Assembly (NCBI RefSeq): GCF_016432865.1
Contig: NC_067400.1
Coordinates: 616,652,149 to 616,716,000 of the forward strand
Source of the DNA: Antechinus flavipes
Lineage: Eukaryota
Length of the DNA stretch: 63,852 nt
Direction of reading: 5' to 3'
The translations under genes and the position numbers were made by a program. This document shows positions 1 to 63,852 of this stretch, one piece after another (position 1 is the stretch's first letter; every line of letters starts with the position of its first letter). The notes under the pieces were generated by a model. It was not told the origin of the DNA. It was given only the letters and a program-made list of their open reading frames with translations, and searched no databases.

Positions 1-205
1 ACACACAGACTCTCACACATACACACACATACACACACACAGACTCTCACACACACAGACTCTCACACACACACACTCACACATACACACTCACACACAC
101 ACAGATTCTCACACACACACACAGACTCTCACACATACACACACACTGACTCTCACACACACATACACACTCACACATACACACACACTCACACACACAC
201 AGACT

Positions 206-242
<37 letters not shown>
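1..242. repeat. Compound (CA)n / CACACT / CACAGACTCT microsatellite in DMPK intron 4 (left end truncated by window)
   Basis: Visible directly as interrupted AC dinucleotide runs; explains the CV-rich ORF 77..328(-). Confidence 0.95.
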
Positions 243-246
<4 letters not shown>

Positions 247-344
247 CTTTCCCATCCCCCAGCGTCTCTCTTGGTCTCTGCATCAAGCGGAGCGGTGGAG
301 GGGAGCTTTCATAGTCAGTGACTCTCAAACCTCCCTCCCCCTAG

Positions 345-4966
<4,622 letters not shown>

Positions 4967-5412
4967 GCCCTAGATTTGTCCCCGATGAACCCAGGTGTCC
5001 TGGGAGGGGAAGCCGTGGTCCGAGTGCGCAATCCGTTTGCGCCTCCCCTGGACTCAGCGTCCGGCCCCATCCCCGTGATCCGGACCCGTCTCCGGGGGCT
5101 CCGGCGGTGTCAGGAGAGGGAATCAAGGGGGGGAGGGGGACGCGGCCCGTGCTGGGCTGCCCCTCCCACAACAAACACTGGCCCTCACTTCAGGGACCCC
5201 ACGCCAACACGCACCACGCGCCACGCGCGCCCGGGGCCCCCTCCGCCTCCCTCACAGCTCGCTGCCCGGCTTGATATTTATTGAAACCCACTCCCCAACT
5301 GCACCAGCCGGAAGCCGGGGGTCCCCGAGGGGCAGTGGCTGAGCTGTCCCGTGTCCGCCCCCCTTCTCTATTTATGCACTGAGATCCCGATCCCTGGTAT
5401 TTATTGTCGCCT

Positions 5413-5418
5413 AATAAA
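5413..5418 (+). terminator. DMPK polyadenylation signal AATAAA
   Basis: AATAAA preceded by GGTATTTATTGTC (5396-5408) and ATGCACTGAGA (from 5374), like the recalled human DMPK 3' end. Confidence 0.85.
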
Positions 5419-6087
5419 AGCCTCTTGGTCTCCTCGGCGCAGGCCTGGTCCTTACACTCCACCCCCACCTCCCGCCCCATCCTAGGCCGGGTCCGACCGA
5501 GCAATGAGGGAGAGGGGAGGGAAGTCCCCTCTAAGGGGTCCAGACCAGCGCTACGGCTCTTCCAAGTGGAGATTCGCTCCAGAACGGCGGGCTTCAGAGG
5601 CTCGGAGAGCAAAGGGTTAAGGGCGGGAGCAGCTCCACGCAGGCGCCGCGGAGCTCCTAAGTTAGAGAAAACTTTCTTCCCCCAAGTTTTTCCTAGGTTG
5701 GAAAGGAGCGAGGGAGGCGGGGCCCGTGACGAACCACGGGCGGGAGAGGGCGGGACTAGGGTCCCAAGGAAGAAGCTGACCAGGCCCAGAGCCCCGCCCT
5801 GCCCTCCCCGCTCGGGGAAGAGGGGTGCAGGAGCAGTGTCCCAGACTCGGCGAGACCACGCGGGGAAGCCCGACGGGGAGGGCTCCGGGGGGACGCCCCC
5901 CGGGAGGAGGGGTGCCCAGGGGAGGGGGCGGTGTCGCGGGCGGAAGGAGGTGCCCCGGAGGGGGAAGGGCAGGGGAGGCGGGGCCCCGGCTGGGCCGGGC
6001 TGGGGGAGAGGGCTGGAAGAGGAGGGGGTCGGGGGGAAGTCCGAGGGAGGGAAGGAAAGGGGGAGGAACTTCCCAAAGTTGCAAAAC

Positions 6088-9000
6088 ATGGCTACCTTCC
6101 GTGCAGAGCCGAGCGCGGGCCCGGCGGGTGGCGGGGAGGCTGCGGCTACGGCCGGGGCTGAGGACGAGGAGGAAGAGGAGGAGGAGGAGGAGGAAGAAGA
6201 GGGGGAGACGGAGGCGGACGAGCAGACGGCGCGGCGGCTCCTGCAAACCCTGCAGGCGGCCGAGGGCGAGGCGGCGGCGGCCGCGGAGGGCGCGGGGGCC
6301 CCTCTGGAGCCGCCGCCCCCCGCTACGGCCGCGCCGGCTCCGGGCCCCGGCGGCGCCCCCGGCGGTGGGCTGCGCTTCTCGGCCGAGCAGGTGTCGTGCG
6401 TGTGCGAGGCCCTGCTGCAGGCGGGCCACGCGGGCCGCCTGGGCCGCTTCCTGGGCGCGCTGCCGCCCGCCGAGTGCCTACGTGGCGGCAGCGACGCGCT
6501 GCTGCGCGCCCAGGCGCTCGTGGCCTTCCAGCGCGGAGACTTCGCCGAGCTGTACCGGCTGCTGGAGAGCCGGCCCTTCCCCGCGGCGCACCACGCCTTC
6601 CTGCAGGACCTCTACCTGCGCGCCCGCTACCGCGAGGCCGAGCGCGCCCGGGGCCGCGCGCTGGGCGCCGTGGACAAGTACCGACTGCGCAAGAAGTTCC
6701 CGCTGCCCAAGACCATCTGGGACGGCGAGGAGACGGTGTACTGCTTCAAGGAGCGCTCGCGGGCCGCGCTCAAGGCCTGCTACCGGGGCAACCGCTACCC
6801 CGCGCCCGACGAGAAGCGCCGCCTCGCCGCGCTCACCGGCCTCTCGCTCACGCAGGTCAGCAACTGGTTCAAGAACCGACGCCAGCGCGATCGGACGGGC
6901 GGCCCGGGCCCCGGCGGGAGCGGGAGCGGGAGCGGGGCGGCGGCAGCAGCAGCAGCGGCGCCCGGCAGGAGGTGAGCGCCCCGGGGGCTGCCTTGAGCTC
7001 GCGCCCCCCCTCCTCCTAAGCAGTCGGACACACCCTCTCCTCCTACTCCCCCCCAGCACCAGACTGCTGCAGCTCCTCCTAAAGCCCCCTTTTTTCCCGG
7101 GATTGCTGCAGCCCCGCCCCCCAGCTGGGCACGCCCCCTCCTCCTGAGGGTCTCATCTCCTGGATTGCTGCAGCCCCCTGAAGGCTGGACACGCCCCCTC
7201 CCCTAATGCCCCTTAACACCAGACTGCTGCAGCTTCTAAAGCCCCATTTTTTCCTGGGATTGCTGCAGCCCTCCCCCCCCAGACTGGGCACGCCCCCTTA
7301 GCGCCCCCTACTACAGCTCCTCTTCAAACCCACTTAGTTCCTGGAATTGCTGCAGCTGACCCCCCCAAGACGATAGGCCCCTCCTCCCCTTAGCCCCTGG
7401 GATTGCTCCTCCCCGCTGGGCCCGGCCCCTTCGAGCCCCCCTTTAATGGCAGCCTGCTGCAGCCCCCCGCTCTGCGGGCTCTCTTTGCTGCCTGGGACCC
7501 TGGGGGGGGAGGGGGGAGGGATTGCAGGAAGAAGGGGCTGGGCTGGCCACATGCTGGAGCCTGGCTTTTTGTTGTGAAATGTGACCCCTCCTCGCCTGTA
7601 AGCCGAGCCTCTGCCCTCCCACCCCAGTGCACGTGGAGTCCCCCGCTGGGCTTCCTCCTGGGGAGCCGAGTTCCGGCTCCTCCCTGCCGCACCCCTGCCC
7701 CCCTGCAGTCCGGCTGAGAAGGTGGGGGGTGGGTTCAGAGAGCGCGCTTTGGGCACTTGGAGCAGCCTCCCCTCCGCCGTTAGTGACCGGACCCGCCTCC
7801 GGCTAAGTCCCCAGAAAGCTCAGCTTCCCCGTCTCTTTTCTCTGGGCAGTGAGTCGGACGGGAACCCCAGCACAGAAGACGAGTCCAGCCACGGAGCCGA
7901 GGACCTGGACGCGGGGGCGGCCCCGGGGGGCGCGGAGGTGCCGGCTCCTGGTTCCGTGTTCCTGGCGGGGCCGGCGGCTCCTTCGGGTCCCCCGGGCACG
8001 GCCCCCATCCTGCTCAATGGCAGCTTCCTGACGGCGGCCAGCTCCCCGGCTGTGCTGCTCAACGGGGGCTCCGTCATCATTAACGGGCTGGCTCTGGGGG
8101 AGGCCCCCGGCCTGGCCCCGCTCCTGCTCACGGGGGCTGCTGGAGGTGGGGGGCCTGCCCCCTCCAGCCCCCAGCCCCCCGCTGCACTCCCCTCCCTGCT
8201 CCAAGTTCCCCAGTCTGGCGACCTGAAGGCTGAAGATGCCCAGCCTGGAGAGGGGGGCTCCAAAGGGAACCAGGCATCTGGGGAGGAAGCCCCTCCCCTC
8301 CAGGGGCTGTCCCTCTCCCAAGTGGTCCCGGGCCCGCAGCCAGCGGCCCCCTTCCCTCCTGCCGTGGTGACCTCTGCGGGGCCCGGGCCCCAGGTGGTCC
8401 CACTGTCACCCCCAGGCCAAGTGGCCCCCATGCCAGCCCCCCAGGTGGTCCCACTCTCTCCATCAGGCCCCGTCTACCCCGGGGCCTCCCCCTTGGTCTC
8501 CCTTCCCCAAGTGGTGCCCACCTCCCAGGTGGTGACTCTGCCCCAAGGCGTGGGGTCCCTCCAGCTGCTGACTGGGCCCACCAGCCCCGTCAAGGTGGCG
8601 GCAGCCACAGGGGCCGCCCTGGGCCAGGCCAACGTTCACCTCATCAACCCGGGAATGGGGGTCGCAGCCTTGCAGTTGCCCACGGCCGCCCCAGGTAAAC
8701 ATGCTGACCCTTTCCCGGGCCCCAGGCTGGCAGCCAGCGGAGCCCCCAGATACCTCCCGAAAGGCCCGTTGCCACTTGCAGACTCCCGCCCCAGACCCTG
8801 TGCTCTGAGGAGGGGATGGGCTGGGGCGGTCACCCCCCTTTCTCCAGGCTCTGGGTTCCGCAGCCCCTTTTTCCTTCCCGCGGCTCACACGAGCTGCTTC
8901 TAGCCAGAAGGCACATACGGGACCCCGCCTTCCTGTGGTGCCCTCCTAATTCTGGGCCCGTGGCGGCCCCACACTGACCGGGCCAAGGCCCGCGTCCCCC

Positions 9001-9682
9001 CCGTCGGGTTTCTCAGTATTTCACCATGGCCCGTGAGGGCAGCGTGGAGGGGCGGGGCTTGGTGGGGGCGGCTGCTGCAGGGTGGGCAGACCCCTCCGTC
9101 TCACTCTCCTCTCCCCTTCCCCGGACAGGGAACTTCCTCTTGGCAAACCCAGTTTCCAGCAGCCCCATCGTGACGGGAATGACGCTTCAGCAGGGCAAGA
9201 TCATCCTGACTGCCACCTTCCCGGCCAGCATGCTGGTCTCGCAGGCCCTGCCGCCCACTGCCGCCAGCCTGGCGCTGCCCGTCAAACAGGAAGCCCCGGC
9301 TCCGGTGGCCGAGGGGCCGGCCCTGGCCACGGTGGCCCCCGGCCCGCCCCTCCCCACCCTCTCGGCCCAGCCCCAGGTGTCGGTGGCTCCAGTGGCAGCT
9401 GGCCCGGCCTTCTCTCCCGACTCCTCCGGCCTCCTGAGCAGCGTCCCCATCCCCACCGCCCCTTGGCCCGGGGGCCTGGAGTTGGGGGTGGGAACTGAGG
9501 GGCTCTTTGAGATGGAGAAAGGGCTAGGAACGCCTGCCCCCCACTCCCTCCTGAGGCTGCCTGATGGGGAGGGCCTCCTGTTGGGGGGCCCGGGGGCTGA
9601 GGAGGGAGATGAACTGGAGCCCGAGGACAAGGTCTTGACCCAGCTCCAGTCGGTGCCCGTGGAGGAGCCGCTGGAGCTGTGA
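6088..9682 (+). CDS. SIX5: Homeobox protein SIX5, 760 aa
   Basis: Exons 6088-6971, 7850-8694, 9129-9682 (2283 nt, phases 2 and 1). Start [15 protein letters not shown] domain ([15 protein letters not shown]...), homeodomain [11 protein letters not shown]...[14 protein letters not shown]-terminus [15 protein letters not shown]. Confidence 0.97.
7057..7465 (+). repeat. Degenerate array with 7 exact TGCTGCAGC copies in SIX5 intron 1
   Basis: Copies start at 7065, 7104, 7166, 7225, 7261, 7348, 7455; 7057-7140 is approximately duplicated at 7217-7297. Confidence 0.9.
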
Positions 9683-10242
9683 CTGGATCTAGACGTTTAT
9701 GCTTTCCCCCACTCCACAAATGAGGTGCTTTGAAGACTGAAGTGTCCTTCCCCAGGGGGCGAGGGGAGGGGGCCCGGGCCCACCACAAACGCTACCCAAT
9801 TAACACTAATTCGCCCCTCCCCTTTGGGGGCTGTGGCTCCCCCGGGGGCCCTCGGAAGTAGCTGGGGAGCGGAGGTCTCGGCTTGTTACAGCCCCTCCCT
9901 GCCCACCTGGAGCCATTCTTGGGGGGACTGCACACCCATCCCTGTCAAATCCGGTACTGGCTGTGAATTGTCTATGGAAAAACACTATGGCCCCTGGGCC
10001 CACCCTCCCAAGGACCCAAATGGGGGGGGAGGGACTGGGCCCGGGGCTCACCCAATGCACTCGACTCCTAAGTAGCCAACAGCATCTGGGTGGCGGCATC
10101 GAGGGCCCCACAGACCCTCCTGAACCCCAGACCAAAGAGGCTTCCTCCCTGCCCCTCCCCAGGAGGGCGTGACCTTCCCACCCTCGGTTTGTACCTTCCC
10201 AAATCTTTATATTTTTCTAGGACATGTTACTGCCTCAATTTC

Positions 10243-10248
10243 AATAAA
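10243..10248 (+). terminator. SIX5 polyadenylation signal AATAAA
   Basis: AATAAA ~560 nt after the SIX5 stop, preceded by a U-rich stretch. Confidence 0.75.
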
Positions 10249-10486
10249 GCCGACCAGAAATGCAGGGGGGCCTGTGGTCCTGGTCAGCACTCCCCAGGGG
10301 CCTTCCTCAAACCCCACACCTCTCACTTCCTCCCTGAGGAAAGTGTGGCCTTCGGGGCCTGACCCCCGGGGCTGGAGGGCCCTCCCATGGAGCCTGGGGG
10401 GGTGCCCGGATCAGGGGCAGCTCTTGTCCCTCGCCACGCCAGAATGACCCAGCATCCTCCAGGGAAAGTCCAAGAACAAGAGTGAT

Positions 10487-10492
10487 TTTATT
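10487..10492 (-). terminator. MEIOSIN polyadenylation signal (AATAAA on minus strand)
   Basis: TTTATT on plus strand ~280 nt beyond the MEIOSIN stop at 10772. Confidence 0.7.
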
Positions 10493-10771
10493 TTGAGAAC
10501 AGCCGATAATCTATAAATATAACTGGGGCGGGGGAGGGGAGCGAGAGCACAATTGGGTTTTCAACATTTGATCCCCGAGGGTCAGACTGAGGAAAGGGGG
10601 GCTGACTTTGCTGCCCTCTGGCCCAGGGCACCCTCTGCCCTCCCCCACCCATGGGCTCAGAGGCCAACAACTCCCCAGCAGACGGGCAGGGGGAGGCCCA
10701 GGAAGAGGGGAGAGCTGCGTGCCCCCCCATTGGCCCTGCCGAGGTCAGAGTGGGGGGGGGCGGGCCCTGCC

Positions 10772-13700
10772 TCACACAGACTCCAGGCTGTCAGGGAGGG
10801 GGTCCCCCAGGGGGGATCCCATGCAGGCCAGGCCTGGGCAGCACAGGGCCTTCTCGGCCAGCAGCAAGTGGAATGGCTTAGGGGACAAACGGTCGTCCTC
10901 CTCGCTGGAACAGTCCTGCCGGACAATCCGGTTGTGCTGGCGGCTGAACTTCCGGGCCTTGATGCTGGGGGACGGGTCACCAGCGGGGAGGGGGGTGAGA
11001 GGCAGAAGGGAGGTGTGGCCACAGCGGGGAGTCAGCCCCCCAAAAAACTTCCCAGGGCACCCCAGCCTGGCCAGTCCCTTGGGGGCTTTCACTGTGACCT
11101 GGGCATCAGGGCTTTGGGACTTGGAGCTCAAGGGGGCACTAAGCCCAGAGGGTCCCTGTCCCCTCAGCTGCCAGTCCCGCCCACCCCGCCCTCCCTCTTA
11201 CCAGTAGGGCCTCCTCTCCTGCTTGGTCATCACCCGCCACAAGTGTGCCAGCTCTTTGGTGGCCGCGGTGGATGCAGTGCCAGGGCAGGCTCTGCCAGAG
11301 GAAGAGGAGGATGGGGTGAGAACAGAGAAGCAGCTGGGCCAGGTGCAGGGGGCTCTGCCTGGGTCCACTTGGGGAAGACCCCTTTTAGGGCTGTTTTCCC
11401 ACTTGACTTTCCCTGTTCTAAGGTCCCTCTTGGCTCTGATGTCCCCTATGTAGGCCCTTCTCAGCCCTGACATCTCCTGTGGGGCCTCTTGGCCCTGACG
11501 TCCCCTGTTCTAAGGCTCTTCCTGGCTCTGACCTTCGGGGTCTGAAGGTTTAAGGGTCTCCCTCACTCTGAGGCTGTACAGCTGGCCAGACTCTCCAGTA
11601 TCCCCTCCTCTATAAAAGCCCTGAGGAGGGGGAGGGACTCGGGGGCCTTCGCCCCAACCACCCGTTCCGCCGGGCCCGGAGTCTCCCCTTGGGTCCTTGC
11701 GCAGTGTATGATGCCTACAAGTCGGGCAGGAATAGCCCCTCAGAGGGGCAGCCGGGAGCTGGTGTCCACCATTCGTTGACCTCGGCCAGGTCACTTCATG
11801 GAGGCCGGTCCCTAGCCAGACGGCCCGGGGCGGCCGGCCTTCGGCGAGCAGAGAGCGGGCTCGGCCCCGCGGGAGGGCTGGGTCGGGGCGCCCGAGGGGC
11901 CGCGCCACGCACCCACCGGATGTACTGCTTGCGGTTGAGCCGGCAGAACATGATGAAGCCGTTGACGCACTTCTTCTTCAGCTGGAAAGGGCAGTGCGCC
12001 TTCTTGCTCTCCTTGTGCCTCCCGGAGCCGCTGCTGCTGCTGCTGCTGCCGCTGGCGCGGCTCCGCTTCCGCTTCCTCCCGAAGGTGGGCAGGGGCGAGG
12101 CCCGCTTGGTGGGGGTCCAGGTGCAGTCGCTGTCCTCGTCGCTGGAGGACAGGAAGCCGTCTGGGGTGGGCTGGGAGGCCTGGGGCGGGGGCAAAGGGCT
12201 TAGTCCGGACCCTGCCTGCCCAGTGCCCAGCAGCGGGCGCCTCCGAGGTGATCTCGCCTGGGGCGGGAACCTGGACTCAGGGAGCGCACGGCCTCTGAGA
12301 AGTGGAGGGGTCACTGGGCGGGGAGGGGGAGGCCGTGTGCCAAGGCCCATCCCCCTCGGAAATGAGGGACTGTGGGCTGCTCTCGAGGCCCTCCCGGCTT
12401 TCCCGTTCGGAGACACAGGGAACTCCTTGGCGCCCCCAGAGAGCTGCCCCCCAAATCTCTGCCTGCCTCATCGGTAAAACGGGGCACCCCTCTCCCCTCC
12501 CAGGGTGGCTGTCGGGCTGCCGTGGGCCTGGCCCAGAGGAGGGCCTCTATCAAGGGGAGCTCCCGCTCTCACACAGGCTGACTTTTCAGGCCCCTTGCCA
12601 GCCCCTCCAGCCAGCTCCAGGTGGCCAAGCCCCCTCGAACAGGACACCGAGTGTCGGGGGGCTTCCCACACTCGATCTCACCTCCTGCCGTCTGTTCCAC
12701 AGGGACACGAGCTCGGTCACCCCGGAGCTGGGGCTGGAGTCAGTCTTGCTGGTCTCGCTCAGGGAGAGGTAGCAGTGGTCAAGGGAGAACGCCGACTGGA
12801 AGAGGTCGAGGGAGTGGGGAGGGCCCGCAGGGGCCGAGGGGGCTGGGTCCTGGGCAGGAGAGAGGGAGCGGAATGGCGGCCAGCCTCCCAGCCCCGGCCT
12901 CCTGCTCTGCGGCGGCAGCCGGCCCCCTGGGGCCGCACCCATTTGTTCTGGGCCCCCCGGGACTCCCCAGCCCGGACTGCTTGACCTTGGGGCTCCGGCT
13001 TCTCCCCAAACCGTAAGGGGGGGAGTGGGGCTGGGGCTGGGCGGTTTTACACGACCAGGAGGCCATTGGGAAGCGAAGGAAGGGGATGGAGCAGGGAGAG
13101 GCTTCCGAGCCCGCTACCTTCTTCTGCGGGGTGCCGGCCAGGCTGTCCAAGCAAGCGGAGGACTGCGGGCTCAGGCACACGTCTTCAAAGAGAGCTGTGA
13201 GTAGAGAGAGGCAGGGGTCAGGAAGCCCCCCGAAGGCCTCCTGGCCCCCAGCCCGCAGCATCGGTACTGGGACGTCACCTTGGGTAAGGCTCTCGGCGCC
13301 CTCCTGAAGCAGCTTCCCGGGCAGCAGTCGGCCCGGAGAGGTGAAGAGTGAGGGGCTGAGACCGAGCTCCTCGCCAGGTCGGCCAGCTCCAGGCCAGCTC
13401 CTCGTCCTGGGAGAATCCACCAAGGGGCTCCCTGGAAAGCAGACCGGCAAGCTGAGCCACAGATGCGCCCTGACACCGACAGACTTTTCCATGAACCCCA
13501 AGGTCGGTGGAACCCCAAGAAGGATGACAGGTGCCCAGAAAAAACCCCTCCTGCCCTAAGAGTTTTCAGTTCAGCCTTGACTCGAGAATGATGAAAAAGG
13601 GCCTTGCCCTCTCTCGGCCCTCAGTGAGGGGTCAGATCAGGGGGTTTCCCAAGTGCCACCATCCTTGATCTCCTCCATATACCCTGAGGCCCCTGCCAGC

Positions 13701-13933
13701 AAGGATGCCCCAACATCTGTTAGCATCTAGGATCGGGGACCACAACCTGCTTCTGATTTTGAGCACCCGGCCTGGGCCCAGGCTCCAGGGTCAGAAGAAG
13801 GGAGGCCAGAGAGGCTGGCTCTTGCTCACCCTGGGGGCTGCCCTCGGGGGGCCAGGCTGAGAGCCAAGGCCCCGTGTCCACTGCCTCCTCCTCTTCCTCC
13901 TCCTCACAGGAGTCATAGAACACCAGCTCCTGC
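10772..13933 (-). CDS. MEIOSIN: MEIOSIN 3' exons including HMG box
   Basis: Seven exons with consistent phases: [119 protein letters not shown]. Confidence 0.93.
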
Positions 13934-16900
13934 CTGCAGGTTGGAGGGATTCAAGAGGAAGAATCAGAGTGAGCATCGGCCTTCACTCCAGGGAGGAGGA
14001 GATGAGGATGCGGATGTGATTCCCCAGAGTTGACACAGAACTAGATAGGACCCCAAGAAACGGCCCCAGCCCCAGCCAGTTCCGGCCTCTCTGGGAGTAC
14101 CCACATCCTCCAGGGCGAAGCCGAGGTGCCGGGCCTCCCAGCTACAGATCCATCTACTCCCTGGTCTTCCGGCCCAGCTAAGCCCATTGACTCACAAGCA
14201 CAGAAGTGCCCAGTGGGTACCGAGGGCCAGGGTACCAAGCAAGGTAGAACTGCCCTCGGGGAGGAGCCAGCTCTCCTGGGAGAAGCCCCGAGAAAGGTAA
14301 CAGAGTCTCGGGGGCAGCGAACCCAAGGTTTCAGAGCTTGGAGAAGCCCCACGAGGGGCCTGCTGCAATCCCTACCTGAGCAGGGCTCCCCAGGGGCCAC
14401 CCCACTTCAGGTCATCCTTTCCTCCAGCCACAGTCTTCCTCCCTGTTCCCGCTGCACCTTCTCCTCGGGCCGCCGTTAGTCTCTTTCACCCACCTGCCCT
14501 TCAAATCCTAGGGGACAATTCTCGGGTCTCCAAGCTTTCTCTCTTCCTGGAAGACCATCACATGATGCTTGATTTGGAGGCCCCCGGCCTTCCTTTGAGC
14601 TCTGTCCTGATTGGTCACTGGCTTTCCTAAAGTGACCTGACAGGGCAGAAGGCTGCAGGACCACCCCCCTCCTCAGCCGGATGCTTTGCTCACAGAGACA
14701 TCTAAAGACCAAGTGAATTGCCTGGGATCCTGGAGCCAGAGTGAGACTTGAACCCAGCTCTCTCCCCATCCTGCCATGCTCTCCCTCAGCTCTCAAGCAC
14801 CGTCATTTTCAGAGCTGGAGCTGACCTGCATCGGTCGCAGAAGTTCCCTACTCCATAAAAATAAAATCACAAATCCGGTGTAAAATGGAGGAAGAAAACC
14901 GCTGCATGGATTTGGCCGGCTGCCATATTGCTCTCCATAAGACCCCCGTTCTTTTGCCCAAGGATATCAGCTTGCCCAGCCCCCGCGGTCCCCATTGGGA
15001 GTCGCCGCCCACCCTGGGCTTCGGCTCTTCCCGTCGCAGCGCCGGCCGCCGAAGTCCCACCGATCCTCTTTCTGCTCCTGAGGCTCCTGCCTCCCCCAGG
15101 TGCAGGACGCCTCTCCCAGCTCACGGCCCGGCCGCTCTCCTGTGGCCATCCCGGCCTACGCCTTCCTATGGCCATTGCCTCCTTCCTCCTAACAGACTGT
15201 AACTTCGCCCAGGTCAGGAGCCCCAAGAGACCGAAAACTCTTCTCAGGCTGAGGCGCTGCTGGTGCTTGGCCCAAAGGGAGAGCAGGGTTCGGCTCTGGC
15301 CTGTACGCCATAGCTCTGGGGCCCTGGACAGGCACTCGGCCTGCTGCCTTCCCAACCCTGAAGTGAAGGTGATGATAGCATCTCTCTCCACGGTGATTGT
15401 GAGGATCAGAGCCTTAGCCCAGTGCCTGGCACACAGCAGGTGCTTAATCAATGCTCTGTCTTCTGACCTGAGCCCGCCACACTTGTAGGTCTGGGAAGCG
15501 CCCAGATGCGGGGGTTAGGATGGCCGGTGAGGGCCTGACCCCCTGCCACACGAGAACTGGCAGCCAGAACTCGGTCACCAGGACCTGATCCCCATCTTCA
15601 GGGCTTTCGGTGGAAGGCTAGAGAAGGCAGAGCTGCAGAGACAGGCTGTGGAGACGCCAGAGGCGCAGTTCGGGCTGATGGGAAGGAAAGCCTTCGGCTC
15701 CTTGGAGCTCCGGGACAGTGGGATGGACTTCCCTGAGTGGGAGCGGACTCCTCATCAGCCAAGGTCTCCCGTGCCATCGGGCAGGGACGTGGCCAAGGAG
15801 ACTCCTGGTCAGTCAGCCTGGAAGACTTCTGAGGCTCTTCCAGCCCTAAGCTTCCTGCCCATCAAGCCCGTGGGAAAGAGGTCAAAGGCAAGCCCTCCTT
15901 CCTCCAGGAGGCTCCCCCTCGGCACGCCCCTCCCTTTCCAGGCTCCCCGGCCTCGCGCAGCCAGATTGCCCTCACGCCTTCTGCGGCTGCCCTCTCCCCA
16001 GCAAAAAGCGCAGGCTGAGGACTGGAAAGGGTAGAAACCGCAGCCCGATTGAGATCCTGCCCTTTCTGGGGCTCTGGGCCCCGGGCACGCTGCTCCCCTG
16101 CTCTGGTGCAGAATGAGGGGCCTGGACGGCGGGATTCCCAAGGTCCGGGCCCGCAGCGAGTGGCTTCGGCTGCTGGCATTGGAGGCTCTGGCGGGGAAGC
16201 GTTAGCGGGCTCCCGGGGCTACGCGCGGAGGCACACCGAGCCTCCGGGAGCCCGGCGCGGCCCTCCAGGCCAGGGAGAGCAGGGAGGGCCTTACCTGGGA
16301 AGAGGCTTACTCCAGGGCTGAGGTGGCAGCCACTCATCGCCGGCTGCCTTCGGGGTCTCGCAGGGGGGGCGGGGACGCTCTTCCTGGGCACTGGCTTCTC
16401 CACAGCAGGCTGGAGCAGGAGAGAGAGACAGGGGATAGCTCTGCCTGGCTCTCTTTGCCGAGGGCCAGGAAAGGGAAGAGGAACCCGCCATCCTTGTAAG
16501 GGTCAGCCCTCCCTTCCCAGCAAGAACCTCGGCATGTCAAGCCTTTCCCCCTGCAGGTCCGTGGCACTCGGGGCCGAACGCTCGGGCTGAAGTGAGGGGA
16601 AACGGGGTGGGGGGGGAGGAACCAACTTGCTAAGCAGAAGTGAACCCCGCCTTCAGCCATTTCCAGAAGGGTGAGCTCAGCTCCGCCATGAGAGGGGGGC
16701 AACCAAGACTCCAAGTGATGGCAAGGAGTGGGGTGTCTCCTGACGAGAGCGACTCCCCCCACAGCTGCTCCTCTGCTTCTGTTTGGGGCCGATTCCTCCA
16801 GAGGCTGCTTCCCCGGCTGGGAGGGGCTTCTTCCCAGGGGCAGGCATAGATGAGCCCTTCGATCTGAGAAACAAAGGCACCGGAGTTGAGGCGGCGTCCA

Positions 16901-19900
16901 AGACCCCCGTAGGGGGCAAAGCCCCAGACCCTCCCTCCAGGGTTCAGTGCACGGTGAAGCGGCTAAGGGAGGGCACTAGACTCGGCTCTTCCTGACACTC
17001 ACTAGCTGTGTGACCCTTGGCAAGTCACTTAATCGCTAGAGTTGCCTTAATTTCTTCATAGGTAAAATGGGTATTATGATCATAGCATCAACCTGTCAGG
17101 ATTGTTGTGAGGATGAAATGAGATCATCTGGGTAAGAGCTTCAAGGTCTCTATAAATGGGTGCAATCGGCTGGATGACATGGGAGATACCAGCACAGGGA
17201 CCGTCATCGGCCCATGTGGTCCAGGAGCAAAGTGGAAGTGAATTAGGCCAGAAGAACCGCGAGAGACTCCGTGCGTCCGCCCCGCGGCAGAGCATCCCAA
17301 GCCCCATCGGTCCGATCAGCCACAGACAGCCCCAAACTCAGCTCTAAGTGACATCATGTCGGGGCTCCTCAAGAGCAAGGCCAGCCACCCACATCATGTC
17401 ACAAAGCACTGGCTGGGGTGCGAGGCCCGAGGCAGACAAGTGGAGACTACGGCGGAGGAAGGGGACGGGGAGAATGTACAAAGCCCGGGGAAGTTTGGGA
17501 AAGGGTCCTGAAAGGGCTGGGGGAGGGGGGAAGAGCTCACTTTCGCCTGGGCAGTAGGGATAGCTCAAAGCAAGAGGTGCCCATCTGAGTTGGGCCCCAA
17601 GGGGAAGGATTCAAATAGGGAAAGAAGGAGTCCACAGGGAGAAGCAGCGTAAACAAAGACACAGCCAGGAGAGCAGACAGGAAGAGGAAAGAAGCTGTCG
17701 GCCAGTTTGGGCTGATAGGGCCAATGAAGGTGGGCCTTGAACGTCAGGCTCTGGAGTTTGGACTTCACCTGCTGGATCTGGAGATTTCTGGACAAATGAA
17801 GCGGCGGAATCGGAGCAGTTCACTAGGAAAACAACGTGGCCTTTTGGGGGGGCATAATGAATCGGAAGAGGCAAAGAATGATTAAGTGCCTCTGTTCTAC
17901 AGCAGCAGTCATCAAAACCTCGGCATTCACTGAAGGATAGATCCCAGGAAGAAGTGAGGCAAGGGGGAACCAGAGAGCATACAACTGTTTGATAAAGTGG
18001 AAAACCTACGTTCCCAGGGGAGAACAACTGCTGGGAAAACCAGAAAGCAGTCTGGCAGAAATCAGGTTTAGACCAGCTCCTTACACTACAGCCCACAATG
18101 CAGACTGAGTGGATACGGGATCTTAATGTTAATGACCGTCCCATAAAAACATTAGCAGAAAGATCTCGTGCCATTCATAATTATAGGTAGGAGATATAAT
18201 CTTAACCAAGCAGAAAACAACACAATAAAATAATGCTGATTACTTGAAACTGAAAAGCTTTTGCAAAGTCAATATAAATCCCTCTAGCACAAAAAGAAAA
18301 GCGGTCAAATGAGGAAAAAAATCTTTGGATCAAATTTCTCTGATAAGGGTTTAATATCCAAGATAAACAATTAACACATACCTACTATATATACAGGCAC
18401 AATGCATGCATGCATGCACATATATTTGTCTATTATATATAAATGATCAGAGGAGAGGATTCTGGGATGATAAATGATCAGAGGAGAGGATTCTGGGAAA
18501 ATAAATGATTAGAGGAGAGGATTCTGGGAAGATGATGGAGTAATTTAGAAATTCTCCAGATTTCCCTCACAAAGCAAAACAGCCTTGGGGCAGAAAGCTG
18601 TTGAAAACTAACTGGAGTTGGAGCATAACAGAGGTTCTCCTGGGTTGGATTCAGAGAGAGATAAGAGGATGGGTGGATGTGTAAAGCCTCCAGGTTAGCT
18701 GGTTTGGAGATAGCCTCAGGCCCCAGCCACTGACACTTTTTTCTCCCAGACAGTTCAGGGAATGGGGGTCTGAGTCCCTGAAGACTGAGGAAGACCAGGC
18801 CCAGCTGTGCTATAAAGCTGAGGCCAGCATCTGCCTATTGAGTGCAGAAGCAGGGACTAAAGACCATCACACTAACAAGCTCTTATTTTAAAAAAATGAG
18901 CAGGCAAAAGAGAAAAGAACTCAACCATAGGAAGAGGGAAGACCAGAGTTCATCTTCAGACTCTGAAGTAAAAAAAACGTCTGGCCTACCCCCAAAAGTA
19001 ACATAAAATGTTTAGCCCCAAAAGAATTCATGAAAGAACTAAAGAAAGATTTTAAAAATCAAATGAGAGTGATTAAGGAAAAACTAAAAAGAAAAAAAGA
19101 ATCATCCAAGAAAAACAAGATTACGAAAAGTCAACCAACTAGAAAAGGGAATCCAGAGTCTTATGGAAGAAATCGACTCTTTGAAAATTAGAATTGGGTA
19201 AGGGGAAGTCAGTGAAGTTATGAGACTAAGAAATAATAAAACAAAATATAAAGATGAAAAAAGAGAAGAGAAGATGAGTGCTCCTAAATGGATCTGGAGA
19301 AGAGATCAAGAGAAAACATAAGAATAACTGGAGTACCTGAAAGCTATGACCACAAAAAGAATCTGGATACAAGACAATAAAGACATTTGTTGTGAAGTGT
19401 TAGAACAAGGCAGGTGGTGTGGGGTGTAATAGAAATAGAAAAAAATCTACCTATTATTACCTGAAAGAGATCCTATGAAGAAAATATACTGGAACATTAT
19501 TATTGCTAAATTTTTAACCCCCCAGATCAAAGAAAAATTTCACAACAACCAAAACCAATTCATATATACTGGAGCCACAATTAGAACTACACAAGACTTA
19601 TCAGTGGCTACAATAAAAGACTGCAAGTCTTGGAATAGGATATATCAAAGACATAAGGAACTACAGTTATACCCAAAAACATTATGTCCAGCAAAATTAA
19701 GTATAACACTGAACTTTCAAAACAAATATTCAGTGAATGGTCAGATTTTCCAGATTTTGCAAGGAACAAACCAACTTAATAGCAAGTTTGACATATAAGA
19801 GTCAACATCAAAGATTAATTTCAAGGGACTAAATAAGGACAAACTGTTTCTGTTTTATACTTTGAAATGTAAATCATAGATCTAAGACTATCATTAGTAA

Positions 19901-22900
19901 TTAGGTAATTCAAAAGAAGGATTGGATTGCAGCTGAGTACAATGTGATTTTAAAAACTAAAACCATGCAGGAAAAGGAAAACGGTAATTATGTTATAGGA
20001 ATGAGGGAGAGAACAAAAATAGACACAGAGGAATTAGATAGGGGAAGAGGACTAGTAGTTGTGAAATTCTACTTCCATTGGGATTGGGTTAAAGAAAGAA
20101 CAATACATATATATCCAGAAAGGTATAAAACCCTACAAGATTTATAAAGAAGAGGCAGAGGGACTAGGTTAGGGTTTTTTAGAAAGCTATATAGATTAAT
20201 GGGAATGGGATAAAGAGGGAAGGAAAAGATGGGAGGAGGAGATAAGGGAGGGATCCTTGAGGAGAAGTTAAATAATATCAAAACAAGCTAGCAGATAGAA
20301 GTAAAGTAGAAGAGTTAGTAGGGATAGAAAATAAGAGATATATACAAATAATAACAATGATCAGTAGTTTTTACTCGGAAAAGTAGGGATGGTAATTATG
20401 TATCTCAAAGTCTAAGTTTTAAAAGATTCAAAGGAAAGAAATCTGCTTTATCAGCCATATTAACATTTTATATGTATGTATATGTACACACATGTATGTA
20501 TATGTGTGTATGTAACTATATATGTATCTATAGATAAGTATATCTGCATAACTAAAGTCTGGAAGAGGAAAGGGGAGAAAAAATAAAGTAAAAATTGCAC
20601 AGTAGAGAGCAATCCCATCTTCCCCAACAACCTATGGAGAGGCTTCTGGGCAGATGGCCGAGTATATCAGAAAATTCCAAGCTCTTCAGATTTCTTCCAC
20701 AAACAAAACAAAATTGCACCTCAGGGTAAACACAGGCCACTGAAAAAGTGGAGAGCCCTGGGACTAGCTGGGTTTGGAGGCAGCCTCAGCCCCAAGCACA
20801 TGAACTTTCACCTTTGGGACCGTGAAGACCGAGAAACCTTAGCTAATATGGAATTCCAGGCTTAGCTGTGCTGCAAAGACACAGCACTGGATGAAAAGGA
20901 ACCAGCACAACCGGTGAGTACAGAAGCTGAGGGGCAGGAATGCTGCTGGCTGCAGGCATTTGTAGGAAAACTTTAGGTTTGGGATTTCAAGTCAGAAGGG
21001 AGAAGTGAAGCTAGAGGTACCATCCCCTCCCCCTCAACCAGGATTAAAGGAGGAGGACATTAAAGTAGAAAAAGCCTCTTCTATCCCAAAGAGTAATGTT
21101 AAATGGCTACTTGTCCAGAAAAAATTTATAAAATTCAAAAAAGACTTTAGAAATCAATAAGAGAGTTTAAAGAGAAACTAAAAAAAATAAATAAAAACCA
21201 TCCAAGAAAAACAAAAAGATAATGAAAAGAAAGTCAACTAACTAGAAAAAGAAATAAAGAATCTTAAAGAAATGATTCTTTGTAAAAATTAGAATTGGGC
21301 AAGGGGAAGCCAGTGAAGCTATAAGAGAGCAAGAAATAACAAAATAAAATATGGAGTTGGCTCTAAGATTGCAGAGCAAATGCAAGGACTCACAAAGCTC
21401 CAAACTGTTCCAAATTCCTTGAAATAATGTCTCTAAACAAATTTTAGAGCAGCAGAACTCACAAAAATATCAGGGGAAAGCATTTTCCAGCTGAAGACAA
21501 TTTAGAAAGTCAGCAAGAAAGATCAGTGGCCTCAGGATGGGAATCTAGCACAGAGTCCCTGCAGGCTGGTCAGTGCTGTTTATATCCTAGGGCCAGCAAA
21601 ATAGGAACTTGCCATGGGGCTTCTAAATCAGCAGCAATGCTGATAATTTCTAGATTTCTCAGCCCAGAGACAGTAAAGATGACATTGAAAGTTGTCAAGA
21701 AGGGTCTGTCGGTATGAAGAGAGGACCTTGGGAAACCAGTGAACCAGGAGTGGACATGGCAGAAAAGAATGCTTGCCATTAGATCCCTAAAAGGATCTCT
21801 GAAAACAGCTGGGGACAGTGTACCCTCCACCCTGGAAACAGAACTCAAATAATAGGCTGGGAAAATGAGCAGACAACCGAAAAAGTTTCTGACCATTGAA
21901 AGTTACAGAAGATCAAAACACATTCAAAAGAAGATAATAAAGTCAAAGCTCCTACATCCAAAGCTTCCAAAAAAATTAAGAATTAGTCTTAGGCTATGGA
22001 GGAGCTAAAAAAGAATTTTGAAAATCAAGAGAAATAGAGAAAAAATGAGAAGAGAACTTAGAGTGGTGCAAAAGGAAATAGAAAAGGCTGATGAGGAGAA
22101 TACCTTAAAAAGCAAAACTGGCCAAATGGGAAAGAAGGTACAAAAGCCCACTGAGGAAAATAATTCCTTGAAAATTAAATTGAGCAAATGGAAGCGAATG
22201 ATTTTATAAGAAATCAAGAAACAATAAAACAAAGCCAAAAAAATGAAAATAAAAATAGAAAACACTGAGGGGGGGGGAAAAAAAACTGACCTGGAAAATA
22301 GATCCAGGAAAGAGAATTTAAAAATTATTGCCCTACCGGAAAGCCATGATTAAAAAAAAAAAAAAAGCCTAGACATTATAAATCATCAAGGAAAACTGTG
22401 CTGATATTCTAGAAATAGAGGGTAAAATAGAAATTGAAAGAATCCACTGATCATCTCCCAAGATGAAAATTGCCAGAAATATTAAATATTATAGCCAAAT
22501 TCTGGAACTCCCAGATCAAGAAGAAAATATTACAAGCTTCCAGAAAGAAGCAATTCAACTATAGTAGAGCCCTAGTAAGCATAACACAAGATTTAGCAGA
22601 TTCTACATTAAAGGATCAGAGGGCTTGGAATATGATATTCCATAGAGCAATGGAGCTAAAATTACAAACAATCCTAGGATTACAAACTCAGAAAAACTGA
22701 ATGTAATCTTTCAGGGGAAAAAGTAGACATTCAATGAAACACAGAAATTTCAAGTATTCATGATGACCACAGCTGAACAAAAAATTCGATTTTCAAATAC
22801 AGGACTCTGGAGAAACATGAGGAGGTTATGAAAGGGATAGTCTAAGGAAGCTAATAAGGTTTATGTATTTACATTCTTACATAGAAGGATGATACCTGTT

Positions 22901-25900
22901 ATTTATTATAACTTTCTCATTATTATGGCAGTTTAGAAGGAATATAGATAGACAGAAGCACAGGTGTGAGTAGAATATGAAAGAATAGATAAAGAAAATA
23001 AAATTAATAGATGAGAGAATAATATACTGGGAAAATGGAAAAGTGAAAGGTAGAATGGCATAAATTATCTGCTATAAAAGAGGGAAGAAAAAGCTTTTAC
23101 CATGGAGGGGGAAAAGGGAAGTGAAGGGAGAGTGAGTGAACCTTACTCTTATCAGAATTGACTCAAAGAGGAAATAACTTACACACCCAATATTGATCTA
23201 GAAATCTATCCTATCTTACAGGAAAGTAAGAAGAGAAGAGGATAAGGAAAGGGAAGAAAGTAATAGAACAAAGAGTATATATTAGGAGAGGGTTGGTCAG
23301 TATTAAAATACTTTGAGGAGGGTCAGGGTGAAAGAAGAGAGTATTAAACAGGAGAGAAATACAGATAACAATAGTAATTGGGGAAAGAATTTTGAAGCAA
23401 GTTTCTCTGATATAGGCCTCATTTCTCAAATGTGTAGATAATTGAGGCAAATTTATTTTTTTTAAAAAAAGCTATTCCCCAGATGATTAATGATCAAAAA
23501 ATATAAACTAGACTCAACAGGTATAAGATCATGCATATCCTTTGACCTAACAAGACCACTATAGGCACGAATCCCAAGATTTAAGAAAGAAAAAATGAAG
23601 GAAAAAGAAAAAAGAAAATGATCTATGTGTACAAAAATATTTACAGCAGTTCTCTTCTCAGTGCAAAGAATTGGAAATTGAGGGGATGCCCATCAACTGA
23701 AAAATGGCTGAATAAATTGTATGTGATTTTGATGGAAAATTATTGTTCTATGAGAAATGATGCACAGATTGCTTTCAGAAAAACCTGGAAAGTCCTCTAT
23801 GAAATCAAAGTGAAATGTGCTGTACACAAATAGCAATATTGTGGGATGATCAGCTGTGAATGACTTTGCTATTCTCAGCAATACAATGATCCAAACTACT
23901 CTGAAGGATCTATGACGAAAAATGGTATCCATACCCAGAGAAAGAACTGATTGTGTATGAATACAGATTGAAGCATATTCTTTGTTATTTTTACTTGATT
24001 TTTTTTGAGAGTTTATTTTTGGGGAGGAGAGGGGATTTATATTTTGTTTTACAACATGACTAATACATTTCTGTACTTATTATACTTTTGTACTTATTGT
24101 ACTTTTAACATTTCTGTATAAAAGAAATAAATCCCCAGTACCTAATATAAATATGAGTGTGTGTGTATATGATGAAAAAATAGAAGAGAATGTGAATCAT
24201 AAAAAAAAAAACAGATCTGGAGAACAGATCAAGAAGAAAAAACATAGGAATTGGACTACCTGAAAGCTGTGACCAAAAAAAAAAAAAAAAAAGAACTTTG
24301 ATGTAAGAAATGATCAAAGAAAATTGTCCTGAAGTAACAAGAGGGGAAAATAGAAACAAAAAAAATCCACCAATCACCACCTTAAAGGGATACTACAAAG
24401 AAAACACATAGGAATGTTGATTATTGCTAAATTTCCAAACTCTCAGGTCAAAGAGAAAATTTTACAAGAAAAACAAAAAAATCAAAAATGCAGAAGTTAC
24501 AAATTAGAATTGTACAGGATTTATCAGCAGCTGCAATAAAAGACCATTATGGAATATTATGTGTTGACAATCAAAATAACTAAGCTTGTAGCCAAAAATA
24601 TCCATCAAAATTAAACATAATATTGAATGGGAAAAAAAAATCATTCAAAGAACTCAAAGATTTACAAGATTTTTTCTCAACCAAACCTGAACTCAATAGA
24701 AAACTTAATATATAAAAGCCAACATCAAAGACTAATTTTAAAGGACCAACCAAGGACAAACGGTTTTATATGTGGAAATGTAAACCATATGTCTAAAAGG
24801 GAGTGGATAGTCCAGTAATTGGATAGTCCAAAAGAAATATTGGGGCAGAACTGGATATGATCTGACTCTAAAAAGCAAAAATGAATAGGAAAAGGTAAAA
24901 AGAGCAATTATCCTATATTAATGAGGTGCAGGGGAAGAATCAACTAGAAGCATTAGATAGGGGAGGGGGGCTGGCAGTTCTGAAAACCTACTCACATTGA
25001 GAATGGGTTAAAAACCACCTTCTAAAATCTACAAGGAAATAAGGAGGGAATAGATAAAATGGGATATAGAAGGGTGTGTAGATTTACAGCAATGAGATAA
25101 AATATGTATAAATTAATGGGAATGGATTAAAGAGGGAGAGAAGGAATTAGGGAGGGATCCATGGGTTGGGGAGGTTAAATAATAGCAAAGTAAGTTAAAG
25201 AATAAAACTAAAATAGAAGAGTTAACTGGATAGGAAATAAAAGGTGTAAACAAACACAGTAACAAAGATCAGGAGTAGAATTTATTAGAAAAAAAAGACT
25301 AGTAATCATTGATCTCAAATAAAGTCAAATTTTAAAATTCAATCAAGAGAGAAATCTACATTATATGTCAGCCATATTTATATTTTAGATATATGTCTAC
25401 TCATGTATAGATACATAGGTATATTGTGTGGGTATATTTGCATATATGAAGGTGTTTATGTAGAGATACATGTGGGGTATGTGTACATATGTGTGTATAT
25501 ACATGTATAATATCCATGCTTAATTGTAGTCTGCTTGGGGAAAGTAAGGAAGATGAAAGGGGGGAAAAAAAGGAAGGTAGGAAGCAAGGAAAGAGAGAGG
25601 GAGAGAAGACAGAGCAAAAAACAAAAGAATAACGAGAAAAAAGCAAAGATGAACAGTCATGAGTATGTCTTCTATCATTATATATGCTTTTTTGAAATGG
25701 AAATTTGTTATATATTGTGAATCCTTCCTGATATTCTCCTGGGCACATGACGATATTTATTGTTTTATTTTTCCTGTTTCTGTCTTTTTCTATTTAGTTT
25801 TAAATATTTTTTTTTAAAGAAAATCTACAAAGAAGCAAAGTTGGACAGTTCTGAAGATACTGTCTTCTACTATTACATATGCTTTCTTAAAATGGAAATT

Positions 25901-28900
25901 TATTGTTATATATTTTGATTCCTCTCATGTTCTGTTGTACACATGACAATATTTTTCTTTTCTTTTTAATTTTGTTTTTAAGTTTTAATATATTTTTAAA
26001 ATAATAGCTAATGACCTTTCTCCAGTAGAAAAATGGTCAAAGAATATAAAATTCTCAAAAGAAGAAATGCAAAGTATTCACAACTACATGAAAAAATTAC
26101 TAATAAGAGAATTGCAATTCAAAATACCTCACACCTGCAAATTGGCAAAAATGACAAAATATGACAACACTTAATATTGAAGGGGATAAAGAAGAAAGAC
26201 GCCGTAATGCGTGGTTGACAAAGCTGGTACAATCATGGAGAGGCAATTAGGAAGTATGCAAAGAAAATAACTAACATGTCCACATGCTTTGAATCAGACA
26301 TTTCCTTATATCCCAAGGAAGTTAATGAAAAGGAAATCTGTATATAACTTCAAAATAGTTATAGCAATATTTTGGGGAATAGCTAAGAATTGGAAACCAA
26401 GGTGATATCTAAGTTCAGCCATTCCTCAAGGAATGGCCAAACATTTTGTGGTCCATGAATGAAATGGAATATGATTGCGATAAGAAATGATGCATGTTGG
26501 GGGCAATTCGGTGGCACAGTAGATAGAGCACCAGCCCTGAAGTCAGGAGGACCTGGGTTCAAATCAGGCCTCAGACACTTAACCCTTCCTAGCTATGTGA
26601 TTCCAGGCAAGTCAACTGACTCAGCAGAGAAAAAGATCCAGAATCCCTTCTTTTTGCAATACTGAAAGCCAAATGTCTGAAGATGGTGGCTAATAAAATA
26701 TGGAGAAAAATTATCTATGAAAAAGCTCAAGCCTAGCATAAGGATTGCAGACAAACATGTAGAAGTGGAATCTGGCTGGTTAGAATGACAAGCAAAGCTG
26801 GCACTTACTAGGTACCTGCTGAACCCCAAATTAGCTTTTGTGATCAGAACTGGAGGTACCTCTGATAACCCAAAGGTCTAAAAAGTATTGCAGCTTCTTC
26901 ATCTTTGCCAAATCTTCGGGGGCACTTTTGTTAAGCTTAATAAGGCATAAGTGAACGTGCTGAGGATATGGTTAGTACATCGCATGAGGTTACCCAAATC
27001 TGAAGTTTGTGAATGTCTTGATTTACAAATGTGGTTAGGTTCTGGTCAAGAAACAGAGAACTGCCCTGTCTGATAATGCCCTTATTGCAAAATCTCTTGG
27101 TAAATATGGAATCCTCTGCGTGGACTCAATCCACTGTTGGCAAGCACTTCAAAGCTGCCAACAACTTCCCTTTAAATGACCTTCTCCATGGGGCAGAATG
27201 AAGGGAAAGAGTCCTATTTTGTGGAAGGTGGAGATGCTGTTAATAGGGAAGACCCGATCAAGAGGCTTCTTAGAAAAATGAACTAAAGGTCTCTACCATA
27301 ATTGTTTTTCAAGTGGTCTGTTAATAAAAGTGTCTGCGATAATAAACAAAACAAAAATGAGATATGTGATGAATACAGAGAAGCTTGGAAATATGTGTAT
27401 GAATGAACCTAGAAGGAAGTAACCAGAGCCAAGAAAACAACACACAGTGACCACAATATTGTCACAATAAAAAACCAAAAGTAGCAAAGTTATAAAGATC
27501 AAAGGGGGACTAGCATGAAGAGAAATGAGAAGACACGCCCAATCTTCTGGAGGTGAGAGATCCACAGATGTTACAGATTTGAACATCTGTTCAGACTTTT
27601 TCAGTGTATCCAGTTGTGCTGACTTTCCTCTCCAAAAAATACTATTTCTCACATGGGCGGCCTCTCAGGGAGGGGAAAGGGGACAGATAACATGGGATAC
27701 TATGATGTCTAAGAAACAAGAAATAGTAATAAAAAAATTATTCTTAAAAAAAAGTGAGATTAAGCCTGTCTGAGGGAAGAGCCCTGGGAGCGGGTCTGGC
27801 TTCTGAGGATAACCACTTATTTGGCTTTTGAGGAAGTCACGCTCTTCCCCACCCCAGCCTCTATAAAATGGGTCGGACTAAATCAGCACTTTCCACTGGG
27901 CCATGGCTAATATTTACTAGTCTATGAAACAAATGCTCGTTATCATTAAAGCTTGTTAATTGAAAATTGCTAACTCCTCCTCTTCCCAGCCATATCTCCT
28001 TCCTTCCCTGGGAAGGGCCTTGGAGATGGTCTAGAACTCACTGAAAAGAGGAGCTGAGGGACTGGCCCAGAGTCACAGAGGCAGAAAGAGCTGAGATAGA
28101 ATGGAAGGTCCTGGAGGGCAAGCCCTCTTCCCTTTTTGCCCACAGATGACCCTGACTAAAAATCACCTGGCTCCCAACTCCATTCCTGGGGTGATGCTTC
28201 CAGACTTTACCGGCTCTGAGACCTTCCTGTACCCTTCCTGGGCACAGATCGTAGCCTCAGGCCCATCCCATGCAATTTCTGTCATGTTTCCCAAATACGC
28301 GCCCCCCCCTACCCCCCATACCCCCGTCAGCAGCCCAGAAGGCCCCACTGATGCACGAGGGGTCCCCATTTCCCCACTTCGACCAAACCAGCCTCGGTTA
28401 TAAGCGGGTTCTGAATCAAATGGGGCCCAAGGCCTGAGTGATCTATCGCAGCCACAATCTTCCTGTTCATGTGTCCACAGCACCTGCGGTTCAGGGAGCG
28501 CTTTCCTTATGGCGTTCTGTGAGCCCCAGCGCCAGTGTGGCACCCCCACTGTTGGGACCCACAAACTAAGGGCTCACGTGGCCCGAGGCCTTCCATCTTT
28601 AGAGAGCATCCTAGGACCTACAGGCCACCGTCAGCCCAAGCCGAGCACTTTACAGGAGCATCACAGGGCCGGGGGAGAAGTGCCCGCCCACGGTCCCAAA
28701 GGGCATGAGCAGCAGAACCAGGGCTCGTCCTCAGAGGCAAGCCCCACGCTCTTTCTGCTGCGGCACATGTAGGAAGGGGCTGCCCTGGGAGCGGGCCTGG
28801 AAGGAGCAGCGCCTACCAGCAGCGCAGGGCAGGGGGCAGGCCTGCCAGGGATGGGGGCACCGAGCAGCCCAGCCTGGCTAGAGGGAAGGGCAGGAGGAAA

Positions 28901-31900
28901 TTGGGAGTCAAAGGCTGCAGGTTTTTCAACCTGGTAGCAAGGATGTCTCCTGAGCAGCAGGGAGAGCGCTCCAGATGTTTGCTGGAACAACAAGGGTGGG
29001 TGGCTCAAGGCTGGTAGAGGAGACCCTGCCACACAAGCCTGGAGGGCTCTGGGCCAAGAGGAGGCCTGTCCGAGTCTCCCGGCACAGCCACCCTCACCAG
29101 CCAGTCAGCTGAGCTCTAGGCATCCCAGGGCAGACCATTTTCATTTGGTATCCCATTTTACAGAGAAGGAAACTAAGGTTCAGAAAGAGAAAGTGACTTG
29201 CCCAGACCTACAGAGCTAGTAAATACTGCGTAAATAAAGACCAGACTCCTGCCCTGCTAGAGCTGGAAGAGTTCCCCAGCCTCCAGGTGAAGACCTCATG
29301 TGATGAGGAGTCCGCGTGGACTGGGGCAGCCCGTTCCAACTTGGGGGGCTCTAAGTCATTGCTCCACCTTTTCCTTTCTGCAGCTCCCCACTTCTGCCAA
29401 GTAGCCAGGCCTAGCCCTTCCCACCCGGCAGCAGGCTGTGGGCCCTGGAGCTTTCCTTCTCTGGCTCCCCTCATGTCCCTTCACCAGGTTTTCACCCGGC
29501 CTGGTCTCTGCCCACAGAGAAGACGCGGTTTGCTTGGAGGCCCCCCCAAAAAGGAGAAGACCAGTCTTGGGGCTCCCCACCCCAAGGCCCCAGCTCTTTA
29601 GGACTTACCTTCTTTGTCTGTGGGCTGGAATAAGAGAAGAGACTTGGCCACATCGATGCTTCGCTGGAGGTGCTCTATGTAGTGCAAGACGTGGAGGAGG
29701 ATCTCCTTCTGTGCCAAAAAGAAACAGAGGGTCTGCGTGGGATCTGGGAATCAGGAGGAGCTTCCCCATCATGGCCCCCTTGGGCCCTGGAGTCAGTGGG
29801 GGCTTCCTCAGCGAAGGCCTGCCCCAGCCAGCCTCCCGGGGCTCCTCGGGCTCGGTATCACTGAGCCCCAACTTACCCAAGGAACATCCACGAAGGCCTC
29901 TGCCTCAAGGGGTGCCAAAGAACACCCCTATTCATGTCTAGACTAGGGGTTGTGGGATAGAGGAAGCGTCACTGAACAGCATCCAAATGAAATAGATCTC
30001 AGGTAACCAGGTGGCCTCGTGAAGAGAACCCAGGCCCGGAGGCAGGAAGAGCTGAAATCCCCTATCACTTGGGGGATGTTGGGCAGCAGGTCTCTTCCTC
30101 AGTTTCCTCATCTCCCAAGAAAGGGCAAAGTCCCTTCAGGCTCTAACTAATAGGATTTGTCATTAAATGTCTGCCCATTATCGCTGCTTCTGCTTAGCCC
30201 TGGAGGGTGAAATAGAGACTGATGAGGGCCTCCCTCAGGGTTACCCAGGGAAGAACGGCCCAGGAAATGGAGGACCTTGCCCAGTCCATACAAGACACAT
30301 CGGCTGAAGGCGATTGGCTGGCCCGACTCCAAGTGCCATCATGAAGGCTCTTAGGAAAGGGCTGGATGATCACTTGTCCCCTAGAGAGCTGGAGATTCCT
30401 GCTCCAGGCAAAGGTTGGACCAGATGACTTTTCTCAGCAGATGTGGGGAGTCAGAGAGGGAAGAAATGGCCAGAGAAGCTGAGCCAGGAAGGATCTGCAT
30501 TGTGAAGATTGTTCCAAACTAGAGAAAAAAAATCTAGGAAAGGGAGAGTATGGAAAGAGCCTGGCACGTGAGAGGGCAGAGAGGGGGCGAGCCTGGCCAG
30601 GGGCTGCCGTCTGTGTGATAGGCTCTGTGGCCTCCAGGGAGGCTGGTGAGGCTGGAAGAGGGGGAGGAGGTTCTGGTTCAGAGCTATCTGGTGGGCTGTC
30701 CAGGAGAGATCAGAAAAATCAAGGAGACCACAGAGTCATCATCCATAGCAGCTGGAAAGCCCCAACAAGTCATCTCATTTAATCTCCCTTTTCAGGTAGG
30801 AAATGAAGGCTTCCCAACGGCCATGGAAGAGGGTGCGGAGCCAGGTCTGGAGCTAAGATTTTCTGGCCTCTGGATCATCCCTCCCTTACTCTACCACGTG
30901 GTGCCTGCCAGGCTCACAACCGGCAGAGTTCACATGGAAGGTGCTGCAGCCTTAAATTTACACCACAGTGGTCAAGGGAAGGAAGAGGCAAATCTGAGAG
31001 AGGCCCTTTGAAAAACCACTGTACTTTGACTGACAAGATGAGGGAGCTGAAGGAGAAGAGCCACAGTAAGAGGAGGTTCCCCTACAGACACAGGGAAACA
31101 TGGGAGTCCTCTTTTGGAGATAGCATTTGAGGAGACAGAGAAACACCTCGGGGTCAAAGAAGGCCTTAAAGTGGCAAGCTGGGTGAGAGAATGGGCCTGG
31201 AGGCCCCAAGAGGTCACCGAATCCCAGAATGGTAGCGTTGAAAGGGACTGGAGGAAAACGGATCAACACGTATTCATTAAACACCTGCTAGAAACTGGGA
31301 AAAGAAAAGAAAATGGCACAGTCCTTGCCTTCCAGGGAGCTTCCATTCTATCAGGGGAGATGAGACAGAAATAGATGTCCATACACAATTAATACAAGGA
31401 AATTTCAGGGAGAGGCACTAACCTAACAGAAAAGTTTGGAAGAAACGAGGGCTTTGAAGAAGCCCAGATAAAGAGGGTGGGCGTTCAGGCCTGGCAGAGG
31501 GCCGGGAAGGTGTTGGTCTGGGAGGAGCAGCCAGTTTGGCAGGGGAGGTGAAGGGGAGAGCCGGCCATCAGCCAATAACCACATCTCACATCTCAGCATT
31601 GGAAGGGACTTTCTGGAGTCTGGACCGGGAGTCGCTTGTAGAGCCACATAGCTAAGCTGTCCATTGGTCTCAGCTTGAGGACTTTAAAGAGCTACCAGTC
31701 CTGTGGTTGCCTGTCCCATCCCTGGATGCCTCCAGGGCTCCCCTGCCGTGGCAGTGCCTGCAAAGCTCAAGGCCAGGGCCAAGCAGAGCCATGGTGCCTT
31801 CTCCTGCAGGGCCAGCTCTTCCGATGTTCCAGTCTCAGACCAGTGCCATCCGATCCATCCGTCGTCTCTTCTTCCAGCACATCACAGGGCACAATTAGTG

Positions 31901-33536
31901 CGAGAACGAACCTCAAAAGACACTTGGCGCAAGACACAGATTTGGAGGCTCAGAGAAGAAGCGACAGCCTAAGGGTCGCCCCATGGGGCCAGATCTCCAG
32001 CCTCCAGATTCCCAGACTGTCAACTACATCATCCTCCAGGAAGTGTGTTGCATGAGCAGTGTCATATTCAGCTATCTCTGCTGAGAGGGGATAAACACAG
32101 TGAGCCAAGCAGCAAACTTGGGGAGGGGTCCTGCTTCTCTCCCAGCAGCCCTGCTGTCCCCCCTCAAGGGCTGACGGATGGTCATCGTGGTGAAATGCCA
32201 GGAGGATTTAGCACTAAACGACCTAGCATGGGTGTTATTTCCCCACAGGAACTTGAGCAGGTCCCCTGACTTGCAATAATTTCTAAAGTCCCTTTGGGTT
32301 CCAAAATCCTAGCACCTTCTCCACCGGATCATCCACTGGCCCACTTGTCTCCTAAAGGCCCCTGGCTCTTGTTGTTGGCACTTGCCTGCTTTCTCACAGC
32401 CCTCAGCCCACAATCCCCTGTACCTTGGTGAGTTTTTTGCTGCTGGTCTGCAGGGGGATAGGCAGAAGCATGGCTAGCTCTTGAAGCGTATTGGTGTGAT
32501 TTCGCCTCCGTTTTCTGTTCAGGGAGAGAATGCAGAAGAGGTTAGTGAGAACTCCAGATGTCGGCCTAGAGCCCAGTCCTGCCCCTAGGTCCTCAGGAAG
32601 GAGATCTCAGCTACAACTGGATCAAGAGTCCCCCATCCCCAAACAGGTCACTGATGCACCGTGCTATCTGTTCATCGGGTATGTCGAGTGCTTTGGTCCC
32701 TGCAGTCCTATGAGGTAAGTAGTGTTAGTAGGCCTCGGATGGCTAAGAGCAGTGGTCCTCAAACTTCTGTTTTTAATATCTTATCCTATTAAAAATGATT
32801 GAGGATCTATCCAAAGAGTTTTGTTTATGTGGTTTATAGTTATATTGATCACATTAAAAATAAAAACTAATTATGAATTTGTAGACTCTCTGAAAGGATT
32901 TCAGAAATTCCCAGGATGCTCTGGACCAGACTTTGAGAACCACTGGCTAAGAGGATTGGCCTGAGTTCAAATCCTGTCTTAGACATTCACTAGCTATATG
33001 ACCTTGGTCAAAGTCACTTCTCCTGTCTCAACCTCAGTTTCCTCAACTGTAAAATGGAGATGTGAATAGCATCCACCTCCCAAAGGAGCTAACATACTTA
33101 TGATAAGGTCCATTTTACAGATACAAAAACTAAGGTTCTTCAAAGTTGACATGGGGACCTGGAATCAGCCCTTTCAACTGCCCCTGCCCCAGAACAAGCT
33201 GTTTCTCCTCACAGGTCTTGGTTCCTTATCTGCAAAGTGAGAGTTGGCCCAGCTCAGCATTCTCCTATAGATTTAAGTCCTGGGCTCACCTACCTCTGCT
33301 AGGCAAGCAGACCCCTGCTCTACTTCCAGCTTTTGCAGTATTTATCCCCAACACCTAATGTTAACAACAGCAAGAAGCCTTTGTGTTTCTATGGGACTGT
33401 AGAACCTCTAAATCAAAAGAAGGTGCTCTTGGAAGACACAAACAGGCTCAGAAAACTGGACCTGTTAGGCCCAGAGGCCTCAGTCCAGGGGAACAGCCTG
33501 CTGATAGGTTTTAGTTCAAGTTTCACTGACTTAGAG
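10772..33536 (-). CDS. MEIOSIN: Meiosis initiator protein (bHLH + HMG box), multi-exon; start codon and some middle exons unresolved
   Basis: Confident exons (minus strand): 32514-32424, 29708-29609, 13933-13830, 13431-13279, 13194-13118, 12849-12682, 12179-11917, 11291-11202, 10964-10772. Tentative: 33536-33462, 29507-29368, 16409-16311. Position between SIX5 and FBXO46 fits synteny. Confidence 0.9.
11403..11533. repeat. Degenerate ~30 bp minisatellite (about 4 units) in a MEIOSIN intron
   Basis: Recurring TGAC(G/T)TCCCCTGTTCTAAGG...TGGCTC units. Confidence 0.6.
15370..15460. mobile_element. MIR/L2-derived fragment
   Basis: GTTGTGAGGAT-like segment and CAGTGCCTGGCACACAGCAGGTGCTTAATCAATG 3'-end signature. 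Confidence 0.65.
16975..17150 (+). mobile_element. MIR SINE
   Basis: CTAGCTGTGTGACCCTTGGCAAGTCACTTAA...GTTGTGAGGATGAAATGAGAT. Confidence 0.75.
17960..18400 (+). mobile_element. Decayed L1 ORF2 fragment
   Basis: AACTGCTGGGAAAAC..AAAGCAGTCTGGCAGAAATCAGGTTTAGACCA and AACTGAAAAGCTTTTGCA are L1 ORF2-type segments. Confidence 0.7.
18510..20620 (+). mobile_element. L1-family element with 5'UTR and decayed ORF1, no visible ORF2 (HAL1-like), copy 1
   Basis: 5' end GAGGATTCTGGGAAGATG; ORF1 C-terminal peptide in 19475-19798 ([30 protein letters not shown]); then a purine-rich and TA/TG-rich tail. Confidence 0.7.
20634..26000 (+). mobile_element. Same ORF1-only L1-family element, copy 2, interrupted by a nested L1
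   Basis: 5' end GAGGCTTCTGGGCAGATGGCCGAG (~20639). Similarity to copy 1 breaks at ~21353 and resumes at ~24155; 24830-25400 parallels 19900-20480. Confidence 0.65.
21354..24140 (+). mobile_element. Nested, internally deleted marsupial L1 (5'UTR, ORF1, inter-ORF spacer, ORF2 3' end, 3'UTR)
   Basis: ORF1 peptides in 22018-22209 and 22470-22700; ORF2 C-terminal peptide in 23618-23833 ([19 protein letters not shown]); approximate TSD AAATAAAATATG (~21342) / AATATAAATATG (24144). Confidence 0.75.
26499..26617 (+). mobile_element. WSINE1-like SINE lacking its 3' tail
   Basis: GGGGCAATTCGGTGGCACAGTAGATAGAGCACCAGCCCTGAAGTCAGGAGGACCTGGGTTCAAAT..., stopping at GCAAGTCAACT. Confidence 0.85.
26660..27357 (+). 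pseudogene. RPL7: Processed pseudogene of 60S ribosomal protein L7, 5'-truncated, frameshifted
   Basis: Intronless match to RPL7 as recalled (ATCTATGAAAAAGC; GTACCTGCTGAACCC..AAATTAGCTTTTGTGATCAGA; TTTGTGGAAGGTGGAGATGCT..AGAAAAATGAACTAA, stop 27284-27286), AATAAA 27323-27328, decayed A tail, many stops and indels. Confidence 0.93.
29609..32514 (-). CDS. MEIOSIN: MEIOSIN bHLH exons (32514-32424 and 29708-29609)
   Basis: [30 protein letters not shown]|[25 protein letters not shown], with pyrimidine-tract acceptors and AAG|GTACAG, AAG|GTAAGT donors; absent from the ORF track because the exons are short. Confidence 0.92.
32750..32945. mobile_element. Non-autonomous hAT-Charlie MITE with perfect 8-bp TSD, inserted in a MIR
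   Basis: TIRs CAGTGGTCCTCAAAC / TTTGAGAACCACTG; TSD GCTAAGAG at 32742-32749 and 32946-32953. Confidence 0.88.
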
Positions 33537-35169
33537 CTGTTTGGGGAAGGATAGCTTGGGATCATGGGAAATGGAAACATAAAGCCCCCGCACAACAGAG
33601 GCCTGCTTACAGACAGATCGCCTATGTCCTAAGCTTCCATCAAATAAAGCAAGAGAAGTTCCTGGGGGCTTTGTCCGGAACCAGACCAGAAGCAAGAAAT
33701 TTGGAATCTCATAGCTTTCAGCTCCCTCAGGGGACACCTCTGTCCGACCTAACACCAAGCAGGACCTCCCACAGCATCATCGTAATAATGATGATGTTTA
33801 TATATGGATTTTAAACTGGCCAAATTATTTATGTGCATTAATTCAAACCCTCACAACCTACTAAAGCCAGTTCTCCTTTGCTCTTCAGATGGATCTGTGA
33901 TGCCATCAATGTGGGTGCTCCATATAAAGTTGCAGATGGAAAGGGTCACATCTTCTCATCCTGTGCAACTTTCACGGGTGTTCTGTACATCCTCCAAAAG
34001 GGCTCCACCCAGTTTACTAGAGAACTTCCTCTAACTCAGAAACTTCCAACTTGGGGCTCACATAACCCCAAGGGAAAGGACGGCCAAGTCTAGAACTCCT
34101 TTCCTTTTATAATGAATATGCAGATTAAATGTCTCTTATCCAAGGCTGGCTTTCTGTCTCCCCAGAGTTTCTATTCATTGCCTTCGCCACCCCCTCCACC
34201 AGACTGCCTTCAGTCTACTCTGTGTGTATATATGTACAGAGATAAATATGTATTTTTCTCTATCTATCTAGTATGCACCAAGTTATCTATTGTTTCCCCT
34301 ATTAAAATGTCAGATCGCCAAGGGCAGGAAGTATATTTGCCCTTCTTGGTACCCCCAGCTCAAACGTTTAATAAATACTAGTGGATCCAATGGTTTGCCT
34401 ACAGTCACACAGGCATCATGGCTGGGACTCCAAAGCAGTCCTCCTTGACTTTCAGTGAGCTGTGCTCCATGGCAAACCATCTGATTTCCAACAAGGTCCT
34501 TCTAGCCTGAGCGAAAACTTTTCAGTGATGGGGAAACGCTAACCCTCAAGAGGTGACCCCTTCCCCTTTAGGTCCCTTTTCTTCTTTTCAAGCTCCAATC
34601 AGGCAACCTCTCTGCAATATCCCCTCCCAGGCCGGCCTTCTAGGCCAAGTTGTCTCACACAGGACAAGTATTTGAAGAATCACATTATTAGAAAATTCGG
34701 GAATAAAAAAATCTTTAAAATTGCCTCCCATGCCTCCCTTTATTTTTCAGATGAGGAAGCTAAGGCCCAAAGAACTGACTTTTCTGGAGCCACATGAGTG
34801 GCCTATGGTGAATTAAAGCACAGATTTTCTGCTTCGATCCCAATGTTCAGCCCAACACCTCTTCCCACTGTTAAGCATCTCTAGTCCTGTACTCTGCTCT
34901 GGTACAATGGGGAGCCCCTTCCCCATCCTGGTCCTCCCTGTTACCTGTCACTGGAACCGACTGGGCTCATTCTGCAGCCAGGGACTCCTTGGGGCCTTTC
35001 AGGGGGAAATGGGGGTCCACTAGGGCCCCACATCTAAAAAAGGAGATGAAAGGAGATGAGGTAATGAGCAGGGCACTGGCCTCTGACACCCACAGGGCTG
35101 GGACTTCTCTCTCAAAGACCCAAGGCAGAGTATGGGGCTTATCTCTGCCCCTTCGGGGCCCTGGTGGGA

Positions 35170-36390
35170 AGAAAGGAAGGCGTGGGGGAGACACAAGGGA
35201 AGGACTGGGGGGGCGGGGTGAAGAACCTCCAAGAAAGTGGGGCTTTCAGGAGAAGCTCTGCCCCATGGAAACCAGAAGGGAGATCAGAGGGAAGAGGGAA
35301 TATGGAGAAGGCTCCCTAACACAGGCAGGGGATGCTGGGCCGAGGCGCTCAGAGATCCAGGCCAGCTGGGGATGAGGAAGCCTGGGGAAGGAGGCGGAGG
35401 AAGGCGGCCCAGGGAGACTGGGCTCCTGGACTGTGCTGGAGGGAAGGAACCGAGGGGAAGAGCAGGGCATGGAGGGAAGGACCTGGGCATCTTCTGGGGG
35501 GGAGAGGCAGGATCTGGGGGCAGGGACTCTAGGAGAGAGAAGGGTGAGGTAGAGGAAGTGGGGGCCGGACATAGGAGGGACAGGCTTTCCCAGGGGTGGA
35601 GGGGACCCCAGAGGAGAGGGGGAAGGCCTCTTGGAAGCAGGGAAAGATCAAGAGGAGGAGGAGGCAGGGCACAAAAGGGTCTGGGGATCCACTTAGGGAG
35701 AGGGAAGGGAAGGGACCCTGGAGCTGGGAAGCACGGAGGGTGCCTGGGGAGAAAGAAGGGGGGGGCAAGGTCTGGACAGGACGTAGAAGGGCTCCGGGGA
35801 GCTGGGCCGGGAACAGGGATCTGGAGGGGGGTGCAGACACTCGGCAGAGACCACAGGAGCGTGGGGTGGGTACAGGGGAGGGGGCTCCAGGTGGGGTGCA
35901 GGCAAGAGGAAGGGCTAAGAGGAGCTGGGGGTGGGGAACAGTGGAAGGAAGATGCGTTGGGGAGCTGGCAAGGGGAGGAACTGGGGGCGGGGAACAGGGG
36001 AGGGCCTCCGGGCGGGATGCAGAGAGGAGGGGCGTAGGGAGCTGGGGTCCGGAAACAGGGGAGAGGGCGTGGGGCGGGTGGGGTGCAGACTCGGGGAAGG
36101 GACCGCGAGATCTGGAGGTGGGGAACAGGAGAACACTGGGGTGGGGTGTGAGCAAGGGGAAGGACCTGAGCAGCTGGGGATAGGGTACAGGAGAGGGGAC
36201 CGGGGTGCGGGTGGGGGTGGGGGTGGGTGGCGATGCAGGGGCGGGGGCGGGGCCAGAGAAGCTTGGGGCGGCGATCGGGCAGAGGCCGCTGGGTGGGGCG
36301 CAGGCAAGGGGAGGGACCAGATGAGCTGGGGGCGGGGCACGGGGAGATGGACCCTCCCTAAGGGCAGGGGCAGGGGGTAGGGGATGTGCT
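35170..36390. repeat. ~1.2 kb purine/G-rich strand-asymmetric low-complexity tract
   Basis: Dense G3-G7 runs on plus strand; its ORFs are G/R/E- or P/S/L-biased. Confidence 0.8.
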
Positions 36391-36449
36391 CCATCGCTCC
36401 CCCTTCCCAGTAACCTCCTGCTGCGCTTCCTCCAGCCCCGGCCTCCTTC

Positions 36450-36990
36450 CAGCAGCACCCTACTCCCAGATCGATGCCCGGGAGCCGGCGCGAGACCCCG
36501 GGGCGGGCTGGATAGGGAAAGGGGAAGCCAGGGGAAGCCACGGAAAGCTGCCACGCGCACGCGCGCCCGGGTCTCCGGCGTGCGAACCCTGGGCCTGGAA
36601 CCTAGCGCGTGCCGCTGCAGCCCTCGCTGCCACCTTCGTCCTCGCCTGTGCTGCAATAAAAGCAGCCGACTTGAAGTCCAGCTGCAGACTCCGCGCGCTT
36701 AACCGGCTGACCAATCACGCGCCGTCTCACCTCCTTGTCCCCGCCCCATCTCCCTGCAGCAAGCCTCGTGCTTCCCGCCTTTCCCGCGCTCCGCAATCTC
36801 TGCCCTGGATTGGACGGAAGCCCGGTAGGCTCCGCCCCTCTCGCAGTCCTCCAGCCTCTCGGATCTCTCATTGAGCAGAGCTGACTCGCGATGCTCCGCC
36901 TCCAGTCATCTGACCCACGCCCTACTGTCACGAGGCGCTTTCCCAGCTTTTTAGGGAGCCCCGCCTCCCTTCCCCTACAGACTCCGCCTC
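36450..36990. promoter_or_regulatory. CpG island with CCAAT and GC boxes; candidate MEIOSIN promoter
   Basis: High CpG/CGCG density, GACCAATCA (~36709), GATTGG (~36808), CTCCGCCC boxes; lies 5' of the first MEIOSIN exons found. Confidence 0.5.
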
Positions 36991-37803
36991 CCCCCGCCCA
37001 ACAATTCCCCGAGACTCCCAGTATTTGCGCTTCCTCGGACTATCAACTGTCAACCGTCAACTGTCAACCTTCAGCTGTTAACGTCCCGGGGGGAGGGACT
37101 TCGGAAAGAACATGTCACCACCCCCTTTCCACCCCGCTGCGCCCCACTGCTCCCACCCCCTCACTTTCCCGTCTTTCTCCCGGCCTCCATCACGAGCGAA
37201 AAGAGCTTAGCGGCCACATAGTCCCCTCGTTTTCCACGTGGGGAAACTGAGGCATGAAGCATTTTACCCACATTTCCCTCCCCCACCCCAGCCCCAGAAG
37301 GCCATCGTGGCCCAGCCCTTGTGGAGCAAACCATCCAGAAGAATGAAAGGGCTGCCCTGGGTGGATGGAGGTCGTAGAGGGGTCTTCCTGTGGGAAAGGT
37401 CACGTGGCGTGGTGCCAAGGGACCTGAGCTGGGGAGCTGGGAGCCCTGGGTCCAGTCCCCGCGGGGGTCATTCCCTGGTAGCTTTCCCGCCTTCAAAATG
37501 AGGGGTGTGGGCCTAGATGACTTCTAAGGTCCCAAGAGCAGGCACTGCTGCTATCACTTCCATTTCTCAGATGGGGAAACTGAGGTCCAGTGATGGGGGT
37601 GGGGGTGGGGGAGACAAAGGACTGGCTCCAGTGACCCAGGGGAGGATCAGGATTTAGCACGGGGCTGCCCACTCCTAGGGCCACTCCTTTCCCTAAAGGG
37701 AAAGCGGCTGGGCCAAAAGACCCCCATCGTTCCCGGGGCTCACGAGCCAAGGTAGGGGCGGCCCCAAAAAGGGGGGGAGGAGGGAGATTCGAAAAGGAGG
37801 AAC

Positions 37804-37930
37804 TATAAATACAGGAGCCAATCAGACGTCTCAGAGTCCTGGGGGTTGGAGAGGAGGCGTGCCCCCGCTTCCAAAGATACTCCTGTCGCCTCCCCCAGTT
37901 GTTATGACAACGTGCACATTGGCCCCGCCC
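37804..37930. promoter_or_regulatory. Compact TATA / CCAAT / RFX X-box / CCAAT / GC-box cassette
   Basis: TATAAATA 37804-37811, CCAAT 37818-37822, GTTGTTATGACAAC 37898-37911, ATTGG 37918-37922, GGCCCCGCCC 37921-37930. Confidence 0.6.
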
Positions 37931-39429
37931 AGTTCTTAGACTTAAGAGCTTTCTTCTCTTTGGTTAGCGGGGTGGGATGGGTTAAGCAACCCGACTCAAG
38001 AACCTGCTGACCCCGATACTCTGTTCTCCTCGCTCGGAATTCAGAATCGGAACGGGTGGTCTCCTTCGTTTTGCAGATGGGGAAACCGCGGCAAAGAAAA
38101 TCGACTTTAAATTAAAGGACTTTAAATGAATGAAATATTCAGTGTTTACTTATGTGCAAAGCATTGGGGATACAATTAGAAGAGTCCCTCCTTTCAAAGA
38201 GCTACCGTTCTAAGGGGAGAGCTTACACGGAAGCATCCTCCTGCAAGTCAGGTGGAAAGTCCCCTAAGTCCTTAAGAAGTAGCGACAAAGCACATGTTAT
38301 GGCTCTGCATTTCAGCTAATAAAATCCTATCAATTTCTGATTTTGGACCATTTAACACTGGGATGGAAGCATCAGTATTCCCGAGGTTCTTGGATTCAGG
38401 GTTCGGAGCTTTCTCCTTCTGGAGCTGAGAAAATGATGGGCAAGGTAGTGGTGGTGGTGCTGGTGGTCGTAACTTGCTTGACCTCTCTTGTTCACAGAGC
38501 AGTCAAGGACAGGGAGGTCAGGATCGGAACATGAGCCTGGGGCTCTCATACACGAAGCTAATATGTTTAGGGCACTGAGATCCCTTCCGACAGGATGTAG
38601 AGCTGGAGAGACTTTGGAGATGATAGAGCCTACTACCTCATCCATTTTGGAAGTAGGGACATATGAGTTGAGATGGGAACTAATTTACCCAAGATTATAC
38701 CAGATGGTAAATAGTAGAACTGAGATTCAAATACCCAGTTTCTCACTCAGCCATCGTCCTCTTTCTTCCTACAAGCCCTAACATCACTTTCTACAATCAT
38801 AAAGCGCATCCATGTTCTTAAAATTGGACAAATCCTTTCCCCCCGGTTTGGTTCTAAATGAACTAGTCTTTAATTCTCTTGCAGCTCTAAAAATCACATA
38901 CATATTATGTAGGTATTAAAAAAAAAAAAAAAGCAAAAGACGCCAAGTTAGAGACGCCACCCAAATGTTCATAGGTACCGCGTCCGACATGGGGCAGAAT
39001 ATTCCGATCAGCCACAATCCCACACGCTAACTGGACCCTGACGTCGTGATGTCATTTTGGTCCTCTTCTAGACAAAGGACAACCACCGACCGACCAACCA
39101 ATTGAGATGGACAGTCAGGGAGGTGGAAAGTGGTGTGTAAGGTTGGGTCATTGGATTCCAGAGCAGGGGGAGCAAAGCAAGGTGTGATCAGGGAAGTCCG
39201 GGAGCCCTGGATTTTAGGCTCCTGAATACTGAACTGGAAGTGGTTTCGGGAGATCTAGTCAACAGAGTGAATGGAATTTCCCTAGAGCCAGGTCCTGTTC
39301 AGTTTTTGTCTTTTTATATTCAGCACCTGGACTAATGTGCGTGTTTGGCCGCTCGGTGCTTGCGTCTGTAATTGGCGTTGGTCCTTTTTCCTAGTGTGGA
39401 GCTCGAAATCCAAGTCCCAAGCAAGAGAT

Positions 39430-39704
39430 GCTGGTCAAAATGGCGTCCCGGGGACTACAATTCCCGTAGAAGACCGCGGCTCAGCATTTCTGGTTTTCTC
39501 GATAGAGTGGCCTTCTGGGAAATGGAGTCCCTCTCTCCCCTCCGCCCTTCCCGTCCCCTCCGACCCCACGCCGAACTACAACTCCCGACGTGCCTCTCGG
39601 CGGGAACCCGGAAGTGGAGGTAGGAGGGCGAGTGAGTGGAGTGAGTGGAGTGAGTGAGTGGGGGGATCCCCTGGCGCGGAGCGACCTGCAGGCGCCCGGA
39701 GCGG
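39430..39704 (+). promoter_or_regulatory. FBXO46: FBXO46 CpG-island promoter and non-coding first exon
   Basis: YY1-type AAAATGGCG 39437-39445, two ZNF143/THAP11-type ACTACAAnTCCC (39454, 39575), ETS CCGGAAGTG 39608-39616, donor CGG|GTAAGG after 39704. Confidence 0.75.
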
Positions 39705-41499
39705 GTAAGGCTAAGGTGGGAATGGGAGGAGGCGGGCAGGGGTGGCCCACGGGCGGGCGCGGGGCACGTCCCCGAGCGAAGACCGGGCCGGGGGGGCGGG
39801 GCACCTGGGGGGAGGGGAGACAGGTGGGAGGAAGGGGCCTCCTTCCTGCCCCGCGGAGCTCGGGGTCCTGACCCTGGCGGGGTTGTGGGGGGAACACCCC
39901 CTGGGAGACCTGCCTCCCTCCGGCTGGCCGCTCTCCGGCCTCAGTTTCCCTGCCTGTGCAAGGAGGGCCTGATCTCAGTTTCCCCATCCGTAAGAGGAGG
40001 TGTGTTTGTAGAAGTCCAGAGGTCTCTAGATGCCCAGAAACCTCCGTCGCCCCGAAGTCCCAGGGACCATCGGCACTCTGTCCGTGACTCGGGACTAGCC
40101 TGACCGTCAGGATCATTCATCCTTTCGGGGTCCCGCAGGCCCAGGGGACTTCAGGGAGTCACGGATAGCGAGGTATCCGAGCTCGGAGGACCCTTAGAAC
40201 AGGGGATGTCAGAGCTGGGAGGGAGCTTCGAACAACAGATTCAGATCCAGGAGGAGCCTTGGAACGGGGCACTGGGAAGCTTGCAGAGAGCTCAGAGCAG
40301 GGAACAGTCTTAGAACAGCGGATGTCAGGCTGGGAGGGAGCTTAGAACCGGGAATGTTAGCCTGGAAAGAGACTTTGGAACAGGAAAGGGATTTTAGAAC
40401 CTGGAATATCAGCTGAGCAGGATTGTACCCGGAGTGTCAGAGCCGGGAGGGCTCTTGGAGACTGTCTAGGTCAGCCTCTTAATTTTACAGTCGTCCCCAA
40501 AGAGGAGGGCGTGGGGCTGGGGCTGGGCAAAGGGAATCTCATTCCTAGACAAAGAGCTGGGAGCAAGAGGCAGCCCGGCCTGACCCGGCTCCTTATTTCT
40601 GCCGTCAGACCTGGGCATTGTATTTGGGCGGCAGCCTCTCATCTTTCCTGTCCCTAAGGAGCCCCGTCAAGATGCGATCTGGGGACCGAGCAACAAAGGC
40701 GCTCTCGGCCCTCTGTCCGGGGAAGCCGTGGGCAAGGGCCCACCCCCAGCTCTGGGCCCCGGCCTCTGCTCTGTGAGCGCCCAGGGAGAGGAGAACAATC
40801 CTTTTGTTTGACCCCGGTGCGGTCCCACTGGTCTGGCCCTCAGTTTCTTCATCTGTAAAACGAAGACCCGGTAGTCACAGAGGCTGAAGGCTGTACATTG
40901 TAGGCAGCTTCTAATTGCAGGGTTCTCTCTGTAACTCCCGGTTAGCTCATAGTCTGAGGGTGGGTCCCAGGCTGTAGAAGCAGACGGTGAATGCCGGGGA
41001 AACTGACGGGGGCTCCAGCTCCGGGAAAAGGGGAGGGGAGTGTCTCCTGAAGGACTTACCGCTTGACCCAGAGGCCTTTAAGGCTGGGCTAGGGGCTGGG
41101 GAATGGGCCTGAGGCTGGAAAGAGAAGTTAAGCCTTGATTGTAGAAGCCTTGGATGCCAAACCCAGAAGTTAAAAGATAGGGACATTCATTGTACGGGGC
41201 ACATAGTAGGCACTTACATGCGAACTACGTTTGAATAGATTTTGACCTTTATCCTGTGGGCCATGAAAGATAACATCAATAAAATTTCATTTAAAATGAT
41301 AATAACAAACAGCACACACAAAATGTTTCACAGATATTTCCCCATCAGACTCACCATCACTCTCTGACACAGCCCGATATTATTATACCCATTTTAGAGG
41401 TGGGGAAACTGAGGTTCAGAGCTGAAGGGGCTTATCTAGAGCCCAGAGCCAATGTGATACTAGCCTGGACTCCATACCGGGGAAGCTCCTGGGAGAACA

Positions 41500-42450
41500 C
41501 GTTGGAAGTGGGGAGGGAGGTCCTAGCACACCCCTGGCCTGAGCCTGGCATCGGGACCCATTTTAGAGTCATCCGCCAGTCCGTGCCAGAAGTGACATCT
41601 GAACTCGGGGCTCCTCAGACTCTGCCTTTGGGGGCGGTAGCCGGGCGGCCGGGGGTGGAGGGCTGGCGTTCGGGATCCCCGGGGGTAGCCCTGCCGCCAG
41701 TGCTCCACCCCTCCCTCCCGGGGCTTCTCGCCGGGCGCAGACCCCCTGGGGTGAGCTTTGAGAGACCCCGCAGGAGATTGGGGCCTCCAGGTGGGACCCC
41801 CGGTCTCCCCGCCGGGTTTCCCAACTTGACTTTGCTTCCGAGTGTCTGTTTCTGTGCGAACCTGGCACTTTAAATCCCGCTCGGTCCGCGGTGAGGAGGG
41901 GGGTGGAGGTAGGGGCGAGTTCAGGGAGTCTCGATAAGAAATTCCCGCGGAGGACGGGATTCTATCCCCCTCCCTCCGCGCAGGAGAGTGCGGGCTTAGG
42001 AACTGGAGGACGCTCCCTGGCCAGCTCGTGCTCACCTCCCCCTCCCCCAGCATCCCCGCATCCCTCCACCTCCCAGCCCCGCCCCTTCGCCGATGTCCGT
42101 CCATATATGGGCATGGCCCCGAACGGCGGCCTCTCATTGGGCCGTACCGTCATGCGCGAGTCTGTCAACAAAGGGGCGGGGGTGTGTGTGGTGGCGCGGG
42201 CTCCCGGGACAGCTCGACTTTCCACCCTTCCCTCCTTCCCCCCTCCCTCTCGCCTTCCTTTCACTCGCTGGCTGGGCGAGAGCCAGGGCTCCTGGAGAGC
42301 GGGAAGGGGGCGTGGCCTCCCTTCCACTCTTAGCGCATGCGCTCTGACTTTGCACGCTCTGAACCGTAGTTGAGCTGGGCTGCGGACCAGCGGGTCTCCT
42401 GCAGGCAGTGGCGAGGGGTCTGCGTTCGGAGATCCGCGCCCTGAGCCCCC
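41500..42450. promoter_or_regulatory. Intronic CpG island with CArG box, CCAAT, GC box and NRF1 palindrome
   Basis: CCATATATGG 42101-42110, ATTGG 42136-42140, GGGGCGGGG 42173-42181, AGCGCATGCGCT 42332-42343. Confidence 0.65.
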
Positions 42451-44419
42451 CTGTCTGGCTGTGTGACCGTGTACAACTCATTGCCTCTCTGGGACTGTTT
42501 GTTCATTTGTAAACAGAAGGATCGGTCTAGAATTGTTGAGGTTCAGAAAGGAGACCCCAAAAGGTTGGGGTCGCAGACTCTTGTGGAGAGGAGTCGTTTG
42601 AACTCATCTCCAAGTCAAGGGGCGACATTTATTGTAATTGTAACAGCAATTGAAGCAGTTCCAAAAGGATGTAGCAAGGAACCAAGAAAAAGAGGACAGA
42701 TTTCTAGGAGAAAGTTAGACCAGAGCTTAGGTTACTTGTTTGCTAATTTTATGGTTTATAGGTAGGTTGGAGGGTGGTCTCTTCATTATCGTCTCAGGAG
42801 CTTGGTTGTCACCGACCAACAGATTAGCTGACAATCAGTAATGTTTGTAGAACCAGCCGAAGGCCAGAAGACTTTACAATCATTGAGGCGCAGATTGTTA
42901 GAACAATAGCACTCTAAGGTTGAGGGATCTCAGGATAACAGATTCTAAAGCCTGAAGACTTTAGAATCATTGACAGAAGGTTAGAACAGAAGCACTCAGC
43001 TCAGAGAACCTGTTATGTTTCCCTAGAAGCTGTACCCCATCAGAACGACCTCCCCTTGCTCTGCCAAACCTCCAAGCATCTGTCTACAATTAGGGAGGAG
43101 TCTGGGCCTCCTACGTTTATCTGATGCCTAAATTTGGGGGTTGGGAGGCATGTGGGGTGCTCTGAGGAAATGGGACCAGGAAGAAGAGATGTGACCCTCC
43201 AGGTGCTATGGCCATGGGAAGACCCAGCCTGGGGCCGGACAGGCTGGCATTAACCACAGCTCTGCAGGCCGGGTGCTCTCTCCCTCCTCCGTTTCTCCCC
43301 TCCTACTACACAGGAGTAGAATGAAGTTATATCCCATTTCCTTATTGGGGCCCTTTCTAGCTCCAAGAGTCTTGACAAATGCATGCTCTCCCTCTAGTTC
43401 CTTCTGACCAGTGGGCCCTGGCATCCATAGCTGTGGGCAGTGCTGGAAATTCTTGCCGGGTTACTTGAGGAGTGTGCTGGTGCAGCGAGCCAAACTGGGC
43501 TACAGCAGAGGGGGTGGGGGGTGGGAGCGGCAGCCACCGAGGAGACAAAGGGTTCATGATGCAGTGGAAGGGGCCTTGGAGGCAGGATAGCCCTAAGGAT
43601 CCCATTGCTTAGTGACTTGGCCAAAGCAGCCCCTTCCTCTCTAAAAGAAGGGGTGGGGGTGGGGACAAGCTGTACCTCAGGTTTCCTTCCAGCCCCAGTC
43701 TCTGATCCTTGAGCCTGGCCCGTTCTAATGATCCTCCTGGCTTTGGTTCCAGGGATCTCAGACATGGGCAGTACCTGAATTTCCTCTCTAGCATCTCTCT
43801 CCAACCTCTTTCTAATCATCTCTAGGGAGAGGGAAAGCCTTATGTCTCTAATCCAATTATTTATCACATTTAGGGCCAGTTTGGGGTTTTTCCTTTTATC
43901 TGGCCTAAAGCTGCCTCTTTGCAACATACACCCATTGATCCTAGCCTCAGCTGAAGACATCCCTCCCTCCCCCAAGCCCCCAAGCCTTTCTTTCTCCAGC
44001 TCAAACATTCGCAGTTCCTTCAGCTGCCTGGATCATTTGGTCAGCCCCCCAAATTGGGGGCTCCCCACACCGCCCCCAGAAATCCTACAGGAAGAATCAC
44101 TGGGTAAGCCCAAGCATAGAAGGCCAAGGCCAGCTAATAAGCAAGCTTGAAGCCCCTCCCCCAACTCTCGGTGTCATACAATTTCCCCAGCGCCGCTGCT
44201 GCCACTTGCCGGGCTTCTCCGGGGCTCTGGAGTTCTATTTTAGGAGTTCATCCAACTTGGAGACTTTGGAGGCCGTTTCTTAATTTAAAGGGGGAGGGGC
44301 AGGTCCTTTCCACGACGCTAGCAGATCCCTCTGTCTTTCCTCCACAGGTGGCTCTGGGCGCCTCCATCTTCACCCGCCGGGTCTTCAGCATGTGGTGACC
44401 CTCACCTGGCCCAACAGCC

Positions 44420-46312
44420 ATGGACCCCAGCAGCCTCTCTCCAGTCCAGCTGTGGTGCCCTCGGCCCTTCGGTACCTACTCTCAGAATCAGCCCCGCTCA
44501 GCCACCCCCACGGCCCGCAAGCCGCCCCCTCCCCCTGCCTGCCCCGAGCCTGGGAACGGTAGCAGTCTGGGCCCCGCCGATGGGCTGGTCCGATCAGAGA
44601 ATACACCTCCGGCCCCAACGGCCCCCGCTCCCCCCCTGCTTTCCACGGCCCCCGGGGAGGAGGGCCGCGTCCTGCTGGACACCTGGTACGTCATCAAGCC
44701 GGGCAACACCAAGGAGAAGGTGGCCTTTTTTGTGGCCCACCAGTGTGGGGGCGGAGCCAGCCGGGCCAGTGCAGGCAAAGTCAAGGGCCACTGGGGCAGT
44801 GACAGTTCCAAGGCCAAACGGAGGCGGCGCTGCCTCGATTCCACCAAACCTCGGCCCAGCGCTGGGAAACCGCCTGATGTGGTCGGAGAGGAGGACCAGC
44901 AGCTGGCTGCCCCTGCCGAGGCAGCCGCCGGCGCCCCAGAGGACGTGGACCTGCTCTCTGTGGCGGAGATGGTGGCCCTGGTGGAGCAGAGGGCCGCTCT
45001 GGCCCTGCAGAGCTACCCCCGAGCGGGTGCCCCCACCCCTGTGGTATTCGTGTCGGCCGCCGAGCAGGGCGCGCAGGGCCCCGGCGGGGAGCGGCGGCCC
45101 GGCAGCGACTGCAGCCGCGTGGCCGAGGCCGTGGCCCACTTTGAGGCCCGGCGGGATGGGCCGCGTAAGGAGGAGGTGCGCCCGGGGGACGCCGGTCGCA
45201 ACGGAGGCCCCGGAGAAGTGCGCATCGCCTTTCGAATCTCCAGCGGCCGCGAGTCCCGCTCCCCCGAAGGCGGCCAACCGGGGGCGGGTTCCGGCGGCCG
45301 GCCGGGGTGCACTTACGCGGGAGGGCCGGGCCCCAGCAGCCGGGCTCAGGACAAGATCACCTGTGACTTGTACCAGCTCATCAGCCCGTCCCGGGACGCC
45401 CTCCCCAGCAATGTGGACTTCCTGCTGGCCCGGGCGGATGAGGCTGGGGACGGGGAGGCTGCCGGAGCCGGCCGCCCCGAGGGGCCTCCCGAGCGAGCAG
45501 CTGCGGGGGACAAACCCCCCGCCCCTCCCCCACCCCCCGCGGGCGCCCGGGAGTGCGGGGGAGCCGGCGCGGCCGGCTTCCACGTGGACGTGGTGGTCAC
45601 GGGCGTGGTGGACGAGTGCGTGTTCTTCGGCAAGGACGGCGCCAAGACGGTGAAAGAGGAGACGGTGTGTCTGACCGTCAGCCCGGAGGAGCCGCCGCCC
45701 CCGGGCCAGCTCTTCCTGCTGCCGGCCCGAGGGGAGCCGGCGCCCGAGGCGCCCGCCGCCCCGGAGGCTCCGGCGGCCCCCACGCCCGAGGGCAGCGAGT
45801 CCGAGGCGGCCGCCGCCGCCCCTGACGCCTCCCTGTGCCGCCTCTACCACCACGTGTCCCACGACTTCCTGGAGATCCGCTTCAAGATCCAGCGCCTGCT
45901 GGAGCCCCGCCAGTACATGCTGCTGCTGCCCGACCACGTCCTGGTGAAGATCTTCGGCTACCTGCCCACGCGCGCCCTGGCCGCGCTCAAGTGCACCTGC
46001 CACTACTTCAAGTGCGTCATCGAGACGTTCGGCGTGCAGGCCACGGACTCCCGCTGGAGCCGCCACCCGCTCTACCGGGACGACCCCTGCAAGCAGTGCC
46101 GCAAGTGCTACGAGAAGGGCGACGTGTCGCTGTGCCGCTGGCACCCCAAGCCCTACCACCACGACCTGCCCTACGGCCGCTCCTACTGGATGTGCTGCCG
46201 CCGGCCCGACAAGGACACGCCGGGCTGCAGGCTGGGCCTGCACGACAACAACTGGGTGCTGCCCTGCCACACGTTGGCGGGCTCCCGGCCCGGCCGGGAG
46301 GACGCCAGGTGA
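44420..46312 (+). CDS. FBXO46: F-box only protein 46, 630 aa, single coding exon
   Basis: Acceptor after 44347. Motifs LCPRPF-like start, RVLLDTWYVIKPGNTKEKVAFFVAHQCG, DLLSVAEMVALVEQR, F-box LLLPDHVLVKIFGYLP, Cys-rich C-terminus. Confidence 0.97.
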   Translation: MDPSSLSPVQLWCPRPFGTYSQNQPRSATPTARKPPPPPACPEPGNGSSLGPADGLVRSENTPPAPTAPAPPLLSTAPGEEGRVLLDTWYVIKPGNTKEKVAFFVAHQCGGGASRASAGKVKGHWGSDSSKAKRRRRCLDSTKPRPSAGKPPDVVGEEDQQLAAPAEAAAGAPEDVDLLSVAEMVALVEQRAALALQSYPRAGAPTPVVFVSAAEQGAQGPGGERRPGSDCSRVAEAVAHFEARRDGPRKEEVRPGDAGRNGGPGEVRIAFRISSGRESRSPEGGQPGAGSGGRPGCTYAGGPGPSSRAQDKITCDLYQLISPSRDALPSNVDFLLARADEAGDGEAAGAGRPEGPPERAAAGDKPPAPPPPPAGARECGGAGAAGFHVDVVVTGVVDECVFFGKDGAKTVKEETVCLTVSPEEPPPPGQLFLLPARGEPAPEAPAAPEAPAAPTPEGSESEAAAAAPDASLCRLYHHVSHDFLEIRFKIQRLLEPRQYMLLLPDHVLVKIFGYLPTRALAALKCTCHYFKCVIETFGVQATDSRWSRHPLYRDDPCKQCRKCYEKGDVSLCRWHPKPYHHDLPYGRSYWMCCRRPDKDTPGCRLGLHDNNWVLPCHTLAGSRPGREDAR

Positions 46313-47938
46313 AGGGGGGGGAGGGGGAGGGAGCGCCCACCCCCCCCCTCCCAGCCCCTCCCCGACTTCTTTTTGGCTTGCCCTGCTCAACACAAACTAA
46401 AAACTCATCGCGGCCGATCAAACTGGGAATGGAAGAGCCTACCCGAGTGCCCATTGGCTCTTTGTCACTTAAGCTCCACCCCGTCAACTCGAGGTCTTTC
46501 TCCGGCCCCTGAGGGTGTTTTGGGGCCCGGGAATGGAGTGGGGCGTCTCAGAATAATGTGTTGTCTTCATCTCAGCCCCTCCCAGCCCCCTCTCCTTCTC
46601 TGATCTGGACTCCCCAGACGGGGATGATGCTGGGGTGGGAGCCAGGGGCCTGTCCCCTTATCAGTCTCTCCCCACAAGGGCCCTACCAGCAGAGAGTAGC
46701 CTGAGGCTTGGTCCACGCCCCCTCACCCACATCTGTCTATCTCCTCCGGTCCTCATTGTCATTTCTCAGGCCTTTTTCTCTCGATTCTCCTGTCCCTGGT
46801 CCCCTAGACTGCTTGTTACCGTCACTGTCCCTCATGTCGGCTCTACTGGACCTCTAGCTCCTCCCAACCTCCCCAGCGATGTTTCTCTCCAGTCCCTGGA
46901 AGAGACATTAGCACCATTCTCTCCCAGATCTGTCTCATCCATAATCTTTCCCTTGCCTCTTCCTAGGATAGGGAAGAGGGGAAAAAAGTTCTTTTTGAAA
47001 GATTTGAATCCATTTACCCCTCACCACACAATTTAAAGCAAGCCCCAATCCCAAAGCTGTGAATCCTTTCTGAGAGTGGTGGGTACCCTGAATTGGAATT
47101 TTGGGGTTTCCCATTTCTACTCAGAGGAAACTCTGGGGGGCTCTGGTCCTCTCTTTGCTTCCTTGGCTCCCAGAAGAAAAAAAAAAAAAACAGACTCCTG
47201 GGTTTCCTGGGGAAGCCGGGAATCCAATCTGGGACATTCTCAATTTTTTTTGTTTTGTTTCGTGGTGGGTTTTTTTGTTTGTTTGTTTGTTTTTACATCT
47301 TTGTGGTTCTGAATGCTTCTCATGTGTGGCAGTTTGGCCGGTTTGGGAATCGGCCCTTTCTATAAAGCAACTATTTATAAGCCTGGGTCTGGGCTATTCT
47401 GTGTTCAGGGAGTGGGAGGGGGGAGGTGGCCAGAGGCCCACTTTGGCTTGGGAAGATTAACGACAATAACCCACATTTTAACAAACAGAGTCTTAGAATG
47501 TGGAGCTCCAAAGCTTCTATTTCAGATATCTTTTGGTAGAGCTTTTAGTATCCCAGACTAGGAAAATCTCGGAGGCCTCGTCAGGTGTGTCCTCTCCATC
47601 ACAGGGATAGAATCCTGCATTCTGCATGGAGAGATAACAGGGCCGTGGCGCGGGGTCCGGATAATTCCAGGCTTTAACCGCCCAGGCCATCTGCTGCCAA
47701 ACCTAGCTCTTTCCCTTACACAATGGGCCCTGAATTACTGAGTGCATCGGGGACTTTCAGTGATTTATTCATATATGTCCTGAGCACGTGCTGGAGAAAT
47801 GACCTCTGTGCTGGGTTCTGGAGGATAGACTGTGCGGATAAGACACATGTTTGCCCTGGTACTCACAGGCTAGGCCCTGGAGGTAAGATGCCCAAACTGA
47901 TAACTATGTGTCAAAGATTTATTAGAAAGGTATAGACT

Positions 47939-48152
47939 GGGGCAGCTAGGTCAGAAAGGCTCACTTTTCTGAGTGAAAAATCTACTCAGACACATCCTAG
48001 TTGTGCATCCCTGGGCAAGTCACCTCACTCTGTTTGCCTCAGTTTCCTCATGTGTAAAATGAGCTGGAGAAGGAAATAACAAACCACTACCAAGTGCCAA
48101 GATAACCCCAGATGGGATCACAGAGTGGGACGCAACTTAAAAGTCTGAACAA
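47939..48152 (+). mobile_element. MAR1-like CORE-SINE
   Basis: GCCTCAGTTTCCTCATGTGTAAAATGAGCTGGAGAAGGAAAT...TGCCAAGATAACCCCA. Confidence 0.75.
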
Positions 48153-48814
48153 ATTGGATGGCTGTGTACAATCAGCAGATATTTGCTTCAGAGCTGGGAG
48201 GGACCTTGGGAAGGCTTCTGGTCCTTGAGAAGACTTCTGGTCCACTGTCCTTCACTTTACAGATGAGGCTCCCAAGGCTCAGGCCTCAGGAGCAACATTA
48301 GCATTATGGCAGAGCAGAAGGCACTGGACTGAAATTTGAGGTACCTGGCCTCTTCCGCTCAATTCTCCTACATCCCTGTGGGCGAAGAGTACTGACTCTA
48401 TGCCCAAGTTTCTTGTTTCTAACATGAGGGGATTTGAAGGTACCTTTTTGTTTCAAATTCTGCCATCTGTGACTTGTCCAAGGTCATAGAGATGATAAGG
48501 GAGCAGGGCTGAAACTGGAAGGAAGGTCCTTTGACCTTACCATCCTGTGCTGGCACTCCCCAAGGGAAGGTCATTGGTCAGCTAGTGGGATCCGGGAAAA
48601 CTGCACAGAGAACCAGGGATAATTATATAGCATTTGAAGGTAGTGGGGGCTTTACATGAACGGTTCTGACCCTCACAACACCACATGGAATTAGGGGCTA
48701 CAGCTATCTGTTTAAAAAAAAAAAAGAATGGGCTCCAATTAAGATACTTTTCCACGGGCATATTACTAACAAGTATTAAAGACAGGATTGAATTATTCGA
48801 AGAAAAAATAGACA

Positions 48815-48990
48815 GCATAGAATACTAGGCTTGGAATTAAGACACATCTTCATGAGTTCAAATATGACCTCCAGACACTGATTCTGGGTGAATCACGTCA
48901 CCCTGTTTTTCCAGTTTCCTCATCTGTAAAATGAATTGGAGAAGGAAATGGCAAACCATTCCAGTATCTCTGCCAAGAAAACCCCAAATG
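48815..48990 (+). mobile_element. MAR1-like CORE-SINE
   Basis: CATCTGTAAAATGAATTGGAGAAGGAAATGGCAAACCATTCCAGTATCTCTGCCAAGAAAACCCC. Confidence 0.75.
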
Positions 48991-51174
48991 GGGTCACAAA
49001 AAGTCAGCCATTTTCTAATTTCTAAGAGCCTCCCTCCCAAGTTCAAACAACTAACATTTAGGTTCTAAGAAAGTTCCAAATCCTGAACCCAACAGATATG
49101 ACTCATTGCTCTTTGATGATGATATGTCAGTCAGTACTGTGGCTAGATTTTCTATCCCTATCTCTGTAAAAGATCTGAGGTTTTATTGGCCTGCATTTGT
49201 CATCCAAGTCAGCCAACCAAAACAGCAATTACTGGGCACCTACTCTGTCCAGCTTGTTGATGGACACTGGAGATAGAGACATAAATTGCAAGCCTCTGCA
49301 TTCAAGGAGTTTACATGCTATTAGGGGATGACTACATACATAAAACTAAATATAAAATATTGCTATAACTTTAGAATAGAAGGGCTAAGTCCGTCATAAA
49401 CATTACCTGTAATAGCCAACATCTATATAGTGTTTAAAGATGTGCAAAGTCATCTACAAATATCTTATTTGATCCTCATCAGAATCTCAAGGGGTAGATG
49501 CTGCTATTATCCACTTTGTTTCAATGATAAAGCTGAAGTCAAGGAATATTAAGGGATTTGCCGGGTTCCAACAGCTGCCCTCAGAAGCAGAATTCAAACT
49601 TCAGTTTTCCTGACCACAAATTCGACCTGTCCGGAAGCCCCCTAGCTGCCTCTAAATCCCCAAATAAATACAAGGTAATTGCAAGGGAAGCAGGGGAGGC
49701 AAATAGCAAAGAGAGGTTGGACGATCAGGAAAGTTCTCATGTAGGAAGTGGCATTTGAACTGAGTTTTGAAGGAATTGGCAATTCTAAGATGTGAGGGTG
49801 AGAAGAGAGGTATTTTAAGAGGTATTTTATCTTATTGCAAAGATAAGGAAGTATGAAACTCTTCAAGGCCAGTTTAAAGGGAAATTTTACATATTTTAGA
49901 TATACACAGAGATGTGTGTGTGTGTGTATATATATATACACACATGTGTGATTATATGTATATACACACACACTCAAACTATATATGACTGAATAGATAT
50001 CAGTGGTGTGATTAGTAGCCGAAAACCCCCCAAGAGTTCTTTGTGTCCCTCTGGGTGAGGCCTTGAGCCTCCTAATGACCCTCAGACAACTCCAGATTTC
50101 TAGTTGCAGAGCAGATGCCATTAAGCTTAGAAGAGGCAGTTCTCATGAGGAATTCACCTTATCAGTGAAATCACAAAATTGTTTTTAGGAGAGCGGTGTC
50201 CTGCTGTACTTTTGGCCAAACCTCAATTTGTCCTCTCGCTGCAATGGAAGGCACATTTTAGGAAAAGCAGAGGAAAGAACACAGGCTGTAGTCAGAGAAC
50301 CTGAATTCAGATCTCAATTCTGATGTTTTCTGCCCGAGTGACAGCCCTGGGGGGCCTGTTTCCTTTATAAAATGGAGTTTAACTAGAAAGCCTCTGGGGT
50401 CCTTTCCACCTTCAGATCCAGGGCCCTGATGGTGCAGAACAGTCAAGGGTCGAGTTAACATGCTGTCTTCTGAGGATAAGCTGAGGATTAGTGGGATGTC
50501 TCGCCCTCTCCAGGCACTTAAGAGTCATCTTAATCCCTGGAAGGCTCTTGACAAGACGAAGCATCAACTGAGAACGGACCAAACGCTTATTTTTATAGAC
50601 TTGCCTGTGGTCACAACACGGGACAGAGGCCCGATCTCAGGCCACATCCTCCTCTTCTCATCTGGTGCTCTTTCCGCAGTAACACGCTGCTTTACGTTTG
50701 CATAAACGCTCGCAGCAGCGGGTCCCGGCGGACAGAGAATTACCGAAGTGGGGAAGACCCGAGTTCGAGCCCATCCTCTGCCACTTACTGGCAGAGCCAC
50801 AGGGTGAGTCCCTTAACCTGTCTGCCTCAGTTTCCCAGTCTGTACGATGAGAATCCCAGCACCGCTTCCCGGGGTGGTTGTGAGGATCCAAAGAGATCAC
50901 ACCTGAGGCACGAATCCGCAGGCCTTCCAGCTCGCGGGAGTGACGACAGTCTGCCCAGAGGGCAGAAGTAGCTTGGGTTTAGCGCCGCCCCAGACCCCAG
51001 CGGGCTCGGCTGGGACTCCCCTACATTGCGGGTCTCGGACCCGAGGCGAGACGTCCAACCTTGGGATGCACTGGAAGAGATCTGCTGGAAGAGACGTCCT
51101 CGGATGCTTTTCTCTGGACCTTAGGAGGTCACTGGCCCGCGGAGACTAGGCGACTTGCGACTCCCATTAGAGCA

Positions 51175-51572
51175 ATTGGGAACAACCCAGACTTGTGCCA
51201 GACTACCGCCAGTTAAAGGAGAGCGCGTCTTTGTCTCCTCCAATCAGGACTCCTCAAGTTCGGGAGGCGTGCTCTTCGTAGAACCAATCAGAGTCACACC
51301 CTATGGGGGAGTGTCCAATAGTCCACAGGTAGGACCCGGGGGGTGGTAAGTAATGAGTCCCCTTGACGACTTGAATAGGCGTGGCTTCCCGGGAGCCAAT
51401 CCTCCTCGTGCCTCCGAAGGAGGCTGAAGGGGGCGTGTTCCCGCGTACGACGTCGGTGCCTCCCATTGGTCGCGGTCTCCGACTGCATTGGCGGGTTATT
51501 TCCGGAGGGGCGTGTCGTGGCGGGCACATTCGGCTTCCCGGGCCGCACAGGGTGCTCCGCAGGTCCGGGGCC
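51175..51572. promoter_or_regulatory. QPCTL CpG-island promoter with seven CCAAT boxes in both orientations
   Basis: CCAAT at 51240, 51284, 51315, 51396; ATTGG at 51175, 51465, 51487. Confidence 0.8.
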
Positions 51573-62838
<11,266 letters not shown>

Positions 62839-63049
62839 CCCTTGGACAACCCCAGAACCAGGCCAGTTCTGGGCTCCCGCCCTCGCGGGGCCCCAGAGCA
62901 CACGGACTGTCCCTTCCAGACAGTGGGGGGCAGGAACAGCCGGACTGTGACTCTCAGGGACTGATTACTCAAACGTGCTACTGTGAGAAAAACCTTCCTT
63001 TTTGTATTCTGGCTTCATTCGTTCGGTCTTAGGGGCCTGCCCTCGGCGA

Positions 63050-63450
63050 GCCGCCATTTATTGAGCACCTACTGGGTACCTGGCTCTGGGCTAGAGACTG
63101 GGGATACAAGGATGGGAAAAGAAAGCCCCTCACCTTCGTTGCAGGATACACACTTGTAAACAGATAAGTAAATCCCAGGTCATTTGCAGCCCTCAGAGAA
63201 GGAAAAGCAATCGTTCACAAGGCAGATGGAGTTACAGCTCTCAGGGTACCCCACTTAGAGGCATGAAGCCCCGAGTTCAAATCCTGACTCACACACTTTC
63301 TCTTGGTGTGACTCTGGGAGTCATTGGACTTGTCTGGGTCTCAGTTTCCTCATCTGTAAAGTGGGGATAATAACACTCTCACGTTCCACCCCCACCTCGT
63401 GGTTGTGGGGATCTTAGGAGGTGACCTTGGTACAAATGTGGAGTGCTGTG
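63050..63450. mobile_element. L2 3' fragment and MIR downstream of QPCTL
   Basis: ATTTATTGAGCACCTACT; TCTCAGTTTCCTCATCTGTAAAGTGGGGATAATAA. Confidence 0.65.
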
Positions 63451-63852
63451 TAAGCGCAGCAGGCTGATTGTTCCCGTTAGCCAGTCTGCGTGTGCCCGGG
63501 GCTCAGAACTGGCACTCGGGATCTAGATCGTCTGGATGCTCAGCCAGCTGTGATCTTTGATCCCCATCACGCCCATCTGACATCTGGGAAAAGCCTGGCT
63601 CGGGGGATTTGACTATGAACAGTATCCGCGTCCTCACTCACAGAACTGTCTGAGAGTTTCTCTCAGGAGCCTCTAAGGGAATCAGCCAGTTCCCGTTCCC
63701 AGGGGTCTCCTGCCCTGCTTGGGGCACAGCTGGGCATCCCTGGCAGCCATCAAGCCTGGCTGAGCCCATTTCCCTAAGGTGAAGCCCAGCATCCCCTCCA
63801 GATCAGGATTCACTGTGGGCAGGGGAGGAGAGGGCAGTCTTTACCTGGCACC

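What the first reader, a model, noticed from the sequence alone, without database searches (positions are those of the whole stretch)
44420..62838. QPCTL is flipped relative to the human/mouse locus and SNRPD2 is not at its 5' end
Seen: FBXO46 and QPCTL are both on + (tandem), and I found no Sm D2 coding sequence (MSLLNKPK.../HCNMVLEN...) on either strand. Recalled: in human and mouse FBXO46 and QPCTL are convergent, and QPCTL is head-to-head with SNRPD2. DMPK, SIX5, MEIOSIN and FBXO46 keep the expected relative orientations. Inference: a local inversion separates marsupial and eutherian arrangements, with one breakpoint between ~47.5 kb and ~51.2 kb, which would break or predate a bidirectional promoter pair.
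Basis: partly seen in the sequence, partly recalled or inferred. Interest (0 to 1): 0.7.

Follow-up and report, generated by a model that had tools for sequence, protein, structure and literature searches.

The report
QPCTL flipped beside FBXO46 in marsupial
In this marsupial genome the enzyme gene QPCTL points the opposite way from its human counterpart, so it no longer sits head-to-head with the splicing gene SNRPD2; this is a real but ordinary one-gene flip, and I could not tell which lineage made it.

Summary
The window carries DMPK(+), SIX5(+), a MEIOSIN-like HMG exon(-), FBXO46(+, 44420-46312) and an intact seven-exon QPCTL(+, 51573-62838). No Sm D2 coding sequence is found in any of the six frames.

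FBXO46 is 94.6% identical to brushtail possum and 90% to opossum, so the animal is an Australasian marsupial. Two papers state that human QPCTL and SNRPD2 share a bidirectional promoter, so QPCTL is flipped here relative to human.

The wider reading was not tested:
- The tool that fetches the locus from other species was closed, so it is unknown whether the flip is marsupial-wide or which lineage inverted.

Against a misassembly: the window has no N, no flanking inverted repeat and no leftover QPCTL exons.

The breakpoint on the FBXO46 side probably lies at about 48.8-51.2 kb. The other breakpoint lies beyond the window.

The scan had already noted the same flip from the adjoining window of this genome (s1-204760). 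It places the SNRPD2 promoter about 1.7 kb or more past the window end (s1-204815); I did not verify that.

Verdict: a real, modest lineage-specific micro-inversion, a new example of a known kind.

The parts
345..1292 (+). DMPK kinase-domain exons (inside ORF pieces 345-557 and 831-1292)
   Evidence: Pkinase profile positions 74-122 then 154-212, ascending on +
5404..6975 (+). SIX5 exon 1 (ORF span)
   Evidence: SIX1_SD 8.4e-39 and Homeodomain 1.3e-12
11796..12416 (-). MEIOSIN-like HMG-box exon (ORF span)
   Evidence: No Pfam hit. Atlas rank 2 cluster 'meiosis initiator protein', score 0.86, and all ten best hits carry HMG_box. A lead only.
44420..46312 (+). FBXO46 coding sequence, single exon, 630 codons plus stop
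46313..48800 (+). Probable FBXO46 3'UTR. The first poly(A) signals on + are ATTAAA at 48775 and AATAAA at 49663.
   Evidence: inference only, no RNA data. Places 48027-48065 lie inside this span and were not sent as a query to any search tool.
48800..51200 (.). Spacer that should hold the FBXO46-side inversion breakpoint
   Evidence: Lies between the first FBXO46 poly(A) signal and the QPCTL promoter. No gene, no Sm D2 sequence, no Rfam family.
50700..50900 (+). MIR/MAR1-like SINE just upstream of the QPCTL CpG island
   Evidence: Read directly from the sequence; my own recognition of the SINE core
50950..52000 (+). QPCTL promoter CpG island, TATA-less. CCAAT boxes at 51240, 51284, 51315, 51396 and ATTGG at 51465, 51487.
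   Evidence: CpG observed/expected 0.65-1.02. Densest CCAAT/ATTGG cluster of the window: 6 in 320 bp against 0.45 expected.
51573..51878 (+). QPCTL exon 1 coding part (102 codons, with a hydrophobic membrane-anchor stretch)
60205..60354 (+). QPCTL exon 2
60781..61062 (+). QPCTL exon 3
   Evidence: Peptidase_M28 4.8e-12; solved QPCTL 7.4e-32
61236..61388 (+). QPCTL exon 4
62301..62400 (+). QPCTL exon 5
62484..62600 (+). QPCTL exon 6
62690..62838 (+). QPCTL exon 7 with stop codon
   Evidence: Peptidase_M28 1.5e-05; solved QPCTL 5.4e-23, aligned to its very C-terminus
62839..63852 (+). QPCTL 3' flank: no poly(A) signal on +, no CpG island, no Sm D2 sequence, two SINEs. The 3'UTR runs off the window.

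Best explanation
This is a genuine one-gene inversion difference between this Australasian marsupial and eutherian mammals.

The block DMPK-SIX5-MEIOSIN-FBXO46 has the eutherian layout. QPCTL, about 11.3 kb from start to stop codon plus its promoter and 3'UTR, reads away from FBXO46 instead of towards it.

One breakpoint lies in the spacer between the FBXO46 3'UTR and the QPCTL promoter, at about 48.8-51.2 kb. The other lies between the QPCTL 3' end and SNRPD2, beyond the window.

As a result QPCTL is driven by its own CCAAT-rich, TATA-less CpG island about 2.4 kb downstream of the likely FBXO46 poly(A) site. It does not share an island with SNRPD2.

Shown here: gene identities, strands, the intact QPCTL, absence of SNRPD2 coding sequence in the window, and the human head-to-head arrangement from two papers.

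Inferred: that the assembly is right, where the breakpoints lie, and that SNRPD2 follows on +.

Not decided: polarity. I lean slightly (about 55:45) to the tandem layout being older. Splitting a promoter a few hundred bp wide without harming an essential gene needs a very small target, whereas an inversion with breakpoints in two kb-sized spacers brings two intact promoters together.
For: Strands and identities. Marsupial origin. Human SNRPD2/QPCTL bidirectional promoter: (10.1101/2021.04.14.439685; 10.1101/2024.07.09.602608). No Sm D2 sequence in six frames. No N in the window. No inverted repeat flanking QPCTL. No second copy or leftover QPCTL exons. Sampled 31-mers of 46300-52200 are held by runs of organism A (0.88) and of three further organisms (B 0.59, C 0.58, D 0.27). 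Leads not verified here: SNRPD2 promoter downstream of QPCTL. The genome is said to be Antechinus flavipes, whose published assembly has a contig N50 of 51.8 Mb from about 100x PacBio. If so, orientation inside a gap-free 64 kb comes from long reads rather than from Hi-C scaffolding.
Against: The k-mer shares show presence, not contiguity, and the best holder may be the assembled individual itself. No other marsupial, monotreme or sauropsid locus could be read, so the flip could be private to this species or genus. Human FBXO46/QPCTL strands and the whole mouse layout are recalled, not tool results. The second breakpoint and SNRPD2 itself are outside the window.
Confidence: 0.75

Rival explanations
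1. Assembly artefact: the QPCTL segment was placed in the wrong orientation, and the animal really has the eutherian head-to-head layout.
For: No read-level check was possible. The best run may be the assembled sample. If the assembly is the published one, it was built from noisy PacBio reads with wtdbg2.
Against: The 63,852 bases contain no N, so no scaffold join exists at the FBXO46-side junction. No long inverted repeat flanks QPCTL; the only pair is 74 nt at 72%, with one arm inside an intron. An adjoining-window reading independently places the SNRPD2 promoter after the QPCTL 3' end (unchecked).
Confidence: 0.08
2. Not a simple inversion: QPCTL was duplicated in inverted orientation, or transposed, and the original copy was then lost, giving the same end state.
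For: The end state alone cannot separate the two routes. The neighbourhood seems prone to rearrangement: an ibis gene model joins GIPR to FBXO46 on one strand.
Against: tblastn of each QPCTL exon against the rest of the window finds only the exon itself, so there are no pseudo-exon remnants. An inversion needs fewer events.
Confidence: 0.07
3. The flip is real but young and narrow, arising in Antechinus or dasyurids only, so it says nothing about marsupials versus eutherians.
For: Only this genome was read. The runs holding most 31-mers are this species and close relatives.
Against: No evidence either way. There are no fresh breakpoint signatures, but the second breakpoint is outside the window.
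Confidence: 0.3

Closest known systems
Human SNRPD2/QPCTL bidirectional promoter pair at 19q13.32
   Same: Same two orthologous genes in the same neighbourhood (GIPR-SNRPD2-QPCTL-FBXO46-SIX5-DMPK). QPCTL has a CpG-island, TATA-less promoter in both.
   Different: In human the two genes are head-to-head on one accessible promoter. Here QPCTL is tandem with FBXO46 and there is no Sm D2 coding sequence in the 5.2 kb upstream of it or anywhere else in the window.
Bidirectional promoters made or unmade by lineage-specific inversions, such as the cow-specific partner of CYB5R4 at a 43-Mb inversion breakpoint (PMC2688522)
   Same: A rearrangement breakpoint changes what lies opposite a promoter.
   Different: That case is a 43-Mb inversion creating a new non-coding partner. 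This one is a single-gene flip of about 15-20 kb involving two conserved protein-coding genes.
CDK20/GATA1 block in the same genome
   Same: The same genome also differs from eutherians by a local inversion at that locus; there the marsupial order was judged ancestral.
   Different: Different chromosome and genes. It is an AI note that I did not check.

Membership tests
QPCTL (isoQC, Golgi glutaminyl cyclase) orthologue | Glutaminyl cyclase / Peptidase_M28 fold | tested here: met
   Exon 3 scores 4.8e-12 and exon 7 scores 1.5e-05 to PF04389, at profile positions 1-53 and 153-190
QPCTL (isoQC, Golgi glutaminyl cyclase) orthologue | Closer to QPCTL than to the secreted paralogue QPCT | tested here: met
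   111.9 vs 87 bits for exon 3 and 82.4 vs 53.4 bits for exon 7 against solved structures
QPCTL (isoQC, Golgi glutaminyl cyclase) orthologue | Intact multi-exon gene with an N-terminal membrane anchor | tested here: met
   Seven exons, all GT-AG, 1254 nt in frame. Exon 1 has a hydrophobic stretch, [16 protein letters not shown]. Its anchor function is inferred.
FBXO46 orthologue | F-box plus full-length similarity to annotated FBXO46 | tested here: met
   F-box-like 2.1e-07; 90-94.6% identity over the full length to marsupial FBXO46
Head-to-head (bidirectional-promoter) gene pair SNRPD2/QPCTL | Partner gene on the opposite strand with its start within about 1 kb of the QPCTL start | tested here: not met
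   No Sm D2 motif or Sm1/Sm2 signature in six frames of the whole window. A non-coding SNRPD2 first exon could not be tested without a reference sequence.
Evolutionary micro-inversion | Same orthologous genes in the same order, one segment reversed relative to another lineage | tested here: met
   Window strands. Human head-to-head pair from papers. Human FBXO46 strand relative to QPCTL is from my own recall.
Evolutionary micro-inversion | Both breakpoints located | not testable with these tools
   The first is bounded to about 48.8-51.2 kb. The second is outside the window (searches are leads only).
Evolutionary micro-inversion | Orientation confirmed by reads independent of the assembly | not testable with these tools
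One search shows only k-mer presence.
Evolutionary micro-inversion | Distribution across species and polarity from outgroups | not testable with these tools
No paper found.

The most novel reading that the evidence does not exclude
The tandem layout FBXO46>QPCTL>SNRPD2 seen here is the ancestral therian (or amniote) state. On this reading, the SNRPD2/QPCTL bidirectional promoter of human and mouse was created in the eutherian stem by a single-gene inversion that brought two independent CpG-island promoters together. That would be a dated example of a bidirectional promoter born by micro-inversion.
Probability: 0.4. Interest if true: 0.5.

Novelty: new member of a known kind. Interest (0 to 1): 0.3.

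Why it matters
Bidirectional promoters are usually treated as old and stable. A conserved housekeeping/enzyme pair that is head-to-head in eutherians but tandem in a marsupial gives a natural experiment. It could show whether QPCTL and SNRPD2 need a shared promoter for their expression, and how such pairs arise or break.

The locus also matters medically: it lies in the DM1/GIPR GWAS region, and QPCTL is a CD47-pathway drug target. Knowing which regulatory couplings are lineage-specific could help in reading non-coding variants there.

On present evidence this is a small structural difference, probably visible in any annotated marsupial genome, and not a new kind of biology.

Tried and rejected
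1. Cross-species synteny. I found FBXO46 orthologues in opossum, a rodent, echidna, turtle, lizard, birds and amphibians.

   - After that, no letters of 48027-48065 were sent as a query to any database, pattern, paper or findings search.
   - The Rfam scan began at 48066 and the local tblastn left those places out.
   - TRF and local regex and composition scripts did run over window spans that include them.

3. Literature. No paper links QPCTL with marsupials, synteny or head-to-head conservation. The supplements of PMC2688522 do not list the pair.

4. Hidden SNRPD2. Rejected.

5. Second or decayed QPCTL copy. Rejected.

6. Known RNA families in 48066-63852: none.

7. Steps left out on purpose.
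   - The QPCTL exons were not joined into one protein. Exons were searched apart by reference, so full-length QPCTL relatives were not searched.
   - No metagenome scan was run, because host contigs long enough for synteny are unlikely and any eutherian-like contig could be human.
   - Cluster P0002 (Logan, 544 members, possibly human) was not compared or looked up.

Full report
**What is in the window**

The 63,852 bases contain no N.

- At the left end, protein-kinase exons ascend on the + strand: Pkinase profile positions 74-122 at 345-557 and 154-212 at 831-1292. This is the 3' part of DMPK.
- SIX5 exon 1 (SIX1_SD 8.4e-39, homeodomain 1.3e-12) is on + at 5404-6975.
- A minus-strand ORF at 11796-12416 has no Pfam hit. 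Its nearest named Atlas clusters are all HMG-box, and the second is 'meiosis initiator protein' at 0.86. This fits MEIOSIN on -, but only as a lead.
- FBXO46 is a single 630-codon ORF on + at 44420-46312 with an F-box.

**QPCTL**

- Exon 3 and exon 7 match Peptidase_M28 at profile positions 1-53 and 153-190, in that order on +.
- Both score clearly higher against solved QPCTL than against QPCT: 111.9 vs 87 bits and 82.4 vs 53.4 bits. Exon 7 aligns to the very C-terminus.
- Reading the borders gives seven exons with canonical GT-AG introns: 51573-51878, 60205-60354, 60781-61062, 61236-61388, 62301-62400, 62484-62600 and 62690-62838. Together they make 1254 coding bases, or 418 codons, in one frame.
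- tblastn of each exon against the rest of the window finds only the exon itself. There is one copy and no decayed remnants.

**SNRPD2**

Eight Sm D2 peptide motifs, allowing one or two substitutions, gave no credible hit in six frames. Generic Sm1 and Sm2 signature patterns gave none at all. Sm D2 is almost invariant in vertebrates, so I take its coding exons to be absent from the window. A non-coding first exon could not be tested.

**Which animal**

- The FBXO46 protein is not in the protein collection.
- It is 94.6% identical to brushtail possum, 93.5% to wombat, about 90% to the two opossums, and 57-65% to rodent, echidna, turtle and lizard. It is therefore an Australasian marsupial.
I did not verify that. 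It agrees with the seven sequence pieces the scan index reports and the 2n = 14 assembly of that species.

**Comparison with eutherians**

- Two papers state that human QPCTL and SNRPD2 share a bidirectional promoter. One names the locus order GIPR-SNRPD2-FBXO46-SIX5.
- From my own recall of the human annotation, SNRPD2, FBXO46, SIX5 and DMPK are on one strand, and QPCTL, GIPR and MEIOSIN on the other. Mouse has the mirror image.
- In window orientation the eutherian layout would be FBXO46(+) QPCTL(-) SNRPD2(+). The window shows FBXO46(+) QPCTL(+).

**Where the breakpoint lies**

- On +, no AATAAA or ATTAAA occurs between the FBXO46 stop and 48775 (ATTAAA); the next is AATAAA at 49663. The FBXO46 3'UTR probably runs to about 48.8 kb.
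- The QPCTL CpG island spans about 50.95-52.0 kb, with a MIR/MAR1-like SINE just upstream at 50.70-50.90 kb.
- The island is TATA-less. It holds four CCAAT and two ATTGG boxes within 320 bp, the densest such cluster in the window: 6 against 0.45 expected, Poisson 8e-6 per 320-bp window. From general knowledge, CCAAT/NF-Y boxes are common in bidirectional promoters. This architecture fits a promoter that once was, or could become, bidirectional, but it does not prove either.
- After the QPCTL stop there is no poly(A) signal, no CpG island and no Sm D2 sequence up to the window end. The 3'UTR and the second breakpoint are outside the window.
- Earlier first-stage notes place an AATAAA-rich minisatellite and then the SNRPD2 promoter about 1.2-1.7 kb past the window end. 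If that is right, SNRPD2 is on + and only QPCTL is flipped. These are unchecked AI notes.

**Is it an assembly error?**

I could not test this with reads.

- The look-up of sequencing runs showed that sampled 31-mers of 46300-52200 are held at 0.88 and 0.70 by two runs of one organism. Runs of three other organisms hold 0.54-0.59, 0.58 and 0.27.
- This shows presence, not contiguity, and the best holder may be the assembled animal.
After that I worked beside those places.
- Against an artefact: there is no gap in the window. No sizeable inverted repeat flanks QPCTL. If the species note is right, the assembly has a contig N50 of 51.8 Mb from about 100x PacBio, so orientation here was set by long reads and not by Hi-C.
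- I put a misorientation at about 8%.

**What could not be done**

- Paper searches gave nothing on this pair outside human.
- Hence three things remain open: whether the flip is shared by all marsupials, whether it is ancestral or derived, and the exact second breakpoint.
- My slight lean to 'tandem is older' is an argument from target size only. Separating two starts a few hundred bp apart without damaging an essential snRNP gene is harder than joining two intact promoters through breaks in kb-sized spacers.

**A side observation**

An annotated ibis 'FBXO46 isoform' of 1016 residues (P0008) splices the last transmembrane helices of GIPR onto the FBXO46 coding exon. Its best solved match is GIPR at 176 bits, against glucagon receptor at 162 bits. 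That would put GIPR upstream of FBXO46 on the same strand in that bird, unlike human. It hints that this neighbourhood was rearranged more than once in amniotes, but it rests on one automatic gene model.

**Verdict**

- It is a new example of a well-known kind of event, of modest interest unless outgroups show that it dates the birth of the eutherian bidirectional promoter.
- The scan had already noted the same flip from the adjoining window of the same genome (s1-204760).

Noticed in passing
P0008 (protein; not in the window): An annotated ibis (Theristicus caerulescens) 'FBXO46 isoform' joins GIPR transmembrane helices 4-7 (residues 240-391; best solved match GIPR) to the FBXO46 coding exon. 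This implies GIPR lies upstream of FBXO46 on the same strand in that assembly, unlike human.
   Followed up: partly
window 51240-51491: Four CCAAT and two ATTGG boxes within 320 bp just upstream of the QPCTL start codon. This is the densest cluster in the 64-kb window (6 against 0.45 expected), in a TATA-less CpG island.
   Followed up: partly
window 50700-50900; 63040-63420: MIR/MAR1-like SINE copies directly upstream of the QPCTL CpG island and in the QPCTL 3' flank.
   Followed up: no
window 62839-63852: No AATAAA or ATTAAA on + after the QPCTL stop, so the 3'UTR exceeds 1 kb and runs off the window.
   Followed up: partly
window 58675-59244 (-): A 189-codon ORF with LINE-1 ORF2-like sequence inside QPCTL intron 1, which spans about 8.3 kb.
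   Followed up: no
window 1-320: A long CA/TG-rich microsatellite (reads as THTHTH... in translation) inside a DMPK intron at the window start.
   Followed up: no
window 47986-48059 and 61777-61850: The only inverted repeat in 46-63.85 kb (74 nt, 72% complementary). The other arm lies in a QPCTL intron, so the pair does not flank the inverted gene.
   Followed up: no
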